Assembly (NCBI GenBank): GCA_030599585.1
Contig: JAUVNS010000003.1
Span: 192,001 to 256,000 of the forward strand
From: Promethearchaeota archaeon
GTDB lineage: Archaea; Asgardarchaeota; Lokiarchaeia; Sigyniarchaeales; SOKP01
DNA length: 64,000 bases
Direction: 5' to 3'
Below, piece by piece: positions 1-64,000 of this stretch (the first letter of the stretch is position 1; every line of letters begins with the position of its first letter). Below the pieces are notes generated by a model. That model was not told the DNA's origin, made no database searches, and saw nothing but the letters and a program-made list of their open reading frames with translations. The translations under genes were made by a program, and so were the position numbers.

Positions 1-64
1 GTACATATAAGATTTATTGTATTTTTTTTGAATAATTTATCAAGGATCAAAATATCTTTTTAAT

Positions 65-697
65 ATGTCTAATACTTATTTAGGACCCGCATATCGCATC
101 GAATCTGAGCGTTTGGTTATTAGGTGTTATAATCCTACAGATGCGCTTTATTTACAAAAAGCAATTCAAGAAAGTGTTGAACATCTTCGACCGTGGATGC
201 CGTGGGTAAAAGACGAACCTGAAGAATTGAAAGTCAAAATAGAACGTCTTAGGTTGTTCCGTGCCGATTTTGATTTAAGTAAAAATTATGTGTATGGCGT
301 CTTCGATCCTAACGAGACTGGATTACTAGGAGGAACCGGCCTCCATCCAAGAGTCGGATCAAACGCGTTTGAAATCGGGTATTGGATACATGTGAACCAT
401 GTCAATAAAGGATATGCCACAGAAATCTCTGCTGCTCTCACTAAAGTAGCATTTGAGGTAGAAAACGTAAATCGTGTAGAAATTCACTGTGATCCAAAAA
501 ATATTAAAAGTGCTGCAATTCCAAAAAAATTAGGATACGTATATGAAGCCACATTACGAAATAGATGTGAAAATGTTGAAGGAGAACTAATAGATTCTAT
601 GATTTGGTCATTACAGAAAGAGGATTACTTAAAATCTCCATGCGCTAAAGCAAAAATAGTTGCCTATGATGCTTTCGGTAATCTAATTATCGCTTAA
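65..697 (+). CDS. GNAT N-acetyltransferase, RimJ/RimL family
   Basis: ERLVIR N-terminus, EIGYWI..GYATE acetyl-CoA motif, N.KSAAIPKKLGY.YE. Confidence 0.9.
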   Translation: MSNTYLGPAYRIESERLVIRCYNPTDALYLQKAIQESVEHLRPWMPWVKDEPEELKVKIERLRLFRADFDLSKNYVYGVFDPNETGLLGGTGLHPRVGSNAFEIGYWIHVNHVNKGYATEISAALTKVAFEVENVNRVEIHCDPKNIKSAAIPKKLGYVYEATLRNRCENVEGELIDSMIWSLQKEDYLKSPCAKAKIVAYDAFGNLIIA

Positions 698-731
698 TTT
701 GAATCAAATCTTGTAAAGAGCTAATTTCAAC

Positions 732-1472
732 TCATTTTCCTAATAGTGACTTCATACTCTTGAGTATTATTTCAATCTCGCTATCGAAAGCTTTAACCCT
801 ATCGAAATTAAGTTTATTTACTTGAAGTAGTTGTGAAACTGCAAATTCAGGAGATTTGTTAATTTCCTTTGCCAATTTAATCGATTCATCAAGAACCTGT
901 TCAGCATTCACAACTTTATTTATTAGGTTTAATTTCAAAGCTTCATCTGCTTTAAGAAATGTTTCTTTAGATCCTGTATTTAAGCAGATTTCAAGCGCTT
1001 TACCACGACCTACAAGTTCCATATACGGGAAGAATAATGGACACGCACCAAACCTTATTTCAGGATGACCAAATAAAGCATCGTTTGATGCAATTCTGAG
1101 GTGGCATATAACTGCAAGATCAAACGCACCTGCAAGAGCGTATCCATTTATAGCAGCTATCATTACTTTAGGAAAATCAAATAATGTTTGATGAAAAAGA
1201 TGATTAGACTCTACAAAAGCTTCGTAATCCCCTTCACCTTGCACAACTTTTTGAACTTCGTCTCTATCAAAACCAGCGGAAAAAAAATCTTTCCCTCCAT
1301 AAAATATTACGACTCTTACTCTTTTATTGGCTTTAAGATCATTTAACGCATCTATGATTTCTGAACGCATATCCGTACTAAGAGCATTTTTTTTATCGTG
1401 GCGATTGAAATTAAGAACGCAAATGCCTCGCTTAAAATCTAAATTTATGAAATTATATTTTTTCGATTCCAT
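732..1472 (-). CDS. enoyl-CoA hydratase/isomerase (crotonase) family
   Basis: NRHDKKNAL, FSAGFD, IAAINGYALAG, FGHPEI. Confidence 0.92.
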   Translation of the reverse strand: MESKKYNFINLDFKRGICVLNFNRHDKKNALSTDMRSEIIDALNDLKANKRVRVVIFYGGKDFFSAGFDRDEVQKVVQGEGDYEAFVESNHLFHQTLFDFPKVMIAAINGYALAGAFDLAVICHLRIASNDALFGHPEIRFGACPLFFPYMELVGRGKALEICLNTGSKETFLKADEALKLNLINKVVNAEQVLDESIKLAKEINKSPEFAVSQLLQVNKLNFDRVKAFDSEIEIILKSMKSLLGK

Positions 1473-1502
1473 AGAATCATTAACGTAAAATCATTAATAA
1501 TT

Positions 1503-2297
1503 CTATTTTCTCTCCCTTATCTTACCATTTAAACTTAAGATGACTTCTCTCATTTCATCTAACGCTTTCTCCGCTAATTCTACTCCGTTCTCAATGTTAA
1601 AACCAGTTATAGACAGTTCAACTTCCAATGAAAGTCCGATCCTCGGATGGGTTTTAATCCAAAGCTGGGGGAATTTATTCTCGATTTTAGCTACATACGG
1701 AGCTATCTGCGACTCGCCAATACCCATAAAAAATAAGCCTTTCTCAACAAACTTTCCTCTTCTTTCTTTTAAAATTGGTTTAACGACATTTTGGAAGATT
1801 GCTTTCATCTCTGATGGAACACCTGGGAGTATAAAAATAGTAGTATCTCCTTCTGTTAATTTAACTCCCGGAGCAGTCCCTCTGATATTTGGTAATGGTA
1901 TTGATCCTTGAGGAAGATAGCTCATCTTCTCTCTTTCTTTCGTCATCCCTTGAAGTTTTAGAATTCCTCTTTGGTAAGCATGTTCATAAGCTTTTTTTAC
2001 GGAATTATATGCGTGTTCATTGAGTTGTAATTCTCGATTCAAGCCCCTCGCTACTCCAGCCAACGTCATATCATCAAAAGTTGGTCCAAGACCCCCTGTT
2101 GTAATTATGATGTCGGGTTTGCGTTCTAAAATAGTTTGTAGAGTTGTTGAAATAATCTCAATGTCGTCTTCAATAGCAGTGATCCTTTTTAGTCTATGAC
2201 CATATTTAGCAATTCTTTTAGCTAACCAATATGAATTAGTATCTTGAGTTTTTCCAATAAGGATTTCGTTCCCGATAACTAAAATTTCAACTTCCAT
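1503..2297 (-). CDS. cinA: CinA-like molybdopterin-binding domain protein
   Basis: IGNEILIGKTQDTN, TTGGLGPTFDDMT, LPGVPSEM. Confidence 0.88.
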   Translation of the reverse strand: MEVEILVIGNEILIGKTQDTNSYWLAKRIAKYGHRLKRITAIEDDIEIISTTLQTILERKPDIIITTGGLGPTFDDMTLAGVARGLNRELQLNEHAYNSVKKAYEHAYQRGILKLQGMTKEREKMSYLPQGSIPLPNIRGTAPGVKLTEGDTTIFILPGVPSEMKAIFQNVVKPILKERRGKFVEKGLFFMGIGESQIAPYVAKIENKFPQLWIKTHPRIGLSLEVELSITGFNIENGVELAEKALDEMREVILSLNGKIRERK

Positions 2298-2424
2298 TAT
2301 TCACTCTCTCAGAACTATTTAATATTATTAATTAGGAATCTCTTAATGTTCAAAGAAATTTTAAATTATTCTTAATATCCTAATATAATCACTATTTTTT
2401 ATAAAAAGTTTTGAGTACGGAACG

Positions 2425-2985
2425 ATGACGATTGAAATCGACGATAGTGGAACTGGAGATTTAGTTGGAGATGCGTTTATAGGTTTTTATAGGAAAAAAC
2501 CTGAAAAAATTATTTTTAAAACTCTCCCTGTAGACCTGTTTAAAGGAGAAAACTGGAAAAATAAAATGCCACTAAAGAAAACTGTTGATTTAGTAAAAGA
2601 AGGTTTAAAGGAGCTAAACTTCGATAAAGATAAAGAAAAAGTTCTTCTATGTCGGGGTAATATCTTCGATGAAGTAAGAGCGTATTTCATTGAAGAAGGC
2701 ATATTATACGAGGCTGCTATTATTGAGGGAAAACTTCAAGACGCCGTTGAAATGAGACTTGTCGATCACTTACGGAACGATTTAGGAGTTAGGTCAAGGA
2801 AATTAACAATTAAAAGCGGTGCAAAGAGGTACTTTGTTCTTTTTAATTGGGTCTCGTACGACTTCTATAGAAGAGAAAAGTACGTTAAATCTGGATTCAA
2901 AAAATGGAATACCGTGTGGCGGGAACGAGCTATTGAAAAGTACGAAGAAATTAAAAATAATAGAAGGCAAAATAACCGATATTAA
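2425..2985 (+). CDS. hypothetical protein, possible RNase H-like fold
   Basis: N-terminal IEIDDSGTGDLVG resembles RNase HII/HIII GxDExGxG. Confidence 0.5.
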   Translation: MTIEIDDSGTGDLVGDAFIGFYRKKPEKIIFKTLPVDLFKGENWKNKMPLKKTVDLVKEGLKELNFDKDKEKVLLCRGNIFDEVRAYFIEEGILYEAAIIEGKLQDAVEMRLVDHLRNDLGVRSRKLTIKSGAKRYFVLFNWVSYDFYRREKYVKSGFKKWNTVWRERAIEKYEEIKNNRRQNNRY

Positions 2986-2994
2986 AAGTAAATA

Positions 2995-3678
2995 ATGAAG
3001 ATCGTTGTATTTGCTCCTCACCCAGACGATGAGATATTTTCGTGCGCAGGATCAATACTAAAATGGCTGAAAGAAGGTCATAATGTCCATATAGTTTACG
3101 TAACAGACAATCGTGCCTTAATCACATGGGGAAAAAAGAATAATCAAATTATAATAGAAGAGGCACGAGATTATCTTAATTTAAGCGATGATCAAGTTGG
3201 TGAAATCGGACTTAAAGAAGCTAAATCAGTTGCTAAAGCTTTTGGTTTTCCGAAAGAGGCTGTTCATTTGTTTAAATTCCACGATCAAGACGCTTTGAAT
3301 CAACTCAGCAGAGGAATAACTCTTGCTAAAGCGATTATTTACAATGCAGATCGAATAGTAATACCCAGTGACAATAATAACCATCCAGATCATCAAGCAA
3401 CTCATACCATTGCGAAAGAAGCGGCTATAGAACTCAATCTGGTAAACGCTGGATTTTATGTGTACGCAATTTACAATATAATGAAAGCTCCTATGGAAAA
3501 ACAGATAAAAATTCGCATAACAGAATACCGTGATCAAATATACAATATAATGGCTCTTTATAAGACTCAATTAACTCTTAAAGACACAAGAATGGGATGG
3601 ATTACCTTGAAAAGAAAGAGATCTGAGAGATTTGGTGTTTTTAATTTGAGCGATGCGAGAAAATTCTATAACTTCTAA
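2995..3678 (+). CDS. PIG-L/LmbE family deacetylase
   Basis: APHPDDE and HPDH metal motifs. Confidence 0.9.
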   Translation: MKIVVFAPHPDDEIFSCAGSILKWLKEGHNVHIVYVTDNRALITWGKKNNQIIIEEARDYLNLSDDQVGEIGLKEAKSVAKAFGFPKEAVHLFKFHDQDALNQLSRGITLAKAIIYNADRIVIPSDNNNHPDHQATHTIAKEAAIELNLVNAGFYVYAIYNIMKAPMEKQIKIRITEYRDQIYNIMALYKTQLTLKDTRMGWITLKRKRSERFGVFNLSDARKFYNF

Positions 3679-3693
3679 CGAAGTAAATATACT

Positions 3694-4389
3694 CTATTTC
3701 ATATCGGTTCCACAAGTTGGGCATTTCTTAGATTTAGACGATATTTCGCTTCCACAGGCAAAACAAATAATATTTGACGCATTAATGGGTGGATCTGGCT
3801 CAATTCTTTTTGATAGCGGTAAATCCTTCTTTTCCTTTTTAGAAATGTCCAGGCTATGATCTTGATCTTGGATCTTTTTAATGTGGTCTTTATCGTGAGG
3901 AGATATGATTTTAAACTCTTCAGTCGTTTCAATTTCCGTGAATCCAATAGGTAGGTTTTTAATATCGCTGTTTTCCACAACTTTAACTTCTTCAATATCA
4001 TCTGGAGTAATAATTACTTCAGATTCATTCGAGTTTTCGGATATTGAATTTGACATGTGTTTGAGTATAGTCTCGTTTTGAGTTGGTTCTGTTGTTATTT
4101 CTGAATCTATACTTTGACGAATGGGTTTCTGCTCTGTATGCTGAGCAACTCTTCTCTGGCTTATGAGTTTTTGTTTAAGGTTTTTAATATGGTTTATCAT
4201 TTGTTTAGTCTTATCAATAAGCATTGATTTGTAAGAAAATTCGAGATTTGGCGTTTTTGAGACTCCTAAAGTCATGTCGCAAATTTCTAACCACAAATCT
4301 ACAGCTTCTTGAACTTTATTGTGCTTTTCTAAACCATTCGCTTTATTAATTTTATAGCTTAGTTCTTGGTTGAATTTTGCAATATCCAT
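3694..4389 (-). CDS. MIT-like helical N-terminus, linker and C-terminal C4 zinc ribbon
   Basis: CFAC..CPTC at C-terminus; three amphipathic helices at N-terminus. Confidence 0.6.
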   Translation of the reverse strand: MDIAKFNQELSYKINKANGLEKHNKVQEAVDLWLEICDMTLGVSKTPNLEFSYKSMLIDKTKQMINHIKNLKQKLISQRRVAQHTEQKPIRQSIDSEITTEPTQNETILKHMSNSISENSNESEVIITPDDIEEVKVVENSDIKNLPIGFTEIETTEEFKIISPHDKDHIKKIQDQDHSLDISKKEKKDLPLSKRIEPDPPINASNIICFACGSEISSKSKKCPTCGTDMK

Positions 4390-4531
4390 TCCTATCAGAC
4401 TAAAATTTTAATTTCTTCTCAAGAAGATCAAGTAAATCTAACTATTTATAATGTTAATATAGGGATATAATAAAAATTAATAATCGGAACTTTTATTTGT
4501 TTATTAAAGCAATAACTTTCGTTATCAATTT

Positions 4532-6424
4532 ATGTCGTTTCGACCTTTTTCGTCTAGTGAACTTGAAAATTTACAACAAGTAATCGAGAAGAATGGATTC
4601 AAGATAGACGGTACCATAGAAAATTATTTTAGATACAGCGTAAAGAAGGATAAATTAATATTATTCACAATTAAATTTCCAGTATCATTACCTTTACGGT
4701 TTAATTTTCCGTTTGAAGTAGTAAGTTTTCGAATTAGCCTTGCTTTTAAATTGTGGGATTTGAATCAAAATACAAACAAAGTAATCATATTCATCGTGAA
4801 AATGCTCAGAGATTTAGCTCTTCAAATTTCACTGGAGCACAACTTTCCTATTAAAGGTAAAGAGATTCCCCTCCTTGAATTATTGAATAAAATAATTCCT
4901 GAAACAATCAACGAAGAAAACGATAGTAGATGGTTAAACCGTATACGTATATCACTTATGAATAAACACCATGAGTTCGAGGATTACGATAAGATTTACA
5001 CTGATAAAATCGTAAGTGTTTTAGATCAAGTTAGGTTAAAACCAACGTTCAGTTTGCCATGGGAACTAAAAGAAGGTGTACCAAAGCTCCGAACGTCAGA
5101 AACATTATTTTTTTCTAACGATGAACCCTTTGACGAATTCTTTATTTTAGAAAAAGGGTATTTTACATTTTTTAAAGATTTAGAATACAATAAGTTCTAC
5201 ATTAGATCATCATTTGACTCCTATACGCCATATATTGTAAGTTCTTTATTTAACGACGCTGAGTTTCGCCTTGAAACTTATGTAGAAAATTGGATTAAAT
5301 TTTCGCGTATGATGTTGAATTCAATAATAGAAATAATTAATTTAGCAAAAATCAATCAAAACGATTTTATCAAATTTAATCCAGAAAAAGAATTAGATTC
5401 GAACGATTTTGAATCAGGCCTAAATAATTTTCCCTTCTCGGCTCTCCACTATGAAAGCACGCTGTCTAAGGGAGAATTATATCATATCCATAACGACCTT
5501 TTTAATACACCACCAACTAATTTTGAGGTTATTAAATCAATTAATTCCTATATCGATGCCGAAGATCTAATTAAAAATTATCGATTTGATGAAGCAACTC
5601 AGCTCCTAAATAACTCATTAAAAATATTTAATAAAAATCGCCAAAAAAAAGTAGTTGTTTCAATATTATTAAAATTGAGAGAGATTGCTACATTGCTCAA
5701 TCAAGAAGATATCGCTGTAAATTATTTACGGAGTGCCTTAGGAGTCGCTAAATCAGGAGAGGTTCCAATTGATTATATCATAAAAATTCACTATTATTTA
5801 GGAAAATGGCTTTATGAAAAGGAAGAATACGATAAAGCAATGGAACATTTTAATATCATCGTAAAATTCTTAGAAAACGAGGAAATATCTATTAATAAGG
5901 ACGAATTTCTAGGAATGGCTTATCTATATACAGGTTTAATTCATTTAGAGCAAAAAAAATTAGCAAATGTTAAAATGGATTTTAGAAAGGCCCTCCAATT
6001 AGGTAATAACTCACTTAAAGTAAAGCTTAATTACCATCTCATGCGAGCAAAAAATTACAAATCCAAAGGTAATCTTTCTCAAGCTCAAAAACTTTTAAGA
6101 GCTGGAATAGATTCAGTCGGGATTAATTTTGATGAAGATAAAGAATTCGTTCCAATACTCTATGATTTGGTTCTAGAATTAGCTGAGTTTTACATACATC
6201 ACAGAGTAGATTCAAAGAGAGCACTTTATTTAATGAAAAATCTTGAAAAAAAACTCTCGCTCAATTTAAAAGAAATTTCAGGCATTCGTCGAGCAATACG
6301 TTGGAACTTATTGATGTGTGATTATTATGATATATTAGCGAGAGACAGTAATAGTTCTACACATTATTACCAGCAAAGCCAGGTTTTAATAAATCAGCTG
6401 AAAAAAATTGGAGTTATAGGGTAA
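4532..6424 (+). CDS. TPR-repeat protein
   Basis: C-terminal half has YYLGKWLY..EYDKAMEHF and AYLYTGLIH..FRKALQ TPR-like units. Confidence 0.75.
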   Translation: MSFRPFSSSELENLQQVIEKNGFKIDGTIENYFRYSVKKDKLILFTIKFPVSLPLRFNFPFEVVSFRISLAFKLWDLNQNTNKVIIFIVKMLRDLALQISLEHNFPIKGKEIPLLELLNKIIPETINEENDSRWLNRIRISLMNKHHEFEDYDKIYTDKIVSVLDQVRLKPTFSLPWELKEGVPKLRTSETLFFSNDEPFDEFFILEKGYFTFFKDLEYNKFYIRSSFDSYTPYIVSSLFNDAEFRLETYVENWIKFSRMMLNSIIEIINLAKINQNDFIKFNPEKELDSNDFESGLNNFPFSALHYESTLSKGELYHIHNDLFNTPPTNFEVIKSINSYIDAEDLIKNYRFDEATQLLNNSLKIFNKNRQKKVVVSILLKLREIATLLNQEDIAVNYLRSALGVAKSGEVPIDYIIKIHYYLGKWLYEKEEYDKAMEHFNIIVKFLENEEISINKDEFLGMAYLYTGLIHLEQKKLANVKMDFRKALQLGNNSLKVKLNYHLMRAKNYKSKGNLSQAQKLLRAGIDSVGINFDEDKEFVPILYDLVLELAEFYIHHRVDSKRALYLMKNLEKKLSLNLKEISGIRRAIRWNLLMCDYYDILARDSNSSTHYYQQSQVLINQLKKIGVIG

Positions 6425-6439
6425 TTATTTAAAAAAGAG

Positions 6440-6643
6440 TTATCGTTTATAACTTGCGCGTTTAGCACCGAGAGAATCTTTTTGTCCACCGTATTTACCA
6501 TTCACTATTCGACTCTCGTAAAGAAAACGATATCTCATCCGAGGTGGTTTTTTCTTTCTCGAATTAACTCCAGTTCTTTGTATTTTGGGTGTTTGCTGTT
6601 TAACTTTCCCAGCTTTTGTTAAACTACCATGAGATCCGGGCAT
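6440..6643 (-). CDS. rps30e: 30S ribosomal protein eS30 (S30e)
   Basis: SHGSLTKAGKVKQQTPKI signature; standalone, no ubiquitin-like fusion. Confidence 0.95.
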   Translation of the reverse strand: MPGSHGSLTKAGKVKQQTPKIQRTGVNSRKKKPPRMRYRFLYESRIVNGKYGGQKDSLGAKRASYKR

Positions 6644-6819
6644 TTTTTATAAATCTCTTAATTTTTTTTTTTAGTAATAGAACTTAAAAGTATCTATTAT
6701 ACTTCTTTATAATAATGAATACCTCTTAAATTTTATTCTAAGCTAATAAAAATTGGACTCCAAATTTTTTATTTAGTACAAAAGAATTTAGATCGTAGTA
6801 ATTTAACCTTGAATTTACT

Positions 6820-6993
6820 ATGCCAGAGAATAAAACACCAGAAAATATGGAAAAAGAGCTAAAAGTAGTTGAAAAGAAAATCCAATTTGGGGAAAATGAA
6901 TATTTATGCTTCGCTTGTGGTGAAAAAATTGCTATTGATACATTGATCTGCCCTTATTGTAAAACAGCACAAGATAAAAAAGAATTATATTAA
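6820..6993 (+). CDS. small C4 zinc-ribbon protein (57 aa, not in ORF track)
   Basis: ATG 6820 to TAA 6993: MPENKTPENMEKELKVVEKKIQFGENEYLCFACGEKIAIDTLICPYCKTAQDKKELY. Confidence 0.75.
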   Translation: MPENKTPENMEKELKVVEKKIQFGENEYLCFACGEKIAIDTLICPYCKTAQDKKELY

Positions 6994-7051
6994 AATGATA
7001 AAGCCTTTACTAGTAATAGAATCTATTTACACGTAGAACAAATTTTCCCAA

Positions 7052-7543
7052 ATGAGTGTTAGAGATTACAACAAAAAAAGCTTCTCAGCAGTGATAGGAT
7101 TAGTTGTTTTCTTAGTTGTTTGTTTCCTCACTATAGGACTATTTTTTGTTGAAGTAGTTATTCTATTAGTGATTGTAATTCCAATATTAGTTATTACATT
7201 CATTGGTCTTATCGTTTATCGATATTCTGGGGAATCTAAAAAACATTGTCCTCGCTGCAATATTCCCATTAGCGTATACACCGAATTTTGCCGTAATTGT
7301 GGTTTAAAACTAATAAACAAGTGTCCAAATTGTAACATTTACATGGATGGAAATATTAATTATTGCGACAGTTGCGGATTTGAATTCCCCAAATACGAAG
7401 GAGATAAATTACCTTTTGAGTATAAAGTATACGAACAGGGAGAACATGTGCCAGAAAAACCTAATTTTTGTCCAACTTGCGGGGCATCCTTAAAAAATGC
7501 TGAAAATCTTAGATTTTGCGAATTCTGTGGTTCAAAAATTTGA
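7052..7543 (+). CDS. membrane-anchored multi zinc-ribbon (DZR) protein
   Basis: two N-terminal hydrophobic segments, then six CxxC pairs. Confidence 0.85.
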   Translation: MSVRDYNKKSFSAVIGLVVFLVVCFLTIGLFFVEVVILLVIVIPILVITFIGLIVYRYSGESKKHCPRCNIPISVYTEFCRNCGLKLINKCPNCNIYMDGNINYCDSCGFEFPKYEGDKLPFEYKVYEQGEHVPEKPNFCPTCGASLKNAENLRFCEFCGSKI

Positions 7544-7698
7544 ATAATCGTTTAATAGTAGGAGTTCAAAAAATTTTTTAATCCTAAATTATTTAGTCTT
7601 TTCATAAAACTGAAATAAAATAAGTAATTTGTAACGTTATAAGTTAGTAGTTATTTCAAACAAATTATTTTGCGCCACGACTTATTTACCTAAAACAT

Positions 7699-7772
7699 GG
7701 GGGCGTGGCGAAGCTCGGTATCGCGGCAGGCTCCAGACTTGTTGGTCACCGGTTCAAATCCGGTCGCTCCCA
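7699..7772 (+). tRNA. trnW: tRNA-Trp(CCA), no intron, CCA end not encoded
   Basis: acceptor GGGGGCG/CGCTCCC+A; anticodon arm GCAGG-CTCCAGA-CTTGT; T arm ACCGG-TTCAAAT-CCGGT. Confidence 0.93.
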
Positions 7773-7978
7773 CTTATTTTTTCTAAATCTTTCTAATTCC
7801 ACCATTTTAATAATTCTGAATCGTGCATATCATTTGAAGCGAAATAAACTGCACATCTATAGACATATAACACACATTTGTCAATTATTTCTCCTTTAAA
7901 CACACAAACTTCTCCCCTTTTTTTTATTTAATAATTTAATAAAATTTAAAATAAACAAACATTAATTGAAAGTAAATT

Positions 7979-10678
7979 ATGATAAAACCTCCTTATGATT
8001 TAAGATGTGAATCTCTTTTTAATCCTATTTGTATCGATATACAAAAACCATGTTTTTCATGGCTTTTAACACATGAAGAGAGAAATCAGACCCAAAGCGC
8101 TTATCAGATAGTTGTGTCTTCTGATAAGAATCTTTCTAAAAGTGAAAAAGGAGATGTGTGGGCAAGTGGCAAAGTAATTTCAGAAAATAATGCTAATATT
8201 GCTTATGAAAGTAAGCCTTTAGAAAGCGATAAAACATATTTCTGGCGAGTGAAATGGTGGGACAAAAATGGTGAAGAAAGTGAATATAGTCAAATAAATC
8301 ACTTTGGAACCGCATTTATTGACGGCTCTTATTGGAAAGCAAAATGGATAAGTAGAAGAGAATTTATTGATAAAAAAATTAGAAGACAGTTCCAATATAA
8401 ATCTGGTAAGAGAGGGTTAACAGGAAGATTAAAGGAAGTTCACGCTGTTTATTTGAGAAAGGAGTTTTCGATTTCAAAAGAAATAGAATATGCAAAAGCC
8501 TATGTTTGTGGTGTAGGTTATTACGAATTTAACTTAAATGGTAATAAGGTTGGAGATCGAATTTTAGAACCGGCTCAAACAGATTATAATAAAATAGCGT
8601 TATATTCTACTTATGATATTACTCATCGTTTAAAAAAATCAAATGCAATTGGCGCTATATTAGGAAATGGACGTTGTGTTGAAACCTTTGGATACGATTA
8701 TCCAAAACTAATATTACAGATTAATATCCATTATAAAGATGGAACGAGTGAAGTTATATGCACCGACAATTCTTGGAAAATCTCAAACGGACCAATTCAA
8801 GAAAATGGTATTTACTATGGCGAAATTTATGATGCTCGACTAGAGATGCCAGGATGGGACGAACCAAATTTTAACGACGCAAACTGGAAAGAAGCTGTTA
8901 TAGTAGATGGATATAATTTAGCATCTCAAATGATGCAACCCATTCAAATCACCAAATCTATTAAACCGATTGAACTATCTAGTCCTAAACCAGGAACTTA
9001 TGTTTATGATTTTGGTCAAAATTTTACTGGTTACGTAAGATTAAATGTATTTGGTCCGAGAGGTTCAGAAGTAAAATTAAGATTTACGGAATTGCTTTTT
9101 GAAGATGGAAATATCAACACTGCTACAATACGTGGTGCTCCGACAACTGACAGATATATTTTAAAAGGAGAAGGAAGAGAGTCTTTCGAACCTCATTTTA
9201 CATACCACGGATTTAGATTCGTAGAGATGACTGGATTTCCTGGAGTCCCTTCTTTAAATACTTTAGAAGGCTTATTTTTCCATTCTAATGTTCCTCAAGT
9301 TGGAAATTTCTTTTGTTCAAATAAATTAATTAACCAAATACACACTAACATTATTTGGGGCCAATTGAGTAATCTCATGAGCATCCCTACTGATTGTCCG
9401 CAAAGAGATGAGAGGCACGGATGGATGGGTGATGCTCAATTAACAGTAGAGGAAGCAATCTTTAACTTTAATATGAATAAATTTTATGCGAAATACTTAC
9501 GAGATATCAAATTATGTCAAAGGGAAGATGGCAGTCTTTCTGATGTAGTCCCACCCTATTGGAGTTTTTACCCGGCAGATCCCGCTTGGGGTACAGCTTA
9601 TATAACTATTGCATGGAATCTCTTTTGGTATTATGGTGACACCAGAATTCTTGAAGAACATTATGAGGGAATGAAAAAATATGTTGAATATTTATCTTCA
9701 ATTGCAGAAGAAAACATAATCTATTTTGGAAAATATGGAGATTGGTGCCCTCCAAGCAATATCGTGTCAAGAAAAACCCCAATTGAGTTAACCTCTTCTT
9801 GGTATTATTATCACGATGTTCATTTTTTAGCGAAGATTGCAAAAATCATAGGAAAACATGAAGATCACGAATATTTTTTAAACAAAGCTAAAGAAATCAA
9901 AGAATCTTTTAATGCAAAATTTCTAAAAGGAGTCTATGATGTTGTAAAACATTCTCCAACTGATCAAACTATTAGCCAGACGTCAAACATTCTACCACTT
10001 TATTTAGATATGGTTCCAGAGGGAAAAAAGAAAAAAGTTCTCTCTACTTTAGTTACGACTATTAAAGAAGATTATAGTTACCACTTTGATACTGGCATTA
10101 TAGGAACGCGATATATCTTTGACGTATTAACTGAAAATGGGTATCCTGAAGTGATATATAATATGGTCAATCAAAAAAGCTTCCCTGGATATGGATATAT
10201 GATTCAAGAAGGAGCAACAACCTTATGGGAACGATGGGAAAAATTGGAGGCGGGCGGTATGAATTCACATAACCATATAATGCTAGGGACCGTTGATACA
10301 TGGTTTTATAATACTTTAGGAGGAATAAAATCATTAGAACCAAGTTGGAAATTATTGAAAATAAAACCATTTATTCCCAATACTATGAATTACGCTAGTG
10401 CAAGCATTAAAACAATCAAAGGATTTATCTCTAGTTCATGGGAAAAGTTAGAAAGTGATTTAAAACTTACAATAAAGATCCCCGTAGGATGCAATGCTGA
10501 AGTTTGGATACCGATTGAAGACGAAAATAGTGTTATCACGGAAGGAGATGTTGTAATATGGAGTAACAATGAAAACATCAAACATTCTGATGACATAGAA
10601 TTTTTAAAATTAATTGATAAACATGTTATTTTTAACATCGGTTCTGGATTTTATCAATTTGTTATTCAATATAAATAA
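7979..10678 (+). CDS. alpha-L-rhamnosidase (GH78)
   Basis: DFGQNFTG, FTYHGFRFVE, IPTDCPQRDERHGWMGD, GATTLWERW, SHNH. Confidence 0.95.
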   Translation: MIKPPYDLRCESLFNPICIDIQKPCFSWLLTHEERNQTQSAYQIVVSSDKNLSKSEKGDVWASGKVISENNANIAYESKPLESDKTYFWRVKWWDKNGEESEYSQINHFGTAFIDGSYWKAKWISRREFIDKKIRRQFQYKSGKRGLTGRLKEVHAVYLRKEFSISKEIEYAKAYVCGVGYYEFNLNGNKVGDRILEPAQTDYNKIALYSTYDITHRLKKSNAIGAILGNGRCVETFGYDYPKLILQINIHYKDGTSEVICTDNSWKISNGPIQENGIYYGEIYDARLEMPGWDEPNFNDANWKEAVIVDGYNLASQMMQPIQITKSIKPIELSSPKPGTYVYDFGQNFTGYVRLNVFGPRGSEVKLRFTELLFEDGNINTATIRGAPTTDRYILKGEGRESFEPHFTYHGFRFVEMTGFPGVPSLNTLEGLFFHSNVPQVGNFFCSNKLINQIHTNIIWGQLSNLMSIPTDCPQRDERHGWMGDAQLTVEEAIFNFNMNKFYAKYLRDIKLCQREDGSLSDVVPPYWSFYPADPAWGTAYITIAWNLFWYYGDTRILEEHYEGMKKYVEYLSSIAEENIIYFGKYGDWCPPSNIVSRKTPIELTSSWYYYHDVHFLAKIAKIIGKHEDHEYFLNKAKEIKESFNAKFLKGVYDVVKHSPTDQTISQTSNILPLYLDMVPEGKKKKVLSTLVTTIKEDYSYHFDTGIIGTRYIFDVLTENGYPEVIYNMVNQKSFPGYGYMIQEGATTLWERWEKLEAGGMNSHNHIMLGTVDTWFYNTLGGIKSLEPSWKLLKIKPFIPNTMNYASASIKTIKGFISSSWEKLESDLKLTIKIPVGCNAEVWIPIEDENSVITEGDVVIWSNNENIKHSDDIEFLKLIDKHVIFNIGSGFYQFVIQYK

Positions 10679-10864
10679 CTCTTTTTTATATCGTTTAAAC
10701 TACCGAAAAAGAAGCAAATACCGAATATTATAGAAATTTAAGGTTCTAAATAGTTTGATGGGATGCTATTCCTAATAATTTAAATTCTAAACTATATTAT
10801 CACGAATATTAAAACTACATAGAATTTAATTAGATTAACTAAAAACAATTTGAGAGAAAGATAA

Positions 10865-12262
10865 ATGAGTTCTAAATTTTTAGAAAGAATAATTGAACCC
10901 TTAATTGTTAATTTAATGCAACAATCAAAGTTCCCCGGGCTCGCTCTTAGTATTATAAAAGATGGAAAACCATTCTATGCGAAGGGTTTTGGTGCGAGAA
11001 ATTTAAAAAAGAATATTCCATTCGATAAAGATACTTTATTTGGAATAGGTTCTATTTCAAAGTCGTTTACTGCTCTGGGAATAATGCAATTAGTTGAACA
11101 AGGTAAAATTGATCTTCAAAGCCCTGTTAAAAAATATATTGATTTTAAACTTGGAGATAAAAATAATCCAATAAAAGTTCATCATCTACTAACTCACTCT
11201 ACTGGATTCCCTGAACTTCTTGGAACGATAGTAGCACTAACAAGACGTTTAGGTTTTATTGAAAATATTATTCCAATGAGTAGCTGGAATGATTACATGT
11301 TGTTTATTAACGGTGCAGGCACGGAAGTTGTAGATATCCCCGATAAATGTTTTTTTTATAATAATGATATGTTTACATGCCTTGGATTAATTATAGAAAA
11401 AATATCTGGCATGAAGGTTGAAGAATATATTAGAGAAAACATATTAAAACCTTTAGGTATGAATAGATCCACATACTTGCAAGAGGATTATGATAACGAT
11501 AATAATACTATAACAAATTATCTTCCTCTTGATGAAGAAGGAGATCTTAAAGAATCAGAAGCACCTATTGACAAATTTGTTTATGCTGCGGGAGGTTTAT
11601 TGAGTTCCGTAAACGAATTACAAAACTATTTAATTGCTTTAATGAATGATGGCAAACATGGTGAATCACAAATTCTTCAGAAATCATCAATAGATAAAAT
11701 GTGGAAGCCATATAATAAAACTCCCGAATCTTATGGTCACGGGGAGACTTGGTACGGCTATGGTTGGATGGTAGAAAAGGATTTTTTCGGGTATGAAGTA
11801 ATACAACATGGAGGGAGCGTTTTAACTGCGTCTGCTATGGTAGCAATGATCCCAGAAATAAAAATGGGTGTTATCATGGGAGTTAACTGTGATTCTAGTG
11901 GTTTGCTAGGCCCCATAGCTCATGGAATTCTAGCAATTCTTTTAGGAAAGGACATAAATGAAGCAGTCCCGTTATTGCAAATCCAAAATAAGCTAAATAA
12001 GTTGGTGGGAAAATACACGACGTACAAAGGTTTACAATCCTTAGAAATATTTCTTGAGAACGGAATTCTCTACGCTAAAATACCTTACCCATATTTACCC
12101 AAACCTACAATTTTACCACTTGCGCCGGAAAATATAGATGAATTAAAATTTGTTGTACCAATTGCTTTTCCAGGTATTAAAATGAAAGGTCAATTTTTTA
12201 TCGATGAAAAAACAGATGAAGTACGTTTATTAGTAGATCGCTATAGTTTCCGTAAAATCTAA
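10865..12262 (+). CDS. serine hydrolase, beta-lactamase/class C family (probable D-aminopeptidase-like)
   Basis: GSISK (SxxK), LLTHSTG, YNN (YxN), HGG. Confidence 0.9.
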   Translation: MSSKFLERIIEPLIVNLMQQSKFPGLALSIIKDGKPFYAKGFGARNLKKNIPFDKDTLFGIGSISKSFTALGIMQLVEQGKIDLQSPVKKYIDFKLGDKNNPIKVHHLLTHSTGFPELLGTIVALTRRLGFIENIIPMSSWNDYMLFINGAGTEVVDIPDKCFFYNNDMFTCLGLIIEKISGMKVEEYIRENILKPLGMNRSTYLQEDYDNDNNTITNYLPLDEEGDLKESEAPIDKFVYAAGGLLSSVNELQNYLIALMNDGKHGESQILQKSSIDKMWKPYNKTPESYGHGETWYGYGWMVEKDFFGYEVIQHGGSVLTASAMVAMIPEIKMGVIMGVNCDSSGLLGPIAHGILAILLGKDINEAVPLLQIQNKLNKLVGKYTTYKGLQSLEIFLENGILYAKIPYPYLPKPTILPLAPENIDELKFVVPIAFPGIKMKGQFFIDEKTDEVRLLVDRYSFRKI

Positions 12263-12280
12263 AATAACTTTTTTTTATAT

Positions 12281-14599
12281 TTATAGTGGCAGCATTTTCA
12301 TGAGAAATTCCATGCTTGGTCCTTTTATCTTATACTCTTTTGGTGGTTCTTTGTTTAAAAGATGTTTAACAAAATAATCCCATTGCTTTCGAATAAAATA
12401 TTCATCGTAGACAAACAAATGATTGCGATTAGGTAGTATCAACATATCAAAGTCTTTATTAGCCTTCATAAGCGCGTCTGCTAATTGGAGAGTTAGAGAA
12501 GGGTGTACATTATCGTCCATATCACCGCTAGCAAGAAATAATTTCCCTTTTAAATTTTGAGCAAGTCGGGCTGTAATTTGATTCTTGTAATTATCCCCTT
12601 CAAGCATCCCTTGATATTTTTCTCCCCAATCTGAAACATAACCTCGTTGGTCATAATTTCCCGCTGATGATACAGCAACTTTGTAAAAGTCTGGGAAAGA
12701 AAGGATCGCCGTTGCTGAAGCAAAACCTCCTCCCGAATGACCGTATATTCCGACTCGACTTAAATCCATATATGAATGTTCACTTGCCAACTGTTGAATT
12801 GCTGCAATGTGATCTTCTAAACCTCCAGCATCACCCATGTTACCATATCCATAATCATGGAATGCCTTGGAGCGTAGAGGGGTTCCCATTCCATCAACTG
12901 TGATTACAATAAATCCTAATTCTGCTATCGCTTGCGGTGCCCAAAAACCCATTACACCGCGGTCTAATTTTTGAGGGAACAGTTTTGGCGTTCGAATAAC
13001 TTGTGGTCCGGGATATATATTATCAAGTATGGGATATTTCACACTTGGATCAAAAGTGCTTGGAAAAAATATTAAACCGTATAAATCTGTAATTCCATCA
13101 CGAGCTTTTACTTTGAAAGGTTTAGGAGGTATCCAACCTTGTTTAAGAAGTAAACTTATATCAGAACTTTCTAGCTTTTGGATCAGTTGACCATCTACAG
13201 CGCGTAGTACCGAAGAAGGGGCGGTGTCTGCTCTCGAAAAATTATCTACGAAATAAGCTCCTGAAGGAGAAAATATCACATCGTGATTGGCATCTTCGGG
13301 AGTCAATAATTGAATATCAGTGCCATCGAATTTAGCACGATAGAGGTGACCATAATAAGGATCGCGAGTTTCTTCTTTTCCACCTGCGATAAAATAAACC
13401 CATCGATTTTTTTCATCAACATGTTTGATGTTGTGAACCATCCACTGTCCAGATGTAATTTGATTCTTAAAATTCCCCATTTTTCCATCGTATAAGTATA
13501 AGTGCCCCCACCCATCTCTTTGAGAGAACCAAATGATTTCATTGCCATTATCCACTACTTTTACGTTAGGAGGTTCCATCATAAAGTGATTAAAGTCTAT
13601 ATATGTTGAAGCGTTCTCTTCAATTATAGTTCTACTATCACCTGAAACTGCATCTAATTCACATAATTTAGCCGTTTTAAAATCACGTTCGATATAAAGA
13701 GAATATGCTATTTTACTATCTTCTCCCCACCATACAGACTTCATAAATATAGGGGGCATAAATGCAACAGTTTGAGGTTTATATTTTACTACAACTTTTG
13801 ACTTTTTTTCAATATCTAAAATTACTAAATCTGCTTGCGCCACTTCATCATCGCCAGGTAGAGGATAACGATACTCATGTAAGATTGGTCGGGAAGTTTT
13901 CCCTAATCCTGCTGATTGAATGAGATACATTTCTTTCACCCTTCTTTGATCGAGTTTATGCACTAATAATTTCTTTGAATCAGGAGACCATAACATTATA
14001 GGCGGTAATAGGGTGTCAAGTCCGAGACGACGAATTGTTATCTCAAACGTACTTGATTCAGGGAGAGTTCCATAGTCGTGATGTTTTTCTCCGTCATAGG
14101 ATAATTGAACTTCTTGTCCGTCTGAAAGAGAGCGTAAGAAAACATTAAAATTTTTAATAAAAGCAACCCATTTTCCATCTGGTGATTTGAGTTCTGTTGG
14201 AGTTTCAAAAACCTTCTTAGTTTTTCTTTTACATTGATAAGAATCTAAATCAAACAGAAAACGTTGCTTTCTTATATCAAATTGAATTGTATTCCCATCT
14301 TCAATGAAGTTGATATCCTCAAAAGGCAAACTATAACGAGTATAAGATTTTCCTTTCAGTGATGACAAATTTTTCGCTAATTTATCATGATCAAAGGCAT
14401 CTTCCTTAGTTTTTCTTTCTGGATCTACAATATGAAATCTTTTCTCATTCTGATCTTTACTTACATACCAAAATCTGTCACTTTTTTCTATCCAGTTCGG
14501 CTGAATGTGGGTATTGAATGCCATCTTATAGGCATTCCATGCGAGAAATTTTTCGGCTCTCTTATAATCTTCATAAGATATCTCTTTATTTGAATCCAT
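12281..14599 (-). CDS. S9B dipeptidyl-peptidase IV-like peptidase
   Basis: beta-propeller (SPDGKW), GHSGGG nucleophile, DDNVH, C-terminal His. Confidence 0.93.
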   Translation of the reverse strand: MDSNKEISYEDYKRAEKFLAWNAYKMAFNTHIQPNWIEKSDRFWYVSKDQNEKRFHIVDPERKTKEDAFDHDKLAKNLSSLKGKSYTRYSLPFEDINFIEDGNTIQFDIRKQRFLFDLDSYQCKRKTKKVFETPTELKSPDGKWVAFIKNFNVFLRSLSDGQEVQLSYDGEKHHDYGTLPESSTFEITIRRLGLDTLLPPIMLWSPDSKKLLVHKLDQRRVKEMYLIQSAGLGKTSRPILHEYRYPLPGDDEVAQADLVILDIEKKSKVVVKYKPQTVAFMPPIFMKSVWWGEDSKIAYSLYIERDFKTAKLCELDAVSGDSRTIIEENASTYIDFNHFMMEPPNVKVVDNGNEIIWFSQRDGWGHLYLYDGKMGNFKNQITSGQWMVHNIKHVDEKNRWVYFIAGGKEETRDPYYGHLYRAKFDGTDIQLLTPEDANHDVIFSPSGAYFVDNFSRADTAPSSVLRAVDGQLIQKLESSDISLLLKQGWIPPKPFKVKARDGITDLYGLIFFPSTFDPSVKYPILDNIYPGPQVIRTPKLFPQKLDRGVMGFWAPQAIAELGFIVITVDGMGTPLRSKAFHDYGYGNMGDAGGLEDHIAAIQQLASEHSYMDLSRVGIYGHSGGGFASATAILSFPDFYKVAVSSAGNYDQRGYVSDWGEKYQGMLEGDNYKNQITARLAQNLKGKLFLASGDMDDNVHPSLTLQLADALMKANKDFDMLILPNRNHLFVYDEYFIRKQWDYFVKHLLNKEPPKEYKIKGPSMEFLMKMLPL

Positions 14600-14721
14600 A
14601 ATTAACGCTTGACCTCTTAATTAAAATTATTTCAATTCTATAATTTATTTACTTTTTATTTATTCTTACAAGTTTATGAGCTATTTATTGTTGAATTTTC
14701 AAAAAAAAATAAAATAAGAAA

Positions 14722-16143
14722 TTAAAGTTTAAGCTCTTTCAATTGCGCTTGTATTATAGCTGATTTTTCAGGTGTGATATCGTAGTATTTCCAAAAAATA
14801 ACTGTTCCAATCACCATGATAATCGCTGGAATTAATGCCATTGCTATATGTATTCCCACAATTGCTAATGGTCCTTGTGTATCTGCGCCTTCAACAAATC
14901 CAGTTAAAATGTGAACTACAGCAAAAACTACTGCTTGTGCTACCAAAGCAAATCGCATTATAAAAGCGTAGAAGCCATTATAAAGACCCTCATTTCGTTG
15001 TTTTGTTGAAACTATGCTCTCATCAATAATATCTGCAAAAAGAGGATAAATTGCTATAAACATCCCTGATAACGAAAAACCCCATAACATTAAGACTATT
15101 ACCCAACTAATAAGATCTCCTAAGAAGGTCATAGGAAATGTAAAAAGTGTAGTTAATATCGCTCCGATAATCATTATTTTTCTATTATCATTTTTCTTCT
15201 TTATCATCCAAACCCAGAAAGGAACACCAACCAAACTAGCAATTAAATAAGCCCCTGAGAGAATTGTCGAATACCCTGAGGGCAATAGTAAGATATATCG
15301 TAGGCCATATTGTAGCGATCCAAGTAATAATGCTCTTAGTATGCCATAACATAGAAATAATATCACAAACACAGTAAAATTCTTTTGCTTAAAGGCGGAT
15401 ACGAATGCCTTGAAAAAGTGGACTTTTTCCCTTTTCAATGATTCGTCTTTATAACTTTGTAAATACCGATCAATTGTTTCTTGGTCTTCGCGTAATCCAG
15501 GAATGGCGAATATAGCAGCAATCAGTGAAATAAGAACCAAAGCCCAAGCGTGATCTATGAAAGATTGCTTTACACTGAAATTCACGATGAAAGGTGGCAC
15601 TAGAGCTCCAACGGCGATACCTAAATATGAAATTATATTCCTTACACCAGAAGCAGTTCTACGTTCGTCTATACCCCGAAATTTGTCTGGAAAAAGAGCG
15701 GAAGAATTAACTCCCCAAAAAGACGCAGTTGTATCAAACAAGCAAGTCGAGAAAATTAGCCAACCAAACATTGCCATTTGATCTGTCACAGGATTAAACA
15801 AAGGAGGCGAATAAAGTAATACATAAACAAACACCGAAGGAAATATGGAAGATATTATCCAGGGAAACCTTCTTCCCCATTTCTTCGTAAAGAAAAAAGG
15901 TCTATCACAGATGAAACCGACAAGTGGGTCGTTAATAGCATTATATATAGCGTAAATTATAAAACCAAGTCCTGCCAGAAGACTTTCCAACCCTAAAACT
16001 GCTTCATAGAAAAAAAACACATATGCAGCGAACGAAAAAGCAAAGATTTGCATAATAAAATCGCTCATACTATATGAAGCCATATTCCATTTAGAGTGCG
16101 ATTTTAAGTCCTCATTTTCATTCTTCAAATTTTCAGATGCCAT
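14722..16143 (-). CDS. MFS transporter, GPH (MelB-like) family
   Basis: NAINDPLVG..DR...WGRRFPW, ADIIDE..RNEG, about 12 TM segments. Confidence 0.92.
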   Translation of the reverse strand: MASENLKNENEDLKSHSKWNMASYSMSDFIMQIFAFSFAAYVFFFYEAVLGLESLLAGLGFIIYAIYNAINDPLVGFICDRPFFFTKKWGRRFPWIISSIFPSVFVYVLLYSPPLFNPVTDQMAMFGWLIFSTCLFDTTASFWGVNSSALFPDKFRGIDERRTASGVRNIISYLGIAVGALVPPFIVNFSVKQSFIDHAWALVLISLIAAIFAIPGLREDQETIDRYLQSYKDESLKREKVHFFKAFVSAFKQKNFTVFVILFLCYGILRALLLGSLQYGLRYILLLPSGYSTILSGAYLIASLVGVPFWVWMIKKKNDNRKIMIIGAILTTLFTFPMTFLGDLISWVIVLMLWGFSLSGMFIAIYPLFADIIDESIVSTKQRNEGLYNGFYAFIMRFALVAQAVVFAVVHILTGFVEGADTQGPLAIVGIHIAMALIPAIIMVIGTVIFWKYYDITPEKSAIIQAQLKELKL

Positions 16144-16245
16144 TTTTATTCAGTTTTATAGTTTAATTGTATTTAATGTTTATACACTCCTTCTATAAAA
16201 AGGTTTAAGAATTTTTCATAAGAAAGATTAAATTTCTTTCCTCTT

Positions 16246-17382
16246 CTAACCTACAACTTTCTGGAAAAATCTTAAGAAGTTCTCACCAGCAATTTTCTTT
16301 ATTTCTTGATTGCTATAGCCTCTCGAAATTAACCCCTTAATTAAATTCGGAAATTTCTTATATTCATCGAAGCCTTCTATTTTTGTTAAAAAGCTTGCTT
16401 TATCTTCCGGTCGAAAACCTAACGCGTCCATAAACTCTCCAATCTTAATTGCCAAATTATCAGGAACTGAAAAACCGTAAAAATCAGAGCCAATTCCAAC
16501 ATAATTAATTCCTACAAGATTCACAATATAATCAATGTGATCAAGCCAATCATCTATAGTGGTTGTGGCATTGCTCGTTAAAAATCCTGGAACTGCATAA
16601 ACGCCTATATATCCATCTTTTTCAGCAAGGGCTTTGAGAAAATCGTCGTCCTTTCCTCTTGCGTGTTCGTATAAATTTTTTGCCGATGTGTGAGACGCTA
16701 TAATAGGGTCTTTAGAATTTTCTAAAGCATCGATTGATGTTTGGGGCCCACAATGAGAAATATCAACAATTGCTCCAAGTTCATTAATCTTGTGAACGAC
16801 TTCGATACCAAATTCTGTTAAGCCTCTATCTCTTACCGCCGTAAATCCAGTTCCAATGGCAATTTTTTTGTTATAGGTTAGTTGCATTATTCTGAATCCT
16901 TGCATGTAATTGAGTTCAACCATGTTAATGTCTTTAGCGATGTGTTCCATACTTTGAACATTTAAAATTATGCCTTTTTTCCCCTCTTTATGGGCTCTCT
17001 CTATATCTGCTGCTTTTAAAACTTTAATAAACAAGTCTGGTCGATTATCTAGAATATATGTCATAAAAGAGAAGTTATGAAAAACACCATCAAAGGAATA
17101 CGGCTTTGAATACAACGGTCCAAGCGTCCAACTTACGCAAGTCACTCCCGATTCTTTCCACGCTTTGACATATTTAGAAAAGTATTCCTTGTCATTAACT
17201 ACATTTCTCGCAAATTGCAATACTAAAATAGGGATTACATCCCAGGGATTCATGTCTTGAGCTAACATCTCATCATTAGCCTTATTAAGGTCGTCCGACC
17301 ATAATAGAGGCCCATGACTAAGGGTATCAATAATAATACTTGAGTCTAAAATTTCATCTAATCTATTATTTATTTCATTCAT
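16246..17382 (-). CDS. membrane dipeptidase (M19 family)
   Basis: QLTYN, GLTEFG, VDISH, ASH, VGIGSDF, KKIAGENFLR. Confidence 0.9.
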   Translation of the reverse strand: MNEINNRLDEILDSSIIIDTLSHGPLLWSDDLNKANDEMLAQDMNPWDVIPILVLQFARNVVNDKEYFSKYVKAWKESGVTCVSWTLGPLYSKPYSFDGVFHNFSFMTYILDNRPDLFIKVLKAADIERAHKEGKKGIILNVQSMEHIAKDINMVELNYMQGFRIMQLTYNKKIAIGTGFTAVRDRGLTEFGIEVVHKINELGAIVDISHCGPQTSIDALENSKDPIIASHTSAKNLYEHARGKDDDFLKALAEKDGYIGVYAVPGFLTSNATTTIDDWLDHIDYIVNLVGINYVGIGSDFYGFSVPDNLAIKIGEFMDALGFRPEDKASFLTKIEGFDEYKKFPNLIKGLISRGYSNQEIKKIAGENFLRFFQKVVG

Positions 17383-17534
17383 AATACCACCTTTGTTTTG
17401 TATTGTATAAAATAATTAGTACGAGGGTAGTAGAGTGCCGAACCAATGACTAAGCAAGGTATTTCACTTCCTTCGATTACGTACGACAGTTTAGTGCCGT
17501 TTACAGAAATAAAATCTAAAATTTTTAAAAACAC
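17379..17534 (-). pseudogene. N-terminal remnant of an alpha/beta hydrolase
   Basis: 51-codon frame FISVNGTKLSYVIEGSEIPCLVIGSALYYPRT matches hydrolase strands b1-b3, then degenerates and stops in an ATGA overlap with the M19 gene. Confidence 0.55.
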
Positions 17535-17731
17535 CTCATAATAAGGCTTTTTAATTTACTATTTTTATTTAAACTTTTTTCAGAAACGGATTTTAAAATA
17601 TTACAATATTAACATATTAGGGTGATATGTTTGTACGTGAAAGACTTGTTTCACGAAGAATACAAGATTATTCTGAGATTTTAATAAAACAAAATTGTTA
17701 ATTAGAATAAATTCATAATTATAAAAAAAAA

Positions 17732-17817
17732 GATATAGAGAGTAGGAGGGTATTTGGTTTAGGTATGGTTCATCGAGAAGCCGTTTTATCTAAACTTTTT
17801 CCTCTGCTATCTATATT
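17732..17817 (-). terminator. long imperfect hairpin followed by a U-tract, downstream of 17871..18632
   Basis: ATATAGAGAGTAGGAGG / CCTCTGCTATCTATAT arms; inner GTTTAG/CTAAAC; A-run at 17723-17731 gives the minus-strand U-tract. Confidence 0.5.
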
Positions 17818-17870
17818 TAAATTTAGAGCTTTAAACATTTAATTGGCTGTATTTTCTGCTACGCTTATTT

Positions 17871-18632
17871 CTACCCTAATTCGTGAATTTCAATCGTCTC
17901 TACTGGCCATAACTCACCCCATAAGGGACTATATTTGGGGTGGTCTTCTTTGAGATCCGGTTTAATAAGGACTAGTTGATGAAGTTTTAGCATCCCTGTT
18001 GCCCCAGGTGTAAATCCGAAATCAGCGGCGTGGTCTGTCAATACTCCATATCCAGTACCAATTATGTTCAATGATATATAGCTGTTAAAGGCATCCCAAC
18101 AAAACGGTATATCATCTCCAGGTTCATCGAGGTAAAATTTAAATACCATTTTATAATCTATGTAACCGTCTTCATAGGCTCCTAATAATGCTAAGGGTCG
18201 AGGTCCTGACCCCCAAACATGATCAGCTAATTCAGGGAAGAAAAATACCGTCAAGGGAGCATTTGATACACTTAAATGCACTGTTATTAGAGCTCGTCCA
18301 TCTTTTAATGCTCTTTCAGTGATATGACCACCAAATGTAGTTTCTCCGATCACCAAACCATTCTCATCCGACAAAATATATGGAAAGGGGAATCCCATCT
18401 TCGCTACTAGGTTTGAATAGGGACTTACAAAATCAGCCATTCCCCAGTTTTCTACATCATATCCAAACCAATCAAAAACGGTATCCCATTGTGCATTCAA
18501 CCAATCTTCTATTGGTCTTTTTGTAACATTTCCACTCCCTTCACCTGCAGCAACAAATGGAATAAAACTGAACATTAAGATTCCTACTATCGCCAATATT
18601 GCTAGTTTTCTGTTAAGATTCTGTCTTTTCAT
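17871..18632 (-). CDS. secreted hypothetical protein
   Basis: Sec-type signal peptide (basic N-region, hydrophobic core, VAA). Confidence 0.75.
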   Translation of the reverse strand: MKRQNLNRKLAILAIVGILMFSFIPFVAAGEGSGNVTKRPIEDWLNAQWDTVFDWFGYDVENWGMADFVSPYSNLVAKMGFPFPYILSDENGLVIGETTFGGHITERALKDGRALITVHLSVSNAPLTVFFFPELADHVWGSGPRPLALLGAYEDGYIDYKMVFKFYLDEPGDDIPFCWDAFNSYISLNIIGTGYGVLTDHAADFGFTPGATGMLKLHQLVLIKPDLKEDHPKYSPLWGELWPVETIEIHELG

Positions 18633-18959
18633 TTTTTTTCAATTTTTTTTTTATTTTAGAGTAATGGCACTTTGCAAACGAGCTAAATATGTATTCCGCA
18701 CTCTTTAATTCTCTCTTATTACAAATTTTATGACTTGATATTAATATCGTGCCATTATTGTATAAAACAGAACGTTTTGTATTTAAACATTTCGATCAGA
18801 TTTTTATATTCGAAATCAATATATACTATATAGGCTTAAAAAATAATAACATTCCTTACACTATATATTGAAAAATGTTTACGAATATGGTGGAAAATCG
18901 TTCCTATAAAAATAAAATAAGAGTAATGCTAATATCTAAAATGATTTTATAAAGAGGGT

Positions 18960-19616
18960 ATGAAAATTTCATCAGATGTAGAAAGTAATTATGTATTTGA
19001 AGAAGAATGGGATCAATTAATAGCTAAACATAAAATAAGGTCGGACATATGGGCTCTCCTTGAACTTCATCACGAATTGAATGTTACCCAAATTACTCAT
19101 TACGTAGAACAAGGTAAAACTACGGTTGCTCGGCACCTAAAACTAATGGAGAAAGACGGACTTCTTCTATCAAGGTCGCCTAAAAAGGTCATAAAAGGAA
19201 GAATCCCCCCCAAAATCTTTAGGATTAACCCGAAATTTAAAAAAGAAGAGGAAGAAGAGGAGAATTTTTACAAAAAAGTAGTCACTCATTACAGAAAAAC
19301 GGGATATAACGTAAGTAAATTATTGAGTTATTTAGAACCACTGCTTAATCTTCTTGAAAACGAGCTAGATGATCCCGAGAGCGCTAAAACAATCTATGAC
19401 GAATATCTATCCTTTATCCCTGCACCTGTTGTTTTCTATCTTGATAAAAAGCGCGCTGAAGCACTAATGGATATCCATGCGGAATATGTTTTAAAGTTGC
19501 AGAACTTGGCAATGGAAGAAGATTTAAATACGGAGGAGGCTTTTGTTTACTTTGACATTTCATTACCCCTCGCTGCTCTCTTCGAACTAAAAAAAAAAAT
19601 AAAATTAAAGAAATAA
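18960..19616 (+). CDS. winged-HTH (ArsR-like) transcriptional regulator
   Basis: HKIRSDIWALL..ELNVTQI..GKTTVARHLKLMEKDGLL. Confidence 0.85.
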   Translation: MKISSDVESNYVFEEEWDQLIAKHKIRSDIWALLELHHELNVTQITHYVEQGKTTVARHLKLMEKDGLLLSRSPKKVIKGRIPPKIFRINPKFKKEEEEEENFYKKVVTHYRKTGYNVSKLLSYLEPLLNLLENELDDPESAKTIYDEYLSFIPAPVVFYLDKKRAEALMDIHAEYVLKLQNLAMEEDLNTEEAFVYFDISLPLAALFELKKKIKLKK

Positions 19617-19665
19617 TCTTGAAGTGTCTTTATTTAGAGAAGTTTAAAAGAATAGTACTTAATAA

Positions 19666-21102
19666 TTGAGGTTAGAGTTTAACATGTTGCCGATTATCTA
19701 TAACCAAAAATTAAAACAGGCAGAAAATTTCAAAAATAATTGGAATCTCAAAGAAGCCCTCAATATCTTGAATGATTTTGACGAAGAAAAAGTTCTAACT
19801 ACTCATGAACGATTTCAATTTTATTTATTAAAAAGTTCTATTCTACATGATCTTTTCTCTTCAAAAGAAGCTCTCAATTACGCTGAACTCGCGTATAAAG
19901 AAAGTAAAGAATTGAAATCAGATTATGAAATCATTAATTCTCTCATGTTAATGAGTCAAATTTTTGGGGGCACGCTTGAACCAAGTAAATCTGTACAAGT
20001 GATTAATGAGGCTGAGGAAATACTTGCAAGGAACAATCAAAAATCATCACATGAATTTAAAATGATGAAAGGATATGTTTTATTACATAAAGGTTGTTGT
20101 AATTTTGGTTTGGGTAAACTTAACCGTTGTCTAATGTTTCTTGGTGAAGCTTCTCAACTTGCCAAAGACATAAATGATAAAAAGCTAATTTTGCAAACTA
20201 CTAAATGGTTAGGCTTCACGTATGGTGTTAAAGGTGAGAGTGATCTTGCATTAAAATATCAAAAACGATATTTAGCACTAGCTATCGAACTAAACGATAA
20301 ACAAGAAATTATTGGAGCTCATAACACTTTGGGAATGAAGTTTACAGAAAGGGGTGAATTTAAGCGAGCAATAGAACTTTTGGAAAATGGCTTATCGATA
20401 TGTTATGAAATCAACAGTTGGAAGACATTTATCGTAAGTTCTTCCCTTTTTGAAGCTTTCTTAAAATCAAATTCTCTTGAAAAAGCTCAGCAATGTCATA
20501 ATCGAATGGGGGCCCTTGTTAAACAGGGGACTTACAAATTTAACGATTTAATTTATCGTCTTCAAGAAGCTTTATTATTAAAAAAAACCCCTCATAAGAC
20601 TTCTCATTCAAAAGCAGAAAAAATCTTTAAGGAAGTTGCTGATAAAGAAACCACATATATAGAGTTTAAAATTGGCGCTTTAATAAATTTATGCGATCTT
20701 TATTTGACAAGGTTAAAAGAAACTAGCAATTTAAAAGAATTAGATAAGATTCATCCTTATATTGACAAAATACGAACTATTGCTGAAAATGAAGGTGTCC
20801 ATTCACTTCTTGCTGAAATGTACTCATTGCAAGCTAAATTGAGGCTGGTGGTATTTAAATTTAAGGACGCTCAAGAATTACTAGCCTCGGCTCTGAATAT
20901 TGTTGACATACACGGTTTAAAATTGTTAGCTAAACGAATCGAAACTGAGCAGGCTGAATTATCAAAAAATTTTCTCAAATGGGAAAAATTAAAAACCACA
21001 GGAGGAAAAATATCAGAACGAATGAATTTAGCTCGTGTAGATGAACAAATTCAAATATTACTCCAGAAGCGTGATTATTTGAAGAATATTAGTAGTAGCT
21101 GA
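19666..21102 (+). CDS. TPR-repeat protein (start probably ATG 19684)
   Basis: repeated TPR-like units, e.g. AHNTLGMKFTERGEFKRAIELLENGL. Confidence 0.82.
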   Translation: MRLEFNMLPIIYNQKLKQAENFKNNWNLKEALNILNDFDEEKVLTTHERFQFYLLKSSILHDLFSSKEALNYAELAYKESKELKSDYEIINSLMLMSQIFGGTLEPSKSVQVINEAEEILARNNQKSSHEFKMMKGYVLLHKGCCNFGLGKLNRCLMFLGEASQLAKDINDKKLILQTTKWLGFTYGVKGESDLALKYQKRYLALAIELNDKQEIIGAHNTLGMKFTERGEFKRAIELLENGLSICYEINSWKTFIVSSSLFEAFLKSNSLEKAQQCHNRMGALVKQGTYKFNDLIYRLQEALLLKKTPHKTSHSKAEKIFKEVADKETTYIEFKIGALINLCDLYLTRLKETSNLKELDKIHPYIDKIRTIAENEGVHSLLAEMYSLQAKLRLVVFKFKDAQELLASALNIVDIHGLKLLAKRIETEQAELSKNFLKWEKLKTTGGKISERMNLARVDEQIQILLQKRDYLKNISSS

Positions 21103-21234
21103 TTTATTTGAATTTTTCCTTTTAATTTACTACGCAAATATTGTTTCACGATCATAAATGTCGGAATTTCTCCATTTTTTTCTAAAAATCAGCACACCCT
21201 CTTTAATTTATAGTGTAAAAGATTATTTAGATTT

Positions 21235-21996
21235 ATGCTCGAAGCTCGAGTAGACAACTCTTCTATAGAAAAAAAATTAACCGAAACAGCGTATCGTTCC
21301 CATAACTTTAATGTCATACCTCCGGTTATCGGTACTATTATCTCAGATCAGTATGGGAACACTATTACGGTCTTCGAATACGATTCGAATGACGATGATA
21401 ATTATGGGCCCATTAAGTCTTTTTTATCTGAGGATCACAATAATTTATTAGAAATTGACCTGATTTCAATGTATTTGAGCTCATTTAAAATCTTTGCCGG
21501 GCAAGCTAACATAAAGAACCTTTCTCACCTCGAAATTTATGGTTCCAATATTAAAGCTCAAATATACTTTTTACTTGAGAAATATATGGTTATCATGTTT
21601 CTCAATTCAAATACTGATTTAAATTCTAAACAGAGGGCTCAAGTTATCAGATACTGTGAGGAAAAGTTAAATAAATATGAGAATGCATTTAGCAATTTTA
21701 ATAACACAAGTTCTAGAGAAACCTTATCGCTACTGGAACAAAAAGGTAAACGGTGGTTAAAAAAATTCAATACTCGATATATCCAGACTTACAAAAATGT
21801 TTACTTAAGGAAACACGAAACTACTGAGGAATTAATGAATCAATTAGGTCTGATAATTCAAAACGAAATAGACGAATACCTAAACTACGTTCCAGAAGAA
21901 ATAATTAATAATTTTACTAAGGAATTGAAGAACAAAATTCAAGATAAACTCTTTGAAATAAATTTAAACATGCCTGAAAACTTTATAAAAGAGTAA
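21235..21996 (+). CDS. hypothetical protein, longin/roadblock-like N-terminal domain
   Basis: GTIISDQYGNTI hairpin, LISMYLSSFKIFA helix, following beta strands. Confidence 0.5.
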   Translation: MLEARVDNSSIEKKLTETAYRSHNFNVIPPVIGTIISDQYGNTITVFEYDSNDDDNYGPIKSFLSEDHNNLLEIDLISMYLSSFKIFAGQANIKNLSHLEIYGSNIKAQIYFLLEKYMVIMFLNSNTDLNSKQRAQVIRYCEEKLNKYENAFSNFNNTSSRETLSLLEQKGKRWLKKFNTRYIQTYKNVYLRKHETTEELMNQLGLIIQNEIDEYLNYVPEEIINNFTKELKNKIQDKLFEINLNMPENFIKE

Positions 21997-22072
21997 AAGT
22001 AGAAATTATGATCATGGGAGATAATTCTTTACGATTAACTCCAAAGAAACAAAATTAAATAAAAAAAAGTAA

Positions 22073-22981
22073 TTAATCTTTAAGTTTGAATATAATAATT
22101 GCAGCCAAAGCTCTAAGTATATCTTGAAATATATCATCCTCAATTGTTTCTATTTGGCCATAGCTCGCTCCCATTTCGCTTGCCAGAGATAAAATTTCAT
22201 CATAAGGAATTAAGAGATTGTTTCCTATGCCTATAAGTGATAAAGGCAAAGATATTTCTTTTCTAAACTTTCTTCTGACTTTAAATTTTAAATCTGTACT
22301 TTCCCTAAGTTCAATAAAGTATTTCTTAATCATTTCAAAAGAATCCCTATCCTCTGTATTAAACACTAAAAGAACTCCTGCCACCCCTTTATAAAATTTG
22401 GGTCTTATAGATGCAAATCGTTCTTTTTTAGAAATATCCCAGATAGCAAGGCTAGTCAAGGATTTATCATAATTTTCGGTTAATTTTGTATAAAATGAAA
22501 CACCAATTATATCCCTTTCTGGGCCTGTTCCATGCTTATTAAGAATACTTGGGAGATAGTCAGATTGTTCTTCTGTTAAACCAAGAATTATTATTTTTAA
22601 TTGATTATCATACTTTCTTCCCCATTCTCTAAAACTAGTTAAAAACTTTTCATATCTATAGATTTTTTTCCGTAAATCGTATAATTGGCTGCGTTCTTTA
22701 CTTGTGAGAGTCATTCCTAAGACTCGACGTAGAACAGCTTCTGCCTGCCCTGGACTTATTGTCATTTCATACTTTTTACTGATTTGTTTTGATAATTCTT
22801 CCAAATCAAGTTCTTTAGTTACTTTTTCACTGGAGAATTCAATCTTTCTTAAAAAATTTAATAAGTCATTTAGCTGCTTTTCCCTTAACAATAATGTTTT
22901 ATTGCTCATTTTCACCCTCCTGTTTTTTTTGAAATGTCCATTTTTATTATTGACGTCCAATGTGACAATGGACGCTTTCAT
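22073..22981 (-). CDS. Rab/Ras-like small-GTPase-domain protein with degenerate motifs (probable start 22909)
   Basis: IIGVSFYTK, IWDISKKERF.SIRPKFYKG..GVLLVFN; SD GGAGGGTGA just before ATG 22909. Confidence 0.75.
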   Translation of the reverse strand: MKASIVTLDVNNKNGHFKKNRRVKMSNKTLLLREKQLNDLLNFLRKIEFSSEKVTKELDLEELSKQISKKYEMTISPGQAEAVLRRVLGMTLTSKERSQLYDLRKKIYRYEKFLTSFREWGRKYDNQLKIIILGLTEEQSDYLPSILNKHGTGPERDIIGVSFYTKLTENYDKSLTSLAIWDISKKERFASIRPKFYKGVAGVLLVFNTEDRDSFEMIKKYFIELRESTDLKFKVRRKFRKEISLPLSLIGIGNNLLIPYDEILSLASEMGASYGQIETIEDDIFQDILRALAAIIIFKLKD

Positions 22982-23128
22982 TTTTAAATGTTTGTATTAA
23001 AAAACAATTATAAAAATATCACAATTTTTTGTACCAGAGTTATTTAGCATCTAATAAAGAAGATTTATTACTAATTTCAAGTATAGATATACTAATTAAA
23101 AAAATAAATAGATAATAGGGTTATTAGA

Positions 23129-24007
23129 ATGGGATTAGGATCAGTAAAAGTTAGGGGGAAGAAATTCAATGTAGAAGAAATGCTAGGACTTATTAAACTT
23201 GATATAAATCACATGGAAATCGAAGAAATTACTGAGATTAAAGGGCTAAATAAGCTAAAAAATCTTACCTCTTTGGATCTTTCGAACAATAATATTAAAG
23301 ATTTTAGCGGTTTGGAGGAATTACCAAACCTTCAACAGTTACATTTTAGCAACAATCAGTTTAAAGTGATAGAAGGACTCGATACTTTGACTAAACTCGA
23401 TCGTATTTTCCTCAGTGGAAATCAGATTACCGAACTGAAAGGATTTGAAAGTCTGAGCAACTTGATATGGTTAGAAGTTAATAATAACAAAATTACTGAG
23501 ATTAAAGGATTAGACTCTATAACTAATCTCATCAAGTTAACTCTTATAGGAAATCAAATAAAGGAAATAAAAGGTTTAGAAAAACTCTCTAATCTTGTAG
23601 CCTTGGACCTTAATCGCAACCAGATAACAGAAATCAAAAATTTGGAATCATTAACGAGTCTAGAGCGCTTATTTCTTGCCTACAACGAAATTAAGGAGAT
23701 CAAAGGGCTAGAGACACTGACTAAACTTACTGTTTTATATCTTAACAATAATAATTTAACGAAAATTAAAAATTTGGAATCGCTCGTAAATCTCGAAACG
23801 TTATATCTTGATACGAATAAGATTTCTAGTTTAGATAATTTAGAAAGTTTGGAAAAACTTGAAAAACTTAAACTTTTATATCTTAATTTCAATCCAATAG
23901 AAGGAGAAGAAAAACAATTTGCGACAGATGTCCAGGACTTTGAAGGAGTCAAGGTAAAAGAATTTTTAGAGTCCTACAAGAAGTGGAAACAAGAAAATGG
24001 AAAATAG
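23129..24007 (+). CDS. leucine-rich repeat protein (SDS22-like, 22-aa units)
   Basis: about 10 LxxLxLxxNxIxxIxGL repeats. Confidence 0.95.
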   Translation: MGLGSVKVRGKKFNVEEMLGLIKLDINHMEIEEITEIKGLNKLKNLTSLDLSNNNIKDFSGLEELPNLQQLHFSNNQFKVIEGLDTLTKLDRIFLSGNQITELKGFESLSNLIWLEVNNNKITEIKGLDSITNLIKLTLIGNQIKEIKGLEKLSNLVALDLNRNQITEIKNLESLTSLERLFLAYNEIKEIKGLETLTKLTVLYLNNNNLTKIKNLESLVNLETLYLDTNKISSLDNLESLEKLEKLKLLYLNFNPIEGEEKQFATDVQDFEGVKVKEFLESYKKWKQENGK

Positions 24008-24184
24008 CACGCTTTTAACGATAAAAAGGATACTCGCTTAATTTTTCCGATATTATTTCTTCACTTTCAATAAATTTTTAAATAGATTAAGGTCTAAATC
24101 GTTTTTCTTCTCAGAAATAAACTAATTCACTTTGAAATAAAAAAGTTAATATGAGTGAAGTGTTTAAAATTAATTTAAAACTGA

Positions 24185-24577
24185 ATGGTTCAAATTATTA
24201 TGTATCAAGTTGAAAAAATTGGCGACACCTGCTTCTTAATAAAGGCAACAGGTACCTTTCCTCCACCAGTAGCGGAAAAATTTATAAAAGAATTTAAGGA
24301 ATTAACTAAGGATGTCAACGAAAATTTGAGCATAATCGTAGACATTACCGATGCTATTCTTTTAAGCATAGATTCAATTGATATTATATTAGAACTCTTA
24401 AAGAGTGATAACGAAAGACTTTTTAGATCTGCTTTCATAATTGAAAAAAATCCTGTTTTAACCGAAGAATTTAGATATCTTTTAGATCATGCAAAATCCC
24501 CTAAAAGAAAAATTGTTTCCAACCTCGAGGAAGCTAAAGAATGGATTGGCATTGATAAAGTCGTGGTTAAAAAGTAG
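24185..24577 (+). CDS. STAS/SEC14 (SpoIIAA-like) domain protein
   Basis: IIVDITD and terminal VSNLEEAKEWI pattern. Confidence 0.65.
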   Translation: MVQIIMYQVEKIGDTCFLIKATGTFPPPVAEKFIKEFKELTKDVNENLSIIVDITDAILLSIDSIDIILELLKSDNERLFRSAFIIEKNPVLTEEFRYLLDHAKSPKRKIVSNLEEAKEWIGIDKVVVKK

Positions 24578-24605
24578 ATTTGAAATGTTTTTTTATTTTG
24601 GATTA

Positions 24606-25406
24606 TTAATTAAAGGCTAACCTTTTTTTACACAATTCAACAGCTTTTGGATTGTTATCCACACCAATCCATTTCCTGCCTAACTTTTTAGCAGCAGATA
24701 TTGTCGTTCCAGAACCACAAAAGAAATCAGCAATAATATCTCCTTCGTTGGAGGAGGATAAAATTATCCTTCTCAGGAGTTTTTCCGGTTTTTGTGTAGG
24801 GTAACCGAGATATTCTTTAGATCTTGTTGTAGTCTGAAAGGAATATATATCATTCCAAACATCACCAACTAGCGTTCCAGGGCTTTCGTCTAAGTATTGT
24901 TTACCTCCTCTTCGTTTCCGATAGATACGTCCTTTCTCATCTTTATGTCTAAACATTTTTTTAATATAGTCCTCTCTATAAGGTAAATATTGTTTGTTAA
25001 ATGTGAACGAGTCAGATTTCGTATAATATAGTATCGTATCGTGTTGACGTACCCATCCTTTTATTTGGCTTTTGAATCCTGAAACACTCCCTACGTTCCA
25101 AATAATCTCTCTTCGAAATTTTTTTTTCCCAAATATTTTATCACATAAGGGTTTTAAGTCAAAAATCGCACTTGCATCGCAATGTAAATAAAAATTACCC
25201 GTTTCCTTAAGAATTCGATGCATTTCCTTAATCCTAGGACACATAAAATCTAAATATTCATCAATTGAACCCCAAATATCAGAAAACTCTTTATAATCGA
25301 CCCCACTATAAAAGGGTGGATCTATATAAATAAGATCAATAAAATCTGTATTCATTTTTTGCATAAAGTCTAAGTTTTCGGCGAAATAGACTGTATCTAA
25401 CTTCAT
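24606..25406 (-). CDS. DNA amino-methyltransferase (N6A/N4C, beta class)
   Basis: IYIDPPF (motif IV) before YPTQKP and DFFCGSGT (motif I). Confidence 0.93.
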   Translation of the reverse strand: MKLDTVYFAENLDFMQKMNTDFIDLIYIDPPFYSGVDYKEFSDIWGSIDEYLDFMCPRIKEMHRILKETGNFYLHCDASAIFDLKPLCDKIFGKKKFRREIIWNVGSVSGFKSQIKGWVRQHDTILYYTKSDSFTFNKQYLPYREDYIKKMFRHKDEKGRIYRKRRGGKQYLDESPGTLVGDVWNDIYSFQTTTRSKEYLGYPTQKPEKLLRRIILSSSNEGDIIADFFCGSGTTISAAKKLGRKWIGVDNNPKAVELCKKRLAFN

Positions 25407-25444
25407 GTGAAAATTAAATATGAACTAGTATTATTACAATTACT

Positions 25445-25828
25445 ATGGAGAAAGAAAGGTTAAATAAGAATTTCTTGGACGAATTCAGTGATTATGATTT
25501 CTCGAGAATCAAGGAAACTAAAATCTTTCTAGTTGGGTCAATTCGTTTTAGGGATTACTTCATCAAAATTGAATCGATTTTACAAATAAAATATAAAAAA
25601 CTTGTTTCAGTCTGCTCTGTTGATGGGTTGTTAAACAAAGAAAAATTTAATAGGAAAGAATGGGATAAATTGCAAGAAATTGCTTTAAGAAAGTTAAGCG
25701 ATCAAGAGGGAATATTAGTTTTAGATGTTGAGAACTATATTGGTAAGCAATCAAGAGAAGAAATCGATTATTTTAACGAAATTCTTAAAAAACCTGTTTA
25801 TTATTTATCAGATCTTAAAGACTCTTGA
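25445..25828 (+). CDS. small flavodoxin-like protein, possibly nucleoside 2-deoxyribosyltransferase-like
   Basis: IFLVGSIRF, ILVLDVENYIGKQSREEIDY..KPVYY. Confidence 0.5.
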   Translation: MEKERLNKNFLDEFSDYDFSRIKETKIFLVGSIRFRDYFIKIESILQIKYKKLVSVCSVDGLLNKEKFNRKEWDKLQEIALRKLSDQEGILVLDVENYIGKQSREEIDYFNEILKKPVYYLSDLKDS

Positions 25829-25990
25829 TTGAAACTTTTCTTCTTTGGAAGATATACACTTACCAGCCTTAATTACATTTATAAATCAATAATTTTGTAA
25901 ACTCGTGTTTTATTAATGTTTGGAATAGAATCTAAACATAATCAATTCGATTTGAAAATTTAACGATAAATTAAACGGGGTATAACCAAA

Positions 25991-26971
25991 ATGGAATTGT
26001 TCCAAGTATTTTGGGACGAACAAAAGAATCTTTTCTTAGAATTTGAAAAGAACGATGAAGAACAAGTTCTTTTTCTTCCTGAGAAAATTATTCGTGTGAA
26101 TTTTCAATTTGAAATGTCAAAGATTGTTAAACACGAAATTTATTATAAGCAATCCCCAACTTTAATTTCGATAAAAAAATTTTACCACGCAACAGATCGA
26201 TTAGGATTTTCAATAGAATTAGATGAGATCCAAGGTTTTTCCGACATCCAAATCAAAATTTTAAGACTAACTTTTTTCTTAAACTCCGGTCATAAAGTTG
26301 AGTATACTTATACGGAAAAATTTAATTTCTCCGATATTTGGGTTAACGATGACTGTTATGACGGGTTTGAATACATAGACTTACGCGGAAGCAGAAATCA
26401 AAGAACAAAAGTAACTCAAGAAAGAGTAATACACGCCGTAAAAACAGATTTTAATCAAAATACTGAGGAGAGAACCACAATCTACGAGAAAAGAAGTATT
26501 GAAAACATCTCAGTGGACAACTCATTACTTTCATTGATTGGTGAGAATAATAAAACGCTAAAAAGTATAGAACACCATTTAAAAAATCTCTCATTAACAT
26601 TACAAAACTTACCAATGAATTCGATACTTTCTGGACCCCCCGTAAGAACACCGCAAAGAATTCAGGGGCCGGGTATTGAAAGGATAAAAAGAACAGAGCT
26701 TCCCTCTCTTATTAGGGGAAGAGGGTCCTCTGCAAAAGTATTAGTAATAAAAGAAATGAAGGCTAAATTCAAGGAAACAACTGAAAAAAACCAAGGTTTT
26801 AGTGTTCAAGATTTTTTAAAACCAATGGGGGAAGCTGAGCTCAAAGCTATCACATTGAACGACGAGGAATTAATGGAGCGAGAAGAGAAAGCAATTCAAA
26901 ACCAAATTAAAAGGTTTGAAAAGCTACAAGAACAAGAAATTAAACTATTAGAACTTAAGGCACCTAAATAA
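25991..26971 (+). CDS. hypothetical protein with Pro-rich linker and coiled-coil tail
   Basis: 326-aa ORF; SGPPVRTP segment; charged helical C-terminus. Confidence 0.65.
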   Translation: MELFQVFWDEQKNLFLEFEKNDEEQVLFLPEKIIRVNFQFEMSKIVKHEIYYKQSPTLISIKKFYHATDRLGFSIELDEIQGFSDIQIKILRLTFFLNSGHKVEYTYTEKFNFSDIWVNDDCYDGFEYIDLRGSRNQRTKVTQERVIHAVKTDFNQNTEERTTIYEKRSIENISVDNSLLSLIGENNKTLKSIEHHLKNLSLTLQNLPMNSILSGPPVRTPQRIQGPGIERIKRTELPSLIRGRGSSAKVLVIKEMKAKFKETTEKNQGFSVQDFLKPMGEAELKAITLNDEELMEREEKAIQNQIKRFEKLQEQEIKLLELKAPK

Positions 26972-27086
26972 ATTAATATTCCTATTCCTCGAACATCTGA
27001 GTTTTTACTAGTTTCATTATAAATCTTTAATTAATTTCAATAATTAAGTTAAAATGGGATATAAAACTCAATGGTGAAATAAAAAA

Positions 27087-27863
27087 ATTTTATTAAATTA
27101 TTTTATCGGTACAGCTGGTAGCGGGAAAAGTTCTCTTACGGGATTGTTTAAGGATTATGTTACTAAAAGAGATACTGAGATTTCAGCAATTACGCTAAAT
27201 CTTGATCCTGGTGTGAAATCTATGCCTTATACTCCTGATATTGACATCAGAGATTTTATAGTTCTCGAAGAAGTGATGACCGAGTACGAATTAGGGCCGA
27301 ATGGTGCTATGATCTTAGCATCTGATTTGATGGTTAACTTTTTAGATGATCTGAAGTTTGAAATCGATGAATACAATCCCGATTGGGTATTTGTGGACAC
27401 TGCAGGACAACTTGAACTTTTTGCATTTAGAGAGACGGGACCTTTAATAGCAAGTTCGTTAGGTTTTGGATCAATTCAAAAGGCTGTTTCATTCCTATTT
27501 GATTCGAATCTTGCGCGGAGACCTAATGGCTTCATTTCCACGTTACTTTTAGCCGCTTCTGTTCAGTTTAGGTTTAGAAATATATCACAGATTAATGTAT
27601 TATCAAAAGTAGATTTGTTAAGTGAAGACCAAATTGAAATGATAGTTAATTGGAGTCAAGACTTTCAAGCCTTGGAGGATTCAACGAATGAAAGGGAAAG
27701 TGGTTTAATAAGAGAGTTATCTATGCTAATATCAGACGTGTTCATTCAATTAGGATCTACATCTGAGTTAATTCCTTGCTCCATTAAAGAAGAGCAAGGT
27801 TTAGATTTGCTTTTTGCCTATTATCAACGCATCTTTGCTTCGGATAAATCAAGTTTTTATTGA
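27087..27863 (+). CDS. GPN-loop GTPase (extended 5' of the track's 27144 start)
   Basis: in-frame GTAGSGKS from 27108, NLDPG, LGPNG, DTAGQ, SKVD. Confidence 0.9.
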   Translation: MLLNYFIGTAGSGKSSLTGLFKDYVTKRDTEISAITLNLDPGVKSMPYTPDIDIRDFIVLEEVMTEYELGPNGAMILASDLMVNFLDDLKFEIDEYNPDWVFVDTAGQLELFAFRETGPLIASSLGFGSIQKAVSFLFDSNLARRPNGFISTLLLAASVQFRFRNISQINVLSKVDLLSEDQIEMIVNWSQDFQALEDSTNERESGLIRELSMLISDVFIQLGSTSELIPCSIKEEQGLDLLFAYYQRIFASDKSSFY

Positions 27864-27917
27864 TTTGCTTTATTTAATTATTAAAAAAAATTATAAAATA
27901 TTGAAGGGAGCTAAAAC

Positions 27918-29015
27918 GTGAAAATAATTGGTCCTTGTGCGGGAATTGGCTCGCGATTACGACCATTTACATTGAGTAAACCAAAGACTTTCATAAGGGT
28001 TGCGGGTAAAACTGTTCTCGAACATATCCTTAATAAATTTGGTGACACATTCGATTCAGAAACAGAGTTAATTTTAATTGTAGGCTATAAAAAAAGACAA
28101 ATCACAGAATTTGTTAAACAAAAATATCATGATAAGTTTAAATTAACTTTTATAGAGCAAATACCACGAGGATACAACGATGATGTACCATTTTACTGGG
28201 GATTGGGCGAAGCGGTGTATTTAGCTAGTTCAAGATTCGAAGAATTCAGCAATCCGAGTAAAGAAGCCAATAAGCGTAACGGGTCTTTACTTTTTTTAGC
28301 TGATATGATACCCATTGATGATTACTCTTATTTAATGTATAGATATTATGAATCTGATGTGGATGGAATAATCACGGTTATGGAAGTACCAAACGAAGAC
28401 GCAAGCTCCTATGGTGTTGTCGTCGTCGATAGCAATTCACTTATTCAGAAGTTAGTAGAAAAACCAAAAGATTTTGTTTCTAATTTAGCAATTGCTGGCA
28501 TTTACGCTTTTTCTAATTCAGCCACTAAAGCTCTTTTTGACATACTAAAGGGTTATTTAGATAAAAGAACTGACAATTCAAAAGAAGTTTACTTAACTGA
28601 AAGTCTACAGGACTTAATAGATAGTGGATTTAAAATTGCTGCTGTTAATTTAAAGAAAGGTATTTTAGATTTTGGAAGGCCTTCTGAAGTATTAAACGGT
28701 AATAGATACCTATTAGAACAACACTCTGTCAAAAAAGAATCATTTCCTGAATTAAACATATCAATTGATAAGTCATTCATAAAAAATCCTGTTCACATTG
28801 GAAAGAATACATCAATTATTCATTCGGTTATTGGTCCTTATGTTTCAATAGGAGCCAACTCTAGAATAGAAAAATGTATCCTTGAGAATTGTGTTGTTGA
28901 AAGTGAAGCAACGCTAAAAAATGTGATATCAGAAAATTCAATCATAGGTAGTAATGTTAAAGTTGATAATATTAGCAAAAATAACTTAATAATTGGAGAT
29001 AAAAGCATTTATTAA
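27918..29015 (+). CDS. sugar-1-phosphate nucleotidyltransferase with left-handed beta-helix tail
   Basis: AGIGSRLRP..PK, LVEKP, hexapeptide repeats at C-terminus. Confidence 0.92.
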   Translation: MKIIGPCAGIGSRLRPFTLSKPKTFIRVAGKTVLEHILNKFGDTFDSETELILIVGYKKRQITEFVKQKYHDKFKLTFIEQIPRGYNDDVPFYWGLGEAVYLASSRFEEFSNPSKEANKRNGSLLFLADMIPIDDYSYLMYRYYESDVDGIITVMEVPNEDASSYGVVVVDSNSLIQKLVEKPKDFVSNLAIAGIYAFSNSATKALFDILKGYLDKRTDNSKEVYLTESLQDLIDSGFKIAAVNLKKGILDFGRPSEVLNGNRYLLEQHSVKKESFPELNISIDKSFIKNPVHIGKNTSIIHSVIGPYVSIGANSRIEKCILENCVVESEATLKNVISENSIIGSNVKVDNISKNNLIIGDKSIY

Positions 29016-29167
29016 ATTCTCATTTATTATCGGATTAAAAACGATTAAAATTTGATTATTTTAAGAAATTTGTTAATCCCATAAACTATATTTTTAGTAA
29101 AATTAATAGTAATTATAAGAAGAACTTGAAATCTCACTGAATAAATTAAATTGCAAAATGATATATT

Positions 29168-30544
29168 ATGCCTTATAAAATCGCTTTTGATGTAGCACAT
29201 AAACCCAGAGGTAAACTCGACGAGAATCTCACAGAATTGCGAGATTTTTTAAACGCAAACGATTTTATGTGTTATAATTTCCTAGAAACCCCAATTACTC
29301 AAAATTCCCTTGAGCCTTTTGATATTTTAGTGTTTGTATGTCCCGATTTTGCAAAAATTACATCGATGGAAATAACTGAAATTAATAGTTGGGTAAGAAA
29401 TGACGGCGGGGGATTATTACTTCTTTCACATGCTGGTGGAGATAGAGGTAGAAACAGTAATTTAAGTGAATTGAGTCAAATGTATGGTATAATCTTTGAA
29501 AACGACCAAGTTTTAGATGAAACGTATAATCTAGGTATGGAAAACATGCCTATAATTACTTCTTTAATACCTCCACACCCAATTACAAATAGTATTAGTT
29601 CGATTTGTTATAGATCAGGCTGTTCGCTAAGCGTTTTAGGGAATTCTATATCAATAATTTCATCAAATGAAACCTCGGAACCTTTCTCTTCGGCTTTAGT
29701 CTGCGTTTCTGAACCAGATAAAGGTAGAGTGTGTGCTATTGGGAGTTATGAACTCTTTAGAGATCGTATAGGAGGGGGTTTCAATAATGACGAGCATCCA
29801 AATTTGGCATATAATATTTTTTCGTGGTTGATCTCCGATCATAGAATGGATTTACATTCGAGTGGAGCGGTCCCCGATATTGTTACTAAAAAACTTGAAT
29901 CCGATATCGGATCTTCAGATTACACTTCAGAAATATCTCAGTCATCCGTTCATGAAAAGAAAAACGTCGATATCGATTTTTCGATGAAAATTTCGAAAAA
30001 AAGCGAACTAGTAGAATTATTAAAAATATTTCAAAATCAAATCGACACGATAAAAACTACAATTGATAAACTGATCAAAACTACAATCGCTTCAGAAAAA
30101 GACATCTTAGAGCTCCGTAAACTCGCAGAAATTGTTCATGTGGAGGAGGAAAAAGTAATAAATGATTCAAAATCTAACGGATTCGATGATCTACTAAAAA
30201 CTAATGATTCTTTAACTGATTTACCGCCAAAACCAGAAAGTTTAAAATTTAAAGAAGAAGACGACTTTATCGGATTACCTAAATTCGGAGACACAAATAA
30301 ATTGAAACATGTTCCCAAACCAAATATTTCAAAAAAAGTTAAAAAGAGAGACCTGATAGCTGAAAAGAAAGCTTTAGAAGGTAAACTAAATTCGGTTCGA
30401 AATTTACTTGAGTTTATAGAAAAAAAGCATGATTCTGGAAACATGGATGGAAAATCTTTCAAGAAACGCGCCAGTCAACTTAAGAGTGATTTAATTACTA
30501 CTCAAAACAAGATCGAAGAAATTGATAAAAAATTAAAAAATTAG
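29168..30544 (+). CDS. GIFT/IFT52-like (GATase-like) domain plus coiled coil
   Basis: IAFDVAH, GGGLLLLSHAGGD..SNL..L...YGI.F.ND.V. Confidence 0.7.
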   Translation: MPYKIAFDVAHKPRGKLDENLTELRDFLNANDFMCYNFLETPITQNSLEPFDILVFVCPDFAKITSMEITEINSWVRNDGGGLLLLSHAGGDRGRNSNLSELSQMYGIIFENDQVLDETYNLGMENMPIITSLIPPHPITNSISSICYRSGCSLSVLGNSISIISSNETSEPFSSALVCVSEPDKGRVCAIGSYELFRDRIGGGFNNDEHPNLAYNIFSWLISDHRMDLHSSGAVPDIVTKKLESDIGSSDYTSEISQSSVHEKKNVDIDFSMKISKKSELVELLKIFQNQIDTIKTTIDKLIKTTIASEKDILELRKLAEIVHVEEEKVINDSKSNGFDDLLKTNDSLTDLPPKPESLKFKEEDDFIGLPKFGDTNKLKHVPKPNISKKVKKRDLIAEKKALEGKLNSVRNLLEFIEKKHDSGNMDGKSFKKRASQLKSDLITTQNKIEEIDKKLKN

Positions 30545-30566
30545 AATAGAGCACAATTTACATTTC

Positions 30567-31889
30567 TTAATTTTTAGGTTTAAAATCATCAGGAACATAT
30601 GGTTGTGCATACTTATTTACAATTTCAAAGAACTCTTTATCTCCAACGCCTTTTGATATTTTCTTTAATTCCTGTTTTATCAAATTAAAGGATTTTCTAA
30701 GTTCCTTTTTGGAAGTTTCCTCATGTGTTTTTTTCACTTCAGATACGATTTGCTTTATAATTGCATCTGGAATATCTAAATCCAAGACTTTAATTTTTTT
30801 TTGAAGAGCGTGTAAAATTGATTTGGAGCCTGAAAATTTTCCAAGATAGAATTTTCTTCTTCTTCCTACCATTTGTGGATTAATTGGCTCATATGTTAAA
30901 GGATGTGCTAAAATTGCTGCTATATGAAGTCCACTTTCATGAGAAAATGCATATTCTCCGACTATTGGTTTATTCAAAGCCAAAGGTTGGTTGAAGTATT
31001 TCTCACAGACTTCTGATAACTCTGGTAATCTTTTCAAATCAATGCCCGTATTAATCCCAAGTCGCTCTAAAATAGTAACGACTTCTTCTAAAGCAGCGTT
31101 TCCCGCTCTTTCTCCATACCCATTAATACATGTGTGTGGGTACGTACATCCTTCAATTACTCCCGTAATCGTATTCGCAACAGCTAAACCAAAATCATTG
31201 TGCGTGTGAATGCCCATAGGGATTTTTTTTTTAAGAGGGTCAATTATTTCCTTCTTAATGCGTTTATAAAGGTGAGATGTAGAGTAAGGCGTTAAGACAC
31301 CAACTGTATCTCCTAACACTATTCTTTCAGAGCCAGCTTCAATCGCCGTTTGAAACACGTTTTTCAAATGAGTAAAATCACATCGCGTTCCATCTTCAGA
31401 AACCCAATTTACTTTGAATCCGTTATCAGTTGCGTAATGAATTGCTTTAGTTATCATTTCTAACTGTTCTTCAGGTTTTTGTTTCAATGTTTTCCTAAAT
31501 ATTGGAGATATAGGCATAAAAATTACAATTTCTTTAAGGTCCGCTTCTATACACGCATCGATATCTTCCTTCTTTGGTCGAGCTATTCCGAGGATCGTGG
31601 CTTTTTCCAAGTTTTCACTAACGAGAGTTTTAACGATTTTTTTTTCGGTTTTAGATACAGCTGGAAAACCAACGGCAATTAATTTTACTCCAATTTCATC
31701 CATTAATTTTGCTAAATGGATTTTTTCGTCAAGTGTAAGATAAACAGTAGGACTTTGTTCGCCATCCCGCAAGGTTTCATCCCAAATACAGACTTGAGAT
31801 GGTATATCGAGATTCTGTTCTTCTAACGCAATTTTATTATAATCAACTAGTAAATGTTCTAGTTCTTCTTTTGAAAATTTATAGCTCAT
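30567..31889 (-). CDS. homocitrate/isopropylmalate synthase family (DRE-TIM)
   Basis: DETLRDGEQ, HTHNDFGLAVAN, GYGERAGN, FSHESGLH. Confidence 0.93.
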   Translation of the reverse strand: MSYKFSKEELEHLLVDYNKIALEEQNLDIPSQVCIWDETLRDGEQSPTVYLTLDEKIHLAKLMDEIGVKLIAVGFPAVSKTEKKIVKTLVSENLEKATILGIARPKKEDIDACIEADLKEIVIFMPISPIFRKTLKQKPEEQLEMITKAIHYATDNGFKVNWVSEDGTRCDFTHLKNVFQTAIEAGSERIVLGDTVGVLTPYSTSHLYKRIKKEIIDPLKKKIPMGIHTHNDFGLAVANTITGVIEGCTYPHTCINGYGERAGNAALEEVVTILERLGINTGIDLKRLPELSEVCEKYFNQPLALNKPIVGEYAFSHESGLHIAAILAHPLTYEPINPQMVGRRRKFYLGKFSGSKSILHALQKKIKVLDLDIPDAIIKQIVSEVKKTHEETSKKELRKSFNLIKQELKKISKGVGDKEFFEIVNKYAQPYVPDDFKPKN

Positions 31890-31989
31890 TTCAATTTCTA
31901 AGAATAATCTAAAATAAATAAATTAAATTATTTAATGGGAATTCAATATTATTAAAAATTTTTTTTTTGTAAAACAAAGCAAAACATGT

Positions 31990-32475
31990 TTAGTTGTGTT
32001 CGTGACCACAACCGCATTCGTGAGCTTCATGCAAATCTGGTTCACATCCTGTTTCTAAAATTTTTATTTTGAAATGAAGAGTTTTTCCTGCTAATGGATG
32101 ATTCATATCTATTTTAATAAATTTGTCTTCTACTTCTTTAACCCAAGCCATGGAATGGGTCCCATTTGCATCACCAACTCCGAGCATCATACCCGGCTCC
32201 GGATCTAAATCCTTTGGCAGTTGGTCGTTGCTAATAGTTTGAACTAGTAAAGGATCAATTTCGCCATAAGCTTCAGAGGCGCTTAATGTAATTTCAAATT
32301 CGTTTCCAACATCTTTACCTAATACTGCATCATCAAATCCTTTAATCATCATACTTGAGCCGACTTCAAACTTTAATGCTTCTCCGCCTTGAAGCTCGGT
32401 GCTATCGAATATGGTTCTGTCTTCTAATCTTCCCTCGTATGCAACTTTGATGATATCGCCTTTCTTAATCGCCAT
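31990..32475 (-). CDS. slyD: FKBP-type peptidyl-prolyl isomerase (SlyD-like)
   Basis: YEGRL..FDST, DMNHPLAGKTL, His/Cys-rich tail. Confidence 0.93.
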   Translation of the reverse strand: MAIKKGDIIKVAYEGRLEDRTIFDSTELQGGEALKFEVGSSMMIKGFDDAVLGKDVGNEFEITLSASEAYGEIDPLLVQTISNDQLPKDLDPEPGMMLGVGDANGTHSMAWVKEVEDKFIKIDMNHPLAGKTLHFKIKILETGCEPDLHEAHECGCGHEHN

Positions 32476-32619
32476 AATACATCCAATTTTTAAATAAGTA
32501 ATAGAATAATAGAATTATCCATTATTACTTAACTGTTTATATTTTAGAAATTCTTCCCTAATTCTGGACTTTATTGAATAAAAATAAAAGATATTAAGAT
32601 ACAAAGATATATTTAGAAA

Positions 32620-33600
32620 ATGAATGAAAGGAATTTTCAACTATTTTTAGAAGAGAATGAAGTTGATACCGATACAATAGAAAACTTTCTTTCAAAGCTG
32701 AGAGACTATGAAAACTTTCTCAATAAAGAAAACTTAAATCTCGACTCTGTAAATCCTAAAAAACTAGTTGAGTATACTGAATACTTGGTGTCTACTAATA
32801 AAGAGTCTGTTCTTGATTTTTTAAGAGCTATCTTGAGTTATGCTAATTATTCGAAGAAGTATGATTTTATTACCGAAACTATTGATATTGTTGAATCTTA
32901 TAACGCAATGGATAACTTGTTCTCAAGAATTGCTGAAATTCATGGAGAGCAAATGAGGGACAAAATTTTTAGAGATTTAAATATCCCTCTATTAGGAGTG
33001 CATCCTGAAAAAAAACCGAGTTTTACCAAAAACATTATGAGAAGATTGGAGGATAATCTTGGATATGAAGACACAATCGCACTTCTTTCGCCTTGTCTCC
33101 ATGGTCGTCCCCCTGATGATATTAAAGGAGATAAAAAAAACCTTGCGGAATTGGGAATTGATGGATTTTTACTCAAAAAACACAAGGATTTAATAAAAAG
33201 GCTTGAGAAGCATAAAGACGAAGGAACTCTAGAGTTTGCCCAGCTCGTGGATGATGAAGTAATCGAATTTGTAAGAAATAACCAAATGTTCGTAGGAGTA
33301 AGAAAAGAAAATATCATTTATACTAGCAAAGTCCCCTATCAAACTAAGAAATTTTTAACAGTCAAGGATGAAAACATGAAGAAATTTTATCTTTGTTACT
33401 GTCCTTGGATTCGAAGTGCTTTGAAAGAGGAAGCTGATAACGAAATCTTAAAAAAGTTCTGTCACTGTAGTGCAGGTTGGTACAAACTGTATTGGGATCA
33501 GATTTTTGAGCAATCCATATTGGTAGAACCCATTAAAACGGGTTTAAATGGAGATCTTGAATGCACATTTGCAATCCATTTACCCGCAGATATCAAATGA
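32620..33600 (+). CDS. Cys-rich V4R/DUF6144-like hypothetical protein
   Basis: CYCPW, FCHCSAGW, ECTF. Confidence 0.6.
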   Translation: MNERNFQLFLEENEVDTDTIENFLSKLRDYENFLNKENLNLDSVNPKKLVEYTEYLVSTNKESVLDFLRAILSYANYSKKYDFITETIDIVESYNAMDNLFSRIAEIHGEQMRDKIFRDLNIPLLGVHPEKKPSFTKNIMRRLEDNLGYEDTIALLSPCLHGRPPDDIKGDKKNLAELGIDGFLLKKHKDLIKRLEKHKDEGTLEFAQLVDDEVIEFVRNNQMFVGVRKENIIYTSKVPYQTKKFLTVKDENMKKFYLCYCPWIRSALKEEADNEILKKFCHCSAGWYKLYWDQIFEQSILVEPIKTGLNGDLECTFAIHLPADIK

Positions 33601-33653
33601 AAGTAAGTAGGCCTATTAACTCTCTTCTTTAAGGAAATTATTAATTTATTAAT

Positions 33654-34469
33654 CTAGCTTTTTGAAAATCCCCCATGATGGAATTCAATTTTATAAATAA
33701 GTTTCAACTTTTTGCAATAAGCATCTATTTCTGATTCAATAGAATCCCATTGAGAATGATCTTTCCTGAATTCTTTATACATGGGTAAAAATTCAGGATT
33801 TGATTGCTTTATAATGTTTAAAATTCTTGGAATATTATGTGGTCTGAAGTTTAAATTTTCAAACATATATGAATCTGTATAATCCATCGTTTCTTCTATG
33901 ATCGCTTTGTAATTAGTAATTTTTGGAAAAAATGGTGAAATAAAGGTATATGTTTTTATTCCGCTTTCGTGTATTTCTTTTAATGCTTCTAATCGTTCTT
34001 TTGGCCTTGAAGCTCCTCGTTCAATCAATCGAGCGAAATCGTTATCTAAGGTGCTGATTGAAATACCTACTTCAAGATTTTCAAATTTTTTAAAAAGATC
34101 AATATCTCTTATAACAAATTTAGATTTTGTCAAAATTGAGATTTCTGCTTTGGTTCCTACAAGGTTTTCAAGAATTTTGCGCGTATTTTTATACTTTAAC
34201 TCTAAAGGAGTGTAGGGATCAGTTACAGAGCTAAGTAATATTCTCTTTCCATCGTATCTTTGCGGTTTAATTTTATCAAATTCGTAGGTTTTGACATCCA
34301 AGAATTCGCCCCATTTATCACCTTTGTGCCCCGTAAACCTTATCATGAATTCAGCATAGCAGTAAATACACCCATGTTGGCAACCAACGTAAGGATTAAT
34401 AACAAAATCAATTTTGGGGATGTTACTCTTGGTAATTATGTTCTTAGCTTCTCGATAATTTATATTCAT
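33654..34469 (-). CDS. radical SAM protein, SPL-like DNA-repair family
   Basis: NPYVGCQHGCIYCYA, SSVTDPY, ILTKS. Confidence 0.9.
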   Translation of the reverse strand: MNINYREAKNIITKSNIPKIDFVINPYVGCQHGCIYCYAEFMIRFTGHKGDKWGEFLDVKTYEFDKIKPQRYDGKRILLSSVTDPYTPLELKYKNTRKILENLVGTKAEISILTKSKFVIRDIDLFKKFENLEVGISISTLDNDFARLIERGASRPKERLEALKEIHESGIKTYTFISPFFPKITNYKAIIEETMDYTDSYMFENLNFRPHNIPRILNIIKQSNPEFLPMYKEFRKDHSQWDSIESEIDAYCKKLKLIYKIEFHHGGFSKS

Positions 34470-34585
34470 ACTATTGAAATAAGATAATGTAAATTAAATT
34501 GAATATCTTAGTTAACTATTTTTTTTAAGATAAATCTATTATATGCTTAAAATTAATATACATAAAAAATTAGACTAGGATTTTT

Positions 34586-34729
34586 ATGCCATTAAAATTA
34601 TTTGAAAATGATAGAACCAACAAAATCGTCCTCTATATTATTCTAACAGCGTTAATAGCTACTTCGGCTATATTGGTCTCTGTACTAGTAATATATTTAA
34701 TCTCACTTGAAGAAACCGGAGGAGGATGA
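34586..34729 (+). CDS. small single-pass membrane protein (47 aa, not in ORF track)
   Basis: MPLKLFENDRTNKIVLYIILTALIATSAILVSVLVIYLISLEETGGG. Confidence 0.6.
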   Translation: MPLKLFENDRTNKIVLYIILTALIATSAILVSVLVIYLISLEETGGG

Positions 34730-34966
34730 CCGAGTACATGCAGTATCTACATAAATTTAGTTTTAAGAACAATTTTATGAAAAGAATGACTTTTGCGAAA
34801 AAATTTTAGTCGCAAGACGACTTGCCCTGCAAGGGTTCATAAAAAATAATGCTAATAATATCTTATATAATATGTAGTATTTATTTTATTCAACTATTAA
34901 TTAACATAACTCTTATAAGAGTTTAAAACCTCTTTATCACACAAATTTGAATAGCTGTGCTTTATA

Positions 34967-35770
34967 ATGTCGAAAGAAACTCCCGATAATGTTAAAAATT
35001 CTTTACGCGCAATAGGATTGACCGACTATGAGATCTCTATATATCTCACTTTAATTTCTAAAGGACCTATGGATGCAAGGGAGCTCTCAGATGCATCGGG
35101 TGTTCCCTATTCTCGAATATACAATATTTTAACTCAATTAGAAAAGGAAAAAATGTTCATTCTCAGAGAAGAAAATACTCGTCCGTCGACTTATTTTGCA
35201 AAGAGTCCTGATGAAGTGCTAATTATTGCAAAGAAACAACTTAACGATAATTTTGATAAACACTCAAACAAAATCATCCACATGCTCAAACCTGTTTACG
35301 AATCTCATGACACTCCCATAAAAATTGCTTTATATGTTCACCGAGGACGTGACGTATGTATCGGTCGTAGTATAGATTTAATCCATCGGGCTAAGAATTC
35401 TCTTTACTTCGTTGCTCCCTATTATGAATTTTTGGAAGTATTTTATGAAGATGTTAAAAAAGCAAGAGCTAGAGGGGTTATTGATATAAAAATGCTTATT
35501 GAAGAAGAAGCAATGAAAGAAAAAAATTTTAGAGACATAATCGAAAAATATAGCGAAATCTCTGAAATTCGCTCTCGCAATCAAGTATTTGGAGCAAGCG
35601 TAGTAATGGATGAAGGAGAAGACGCTTTTATTATACTGACACAAGGTTTTTTCAAAGCATTAAGCTATTTCGGTGTAGCTACTGATCATATCGCCTTTGG
35701 ACCCGCAAGCAACTTTTATTTCGACTATTTATATAAATCAGCAAAACCACTTAAAAATACGAAGAAATAA
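34967..35770 (+). CDS. trmB: TrmB family transcriptional regulator
   Basis: GLTDYE..IY..L..GP..A.ELS..SGVPYSRIY. Confidence 0.93.
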   Translation: MSKETPDNVKNSLRAIGLTDYEISIYLTLISKGPMDARELSDASGVPYSRIYNILTQLEKEKMFILREENTRPSTYFAKSPDEVLIIAKKQLNDNFDKHSNKIIHMLKPVYESHDTPIKIALYVHRGRDVCIGRSIDLIHRAKNSLYFVAPYYEFLEVFYEDVKKARARGVIDIKMLIEEEAMKEKNFRDIIEKYSEISEIRSRNQVFGASVVMDEGEDAFIILTQGFFKALSYFGVATDHIAFGPASNFYFDYLYKSAKPLKNTKK

Positions 35771-35795
35771 CAAATTCACTTGATTTACCGTCTTA

Positions 35796-37805
35796 TTAAT
35801 TCTCTTTTCCGTTAAAAACAGGGATAATTATATGTGATGGGTGATCCTTATCGTGATATATTGTTTGGGTGGCGATTTGGTATTTCATTTGATTTTTTTT
35901 CCCAGCAAGATTAGAATTAACATCAAATCTTGGAAAATTACTTGAAGTAATCTCTAACCGTATTTTATGATTCTTTGGAAAGAAAATAGCAATGGATCCG
36001 ATTACAATTTCGAATTTATAAATCTTATTAGGGTTAACTAATTCAGGTGCGTCCAAATTACCGCTACGATAACGTGTTCTAATTCCAGAGTCAATTAAAT
36101 TTATAGATTTTTTATTGTTTGGGTAAACATCGACTAATTTAACCATAAAATCAGTATCTTCTACGGTAGTTGAAGCGTAAAATATTATTTTTACCTCTCC
36201 AATTATTTCCAAACCTTTTTCAAGGGCATTAGTGGTGAAAATTAGAATATCTTCACCTCTTTCAATATCAGTCTGATCTTGAGGGCCACTCAATAAGAAT
36301 AAATTTCTTCCCCCTTTAGTAATCACTGGATTGGAAGGGTCAAATAGGTATTGATCTGGTGGTTCTTCTTTAGGTCTGTTTTTAGAAAGAAAACCATCTC
36401 CGTTTAAGCTATTACTCTTTCCATTTGAGTGAAGAAATAACTTTACATCAGTTGAAGTCGGAGGCCATTTATAGAATTCTCTCCAAATATCCTTGTTTAA
36501 TATATATATCTGTAATGGAGGAATTTCAGATAAAAGCGATTGGTCCCCTTTTAAACAACAATCGTACCACCAGAAAGGGAGGATTTTTTGGAAGAACCTA
36601 AAATCGTCTTTTAAATGAGTATATTTCAATGGCTTTGAAAAAAACTTATCCATATTTATATGACTCCACGGGCCAATAATCATTTTAAACTTTTCTCTGA
36701 AAAAATCTGGAGCGTTTTGTTGTATTAACACAACATCTCGCATCATGTGCTCAATGAACATGTCATACCACCCCCCTATAAATAACATGGGTGTCTTTAA
36801 TTCATAGTTGAGTCCAAAAGCGTATGGAGATAGGTCGTAGTTGTGAAAGATATTCCTTTTATAGAACATTTCCTTTATCAGTTTTGTAAACGATCCATCA
36901 TCCATCCTTGAAACATCGACATCTGTTTTATACACTCTATTCATCATTTTAATCGAGTATTTGGGCTTATCGAAATTTGCCATATCTGACAACTTTGGCT
37001 TTTTAGAGTCTAAAGGTTCGTTATAAAAACTATTAGAAGGATTGAAAAAGAGTTGTTTGTAGTATCCATCCTTATCCCATTTGTCAAAATCCATCGTGGT
37101 TAATTTTTTCATTTTCGCAGTAGAAATCATTATTAAATATATAGCTCCTGATAACCCAACAGGATATAAGCCGCCAGGGTGCCAAAATACATTGGAATAA
37201 GAGCTATGGATAGGATTTAAACAAGCCAGTAAATTATCATTATCCCAAGATACGGCTAGTTGAGTTATTCCTAAATACGATAATCCCCACATTCCTATTT
37301 TCTTATTATACCAAAAGCGACGAGTGATCCATCGTAGTGTTTCGATTCCATCTTGGCGTTCATACATATATAGTGAATTAGTACCATACTTACTTGATTG
37401 CCCGCAGCCTCGAATATCTTGAATCACAGCGACATACCCTTTAGAGGCGATAAAATATCCTAAAATGCTTAGACTATCTTTCCAATAAGGTAGTCTTACT
37501 AGAATAGTCGGCCCCCTTCCTTTTTTTTTGTAAAGTTCTTTAGGTATGTAAATATCTGTGGCTAATTTTCCTCCATCTTCAAGCTCTATCAAAGCTTCTT
37601 TTAGTCTAATAGAACTAGTTTCTGGTAAAAAATTGACATTTTGGAGTCTTTTTGATCGCCCAATTACTTCAAAAATTTTAAATAGTGGAGAATAAATATA
37701 ATCCACAAGAAATGCCATGCGAATAAATATAGAACTTAAAGGGTCTAGAATTGTCGGTAATTTCAAACCGATCTTTATCTCTTTAGGATTAAACTTTCTT
37801 TTCAT
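35796..37805 (-). CDS. CocE/NonD family hydrolase
   Basis: LATDIY.P, QDIRG, GLSYLG nucleophile, GGWYD, IGPWSH, SSNFPRF. Confidence 0.93.
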   Translation of the reverse strand: MKRKFNPKEIKIGLKLPTILDPLSSIFIRMAFLVDYIYSPLFKIFEVIGRSKRLQNVNFLPETSSIRLKEALIELEDGGKLATDIYIPKELYKKKGRGPTILVRLPYWKDSLSILGYFIASKGYVAVIQDIRGCGQSSKYGTNSLYMYERQDGIETLRWITRRFWYNKKIGMWGLSYLGITQLAVSWDNDNLLACLNPIHSSYSNVFWHPGGLYPVGLSGAIYLIMISTAKMKKLTTMDFDKWDKDGYYKQLFFNPSNSFYNEPLDSKKPKLSDMANFDKPKYSIKMMNRVYKTDVDVSRMDDGSFTKLIKEMFYKRNIFHNYDLSPYAFGLNYELKTPMLFIGGWYDMFIEHMMRDVVLIQQNAPDFFREKFKMIIGPWSHINMDKFFSKPLKYTHLKDDFRFFQKILPFWWYDCCLKGDQSLLSEIPPLQIYILNKDIWREFYKWPPTSTDVKLFLHSNGKSNSLNGDGFLSKNRPKEEPPDQYLFDPSNPVITKGGRNLFLLSGPQDQTDIERGEDILIFTTNALEKGLEIIGEVKIIFYASTTVEDTDFMVKLVDVYPNNKKSINLIDSGIRTRYRSGNLDAPELVNPNKIYKFEIVIGSIAIFFPKNHKIRLEITSSNFPRFDVNSNLAGKKNQMKYQIATQTIYHDKDHPSHIIIPVFNGKEN

Positions 37806-37849
37806 ACTCTAGAATGAATATAAATTTAAAGATTTTTGAATTTAACTGT

Positions 37850-38128
37850 TTACCATGTAATTGTAATTGCTTTTTCGGGGCAAACTTCGACACATTTAAA
37901 ACAACGACTGCAGAGTGAGCCCCAAATAGGCGTGATTCTCCAATCTTGAGGATCATACATATCTTTTTGCTTCTTCTCAGTACCTAACGTTTCGTGCATA
38001 ATAAATACCGCTGGATCACACGCTCTCATACACAAACCGCAGTTTCTGGGATCAATTTTTCCTTTTTCCCCACAAATAGAATACTCTATTTTTATCCTAG
38101 TTCTTTTCTTTTTCTTTGCTTTGCTCAT
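37850..38128 (-). CDS. ferredoxin, 2x[4Fe-4S]-type with insertions
   Basis: C..(insert)..CGLCMRAC and CSRCFKCVEVCP. Confidence 0.85.
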   Translation of the reverse strand: MSKAKKKKRTRIKIEYSICGEKGKIDPRNCGLCMRACDPAVFIMHETLGTEKKQKDMYDPQDWRITPIWGSLCSRCFKCVEVCPEKAITITW

Positions 38129-38136
38129 ATAATCAC

Positions 38137-39006
38137 CTAATAGGTTCCATCAAATCCCGGATATTCTTCTCTGGGAATTAATTTTAATGCATCATGTTTA
38201 CAAGCGTGACGGCAAACACCGCATCCATAACATTTATTATAGTCGATTATAACTCTATCCATTGAAGGAATAAACCGAATAGCGCTTAATTGACATGTGG
38301 CAACGCATGATTTACATCCTTGGCATTTATCCTGATCCAATTGAATAATATATTCCGCTTTATACATCACATTTATATCGAAATTGTTGCGTAATGTAAA
38401 CGCTCCACATTCAGGACTCTCACAAGAGCAAACTGCATTTATATACGGTATTGGTTGGAACCAAACGCTTGAAATGTAACCCTTTTTATTGAATTCTTCC
38501 AATTTTTCAATTGCAGTCTCTCGGTCAATCCTTACTACTCTGTCTTTCGGTATGAAGCGAGGTAATTTTTCGAGGACCTCTGACAAAACCCCAAAGTTTA
38601 TGCAGACAGCTTCCTTCTTTTTTCTCTGCATCCAACGACACATACAATAATTACATATTATAGGCTCAGCCGCAAGTTCTGACATAATAATTTGAGCATC
38701 CTCTAAGGGTATTACTTGACCAAAATGGCCATCAGCCCTTACGGGATTTCTCCTTTTTTTCTGGCTGTGAATCATGTTTTCAGCCCTCCAGCGAAGAACT
38801 TTCCCAATAATCGGCATCTTCAACTTATACCCGAGATCTTTAGAAGAAAAACCCATTATTTTTCTAATATAGACTTGCTCAAAATTCATCCATTGCTCTG
38901 TCAAGTAATCTTTCATGTTACTTTCTTCAGCAAGCTCATTGGAGTAATTTCTGGCATTCATATACCATTTTTTACCCGCTCCGTGAGACATACACCACTG
39001 GCACAT
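38137..39006 (-). CDS. 4Fe-4S dicluster protein with Cys-rich N-terminal domain
   Basis: MCQWC, CMCR, CSC..C, CQGCKSCVATC, CYGCGVCRHAC. Confidence 0.85.
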   Translation of the reverse strand: MCQWCMSHGAGKKWYMNARNYSNELAEESNMKDYLTEQWMNFEQVYIRKIMGFSSKDLGYKLKMPIIGKVLRWRAENMIHSQKKRRNPVRADGHFGQVIPLEDAQIIMSELAAEPIICNYCMCRWMQRKKKEAVCINFGVLSEVLEKLPRFIPKDRVVRIDRETAIEKLEEFNKKGYISSVWFQPIPYINAVCSCESPECGAFTLRNNFDINVMYKAEYIIQLDQDKCQGCKSCVATCQLSAIRFIPSMDRVIIDYNKCYGCGVCRHACKHDALKLIPREEYPGFDGTY

Positions 39007-39159
39007 AAATTAATCCCTTTTTATCTTTAATTTTATTTCCTAATTCTATTAATAAAAATTTGGCTTTTTACTTTATAAAGCTATTTCTTTGCTATTTTTT
39101 AACACAAATGGAAGCCTAAAATAAAATTGATTTATTCTTTGCTTGTTTTTAATTATACA

Positions 39160-40089
39160 TTAAATTGATTTGAATGTTCTCAGGTGTTCCATCATTCCTA
39201 CACCAATTTCACCAGTATTTAAATCTTGAACAATAGCCATTTGTTCAAATAATTCCGTATATCCTCCAGAGAAATTTCGAGCAAACCGAATAAAAGAATT
39301 TTCTCCGAACCGCTTTGCTTTTATGGTATGATTTGCTCCGGAAATATCTTCAAATACATATGCCGTAGAGAGAGGGCTTTTAAATGAGTCTGTGTCGTAT
39401 ATTGTATCGATGTCTAATTTGGATAGTTCTACATTTCCCTTTGTATTCGATATATGACCTGATAAATCTATTTTTTCATTAGCATAATCTTTTCGGAAAG
39501 CACAAGACCAATTTTTAAATTGGAAATGACCAGCATACCATTTATCAAACTGATGCCAATCTCGGAATCCCCAACTTTTATCGCGCTGTCCAAATCCATT
39601 CAAATTTATGATTTCTCCATTTTGCTTAATAAGTTTTCCAGTTACTATTCCCGATGACTCAAAATGCTGATGCCAAGATTTAGAAGAATCCATACCAAAA
39701 TTGTAGGTTGGAAATCTCGTCTTAAAATGTAATTCAAGGCTTAGTTTTCGCGATTTGTAATTTATTATCCATTCCTCAAATGGTTTAACTAGCGTGTACG
39801 AGAGCCTATTCTCACGTAACATAACATTTAAGTCGTCGCTATAATCCTGCAGGTGGGGTTCCTTATAGTACACTTCATTCCGATCTTTTAAGAATAAAAG
39901 AAATACGAATTCTCTTTTTTTTTCATTCGGAACAATCCCAATTGTTGAAAATCCTGAAATTTTATTTTCCAAATCTGCCCAATTAAAATAGTAAGATTCC
40001 CGCCATTTTAATTCGTTAGTTGGTTGATGTAGTAGTTCATCACGATTATCTAAATCAGGGGGTAGGCTATTTTTGCCCATACCATTCAT
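39160..40089 (-). CDS. AttH/tocopherol-cyclase/CrtC-like beta-barrel protein
   Basis: WRESYYF, HFE, GFGQRDKSWGFRDW. Confidence 0.65.
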   Translation of the reverse strand: MNGMGKNSLPPDLDNRDELLHQPTNELKWRESYYFNWADLENKISGFSTIGIVPNEKKREFVFLLFLKDRNEVYYKEPHLQDYSDDLNVMLRENRLSYTLVKPFEEWIINYKSRKLSLELHFKTRFPTYNFGMDSSKSWHQHFESSGIVTGKLIKQNGEIINLNGFGQRDKSWGFRDWHQFDKWYAGHFQFKNWSCAFRKDYANEKIDLSGHISNTKGNVELSKLDIDTIYDTDSFKSPLSTAYVFEDISGANHTIKAKRFGENSFIRFARNFSGGYTELFEQMAIVQDLNTGEIGVGMMEHLRTFKSI

Positions 40090-41243
40090 TCCTCAGGGAG
40101 TAAATATAGCGATGGACCTTCTTTTCTTTTCTTAGATTTACTCCGAAAAAGTCTAGGGATACCCGGATCAAAATCGCTCTCCATAAACATTGGTACGTAA
40201 GTATTCATCGTTTTCTCCGTAAGATCCCAATTTATATCACTAGTAATTCCCACAAAATTAGTATATCTCGCATATCCATAACAGTATGCGTATGCTCCAG
40301 CAATTAACCTTTGTTTTCTATCCCATTTCGAAAACTTCAAAAATAATTCTTTATTTGCTCTTTCCGAATAGTCTTTAAAAGATTCTAAAATGTCTAAATC
40401 AAGATTTTTAACTTTTTCCCCACTACGAGTAAAGAGGGAGACACCTGTAATATTGTTCGTAAAATCTTGAGGAATTGTTTCAAGAGTGGCAAAATCGTCG
40501 AAATTGATATCTACATCTTTCAATCGGAAAGCAAATGCAATATTGTTAAAAGGTGCTTTAGCATTGGTTTCAGACCAGGGAAAATGAGGCATGCCACCAT
40601 CGTAAAGATGTGAAATCTCTCTAAAAACTAAACTTTCGTTATCATTAATTTTATATGGTCCATGATCACATATCTTTGCCCTTGCTTCACATTCGTCCAG
40701 AAAAGAAACAACCTCAAGATTAGCTACAGTTCTTTTTAATTTGATCACTTCTTCTTTAGAAAGGTCTACGATATTATTTAAGGCTTGATTAACAGTAGAA
40801 TGATCCAAAACCATGTTCTTTTTGTTAGAATCATAAACCGATATTTTACAATCCCTGAAATAAGAAGTGGCTAACCTTTTCCAGAAATCTAATACAAATA
40901 AGGTTTGGTTTCTTTTCTCTAGACTTTCACTTTTAGAATCACCCCCGTTCCTTTGAATTTCTCCCATTCTTCCAATCATATAGTACAACGGAATATAAAA
41001 AATACTTAGAGCATTAATTTCAGACAAGATCTTTCGACTTTCCCGCCCCATAATTTCAGGAGTTGTTTTTTCAGAGATTTTTTTCAAAATATCATATAAC
41101 ATATCGTAAGCGTTATAAAACGATACGCAAATATAAGCAGTTACGGGGAAAAGCTGTGTCTCTAAAAGACCTCGTCTTGATACTTGGTAATCGACTAGCT
41201 CGGAAGCATGAGCTATTAATTCGTTTGCTTCTTTTACGTCCAT
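40086..41243 (-). CDS. hypothetical protein, candidate substrate-binding partner of the split dikinase
   Basis: 385-aa ORF overlapping the next gene by ATGA; FLDECEAR..ICDHGPY, FPWSE motifs. Confidence 0.6.
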   Translation of the reverse strand: MDVKEANELIAHASELVDYQVSRRGLLETQLFPVTAYICVSFYNAYDMLYDILKKISEKTTPEIMGRESRKILSEINALSIFYIPLYYMIGRMGEIQRNGGDSKSESLEKRNQTLFVLDFWKRLATSYFRDCKISVYDSNKKNMVLDHSTVNQALNNIVDLSKEEVIKLKRTVANLEVVSFLDECEARAKICDHGPYKINDNESLVFREISHLYDGGMPHFPWSETNAKAPFNNIAFAFRLKDVDINFDDFATLETIPQDFTNNITGVSLFTRSGEKVKNLDLDILESFKDYSERANKELFLKFSKWDRKQRLIAGAYAYCYGYARYTNFVGITSDINWDLTEKTMNTYVPMFMESDFDPGIPRLFRSKSKKRKEGPSLYLLPEE

Positions 41244-41405
41244 AAGTTAATCCTTCAAAATCTTTCCTTTTATATTTAATTTTAAACTTAATTCTATTTA
41301 AATCTATGAAATTGTTTTAAGTTTTTTAAATACATTTAATTACAATATTTAAGATTTTGATATATTGAACACTAAGAAAGAAATTACCCCGCGGGAATTA
41401 TTTAT

Positions 41406-41762
41406 ATGAGAAAAGTTGGTGAAGGCTTGTCATGCTCATCTAAATCAGAGGTTACAGGGAATCTCGTTCATGTTACTAAGATTGAAGACGTGATCGATCT
41501 GTTTGATAAAGCAAAAGGAAAAATATGTTTAGTACACGATGCAGGAATAACAACGTTAGGACCAATTTTATCAGATCTAGCAGGAACTATTTGTACTACG
41601 GGTGGTGCTGGTTCCCACCTAGCTATTATCTCGAGAGAGTTTGGAATCCCTTGCATCATGGGAATTAAAATCTCTACTAACGAGATACCATTACTAATTG
41701 ATAAAAAAGTAAAAATTACACACGATGGAGAAGATAAGGGTTTTTTATATATTGAGGATTAA
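41406..41762 (+). CDS. standalone PEP-utilising mobile (phospho-His swivel) domain
   Basis: GGAGSHLAIISREFGIPCIMG. Confidence 0.9.
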   Translation: MRKVGEGLSCSSKSEVTGNLVHVTKIEDVIDLFDKAKGKICLVHDAGITTLGPILSDLAGTICTTGGAGSHLAIISREFGIPCIMGIKISTNEIPLLIDKKVKITHDGEDKGFLYIED

Positions 41763-41801
41763 GTCCTTGGTTAATACTAAGAAAATTTTCGCAATCACAT
41801 T

Positions 41802-42779
41802 ATGACTTATATCACAAGTTTAAAAGAAGGCAAAGAAGATACTCAACTTTTTGGAGGGAAAGCATCTAACCTTTTTACATTACTTAAAAATGAGATTAAT
41901 GTCCCTCCCGGGTACGCTATAAATACTAAAGCTTACACATTGTTCCTCGAAGAATCTCACATTAAATCTTTCATTGAAGAAATTTTTGTAGAAGAGTATA
42001 GCCCAAAAGAAGTAATTGAAATTTCAACTAAGATCAAGAATTTATTCTTAACTTCTGAAATACCATCAAATATAATCTCAGAGATACAACAAAATCATAT
42101 CAAAGAATTTTCAGATAACGACGAGCATACATCTTATGTAGTTAGATCGTCGGCTAATTATGAGGACTCAAGTAGTTTTTCGTTCGCTGGACAAGCTCAA
42201 TCGTTTCTTAATATCAGAAGCATCTCAGAAATCATTTTATCGATAAAAATGTGTTGGGCTTCTTTATTTTCTCCTCAAATTCTATTATATCTTTTACAAT
42301 TAAACAAAAAGGGATTTAATATTACTCCTTTGAATTTAGAAATGGCGATTGTAGTTCAAAAAATGTTAAAGCCCCAAGTTTCAGGCGTATTATTCACTGC
42401 AAATGTAATCAACAACGATAAAGACCAAATGATGATTAATTCTACTTGGGGTCTTGGTGAAACAATCACCAACAACACAATTATTCCCGATTTGATAATA
42501 GTGAAAAAAGATAATTGCGATATAGTGAAAATTGCAATTGGAGAAAAAGGGAAAACATCTATTGCGAATCCAAAAGGCGATTCTACTATTCTTATTGACA
42601 CTGAACAGGAAATTCAGGAATTATGTTCTCTAAATCCATCACAACTTAGGCAACTTCATACTTTGGGCTTAAAGTTGGAAGAGCTTTTTAAATATCCTCA
42701 AGATATTGAATGGGCAATAGAAAACAACATATTATTCGCTTTACAGTCGCGACCTATCACAACGCTACCAAAAAATTAA
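41802..42779 (+). CDS. standalone PEP-synthase/PPDK N-terminal ATP-grasp domain
   Basis: GGKASNL, VPPG, VRSSA..ED..SFAGQ, SGVLFT, WGLGE, PQDIEW, LQSRPIT, then stop. Confidence 0.93.
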   Translation: MTYITSLKEGKEDTQLFGGKASNLFTLLKNEINVPPGYAINTKAYTLFLEESHIKSFIEEIFVEEYSPKEVIEISTKIKNLFLTSEIPSNIISEIQQNHIKEFSDNDEHTSYVVRSSANYEDSSSFSFAGQAQSFLNIRSISEIILSIKMCWASLFSPQILLYLLQLNKKGFNITPLNLEMAIVVQKMLKPQVSGVLFTANVINNDKDQMMINSTWGLGETITNNTIIPDLIIVKKDNCDIVKIAIGEKGKTSIANPKGDSTILIDTEQEIQELCSLNPSQLRQLHTLGLKLEELFKYPQDIEWAIENNILFALQSRPITTLPKN

Positions 42780-42833
42780 ATTTTTTTCCGCAGAATCCAC
42801 AACAAAAATTGATTGAGAGATAGTTATTAAAAA

Positions 42834-43292
42834 TTATTTGAGAAATGCTCTCTTTCCTAAATAAATAAAAAGTTCTCCTAATTCAAAAACGGTTAGTGGA
42901 AAGATTAAATTTGCCATAGCATGACGTAAATCCTGCTTATCTTTACCAGCGACCATTAGTTTCTCAATATCTTCAACGTAATCATCCATATTCATGAATA
43001 ATATCTCAATTTTATCGCAACCAGTTAATTCCTCTATATCTTTATCCAAATGCGTTTCAACCTGGTTTAAAAGTCCTAATTTTAACTTTGGTTCTAACTC
43101 ATATTTGGATATGATTTCATTGATCTCTTCAAGAATTATATTTATGGTTAAGTTCCAATCTTTATTATCCTTATATTTGGGAATTAATACTTCGCTAATT
43201 ATTATTTCAAAAAGAGTTTGGGGTGCTTTATCGTCAAATTCTACCTCTGAACCATTCCTTAATTTTATTGTTTTAACCATTTCCAACCTCAA
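42834..43292 (-). CDS. hypothetical protein
   Basis: 152-aa ORF with ordinary composition. Confidence 0.65.
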   Translation of the reverse strand: MRLEMVKTIKLRNGSEVEFDDKAPQTLFEIIISEVLIPKYKDNKDWNLTINIILEEINEIISKYELEPKLKLGLLNQVETHLDKDIEELTGCDKIEILFMNMDDYVEDIEKLMVAGKDKQDLRHAMANLIFPLTVFELGELFIYLGKRAFLK

Positions 43293-43578
43293 CTCAATTA
43301 ATAAATTCTTCTTATTAATTAATAGACTAGGTTTTTATAAATTTTTTCGAACTTTTTAATTCGCGATTTGGCCATAACTATTCAAACTTTACACCAATTA
43401 AACTACGAGCATCTAAATACTACTTTTCTAAAAAACCCCCGACGATTTATTAAAGGTTTAAACTATTTTTACTATCTGTTCTTCTTGTTTTTTAAATAAA
43501 TTAAAAAATTAACTATTTATAACGACTAAATTATATTAAATTTTAAAGTTTTGAAACATTAATTTTATTAAAATTAAT

Positions 43579-44364
43579 GTGTGGCGAATAATGGAATTTA
43601 AAAAAATTTTGATTACTAATTTTGTTAAGAAATCTCTTGAAACCTATATCATAGATTTGGAATTTAAGAATGAAATAGGTAAAATCAAAATTGGTACTCT
43701 TGCGAGTTTAAGTCAAGAGCTTGTACAAGGTAGATTTTATGATGAGGAACCAGAATTACTATTATTACCTAGACCTGGTGTGTCCTTTCAATTAGGATTA
43801 GGCCCACTTACATTCAATGATACTAGTACTAAAAATCAACTCCAAGTTGGAAGTAATTTTCTTAAAATTATATTAAAAAGATATGAGAAGTGGGGTACGG
43901 AATATAATAAGATCAAGGAAATTTTTCAGCTCTTATATCCAATTTTAGAAGATATCACTATTAAAGGCTTTCAAATTGCTTGTATAAATAAATTTGATGA
44001 TATTAGAAGAGAGGAGGGGTTTCTTTTAAGTAATTTTTTTACACATTCTGTTGAATCCGATTTAAAAATAGAGTATGAAGATTTTCACCTAGGATTTGTC
44101 CCTCACCAATTAAAGAGAGATGATGAGATTGAAAAGATTGTTCTTAAATTACGCGGTAATCCTCCGAAAGACTCTGATTTCTTTCTTTTTAAGCTAGAGA
44201 GCCTTTTTTTTAAACGGAACTTAAATGTTAAGTTTTCTGATCCGAAATTGCTTAGTAGTATTAATTATGGGCATGATTTTCTAAATTATTTATTCGTAAA
44301 TTCCTTGAGTGATATTTATCGCAAAAGAATTGGATTATCTTTTGAATATTTAGAAGAAGGTTAA
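43579..44364 (+). CDS. TIGR04255-like protein
   Basis: pattern LE.YII.LEF / F...LQV...L.....Y..W / F.I..IN.F / H..L..LF...LS matches my recollection of the family. Confidence 0.6.
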   Translation: MWRIMEFKKILITNFVKKSLETYIIDLEFKNEIGKIKIGTLASLSQELVQGRFYDEEPELLLLPRPGVSFQLGLGPLTFNDTSTKNQLQVGSNFLKIILKRYEKWGTEYNKIKEIFQLLYPILEDITIKGFQIACINKFDDIRREEGFLLSNFFTHSVESDLKIEYEDFHLGFVPHQLKRDDEIEKIVLKLRGNPPKDSDFFLFKLESLFFKRNLNVKFSDPKLLSSINYGHDFLNYLFVNSLSDIYRKRIGLSFEYLEEG

Positions 44365-44382
44365 AAATGAAGGAATAATATT

Positions 44383-44916
44383 ATGGAAAGGATCGACACA
44401 ACACCTGATGAAAATTCAGAAACAGGTGAAATCAAAGAAGAGATATCAAAAAAACCATTAAATACTATAATTGAAAAAGTAACTACAGACTTTTTGGAAA
44501 GTGATAAAGATTTAGAGATTTCCGAAATTTTTAGCAGATTTATTTTAGAATTTATTGGACGAGATATATTTAATGATCCAGAATCCAATTTCAAGTTATA
44601 TGATATATTTGAACAATTTAATCAATCACTAATCAAACCACGATCAACCATAAAAGTTCCTCCAGATACCCCTCCAACAAAACCAATCCACTTTGAGGTA
44701 GATGCTAGTTTGATTGAAGAAATGATAAGAAGAGCTATTAAGGATTCAAAGATCTTTAATTTTATTCATTCATCTAAATGGAATGAGCTTAGAGTAGAAT
44801 TTTGTAAAAAAGATGAAATAAATTATCGTTGTATTGAGTCATTAGAAAAATTGATTATGTTTCTAAATCTGATGCAATTAAAAATGGAAAAATATGAATT
44901 AAAACAAGGATGGTAA
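44383..44916 (+). CDS. hypothetical protein, middle gene of three-gene cassette
   Basis: acidic N-terminus, central PPDTPP linker; 18 bp and 4 bp gaps to neighbours. Confidence 0.65.
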   Translation: MERIDTTPDENSETGEIKEEISKKPLNTIIEKVTTDFLESDKDLEISEIFSRFILEFIGRDIFNDPESNFKLYDIFEQFNQSLIKPRSTIKVPPDTPPTKPIHFEVDASLIEEMIRRAIKDSKIFNFIHSSKWNELRVEFCKKDEINYRCIESLEKLIMFLNLMQLKMEKYELKQGW

Positions 44917-44920
44917 GACC

Positions 44921-46081
44921 TTGGAAGAAAAAAAAACAATTTTAGCTTACAATTGCCAAAAGGAAATAAATATAAAAGAAATTCAACAGGGTGATGTTTT
45001 TAAAAATATTCCTTTTTACTCTCCTGATTTTTTATTAAAATCATCAATAAATGAGATTAATATAAAAATTGACAACGATGTAGAATCCATTTTTGAGGAA
45101 ATAATTAAAAAAGGCAATGTTATAAACGCAAAAAGTATCATATTTCCAACATGGGCAATTTTGGGGAGCCAAGAATGTGATATCCGTGGAGGATATGATC
45201 TCATTTTTTTTCCTTTAGTAAAATATACAGAGATAGAAAAACAAGATGAGTTTGTTAAATTTATTGAAAAGGATATCCAAGGATGGACAAGATTCATGTA
45301 TGTTCCTAAAAGTGATTTAGCAGATAATAGATTTGGACCTTTTCGAGTTTTATTACAGAATCCTTTTTATATCTCTTATGAAATTATTGAAAAGAATCTT
45401 AAACATTGTTGGGCAACGCATATAGTTGAAAAGGCAAGAAGAGTCTTTGTGGGGAAAATAATAAATCTTTTCACAAGAACACCGGTTGATGAGTTAGTTT
45501 TTATAGAATTTAATCAGATCGAAAATTATTTTCAAAAAAAATGGCAAAAGGCATGGAATAAACAAAAAACTAATCCTTATGATAAATCTGCTGATGATAT
45601 AATTGAAAAAATAATGGATTTTTATTTTTTACTCAAACATGAGAATGAACAGGTTAAATTTCAAGAATTTAAAATTCTGCCACTCAATTTGCTAGATGAA
45701 ATCATTAAATTAACTGATAAATCTTGGATTTTCATTGAAGAGAATCCATTTATTTCATTTTATGAACAATTAAAAGAAGATAAGACGCTTAATTGGTTTA
45801 TAAGATTCTATAATTTCATTGATAAAACGATTTATGGTGAAGATTCAATTTTTAAGACAATAAAAGATCGTTTAATTTTAATTCAACAGTTTGAAAGTGA
45901 GGAAGATAAGGAATTTCTTAATTATAAAGAAAAAAATATTAGAGAAGATTATCACGAATTCCCTAAAAATATATTATATTCGAGGTTAGAATCACCTACA
46001 CTTCAAGAAGAGAAATTTTTATCTTATTGCAAGCCATTTGAGAAACTTAGGGGATTTTTATCTGAAATAGGAATACTTTAA
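44921..46081 (+). CDS. hypothetical protein with N-terminal QGD..SQxCD domain (possible PemK/MazF-like)
   Basis: IQQGDVF..., AILGSQECDI..LIFFPL. Confidence 0.5.
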   Translation: MEEKKTILAYNCQKEINIKEIQQGDVFKNIPFYSPDFLLKSSINEINIKIDNDVESIFEEIIKKGNVINAKSIIFPTWAILGSQECDIRGGYDLIFFPLVKYTEIEKQDEFVKFIEKDIQGWTRFMYVPKSDLADNRFGPFRVLLQNPFYISYEIIEKNLKHCWATHIVEKARRVFVGKIINLFTRTPVDELVFIEFNQIENYFQKKWQKAWNKQKTNPYDKSADDIIEKIMDFYFLLKHENEQVKFQEFKILPLNLLDEIIKLTDKSWIFIEENPFISFYEQLKEDKTLNWFIRFYNFIDKTIYGEDSIFKTIKDRLILIQQFESEEDKEFLNYKEKNIREDYHEFPKNILYSRLESPTLQEEKFLSYCKPFEKLRGFLSEIGIL

Positions 46082-46430
46082 TAGGGAAATTCTTATCATC
46101 TCTTAATATCATGAGTATATTTTTTTTGAAGTTAAATGTTTACCTAGATATTATTAAAATTTGGCTTTATAGTCACAATATGGATATTCATGACAGGTGT
46201 AAGCAAGATAACTTCGTTAGCATGCACAAGTATCAAGATTTTACAATGTTGAGATGATATTGCGACAGACAGTAAGTATTAAAAGCTTTCTTTGCTCTTA
46301 TCACTAACCAATAACAAATAAAATTATTTTTTTTGTAATTTTTAAATTAGTAAATCGCTGTGGTACGAAAATTAATAAGAACGAGTTTCCATCTTAAGTT
46401 CAAGCGTGAGACGCAAAAATTCAAACACCA

Positions 46431-47024
46431 TTGTTGGTAATTGTGAAAGATAAAGAAGAATTGGACTGGCTTCCTTCGGATAGCGAGATTTCTTTGGAAA
46501 GGGAAGTGAACGAAGAAGGGGCGGGTTTTATCTATAATCACGAGTTTAACAAGAGAATGAGAGAACTCCATACTACATACGATCTTCGGGAAGTTATGAC
46601 CTATGAGTCCAAAGATACTGCAGAACCTATTATTATGGGGGATGTAGAAGCATTTCGCTATGGTTTTACGTACCCTGAGAGCGAGTTTCGCAACTTTACT
46701 AAGAGCACGCTCACCAAAATTTTGAAAAATTTCGTTGAATTCTCTAGTTTAGCCGATATTCCTATAGCAAAAAGTATAGTTAATAACCCAACCAACATAG
46801 TCTTTAGTTATAACGAACTTGTTCATAACACTGTAATGTTTTTAACGCAACTTTTTGACTTAGAAGGCGTTAGAGCGCAGGTTAAGGCTTACTTAATGAA
46901 CCCTCATACATATAAAACAAGGGGATTAATACCTGCTTTAGAATATTTGCTCACTAATGAGCCTCGTATTACTGAATCGGAAAAGAGCGTGATTTCAAAG
47001 ATGTTAAATTTTTTACAAGAATAA
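46431..47024 (+). CDS. hypothetical protein, possibly a 5'-truncated fragment
   Basis: TTG start, in-frame stop 8 codons upstream, no recognisable motif. Confidence 0.5.
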   Translation: MLVIVKDKEELDWLPSDSEISLEREVNEEGAGFIYNHEFNKRMRELHTTYDLREVMTYESKDTAEPIIMGDVEAFRYGFTYPESEFRNFTKSTLTKILKNFVEFSSLADIPIAKSIVNNPTNIVFSYNELVHNTVMFLTQLFDLEGVRAQVKAYLMNPHTYKTRGLIPALEYLLTNEPRITESEKSVISKMLNFLQE

Positions 47025-47130
47025 TTTTATTCTTTTGTTTTTGGGGCATTGAGATTATGCTTATATTTTTATTTAATGTTAATTAAGCGATAGTAAGACT
47101 AATATTGTACAAATTTCGGAAATTAGAATC

Positions 47131-49557
47131 ATGGCTGAATTCATGGTTAACAAACGTATCATGCTAAAGTTGGAAGGCCATAGTACCAACATCTATATAA
47201 ATGGAATGGAATTTATGCAATGCAAAAGGTTAGTTCTTAACATTCCTATAAAAGGTATAAGGTTATACGACGACATTGATTCTATCGACGAGGCTTCTGA
47301 GTATTACTATCACTACCTTTTAGAACACGAAATTCACGAAGAGAGGGACGGACGATTAATAGAGAAATATTACGATCACCAATACGAGATTTCGTACGAA
47401 GCGGAATTCTGGGCTCATTGTAGCAATCTTCAAACTTGGTGTGAACACGGATACGACACGCGAATTCTGAAAGCGGATTTAGCCTTCCCGCTATTAAAAA
47501 GGCTAACCGATGTCGGGGATCCGTTGGCAAGAAAAGTGTTTAAAGAAGAAATCGCTAAAAGGATAGAAACGGGGTATGCTCCCGTCATAATATATTTAAT
47601 CAAAGAGAAGTATCTTAATTATCTGGAAGACGAAGAATTAAAAAGCGCGTTAAGCGATCCTTTAGGAAATATCCTAACATTCATTTTCAAATCCCTAACA
47701 TCTTCTGACAACGAGGCACAAAACGCAGCTCTGAAACTAAGTAAATATTTAAACGACCAATTACAGCAAAAAGTTGTATCTTTTTTGCTTAATCATGGCG
47801 AAATTATTAAAGAATCACGTTACCTTAAAAGCGACGAAATGAGACCAATTTATCGTCAAATTGTGATTGAAGTATTCAGGTCAAAAAAATTCAACACGAT
47901 AAAAAAAGGGGCTACGCTATTTTGGTTAAAATTGTACATTGATGATTTTAAGAGTAGGGATGAAGAAGCCAAGAAGTTGATAAAGAGCCATATCAAAGAA
48001 GTTTTTAGAATTGGTAGTAACGAAGAAGTTTCGTCTTTAATTACAGGCAACTATCTCTCCGTACTAAACAGCGAAGAATTACGCTCCTTAATATCATCTT
48101 CTCATCATTTGTTCGTTAAATGTTGTATCGATGCGATACAATCTGAAACATCTTGTTATAAAAAACCCCATTTAGTGAAAAATATAATTAAGCTGCTTGT
48201 GAAGGCAAGGGATAGAACTATTCTCGATCTTGTTGATAGCCAACTACGAGAAAAAATCGAGTCTTATACTTATTTTAGCGACTCTGAGCTAAAAATGTTT
48301 GAGGATGTTAACTTACTTCATGCTACTTTTCCAGAGAAAAGTGAAGATTTTTTGGGAAGCAACGCCCAAGAACTCGTTTCTTTATTGGAAGAAAAGATTG
48401 ATACACGTTTTTTGACACTAGAGCTCTTACAAGCAAAACTTGAGCTCATAGGCTCGGAAGTTATAGAACCAATTTTCAAAGTTTTATGTAGAACCAATCA
48501 CCACGCTGATAGTTGGGATAGAAAGGACCATTATTCTAGCGTGCTAATAAATAATATCGATTTTGAGCCATCGGTAATAAAAGAAAAATTTTTCAACTAC
48601 ATTAAATCGCACCGTTTAACTTTGTCCGAACATGAATATTTCTTTAAAGGCTTTGGACACACAAACCTTTCAAGAGAAGAATTTTGGGGCTTATTTGAAT
48701 ACGGCGAACATATTGTCGCCCTTGAAAAAGCTCTAGGGTTTATCGCATGGGCTGAGAGTCAAACAAATCCCGAAGACGGTGTTAATGTAAGAGTTACTAT
48801 CGAAAAAAATGTTATCACTCGGTTAAAAATTTACGGATTAACCGAATACGCCGATGTGGGACCGATGGTAACCTTACCTCAGTGTATTAGAGAAATTAAA
48901 TCGCTTGAGGAATTAGATGTCGAAAGCTCTGGGATGTTCCACGTTCCTGAATGGATTGATCAATTACCCAATTTAAAAGTAATTAAGTTTGGGGGTAATG
49001 GTTTGCGCTCGATCCCGGAGACTATTGGAAACCTTAAATTATTAAAAGAATTAGATTTGCAAGTTAGTCACATTCACAAGCTTCCCACATCAATATGCAA
49101 CCTTAAAAACTTAAAAAACTTAAATTTAGCGAGTGCAAAACTCCAAAAAGTACCAAAAGATATTGGGAACTTGAAGGACCTTAAAGTTTTAGATTTGCAT
49201 GATAATAAGATAGCAGCACTTCCCAGTAATATTGGAAATTTACATAACTTAGAATACTTGGATTTATCTAGAAACCCTAATTGCTACGACATTCCCGATA
49301 TGTTCGAACAATTAAGAGAGTTAAAAGTTTTAAGCCTAAGGGGTCTTAAATTCACACAAGTCCCCGAGTCTATTAAAAATTTGACTAACCTTAAAAAACT
49401 TAGTTTAAGTTATTGTACTAGTTTAACAGAAATACCCGAATGGATCTCAGAACTTACCAATCTTGAAGAACTAGATTTGCGTGGGACTAATTTACCAAAA
49501 ATTCCCGCATCAGTTAAATCTCTCGAAAAAAATTTGAAGATATTAAGGCTGAATTGA
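47131..49557 (+). CDS. LRR protein with Loki-type N-terminal domain
   Basis: N-terminal EFWAHCSNLQTW..YDTRIL..LAFPLLKRL..GDP; C-terminal 23-24 aa LRRs (LPxxIGNLxxLxxLDL). Confidence 0.9.
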   Translation: MAEFMVNKRIMLKLEGHSTNIYINGMEFMQCKRLVLNIPIKGIRLYDDIDSIDEASEYYYHYLLEHEIHEERDGRLIEKYYDHQYEISYEAEFWAHCSNLQTWCEHGYDTRILKADLAFPLLKRLTDVGDPLARKVFKEEIAKRIETGYAPVIIYLIKEKYLNYLEDEELKSALSDPLGNILTFIFKSLTSSDNEAQNAALKLSKYLNDQLQQKVVSFLLNHGEIIKESRYLKSDEMRPIYRQIVIEVFRSKKFNTIKKGATLFWLKLYIDDFKSRDEEAKKLIKSHIKEVFRIGSNEEVSSLITGNYLSVLNSEELRSLISSSHHLFVKCCIDAIQSETSCYKKPHLVKNIIKLLVKARDRTILDLVDSQLREKIESYTYFSDSELKMFEDVNLLHATFPEKSEDFLGSNAQELVSLLEEKIDTRFLTLELLQAKLELIGSEVIEPIFKVLCRTNHHADSWDRKDHYSSVLINNIDFEPSVIKEKFFNYIKSHRLTLSEHEYFFKGFGHTNLSREEFWGLFEYGEHIVALEKALGFIAWAESQTNPEDGVNVRVTIEKNVITRLKIYGLTEYADVGPMVTLPQCIREIKSLEELDVESSGMFHVPEWIDQLPNLKVIKFGGNGLRSIPETIGNLKLLKELDLQVSHIHKLPTSICNLKNLKNLNLASAKLQKVPKDIGNLKDLKVLDLHDNKIAALPSNIGNLHNLEYLDLSRNPNCYDIPDMFEQLRELKVLSLRGLKFTQVPESIKNLTNLKKLSLSYCTSLTEIPEWISELTNLEELDLRGTNLPKIPASVKSLEKNLKILRLN

Positions 49558-49964
49558 TTCGAAGAATTAAGGACTTATCCGTGATTTTAGATATTCGTTT
49601 TTCTTGGGTAAAAAGAAGGAAAACTGGAAACCACGACGTTCAAAAATATAAAAAGAGGAGACGTATTTATCTAATAATTACCCGCTCAATTCTCTTGTAA
49701 CTGCGCTCAGGGTTAAGGGTTGAGGTATTGAGTCCGAAGACTCTTAGGTATAAGAATATATTATTAATCATGGTTTCCAATTTTTTTTTCTATTGTAATA
49801 TTAATTACGTAACTATTTAAAGATATCTATCTTTTCACATGACAAAAAAGAAAATCTAAATTACAATCATAATTGATGATTAAGTTGCATCGTTGTAAGA
49901 TTTCTTAAAAATCTATTTGAATTTTTACGAGGATAAAAGTTTTAATTAAAAACAATGATAAGAA

Positions 49965-50786
49965 TTATAAATTGATTTTATTCGTAATTTTTGTAATAGT
50001 TTTTCGAGAAAGTATAATCTTTTTTTCCAAAGACAATTCCATAATCGAATTATATATCAAAAATATCCCGTATTTCTTTTTAAAATTTTTTATTACCTCT
50101 CGAACGAATATCTTATCGTCAGTACTTCCCTTTTTCTTGATTTTATAAAAATTCAATATATTCTCCTTCAAAAGCGATTTAATGTTTTTATCGTAAAAGC
50201 GAGCTATCTTAAATCCAGCGAACTCTGTGCACATTATATTCCAACTATGAATTGCTGTAAAATTGGAATCACGAAGAAAATAACTGTCGTATCGATTTTT
50301 AAACAAGACTCGTTTTTTCTTCTTTATTGGTTTAGAATAATGGAGTGCGAAAGGCGTTTTCAATGACGCTTTATTTCTTCTTATATCTAAGTTTACGTAA
50401 TACACACGACCTCCATACATTCGGTGCAAATAATTTTCTGCTAAACTTATCTTTATCAACTTATCATCTATAGGCCTTTTAGACGTTGCTACGCATTTTC
50501 CTTCTCCGTATAACATCCATAGGACGAAAATTCCCTTTGTGTTATAGTCCTTCGTTCTCGCTATTATTTCCTTAACAGAAATTTTAGAATTCTGAACTTC
50601 AACAACGACTTCTTTACCGGTATCAAGTTTAAAATATACATCGGCATACCGATTGCCAAAGTACTTTTCAAGTGATCTTTTTACAATTGATCCATCATTT
50701 TCATATAAATGCTTGTATAAGAGAAGTTTGATGGTTTTATGAAAAGATGATTCTGCTGGAGTACTAAGGAGTGAAATTTCTTTCAT
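49965..50786 (-). CDS. CoiA-like PD-(D/E)XK nuclease family
   Basis: ESSFHK, YADV, VVEVQNS. Confidence 0.75.
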   Translation of the reverse strand: MKEISLLSTPAESSFHKTIKLLLYKHLYENDGSIVKRSLEKYFGNRYADVYFKLDTGKEVVVEVQNSKISVKEIIARTKDYNTKGIFVLWMLYGEGKCVATSKRPIDDKLIKISLAENYLHRMYGGRVYYVNLDIRRNKASLKTPFALHYSKPIKKKKRVLFKNRYDSYFLRDSNFTAIHSWNIMCTEFAGFKIARFYDKNIKSLLKENILNFYKIKKKGSTDDKIFVREVIKNFKKKYGIFLIYNSIMELSLEKKIILSRKTITKITNKINL

Positions 50787-50892
50787 CTATATGGAATATC
50801 AAGAAAATTGTTCTTTTGTTAAAGTTGTATCAACCGACTAATATATGTGGACGGTATTTCAATTTCTTGAATTTTCACTAAAAGTCTCACAT

Positions 50893-51588
50893 TTACCAGT
50901 GAATTCGAAATAAAAAAAATAAGATTGTAACAAAATTACCCGTAAAAAACAAAACAGAGCTTCCCTTTCTTCCTTGAGGAAGGACGTCTCGAATTATCAT
51001 ATAAAATAGTATTCCTAAAACAAATGCCAGCACATAATTTGTTAACAAATGATCAAGTTCTAATATAATTCCTAAAACCGCACCTGCTAAAGGTAAAACT
51101 GAAAGAATGATTTTGCTATATTTTTCGTTTAACCGAGCGTCTATTGAATCCAAGGAGATGGAGGAGGTTAACATTTGCAGCAATAGCGGAGCTGATAAAG
51201 TGACAACTACGGAAAAATCTAATTCGACTAATGAAGCAACTATGAATCCTATTAAAAAATTATCTATACCAAATCCAATAATGTGTACTATTTTTAGGTT
51301 TTCTAATAGTTCTTGCTTATCCGTTACATGTCTATATATATATTTCTCAGCAAGGTGCATTAATAGAAAACCAATCAGCATGAAAAGAAATAAAAATTCA
51401 GTAACTCCCAAAGAAATAACATCGGGCACTAAGATCAGAAATAAAAGTGAAATGAGCAATCCTGAGCTGAAACTCAGAACAGAATCGCGATGTTCTCCAA
51501 TTAAACCTGAAATTCTATGACCGAAAAAATCTACTAATCCCAAAACTACAGCAATTATAAGTATTACTACTATTGTTAGGTCAGCCAT
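50893..51588 (-). CDS. ZIP-like metal transporter / integral membrane protein
   Basis: SFSSG..LFL.LVP, GFLLMHLAEK, GILFYMIIRDVLP. Confidence 0.65.
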   Translation of the reverse strand: MADLTIVVILIIAVVLGLVDFFGHRISGLIGEHRDSVLSFSSGLLISLLFLILVPDVISLGVTEFLFLFMLIGFLLMHLAEKYIYRHVTDKQELLENLKIVHIIGFGIDNFLIGFIVASLVELDFSVVVTLSAPLLLQMLTSSISLDSIDARLNEKYSKIILSVLPLAGAVLGIILELDHLLTNYVLAFVLGILFYMIIRDVLPQGRKGSSVLFFTGNFVTILFFLFRIHW

Positions 51589-51833
51589 ATCCTTTCCCTT
51601 AGGTATAAGATAATCTTGATGATTATTAAGAAATAAACTTTAATCTAATATTAATGTTGAGAGAGTTTGAACGTCTATTCATAATCTGACTTACTATTCT
51701 GAGAATGTTTTTAATAAAATAATATCTGATAGTTGAAAAAATTGAATTGATTAAAATTTTTCTTTAAATAGAATTAGAATATTAAAAATCCAATAAACTG
51801 TATTCAGTAAAAAAGCAATTAAAACTACAAAAT

Positions 51834-52553
51834 GTGATAAAAATGGTAGATAAACATAGTCAAAGTTTTTTCGGACAGTCAACAGGACTTACGCTTCTTA
51901 GCTCTTCAAAATCGGATTCGTTTATATTTTTTAAGTGTATTAAGAAAAAACCAGACGGTTCGTGGGAAAAACCATCTTTAGGAGAAGGAAAGACGATAAA
52001 ATGTAACTTAGACGAAATAGTTATGATTCTTGATGTATTACAAAGAAATAGCGATTCCTGGTCTAGCTTTCATAATTTTAACGATGTGAAGACTCAGATA
52101 TCTTTTAAATGGGAAGACGGGGCTAAGAAAAAACTGCTGATTTATATTGGTAACTATTCTAAAATGTTGAACTTTTCTCAAACTGAGATTTTCCGGTTAT
52201 TATTAAAGCATATTTTAGAAGAAAAAATAGAGTTTTCTACGATTTCAAAAATGCCTTCAGGAAAAACTGTTGTTAGCGGTTATAAAAATAAGGAACAAGG
52301 GAATCAAAAAAATAACGCTACGGCACTACCTGTCGTTAAAGAGTCCATCGAAAATAATGAAACCGATGTAAGTCAAATAAATGGAGTTATAGAGGGAGAG
52401 ACTGAAAAAGCGTTGCTTATCCAATTTAATAAGGATAAAGAAATTTGGATTCCTAAATCGGTAATCCGATCAAATTACGATTCTTCAAATGATATCTCTC
52501 AAAACTTTATAATTGATAACTGGATTCTTAAAAAAAATAATATTCCAAATTAA
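51834..52553 (+). CDS. hypothetical protein, Whirly/PC4-like N-domain plus ETEKA..WIPKS C-domain
   Basis: repeated beta-beta-beta-beta-alpha pattern; GETEKALL..WIPKS. Confidence 0.5.
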   Translation: MIKMVDKHSQSFFGQSTGLTLLSSSKSDSFIFFKCIKKKPDGSWEKPSLGEGKTIKCNLDEIVMILDVLQRNSDSWSSFHNFNDVKTQISFKWEDGAKKKLLIYIGNYSKMLNFSQTEIFRLLLKHILEEKIEFSTISKMPSGKTVVSGYKNKEQGNQKNNATALPVVKESIENNETDVSQINGVIEGETEKALLIQFNKDKEIWIPKSVIRSNYDSSNDISQNFIIDNWILKKNNIPN

Positions 52554-52564
52554 CTAACTTTTTT

Positions 52565-53758
52565 TTATCTTTGGGAAATATAGGGCAAGTATTCGTTATC
52601 GCATAGATTTTTTAATTGTTTATTATAATCAATCATTTTTTTTGTAATTTCTGGATGAGAAAGGAGCTCGACCTCCGATTTATCGTCGTGATCCCATAAT
52701 AAATAAGGCGTGTCCTCATTCGGAACTTCTTTTTTAACTTGTTCTATCCAGTCGTTGGGTAATTCATTTTTCAATTCTACATCTAGCATCCTCGCAAGGA
52801 ATATGCTCCAAGCTCTTGGAACGACTGTCATGAGGTAACCACCGCCTCCTACCGCAACCCATCTATTATTGCAATAATCGTGAGAAGAAGTATAGAGAGT
52901 TTGAGCAATATTCTTGTAGGCCGATATAGAAGCTCCCATTTGAGTTAGAGGATCGTCGAAGTACATATCCACGCCTAATTGAGTAAATAGCAAATCGGGA
53001 GAATAAGCTTCTAAAATTCTGGGCACGCAGTATCTAAATAGTTTTACAAGCATTCTATTATTGGTTCCAGGGAGTAAAGGAAAATTCAATGAAAAGCCTT
53101 TTCCCGCCCCTTCACCAACCTCATTTGTGTGTCCTGTGCCGGGAAATAAAAATTTTCCACTTTCATGAAAAGAAATAGTTAAAACGTTAGGATCGTCGTA
53201 AAATAACCATTGTACGCCATCCCCATGGTGACAATCGATGTCTAAATATGCTATTTTAATATCTTTTTTTAAATGCTTAAGGTGATGTATCGCAACCGCG
53301 ATATCGTTGAAAATACAAAACCCTGAAGCTGTTTTTTTTTGAGCATGGTGTAATCCTCCAGCAGGATTAAAAGCTATATTAACATCATCATTCTTCCAAA
53401 CTGAATCTGCAGCTACAATACTTGCTCCACATACAAGAGCGGAAGCTTCATACATTCCGCTAAATATGGGATTGTCACCTGGGCCTAAACCGTATATATA
53501 GGGTTGAATCGTTCTATCTTCAGGGTTTGCGCTTAATTTTTTAACTACTTCAACATATTCTGGATCGTGTGCTCGTTCTATTTGTTCTTGGGTTGCTACT
53601 ATTGGTTCTTTTATTTCTAGCCTTTTATGCCTCAGAAGATTTAGTTTTTCCATGAGATCATATGTTAATTTCAGTCGCAATGGGCGTAACGGGTGATTAG
53701 GTCCAAAATCGTATTTTCCGTATTGGTCTGTATAAACTAAAGCAACTTTGTCATGCAT
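52565..53758 (-). CDS. acuC: histone deacetylase family (AcuC/class I-like)
   Basis: HPLRP, GGLHHA..SGFC, DIDCHHGDG, GGGGY. Confidence 0.93.
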   Translation of the reverse strand: MHDKVALVYTDQYGKYDFGPNHPLRPLRLKLTYDLMEKLNLLRHKRLEIKEPIVATQEQIERAHDPEYVEVVKKLSANPEDRTIQPYIYGLGPGDNPIFSGMYEASALVCGASIVAADSVWKNDDVNIAFNPAGGLHHAQKKTASGFCIFNDIAVAIHHLKHLKKDIKIAYLDIDCHHGDGVQWLFYDDPNVLTISFHESGKFLFPGTGHTNEVGEGAGKGFSLNFPLLPGTNNRMLVKLFRYCVPRILEAYSPDLLFTQLGVDMYFDDPLTQMGASISAYKNIAQTLYTSSHDYCNNRWVAVGGGGYLMTVVPRAWSIFLARMLDVELKNELPNDWIEQVKKEVPNEDTPYLLWDHDDKSEVELLSHPEITKKMIDYNKQLKNLCDNEYLPYISQR

Positions 53759-53939
53759 AATATTATTATGAATTTAACCGACTATTTATTTTTTTTAAGG
53801 ATGAGTTATAAAAATCTATATCAAATATTTTATCGGAAAGACCTCACAGAATACATAAGATTATATTATATAAGTATCATATAAAAAAATATAGATAGTA
53901 TAGTAAGGTACTTAATAACCTATTCCTCTTCTATTAAAA

Positions 53940-54494
53940 ATGAGCCTAAGATTTAGAAAATTCGTGGAAAGAGTAGCAAAAGACAACGAATTCAAACCAC
54001 TGAAAAACAAATTACTAAACTATTTACAAAAAGAAAGCAAAAACAAATATAAAAATTATCCTCGGCTCATTGAGTTAATGCAAACATATTGGCCGAATTA
54101 CAAGCAAGGATCTAGAATTTCCCACTTACTTAGGGATCATTACAACGAGATATTTACTTTTTATCTGAATACAATCTTTCCTTTCAGAAAGAGGGGTTTA
54201 TCTTTGGCTTATCCTGAAGCACCAACGCCGGTAGATTTTAAATTGGTCTATCAATATCATTATAACTTGGCAGAGATCAATGTTGTTGATGAAGTTCTAA
54301 AAGAATGCAAATTAGAAGCTAAAGTTGATAGTATTTTAAAGAGGTTATTAATTTTCGCTGTTAGTTCATTCAGTCCCATGGTTGAGCTAATATTTAAGCG
54401 TCCGTTCGCATTTCAGTTCTCGAGTATTGATGCTAATCATTTGAGTAATGGTGAATGGGAAATTATTGCGATAATTTCAGCCAGAGAGCAATAG
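53940..54494 (+). CDS. hypothetical protein
   Basis: 184-aa ORF, no motif recognised. Confidence 0.6.
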   Translation: MSLRFRKFVERVAKDNEFKPLKNKLLNYLQKESKNKYKNYPRLIELMQTYWPNYKQGSRISHLLRDHYNEIFTFYLNTIFPFRKRGLSLAYPEAPTPVDFKLVYQYHYNLAEINVVDEVLKECKLEAKVDSILKRLLIFAVSSFSPMVELIFKRPFAFQFSSIDANHLSNGEWEIIAIISAREQ

Positions 54495-54560
54495 ATTCAT
54501 TATCCACTAATAAATGCTCTAGAAAATTACATTTTTATTCTACTATAGAAGGAAAGCCAT

Positions 54561-54989
54561 TTATTTCTTCAAAAAAGATCCCAAATCCATCATCTCGCCA
54601 TCACCTTTTTTAACTTGGATCTTTCCCTTAATTCCTTTAATTTTCCGCTCTAAATAGATGATAGCATCCAAGGGAATTTTTCTCGGTACGCCGCCTTGCC
54701 TATTTATAATTGAAATTAAATAATCTATATTGGCTATAACATCCCGACTAACTAATTCGTTGAATATTGCCTGATATACCATAGGTTCGTTCGCTTTTAT
54801 TTTTTCGAAGTAAGAAAAAGCATCTGGTGCTAAGACAACTCGTAATACATAGATAATTTTATCGTTAATTGATATGATTCTCTCTTGGCTTGCCTGTTGT
54901 CTTTTTTGAGCCTCCATAAGCGCTTTCATTTTTTTCATGCGCAATTTCTCTAATTCATGTTGTTCCTGATCCGTGTTAGACTCATCCAT
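54561..54989 (-). CDS. PDCD5-like DNA-binding protein
   Basis: ELEKLRMKKM N-terminal helix, LRVVLAPDA segment. Confidence 0.6.
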   Translation of the reverse strand: MDESNTDQEQHELEKLRMKKMKALMEAQKRQQASQERIISINDKIIYVLRVVLAPDAFSYFEKIKANEPMVYQAIFNELVSRDVIANIDYLISIINRQGGVPRKIPLDAIIYLERKIKGIKGKIQVKKGDGEMMDLGSFLKK

Positions 54990-55023
54990 CTTTACAACCT
55001 AGTTATTTATATTTCCCATAATA

Positions 55024-55941
55024 TTAAGAATTTACTACTTTTAAAGCAATGTCTAATGCTCTTATACCATCGTCGAGGGTAACATACTGTTCTTTATCGT
55101 AAAGAAAATTATTAATCTCTCTCTTTAAGGGTTCGTCGCTCCTTAGGGGTGTAAACGAAGTATCTTTAGTAATTGGATGTTCTCCCTGCAAATCTACCCC
55201 AGTTCGTATATTTACCTGTTGAGTAATGAAATCGGCAGATATACCTCCAAATTCCCCATTAACATAAATTCTCCGGAATTTCGATGGAGTTAACCAATTT
55301 GATTCAATTTGACCGATGGCTGTACCAAAATCTAAAATAATGAATGCAGCGTCAGCGTGAATACTATCTTTGTAACATTTTTTAATACCAAAAGCGTTTA
55401 CAATCTTATTCTTACTCATAATTTTTTCTTGAAGATAAATATCGTGGATTGACAAATCCAGAATTACTCCCATATCCCAATCTCTCTTAGGATACAGGCC
55501 AACGCGCTTCGAAGCAATTGAGATAATCTCCCCAATCTCGTCAAGATGACTTAATAGTTTATCAACGACCGGATTAAAAAGCTCAATAAAACCCGGCATT
55601 ATTCTAATATTATCGTATTCTTTGAACGAGATTAGATCTTCCAATTTTAAAGCCATTGGTTTTTCCATTAAAATATCGATACCCGCATCAGCAAATTTCT
55701 TAGCGATTTCGGGAATATATTTAGGCGGGGTAACTATGCTTACTGCGTCTATAGATTCGTTTTTAATCAAGTCATCTACGCTAGTATAAATGTTTACTCC
55801 GTCGTATTGTTTTGCTAGATGTTCTACTTTAGCTTCGTTAGTATCACATATTCCAACAAGCTCTGAAAGGTTATGAAAGTTTCTTATATGTGCCCTACCA
55901 AACCAACCAGCACCAACAACAGCAGTTCTTTTCTTTTTCAT
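55024..55941 (-). CDS. Gfo/Idh/MocA oxidoreductase (UDP-sugar dehydrogenase-like)
   Basis: VVGAGWFG, MEKP, GVILDLSIHD, SNWLTP. Confidence 0.9.
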   Translation of the reverse strand: MKKKRTAVVGAGWFGRAHIRNFHNLSELVGICDTNEAKVEHLAKQYDGVNIYTSVDDLIKNESIDAVSIVTPPKYIPEIAKKFADAGIDILMEKPMALKLEDLISFKEYDNIRIMPGFIELFNPVVDKLLSHLDEIGEIISIASKRVGLYPKRDWDMGVILDLSIHDIYLQEKIMSKNKIVNAFGIKKCYKDSIHADAAFIILDFGTAIGQIESNWLTPSKFRRIYVNGEFGGISADFITQQVNIRTGVDLQGEHPITKDTSFTPLRSDEPLKREINNFLYDKEQYVTLDDGIRALDIALKVVNS

Positions 55942-56065
55942 TTCTCTCTATCCAATTTTCTATAAAAAAAATAATAATGCTCAGAATAAGAATTTTATCA
56001 AGTTAGTAGAAGTATGTAATAAGATTTATCAATATACATTTCTTTAATTTTCTGTAATAACTTGC

Positions 56066-58036
56066 GTGATGAGAAACATGAAAAAAAAAAAATCTAAACT
56101 TACTTGCTTGTTAGTAGGTATTTTCTTAATAAATTGCCTTTTCACATCTGTTTATATTTTCCCCTCTAAATTTCAAAATAATAATATTATATCTAATTTA
56201 GGAGAAGATTATGTTGAGAAGGTTAACGATTATCTAAAATTAGCCCAAATAAGCGGAAACTTCTCGCGTTATAATTTATCTGTAATCTTGGACGAAGTGA
56301 GCTCCTCTGTTGAAGGAAATTTGACGGTTAATTTCTATAATGACGATGATGTAAACTACACAAGAATTCCCTTTCATATCTATTTATCCGGTATGGAATA
56401 CGATACAAGACCGGGTATTATTGAAATTGTAAATGTTACAGATTTATATAACCCAAACATAGCAATTCCGTTTGAAGTACATTCAAATCAACAAATAATG
56501 TGGGTAAATTTAACGGCAAACTTAGAACCTCAAAAAAGAGCAGAATTTTTAATTAAATTTAACGCAACCATTCCAGATGGAGGAATTGATAGAGCCAATT
56601 CTCACGGAAGCAATGCAACCCAATCACGCATTTTTAAGTTCGCGAGTTTTTATCCTATACCTTGCGTTTATGATAATAAAGACGGTTGGAACACTGATCC
56701 CTATTTAACTACAGGTGATCCCTTTTATTTTGATATGGCTTACTATAACTTCTTTGTTGAAGCCCCTAACGGAATGAAAATAGCAGCAACTGGGGGGTTA
56801 GAAGAAAAATTAGAAAACAGCGTATCCACGCAGTATCATTTTAATCCTATTTATCCTGTTCGAGAGGTCACCTTTTCAGCTTCACGGTATTTTCAAGTAC
56901 AATCAAAAATTTCAAATGGTGTTAATGTTTCAACCTATTTCCTTCCAAAAGACGCATATTTATGGAACAACTATGCTTTGAATCACGCTGAATATGCTTT
57001 AATTCTCTTTAATAACACTTTTGGAGCATATCCTTACCCTACACTTAATGTTGTAGAAGAGTATACGGATTACGGTGGTATGGAATACCCAAATCAAGTG
57101 TACATTTCGGAAGCAATAGATAGTTGGGGGTATCCTCTCGATGTTGATCGTCGGCTCTTAGAAAAAATAATTGCTCACGAAGTATGTCATCAGTGGTGGT
57201 ATAACTTAGTTGGAAACGACGAAATAGATGTAGGGTTTTTAGACGAAGGTTTAACTTGTTGGTCAACTGATTACTATGGAGAGTACTATTATGGAGACTG
57301 GGAATATTTCCAATTTACTACCTATATTGATGAAGTGAGAGTATATTACAATCTAAATGGGTTCAGCTCCAAAATTAATCAAACAGTATACGAATGCATA
57401 GCTACAGATACTGATTTTTATTATGTTGCCTATAAAAAAGCACCTCTAATTTTTGAAAAGTTGCGCCTAACTCTCGGACTTACAGATTTTTTAGAAGGAT
57501 TAAAGCTTTACTTTGAGAGACATCAATTTGAGCTCGTGTTATTGTCGGATATACAGCTGGCATTCGAGGATGTAGTAGGACAGTCGTTAGATTGGTTTTT
57601 CTTCCCATGGTTCGATAATTTCTTCCTTCCCAAATATTCAATTACACGAAACAATTACAGCTCCGAAAGTCAGAATTTAACTATAACTATAGTAGATCTC
57701 AACGAACCATGGAACGATTACGAATATTCTCAGCAAGTTCCTCTACATGTATATGATACCTCAAATTCTTTGATTTTTAACCAAATAGTCTGGATTAATG
57801 GGACAACCGAATTGTCTTTTACCATTTCAAAACAACCCCATCGAGTAAGCTTAATTTACAGTAATTATGTTTTGGTTCAATTAGCAGATGAATTTGATCT
57901 TACATTAGATTCTATAGTTCCAACAGACGATCCAGTTATACCGGGTTATGAGATGTCGTTCTTTCTTCTGATCAGTTTAATTTTTATTAGTTTTGTAATA
58001 ATTGCCCATAGAAGGAAGATTAAAAAAAGTATATAG
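56066..58036 (+). CDS. M1 family aminopeptidase, exported, with IPGY+TM+basic C-terminal tail
   Basis: GGMEYP, HEVCH, LDEG; IPGY then hydrophobic helix and RRKIKK. Confidence 0.92.
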   Translation: MMRNMKKKKSKLTCLLVGIFLINCLFTSVYIFPSKFQNNNIISNLGEDYVEKVNDYLKLAQISGNFSRYNLSVILDEVSSSVEGNLTVNFYNDDDVNYTRIPFHIYLSGMEYDTRPGIIEIVNVTDLYNPNIAIPFEVHSNQQIMWVNLTANLEPQKRAEFLIKFNATIPDGGIDRANSHGSNATQSRIFKFASFYPIPCVYDNKDGWNTDPYLTTGDPFYFDMAYYNFFVEAPNGMKIAATGGLEEKLENSVSTQYHFNPIYPVREVTFSASRYFQVQSKISNGVNVSTYFLPKDAYLWNNYALNHAEYALILFNNTFGAYPYPTLNVVEEYTDYGGMEYPNQVYISEAIDSWGYPLDVDRRLLEKIIAHEVCHQWWYNLVGNDEIDVGFLDEGLTCWSTDYYGEYYYGDWEYFQFTTYIDEVRVYYNLNGFSSKINQTVYECIATDTDFYYVAYKKAPLIFEKLRLTLGLTDFLEGLKLYFERHQFELVLLSDIQLAFEDVVGQSLDWFFFPWFDNFFLPKYSITRNNYSSESQNLTITIVDLNEPWNDYEYSQQVPLHVYDTSNSLIFNQIVWINGTTELSFTISKQPHRVSLIYSNYVLVQLADEFDLTLDSIVPTDDPVIPGYEMSFFLLISLIFISFVIIAHRRKIKKSI

Positions 58037-58043
58037 AAAAAAT

Positions 58044-58169
58044 TGGTCCCCCCTCTCGGATTTGAGCCGAGGACCCCGCGGTATCGGCTGACAATACTTC
58101 ATAGGTAAGAACCTTAGTATGCGATGTTGATCTACAGCCGCGTGCTCTGACCAGCTGAGCTAAGGGGGG
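58044..58169 (-). tRNA. trnY: tRNA-Tyr(GTA) with 49-nt anticodon-loop intron (about 58083..58131), CCA encoded
   Basis: acceptor CCCCCCT/AGGGGGG+ACCA; anticodon stem CGCGG/CCGCG with loop CTGTAG^A; C1:G72 identity pair. Confidence 0.92.
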
Positions 58170-58405
58170 TAAATTTTCGATATATGTTTTAATTAATAAA
58201 GTAATATAATTTTTACGATTTTCTTTTAGATGTAGCATGAATGAAAGGAATTTATAAATTACAAAAATAAATCTTTTCAATCTTGGTAGATTTTGTAATT
58301 TGTTCTGTTTGTAATAAAAATCAAAAATAGCACAAATTTTTTTAAAGAAAACTCTAACTAGATAGTTATTACAATTGAAAAAATTCAAATAAAAAGTGAA
58401 ATTTA

Positions 58406-58915
58406 ATGCGAGAAGAAACCGATTATACGGAAGCGATCGAAACGTACAAGGATGATGCTTACATAATCATCGAACCATGGGGGCGCAGTATCGATCACCT
58501 TCGACTTACAATAATAGGCAAGGAAGGAACGCCTTACGGAAAAGGTCGATTCATCTTTGAGGTGAAATTCCCAGAAAATTATCCATTTGCCCCTCCATAC
58601 GCATACGCAGTTACACTAATGTGGCACCCTAATATCGATTCATCTATACCGCCAGGAAAACTTAATATTTGTTTAGATCTGATTAATCCTGACCTTGTTG
58701 GAAAGGTTGACGCCTCAACAGGGGCTTCAGGTTGGACTCCGAGTAAAACTCTAACTAATATCATAGAAGCCTTAAAAGGAATGATGCATGTTGAACCACC
58801 TTTCTTTAACCCCGGAGATCCTCTTAACCACGAGGCCGGTGAGCAATATTTTAGAGCTCAAAAGAAGTTTGAATCAAAAGCTAAATCTTGGACTTCTAAA
58901 TATGCCATGGATTAG
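58406..58915 (+). CDS. ubiquitin-conjugating enzyme E2
   Basis: GTPY.KG.F, FPENYPFAPP, HPNI..ICLD (catalytic Cys), WTP, PLN.EA. Confidence 0.95.
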   Translation: MREETDYTEAIETYKDDAYIIIEPWGRSIDHLRLTIIGKEGTPYGKGRFIFEVKFPENYPFAPPYAYAVTLMWHPNIDSSIPPGKLNICLDLINPDLVGKVDASTGASGWTPSKTLTNIIEALKGMMHVEPPFFNPGDPLNHEAGEQYFRAQKKFESKAKSWTSKYAMD

Positions 58916-59011
58916 GATTAATAACTATTTTTTATCCCTTATTTTTGTTTTCTAATAATCTTTATAATACTGATTTGATTAAACCCAATAAATGATATTT
59001 GTGAGATAATA

Positions 59012-59884
59012 ATGTTAAAGAAGTCGAAGGGATTAAAATCAAGATTGATTGAACTGACCAAATTCGATATAAAAGATCTAAAAGGTCCATACTCTGAAAA
59101 TGTAAAGAGGATTATTCCAAAAGTCTTTAATACGATTCGGAAAGCGATTTCAACCTATAAAAAGGAAATTAAAGACCTTCCTGAAGGCGTTCAGTCTGCT
59201 CCCCAAGAGTTTTGGGACGAAATTATGGTTCAAGCTAAAGAACTAGGCATCGATCTTATAGGATTTGCTCCCATAGATGAAGGTTTTATCTTTGAGAACG
59301 ATCATATTGGTGGAATCGATGTTTTGTACGAGAACGCAATCGTATTGGGGATGGAGATGGACTACGAAGCTATAGAAACAGCACCTGAACCTCCAGCAGG
59401 AATTGAATCTCTAAATATTTATGCAGAGTTAGGTGAAGCCACTAATAAATTAACAGCCTTTATACGATCAAAAGGATATCGAGCAATTGGTTGTCATCCT
59501 CTTGGAGGGCCAATCTTATATCCTGCTATGGCAGTAAAAGCGGGATTAGGTAAAATAGGAAGGCAAGGACTTTTAATTACTAAAAAATTCGGTCCTAGGC
59601 AAAGGTTATCTGTGATTTCAGTTAATATATCTCCTCTTCCAGAAGTTGTTCAAGAACCTGTTGATATCGAGCAATACTGCAAAAAATGTAAAAGATGCCT
59701 TAATCTGTGCCCTGTGAGCGCAATTTACGACGAACCAATCGTTAAAGAAAACGGCACTGTTACCCGGATCGACGGTGAAAAGTGTATAGAATACTTTTAC
59801 AAAACTATGGGGTGTTCTGTGTGCATTAAAGAATGTCCTTTTCATAAAATAGGATATAAGGCACAATTCTATGCTCGCTTATGA
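59012..59884 (+). CDS. QueG/reductive-dehalogenase-like cobalamin-dependent 2x[4Fe-4S] protein
   Basis: AVKAGLGKIGR.GLLIT.KFGPR, CKKCKRC..CP, C..CSVCIKECP. Confidence 0.82.
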   Translation: MLKKSKGLKSRLIELTKFDIKDLKGPYSENVKRIIPKVFNTIRKAISTYKKEIKDLPEGVQSAPQEFWDEIMVQAKELGIDLIGFAPIDEGFIFENDHIGGIDVLYENAIVLGMEMDYEAIETAPEPPAGIESLNIYAELGEATNKLTAFIRSKGYRAIGCHPLGGPILYPAMAVKAGLGKIGRQGLLITKKFGPRQRLSVISVNISPLPEVVQEPVDIEQYCKKCKRCLNLCPVSAIYDEPIVKENGTVTRIDGEKCIEYFYKTMGCSVCIKECPFHKIGYKAQFYARL

Positions 59885-59967
59885 ATCCATTATGAAATTC
59901 TCTGTTAAACCTTAATTTGGTTAAAAAATTTATATAATTATTAATAGAAGAACATTATTCCGAGCGT

Positions 59968-60585
59968 ATGACAAAAAAGATACCATATTCATTTACAGAA
60001 AAGAAAGTTATTGTTTTCGACTTAGACGGTACCATTGTAAGATTGGTCGCTGATTGGCATTCGTTATTTAAGGCTTTAAATTCCCGATTTATTGAAAAAT
60101 ATCAAAAAGCTATCAATCACGAAAGTATGTCGGCAATCCTCTCTAGTGTCGTTAAGTTAGGGGATGAGGAAGAACTTCAACTAAATTTTAACCTTATTCA
60201 GCAATACGAACTTGAAAACATAACAAGTAACCAGCCCATTAAGGAAGTTATTTATTTTATTAATAATAAAGAGTTATTTGGAGTATCTCCTAATGCTAAA
60301 TTGGCAGTTTTTTCGCTAAACACGCGATCTACTATTCTCAAATCACTTGAAATGGCAGGAATCCTTGATAAATTTGAATTTTTTGTAGGGCGAGAAGACG
60401 TTAGAAAATGGAAACCTGAACCCGATGGTTTATTGAAGATCTTAGATTACTTCAAAGTTGATGCTAAAGAAATGATCTATTTTGGCGATTTAGAGAAAGA
60501 TTTATTAGCGGGAGCCAAGGCAGGAGTCGAATCTTACTACATTGACACTCTCATTAATCTTGTAAGAAATATAAAAAAATCCTAA
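59968..60585 (+). CDS. HAD family phosphatase
   Basis: FDLDGT, KPEPDG, GD...D. Confidence 0.93.
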   Translation: MTKKIPYSFTEKKVIVFDLDGTIVRLVADWHSLFKALNSRFIEKYQKAINHESMSAILSSVVKLGDEEELQLNFNLIQQYELENITSNQPIKEVIYFINNKELFGVSPNAKLAVFSLNTRSTILKSLEMAGILDKFEFFVGREDVRKWKPEPDGLLKILDYFKVDAKEMIYFGDLEKDLLAGAKAGVESYYIDTLINLVRNIKKS

Positions 60586-60623
60586 CAATAGTGATTGGAG
60601 TTTACATAAAGGAATAGCAACTT

Positions 60624-62204
60624 TTACATGAAAGTAATAATCACATTGTATTTTTTAATTTCTGATTCTACTTTAGCCTTACCAAGTGGAGTGAGAGTTA
60701 CTATATCGTTGCTTTTTATTTTTAGTGTCGTTAGTTTTATGGTTGGGTCTTTAAATTCACCACTCATGTAAGGATTCCAATACATTTCTTTATTAACAGG
60801 ATTGGTGATCATCCAGAGAATGGGTTCTATCTCGTGACCTACTATTCTCATAGCTTTGAAAATATAGCCTATATCGGCATCAAAAGGAACGACTAATTGT
60901 ACATTTTCTTCGCCTTCAATATCTCCACAAGCTAAACAATCTCCCCGCTTTGTAATATGTAATTGATCAAATTGGCCGTAAACGCCATTATAATTAATAT
61001 AAGGAGGATCCATAGGTGGGCCGATATTTCTCCCATGTAATCGAAATAACAATTTTAAGGCTTCTTGTGATTGAATGCTAGAAATTATAGAACTCACTGA
61101 TTGAATTGCTGCAATTTTATTACCTAGGATATTTTCCATTTCTTCAAATTTATAATCTTCTCCGAATGTATCTTTAATATTTTCTTTCCACTCTGTAATC
61201 TCTTCTGGCGTAAGCGTTTCCAACTTCTCTTCAGAAACGTTCTCCTTGAAAACTCTGCCCCTTAAAGCCTCCAATTCTTTTTGAGCTAAAGCCTTTAAAT
61301 TTACCACGTCATCGTCAACATTCATATCCGGTTTAAAACCGTATTCTTTTTCGAAGATAACCTCCGCTTTTATAACGCAATGGTTTCTATTCCTTGGAAG
61401 CCCTTTTAAAGTACACGCCGCAACTAATTTATCGTCGGCAGGAGGGATTGGAACTAAACATCGGTAACAAGGCGTTATATTTATAACATCCTCAGCGTAT
61501 TTTTTATCAAATTCTTCTTCTACTTGTTTTCTTACTAACCTTCTAAACGGTTCGAGTTTTTCTTGCTTCAATCTCTCTATCAAGTATTCTAGTTGTTCTA
61601 TTTCTTTTTGTGCATCTAAGTACTCTGGATTATCATATTCCCACATTATCATGTCTACAACATTTTCGATTTCAAATTCTCTATTTTTATATTCGAGCCC
61701 TGAATCTTTAGGGATGACTACTTGTACGTGACCCTCAAACCCTACTGTTCCTCCCTCTACCATTGGTTTTTTTATCCGAAGACAAATTTTATTCAAATCT
61801 AACCTTGCATTAAAGTTATCTAAGGCAGCAATGATGACATCGCATTCTTCGTACACTGACATTGCTAATTTCTGGAGCTTTTCAAAATAAAAATCAACAT
61901 TCAAGAATGGATTCATATCTTTTAGCCTCTCAGCTGCGACTTCTGCTTTAGGACGACCCTCATCCCCCGGTTTGAATAACATTTGGCGGGATAAATTAGA
62001 TGTTTCAATGGTATCGAGGTCTACTAAAACTATTTTTCCAATACCCATTAATGCAAAATCCTTTGCTATTTCGCAACCTAAAGCTCCTACACCAACGATC
62101 ATGACACAACCTTTACTTACAATTTCTTGATCCCAACCGTCGATTAATTGTTGACGGGCGTACATCCGGGATTTTCTGATATCTTCCTTATTTGTTACTG
62201 TCAT
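60624..62204 (-). CDS. ubiquitin-activating E1-like enzyme (ThiF domain, catalytic Cys, C-terminal UFD-like domain)
   Basis: YARQ, GVGALG, DTIETSNLSRQ, CYRC, ACTLKGLPR..HC, CLAC. Confidence 0.92.
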   Translation of the reverse strand: MTVTNKEDIRKSRMYARQQLIDGWDQEIVSKGCVMIVGVGALGCEIAKDFALMGIGKIVLVDLDTIETSNLSRQMLFKPGDEGRPKAEVAAERLKDMNPFLNVDFYFEKLQKLAMSVYEECDVIIAALDNFNARLDLNKICLRIKKPMVEGGTVGFEGHVQVVIPKDSGLEYKNREFEIENVVDMIMWEYDNPEYLDAQKEIEQLEYLIERLKQEKLEPFRRLVRKQVEEEFDKKYAEDVINITPCYRCLVPIPPADDKLVAACTLKGLPRNRNHCVIKAEVIFEKEYGFKPDMNVDDDVVNLKALAQKELEALRGRVFKENVSEEKLETLTPEEITEWKENIKDTFGEDYKFEEMENILGNKIAAIQSVSSIISSIQSQEALKLLFRLHGRNIGPPMDPPYINYNGVYGQFDQLHITKRGDCLACGDIEGEENVQLVVPFDADIGYIFKAMRIVGHEIEPILWMITNPVNKEMYWNPYMSGEFKDPTIKLTTLKIKSNDIVTLTPLGKAKVESEIKKYNVIITFM

Positions 62205-62499
62205 TTTTAATATCCCTAAATTTTATTACAATATATATTAATTATCCTTCACGAAAATTTAAATTCTTTTAGTGTTTCTTTTTGAGAAAGCCTTGTTTAA
62301 TCAATATCATCCATATAGCTCTCCCTATTTTCCAATTTTTACTTATTGGTATTTTCAGATGTAATGTTTCTCTTCCAGACGATTTGCACTTAACAAGTTG
62401 GAATTACAGTGTTGTCAGGAATTAATATTATAGGTTTAGTTTACGAAAGAATATTATATAAAAAAGTAAACAAAAGAGATATAGGTTAAGAAATTAATA

Positions 62500-63999
62500 T
62501 TATTTGTTTTTTGAAATATCCTTCAACATTTTCTTTATTTCGTCTGCTTTTTCTTTATCCTTAGCAAGTTCGGCTTCCTTTTTCTTGTCTTCTACTGATT
62601 TTTTTGATTTAGACAATTCAAGTGTTAATTCTTGCTTCAAAGTTAATAAGTTCTGCATGTCCTTACGGAATTCCTTTGATTTAGAAATAACTAGTTCTTT
62701 TCTCTGTAGAGACTGAAACTCTTCTTTTCCCTTTTTAATTTTAATTAGGTTTGAAATTTCTCCTGATAATATACTTACTTCTTTTATTGTACCTTTAATT
62801 TTTTGTGTTTCCTCTTTCTTTTTACGCTCATCTTTTAACTTCTGGTTTTCTAGTTCTTCGTGTATTTTTTTTATTCTCTGATTACTTTCTATTACTTTTT
62901 GCTCGAATTTTTTCGCGTTCTCAATCTCTTTCTTAATGAATTTTGTTTGTTCGCTCCAACCAATTGCTTTAAACTTAGTAATGGCGGTATTAAATTTCAA
63001 GTAAGCAGCCTTAAACTCATATTTAGCTATCATTTCTTTCCCTTCATCTATAAGCCTTAATCCTTCTTCTTTTATTTTTTCATTTTGTTTCTGAGTTTCG
63101 TATAACTTCTTAAATTTCTTTTGTTGCTCTCCCTTTCTAATCTCAGTTTCCATTTGTTGTTTCCTTATCTCTTCGCGAAAAAGTTCATATTCTCGTTGTC
63201 TTTTAATGTTAATCTCTTCTTCTATTTTTTTCTTTTCTAAGTAATTTTCTTTTTCATGGATTAAATCGTTGATTAAAGTGGTTAAATTAGTAATTTCGGG
63301 TTCCCAACCTATTTTTTCAGCTAACAAATTTCTTGCTTGAATGTACAAAGATATTGCTTTATCGTAATCAGGAGTGCTCATTTTGATATATTTTCCGCCA
63401 TCTTCTAGAAGTGAATATGCTGCTTCTCTAAATGTCAATTGGTCTTGAATAATTCTCTCTCTTTGTTTAGTTGCAATCTGCTGAGCTTTCTTCTTTTCCC
63501 TTTCTTGATGTCTTCTTTCCTTTAAGATGCTTTCCAAATTCCTTTCCTCTTTTAGCAGTTCTAATTCTCTTTTTAACTTTTGCTCCTTCTCTCGTCCTCT
63601 TCGTCTTTTAAGCACTTCCGCTTTTACGATCATGCTGCTAATGGAATCTGTTGGAAAATTGATTTCATTTAGAATAAACATCGCCTTCCGATAACTCATA
63701 ATAGCTAATTCGAACTTAGAATTGTTAATGTGTAGTTCAGCGTCATCTAAAATATTAAAAGCTTCCTCTTTCTTTCTTTCTACAAGGACTTGCGTTAAAA
63801 TTAATTTTTCAACTTCAACCTTTTTTAACTTTAAGCGCTCTCTTTCTCTGCTGATATTTTCCGCAACTTTCTTTTGAAAATCAATCTCCTCACGCTCTTT
63901 TTCAAGTTTTCGTTCAAGTACTTTTTGTTTTTGGAGGTCATTGACTCTCTTCTTCTCTTTAAATCGTGCAATTAACTCTTTAATCGAATTTGTAGGGTA
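62500..63999 (-). CDS. large coiled-coil/helical-repeat protein, 5' end outside the window
   Basis: frame stays open from 63699 to the window edge; recurring A..L.D.G....Y..A units. Confidence 0.85.
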   Translation of the reverse strand, partial: YPTNSIKELIARFKEKKRVNDLQKQKVLERKLEKEREEIDFQKKVAENISRERERLKLKKVEVEKLILTQVLVERKKEEAFNILDDAELHINNSKFELAIMSYRKAMFILNEINFPTDSISSMIVKAEVLKRRRGREKEQKLKRELELLKEERNLESILKERRHQEREKKKAQQIATKQRERIIQDQLTFREAAYSLLEDGGKYIKMSTPDYDKAISLYIQARNLLAEKIGWEPEITNLTTLINDLIHEKENYLEKKKIEEEINIKRQREYELFREEIRKQQMETEIRKGEQQKKFKKLYETQKQNEKIKEEGLRLIDEGKEMIAKYEFKAAYLKFNTAITKFKAIGWSEQTKFIKKEIENAKKFEQKVIESNQRIKKIHEELENQKLKDERKKKEETQKIKGTIKEVSILSGEISNLIKIKKGKEEFQSLQRKELVISKSKEFRKDMQNLLTLKQELTLELSKSKKSVEDKKKEAELAKDKEKADEIKKMLKDISKNK

Positions 64000-64000
64000 G

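Follow-up and report, generated by a model that had tools for sequence, protein, structure and literature searches.

Four genes of a Lokiarchaeial genome appear to form one cassette, in which a phospho-histidine relay kinase, composed of an ATP-grasp protein, a free-standing swivel domain and a 385-amino-acid protein (hereafter U385), would act together with a phosphate lyase of the DUF7065 family in the ATP-driven dehydration of an alcohol. I give this reading a probability of about 0.6. The genes lie in a window of 64,000 nt, the whole stretch of DNA analysed here, on contig JAUVNS010000003.1 of assembly GCA_030599585.1 (Promethearchaeota archaeon, Lokiarchaeia). An initial annotation had placed its open reading frames correctly, and had proposed a three-subunit kinase; that proposal is supported in part, although a cassette of four genes, kinase plus lyase, is the more fitting description. 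No paper describing this four-gene cassette was found in the literature.

The swivel and ATP-grasp genes run divergently from those of U385, the DUF7065 protein, two Fe-S proteins and a CocE/NonD-family hydrolase (Table 1). The region between the swivel and U385 genes carries putative promoters, as judged from its TATA-like boxes. The U385 and DUF7065 genes overlap by 4 nt, so that their junction reads ATGA.

Table 1. Features of the locus, numbered within the 64,000-nt window.
Feature	Position	Strand	Family match or remark
TrmB-family transcriptional regulator	34967..35770	+	PF01978, E 4.5e-17; edge of Lokiarchaeial locus
CocE/NonD-family alpha/beta hydrolase, 669 aa	35796..37805	-	TIGR00976, 279.8 bits vs 66.3
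Fd92, ferredoxin-like, 92 aa	37850..38128	-	Fer4_9 and Fer4_7, E about 3e-7
FeS289, 289 aa	38137..39006	-	Cys-rich N-terminal domain and C-terminal 2x[4Fe-4S] ferredoxin domain
DUF7065-family protein, 309 aa	39160..40089	-	PF23213, E 1.1e-15; proposed phosphoester (C-O) lyase
U385, 385 aa	40086..41243	-	Unmatched in family and fold; putative acceptor (substrate) domain of the relay
Divergent intergenic region, 162 bp	41244..41405	.	AT-rich, TATA-like boxes TTTAAATA and TTTATATT; sequence read directly
Phospho-histidine swivel domain, free-standing, 118 aa	41406..41762	+	PF00391, 42.1 bits (cut-off 23.1)
ATP-grasp (PPDK_N) subunit, 325 aa	41802..42779	+	PF01326, 247.9 bits (cut-off 27)
orf152, 152 aa, conserved, convergent on the ATP-grasp gene	42834..43292	-	Lokiarchaeia only

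The neighbourhoods of 80 related loci, in Asgard as well as TACK archaea, were compared, and 201 sampled genomes surveyed. The same genes are found together in the 80 loci, and their arrangement is far from chance. U385 and DUF7065 are adjacent in every one of them, a swivel gene is present in 68, and both swivel and ATP-grasp genes in 55, with a gene order that varies among the Loki, Thor and TACK lineages. U385 was identified in 52 of the surveyed genomes, all of which also possess DUF7065, and the genomes of one genus possess either all four genes or none of them. An adjacent swivel gene is missing from 12 of the 80 loci, and the ATP-grasp gene from four loci that are close relatives, so that the relay would there operate in trans or draw on another donor. 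In the Baekduia soli cluster, a split PEP-utilizers/PEP-utilizers_C pair is found nearby in place of the PPDK_N gene, and ATP is therefore only a putative donor for the family as a whole.

The ATP-grasp protein covers positions 2–314 of the 328 in its Pfam profile. Its best matches among solved structures are the ATP-grasp domains of PEP synthase (PEPS) and rifampin phosphotransferase (RPH), with E-values from 3e-48 to 4e-42, and it shares 37% identity with the ATP-grasp domain in a 906-amino-acid, single-chain RPH-type dikinase encoded in the same genome. In the swivel protein, the motif TTGGAGSH can be read directly, with the codon of His71 at 41616–41618, and residues S70-H71 are invariant among 18 homologues. 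It conforms to the G-G-x-x-(S/C)-H loop that bears the catalytic histidine in the mobile domain of the PEPS/PPDK/RPH superfamily. The initial annotation had noted that the regulatory threonine (GGxTSH) is missing, and indeed the motif is GGAGSH here, with a glycine at this position in the archaeal homologues; such an absence is normal in small-molecule dikinases of the RPH type (PMC12167813). It had also noted the lack of a pyruvate-binding barrel, and no PEP-utilizers_C domain (PF02896, the PEP/pyruvate-binding TIM barrel) was found within the window. The genome has just two such domains, on contigs C20 and C27, both within full-length genes of the PEPS/PPDK type that encode its housekeeping PEPS and pyruvate phosphate dikinase (PPDK). 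The cassette shares homologous ATP-grasp and swivel domains with these enzymes, but possesses neither their TIM barrel nor their regulatory threonine.

The separate swivel and ATP-grasp genes could in principle be decayed fragments of a single PEP synthase or dikinase gene, split by a frameshift or an assembly artefact. Only the shortness of the swivel reading frame favours this explanation, whose probability I consider negligible: both genes start with an ATG and end in a stop codon of their own, with 39 nt between them, the swivel precedes the ATP-grasp whereas the single-chain enzymes have the opposite order, and three intact full-length relatives are encoded elsewhere in the genome. A frameshift or decay origin is refuted by the conservation of the split, which is kept at 32–92% identity across Asgard and TACK lineages, with separate, adjacent genes in the 55 loci mentioned above. 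The two are separate genes, as initially annotated, and both are intact.

U385 has no family match in Pfam or NCBIfam. An AF2 model was obtained with a pLDDT of 93.8 and a pTM of 0.92, but comparison to solved structures revealed no fold match (best Foldseek E-value 0.35; best VIA-align Z 2.4, over 48,161 chains), nor was a structural match found in the ESM Atlas (best TM 0.25). A profile search gathered 352 clusters for this family, and residues R24, R92, R188 and G195-P196-Y197 are invariant across the superfamily, a set that would be typical of an anion-binding catalytic site. In five metagenomic proteins (P0155, P0183, P0240, P0246 and P0276), an N-terminal swivel is naturally fused to a U385 domain. 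Alignment of U385 to the central domain of the RPH-type enzyme of its own genome gave an hhalign probability of 0.7%, and no RPH chain is present among the listed fold matches.

The complex between the swivel and U385 is predicted with an ipSAE of 0.83, against 0.00 for the best of three controls. In calibration, 58 of 80 solved complexes attained this mark, as did 2 of 110 mismatched pairs, counts that apply only roughly here since the alignments were my own. At least 93% of the contacts are common to three runs, and the pLDDT of the partner is at least 88. In the predicted interface, S70-H71 of the swivel lie against residues 27–32 and 185–188 of U385, which are the most conserved motifs of the family and include the superfamily-invariant R188. 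Since U385 lacks a match to any solved structure, this score is unlikely to come from model memory. U385 is thereby predicted to bind the swivel, and together with the co-occurrence and the five fusions this bears out the earlier view that the 385-amino-acid protein goes with the kinase genes.

U385 might instead be no enzyme domain, but a regulator or target protein that the swivel would phosphorylate or gate within a signalling relay resembling the PTS. Swivel domains are indeed found in PTS Enzyme I (such matches are among the NCBIfam results), and a TrmB regulator is encoded at the edge of the locus; however, TrmB persists where the cassette is absent, U385 is fused to the swivel in the manner of a substrate domain, its invariant residues resemble a catalytic site, and the bacterial U385 sits among CoA-ester catabolic enzymes. 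I therefore regard a signalling role as very improbable, and return to U385 as the putative acceptor subunit of a kinase.

The DUF7065 family profile matches 25-phosphosteroid lyase (25-PSL; PDB 9fzn/9g4c), which together with 25-hydroxysteroid kinase (25-HSK) performs an ATP-dependent dehydration in Sterolibacterium (PMC7411048, PMC8449060, PMC11061730). The match has an E-value of 5.6e-9 over residues 15–173, a remote relation at the profile level only, limited to ∼160 N-terminal residues; a single-sequence search with the DUF7065 protein of the window gave no hit. Within the matched region lies a G-x-RD-x-SWG-x-R motif, of which R169, D170, S172, W173, G174 and R176 are invariant among 18 homologues; the stretch of 25-PSL aligned with it reads GSRDRSWGVR. 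In Actinomycetota, a 371-amino-acid gene found beside swivel and U385 genes matches 25-PSL with an E-value of 7e-30, and the archaeal DUF7065 family with an hhalign probability of 94.4%. Judging from these alignments, DUF7065 is a remote relative of 25-PSL and its bacterial counterpart a clear one, which supports, in a more specific form, the lyase step that had been suggested initially. From this homology I infer that DUF7065 may eliminate phosphate from a phosphoester made by the kinase. A second instance is found in the same genome, where a DUF7065+DUF7064 paralogue comes 18 nt after the gene for the 906-amino-acid dikinase (E-value 7e-96 to RPH); the kinase-lyase pairing occurs in both architectures, single-chain RPH-type and split cassette.

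Combining these elements, ATP would be bound by the ATP-grasp subunit and His71 of the free swivel charged (ATP to AMP + Pi), a step modelled on PEP synthase and RPH. The phospho-swivel would then dock on U385, which would stand where other such enzymes have their pyruvate barrel or rifampin-binding domain, and the phosphate would be moved there to the hydroxyl of a small molecule, probably lipophilic or CoA-linked. The translationally coupled DUF7065 protein, as a relative of 25-PSL, would finally eliminate this phosphate and generate a C=C bond, so that the net reaction would be the ATP-driven dehydration of an alcohol that is not directly dehydratable.

The phosphoester could instead be the end point of a plain small-molecule kinase, serving inactivation, trapping or activation as for RPH or HpeHI, with DUF7065 acting prior to phosphorylation, as a binding protein, hydratase or cyclase and not as a phospho-lyase. 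The related RPH, PpsAB, CreHI and HpeHI do release stable phosphoesters (PMC12167813, PMC4844700), and an Atlas feature search revealed a likeness of the DUF7065 family to tocopherol-cyclase-like proteins. In addition, genes for a DSP-type phosphatase and a LigD-type phosphoesterase directly follow U385-DUF7065 in two loci from two lineages (L017 and L112), which fits a phosphorylated intermediate, but would agree just as well with a phosphoester product that is hydrolysed afterwards and not eliminated. Nonetheless, the one relative of DUF7065 with a solved structure is a lyase that eliminates phosphate, DUF7065 paralogues repeatedly adjoin kinases of differing architecture, this genome included, and the strict adjacency and ATGA coupling of U385 and DUF7065 point to a shared intermediate, making the kinase-only alternative unlikely.

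A further possibility is that phosphate flows in the reverse direction: a high-energy phosphoester, or an enol phosphate, formed elsewhere would give up its phosphate by way of U385 and the swivel to yield ATP, conserving energy at the substrate level in an energy-limited anaerobe. Alternatively, PEP and not ATP might charge the swivel. Enzymes of the PPDK type are reversible, the ATP-grasp gene is missing at some loci, and the Baekduia soli cluster has its split PEP-utilizers_C alongside, all of which would suit such a scheme. So would the full reversibility of 25-HSK, which stems from the high group-transfer potential of tertiary phosphoesters (PMC8449060). However, the energy of the phosphoester would be lost through a lyase that breaks it down, the genes for ATP-grasp and swivel are co-oriented and adjacent in most loci (55/80), and the cassette includes no conserved enzyme able to make such a phosphoester. 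Reverse flow thus appears quite improbable, and ATP-driven phosphorylation followed by elimination is retained as the preferred reading.

The remaining genes of the locus are less tightly associated. In FeS289, Fer4 families match residues 221–278 only; six further cysteines are invariant, the Cys-rich N-terminal domain belongs to no recognised family, and AF2 gave no usable model (pLDDT 50). FeS289 is found in 52 of the 80 loci, and is followed by Fd92 in 49. The Fe-S pair is however present in 96 of the 201 genomes, against 52 for U385, including genomes that lack the cassette, and it is retained in six genomes of the same genus without the kinase and lyase genes, so that the redox steps of the initial annotation are not supported as an obligate part. 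The CocE/NonD protein matches PF02129 (S15 alpha/beta-hydrolase, E-value 2.6e-31) and PF08530 (PepX_C, E-value 3.6e-29), but its gene is present in only eight of the 80 loci, all close relatives; it is a lineage-specific insert outside the conserved module, and its suggested role as substrate supplier is not supported. TrmB occurs in 26 loci and stays by FeS289-Fd92 where the cassette is absent. orf152 occurs in 37, with a mean column identity of 81%, and likewise persists without the cassette; no Pfam or PDB match was identified for it, the best being HpcH_HpaI with an E-value of 0.018. Because they persist in sister genomes lacking the four genes, the Fe-S pair, TrmB and orf152 are optional neighbours; like CocE they are not obligate parts, and may feed or follow the reaction.

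The closest functional parallel is the 25-HSK/25-PSL system of Sterolibacterium denitrificans (PDB 9fzn, 9g2i, 9g4c), which shares the logic of a kinase followed by a C-O lyase acting on an unreactive alcohol, and whose lyase is homologous to that of the archaeal and bacterial cassettes, as described above. In contrast, 25-HSK is an unrelated single protein of 40 kDa, of a phosphotransferase family, that converts ATP to ADP, while the cassette kinase would be a three-protein, dikinase-type phospho-histidine relay. The 25-HSK and 25-PSL genes are not adjacent in Sterolibacterium (PMC8449060), whereas U385 and DUF7065 are translationally coupled, and the hosts are here Asgard archaea. PpsAB, CreHI and HpeHI (PMC12167813) resemble the cassette in their stand-alone PPDK_N-type ATP-grasp protein, a swivel histidine without the regulatory threonine, and a non-pyruvate acceptor. 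Their swivel is however fused to a rifampin-binding-like substrate domain (∼600 amino acids), to which U385 shows no sequence or fold similarity among the matches listed; the swivel described here is free, and the cassette has a coupled lyase, unlike these systems. RPH (PDB 5HV1, 5FBS; PMC4844700) has the same ATP-grasp and swivel chemistry, but in one chain ordered ATP-grasp, substrate domain, swivel; the cassette has three chains, another kind of substrate domain and a swivel gene placed ahead of the ATP-grasp gene.

The annotation of such gene fragments as "PEP synthase" is wrong. U385 may represent a new enzyme fold and, next to the pyruvate barrel and the rifampin-binding domain, a further type of acceptor for swivelling-histidine phosphotransferases, forming with the 25-PSL-like lyase a widespread ATP (to AMP)-driven dehydratase of unactivated alcohols in Asgard archaea, TACK archaea and Actinomycetota; I hold this tentatively, at slightly less than even odds, and its substrates may be tertiary alcohols in isoprenoid lipids or hydroxyacyl-CoA esters. 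The family is a concrete target for structural and substrate work, being conserved and confidently modelled, with nothing alike among solved structures. The only case of ATP-dependent kinase-lyase dehydration documented so far is a single sterol side-chain step of a single bacterium, and the cluster described here indicates a wide use of this logic with a different, more modular kinase. If this is true, kinase-lyase dehydration would be a general anaerobic strategy, and no peculiarity of a single sterol degrader. Asgard archaea, in which the cassette is common, matter to models of eukaryote origin through their lipid and carbon metabolism, and identifying the cassette substrate could reveal a new anaerobic pathway that handles hydroxylated lipids, isoprenoids or acids.

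The phospho-His swivel domain (His71) and the ATP-grasp domain of a dikinase-type phosphotransferase are encoded by separate genes in the window (G+C ~32%, AT-rich). They lie next to a divergent run that includes U385, the proposed acceptor domain, and DUF7065, a putative phosphoester lyase; these four genes are hereafter referred to as the cassette. The ORF positions in the initial annotation match exactly those found here, and its description of two free domains, a GGAGSH motif and a missing barrel was borne out: a PEP/pyruvate barrel was not found within the window, and full-length genes of the PEP synthase (PEPS) and pyruvate phosphate dikinase (PPDK) types are located on other contigs of the genome. 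The original observation is confirmed, and the interpretation placed on it is partly supported. Close homologues bear names that point to a Lokiarchaeon (Promethearchaeota) as the source of the DNA. Just past orf152, another gene of the locus, a three-gene TIGR04255-like cassette (43579-46081) is more AT-rich, at 26-28% G+C.

Genes of the split dikinase locus and its immediate neighbours in the window
Feature	Position	Strand	Remarks
Swivel (PEP-utilizers), 118 aa	41406-41762	+	Motif TTGGAGSH
ATP-grasp (PPDK_N), 325 aa	41802-42779	+	Starts 39 nt after the swivel gene
U385, 385 aa		-	Across a 162-bp gap from the swivel; without family match
DUF7065 protein, 309 aa		-	4-nt overlap with the U385 gene
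FeS289, 289-aa Fe-S protein	38137-39006	-	
Fd92, 92-aa ferredoxin		-	In the same run as U385
CocE/NonD hydrolase, 669 aa		-	In the same run as U385
TrmB-type regulator		+	Next after the CocE/NonD side of the run

Two sets of loci were compared: 20 centred on homologues of U385 within the phylum, and 80 obtained by scanning species genomes. In the latter, U385 and DUF7065 are neighbours without exception (80/80), a swivel gene is present in 68, and swivel and ATP-grasp together in 55, which bears out the co-occurrence that the initial annotation had proposed to check by gene neighbourhood. The Fe-S pair (FeS289 and Fd92) is found in 49 to 52 of the 80, TrmB in 26 and CocE in 8. DUF7065 is also present in all 52 U385-positive genomes among the 201 sampled. 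Twelve of the 80 loci have no adjacent swivel, and among those checked, the genomes have a second cluster containing one. In four relatives of ~76% identity (L041, L042, L043, L088), the ATP-grasp gene is missing between orf152 and the swivel, and the other genes of the cluster, CocE among them, are intact despite this loss.

The order of these genes differs between lineages. In Lokiarchaeia, orf152 is followed by ATP-grasp and swivel, then by U385, DUF7065 and the Fe-S pair, while in Thorarchaeia the Fe-S pair precedes ATP-grasp and swivel, followed by U385 and DUF7065; TACK archaea show another arrangement again. The linkage therefore outlives rearrangement. The two dikinase domains could in principle be fragments of a single gene broken by a frameshift, or remnants of a pseudogene, a concern raised in the initial annotation. 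This is ruled out, because the swivel-before-grasp order, which is the opposite of that in every single-chain enzyme, is kept down to ~32-45% identity, and the split is conserved across lineages.

Among 1.84 billion representative proteins, a profile search assigned 352 clusters to the U385 family, and in five members an N-terminal swivel is naturally fused to a U385 domain. Prediction of the swivel-U385 complex with family alignments gave a score of 0.83, against 0.00 for the best of three controls; 58 of 80 solved complexes attain that mark, as do 2 of 110 mismatched pairs, a calibration that is only rough here since own alignments were used. The runs have at least 93% of contacts in common, with a partner pLDDT of at least 88. 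In the predicted interface, S70-H71 of the swivel faces U385 residues 27-32 and 185-188, corresponding to the RGLLESKLFP and DECEARAK motifs and including R188. Few residues are kept superfamily-wide, namely R188, N7, R24, R92, G195-P196-Y197, P258 and G316. U385 is thereby predicted to be the partner of the swivel, with the docking placing the catalytic His at a conserved site.

AlphaFold2 models U385 with confidence (pLDDT 93.8, pTM 0.92). No structural match was obtained with Foldseek against the PDB (best E 0.35), VIA-align against 48,161 chains (best Z 2.4) or the ESM Atlas (best TM 0.25), and a profile search against PDB sequences returned noise alone (best E 0.07). The possibility that U385 is a diverged rifampin-binding domain, as in rifampin phosphotransferase (RPH), is unsupported: hhalign gave a probability of 0.7% against the rifampin-binding-like central domain of the RPH-type dikinase encoded in the same genome, and the Foldseek, VIA-align and Atlas matches include no RPH chain. 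On the basis of this model, the cassette has a predicted new protein fold at its centre. Two long U385 proteins (P0176 and P0240) possess C-terminal extensions, which were considered as fused lyases; no similarity was found.

The profile built from 18 DUF7065 proteins of archaea matches PDB entries 9fzn and 9g4c (“25-phosphosteroid lyase”, 25-PSL) with an E-value of 5.6e-9, over the N-terminal 160 residues and including an invariant G-x-RD-x-SWG-x-R motif. In Actinomycetota (Baekduia soli, Solirubrobacterales), U385 is clustered with a swivel, an ADP-forming acyl-CoA-synthetase-like protein, an enoyl-CoA hydratase and a protein of 371-377 amino acids; the 371-aa protein matches 25-PSL at E 7e-30, and the archaeal DUF7065 family with an hhalign probability of 94.4%. 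This homology, counted here as shown, relates DUF7065 to a lyase that eliminates phosphate. In anaerobic cholesterol side-chain breakdown, 25-PSL acts after 25-hydroxysteroid kinase (25-HSK), which phosphorylates a tertiary alcohol; the lyase then expels the phosphate to yield an alkene, for a net ATP-dependent dehydration (PMC7411048, PMC8449060, PMC11061730).

A similar pairing occurs elsewhere in the same genome. Contig C4 (L130:3687-7399, minus strand) encodes a 906-aa single-chain RPH-type dikinase (E 7e-96 to PDB 5HV1), whose relatives are titled “PEP synthase” in the PDB and whose ATP-grasp domain is 37% identical to that of the window; after a gap of 18 nt, the next gene downstream encodes a 324-aa DUF7065+DUF7064 protein that shares 26% identity with the DUF7065 copy in the window. 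The same dikinase-DUF7065 pairing adjoins the split system in a TACK locus. In two lineages, phosphoesterase genes are directly downstream of U385-DUF7065, encoding a DSP/PTP-type phosphatase and a LigD-type 3'-phosphoesterase (L017:10411-10869, L112:11132-11578). These pairs and neighbours provide independent support for a putative coupling of kinase and lyase.

Other neighbours proved less constant. The CocE hydrolase, originally proposed as a pathway member, is rejected as an integral part, as its 8 loci are confined to close relatives. The proposal of an obligate redox step is weakened: the FeS289 family is present in 96 of the 201 genomes, vs 52 with U385, and is retained where the cassette is missing. 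Six genomes of the same genus have neither U385 nor DUF7065, and their syntenic locus consists of orf152, zinc-ribbon membrane ORFs, FeS289, Fd92 and TrmB; in L131-L135 (G099, G141, G057, G077, G109), one or two such membrane ORFs replace the four-gene block. Within a single genus, the block is cleanly polymorphic for presence and absence; the cassette is thus gained or lost as a unit, and orf152, FeS289, Fd92 and TrmB stay. That FeS289-Fd92 repeatedly lies near it, under three separate gene orders, is a hint of a functional link, though an optional one.

The FeS289 family is widespread (Asgard, Bathyarchaeia, Korarchaeia). Eight Cys are conserved in its N-terminal 215 residues (MCxWC, NYCxC, CINFG, CSCESPEC), a domain for which Pfam and PDB searches gave neither a match nor a named relative. 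FeS289 homologues are named generically as ferredoxin, and the AF2 model is too low in confidence for use (pLDDT 50). Two Thor-type genomes (G164:C313, G155:C18) have in-frame TGA or TAG codons within DUF7065 and FeS289 matches that are intact in other respects, with both genes split in G155; sequencing errors, decay or recoding could account for them. The idea that orf152 is a pyruvate-barrel remnant was dropped: only HpcH_HpaI matched, at E 0.018, and a PDB profile search was empty.

Neighbouring genes give weak hints that the substrate may be an ester-derived acid or a lipid-like alcohol. An alpha/beta hydrolase recurs beside the cassette in 14 Thor loci, an AMP-binding CoA ligase adjoins it in 8 loci, and the bacterial U385 clusters have a beta-oxidation-type context. 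A paralogous Lokiarchaeial cluster (L024:6732-13407), comprising ATP-grasp, swivel, a 454-aa U385 variant and DUF7065, adjoins two HGD-D (2-hydroxyacyl-CoA dehydratase-like) genes and an MFS_2 transporter. A side observation concerns L020:12576-17521 (Freyarchaeia) and its sister loci, where three B12-binding radical SAM genes in tandem adjoin a cluster of two U385 copies, one DUF7065 and a swivel, with no ATP-grasp. In Baekduia soli (CP042430; L118:6439-7642), PEP-utilizers (112 aa) and PEP-utilizers_C (290 aa) are encoded by separate genes beside the lyase-U385 cluster, a split PEP-binding barrel, suggesting that PEP may charge a swivel there instead of ATP, so the phosphoryl donor may vary.

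A literature search found no paper on U385, on DUF7065 in such a setting or on a three-part dikinase, nor one linking Lokiarchaeota to phenylphosphate-type kinases. The cassette shares two of the three domains of the swivelling-His dikinase superfamily. PEPS and PPDK possess a barrel that it does not have, while in RPH and the two-component PpsAB, CreHI and HpeHI systems a rifampin-binding-like domain is fused to the swivel (PMC12167813). The established part of the mechanism comprises the domain identities, the conserved linkage, the fusions and the lyase homology. Phosphate would pass from ATP to His71 of the swivel, and on to a substrate hydroxyl held on U385; DUF7065 would then eliminate phosphate from the phosphorylated product. 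The logic of such a cassette would be like that of 25-HSK and 25-PSL, with an unrelated kinase.
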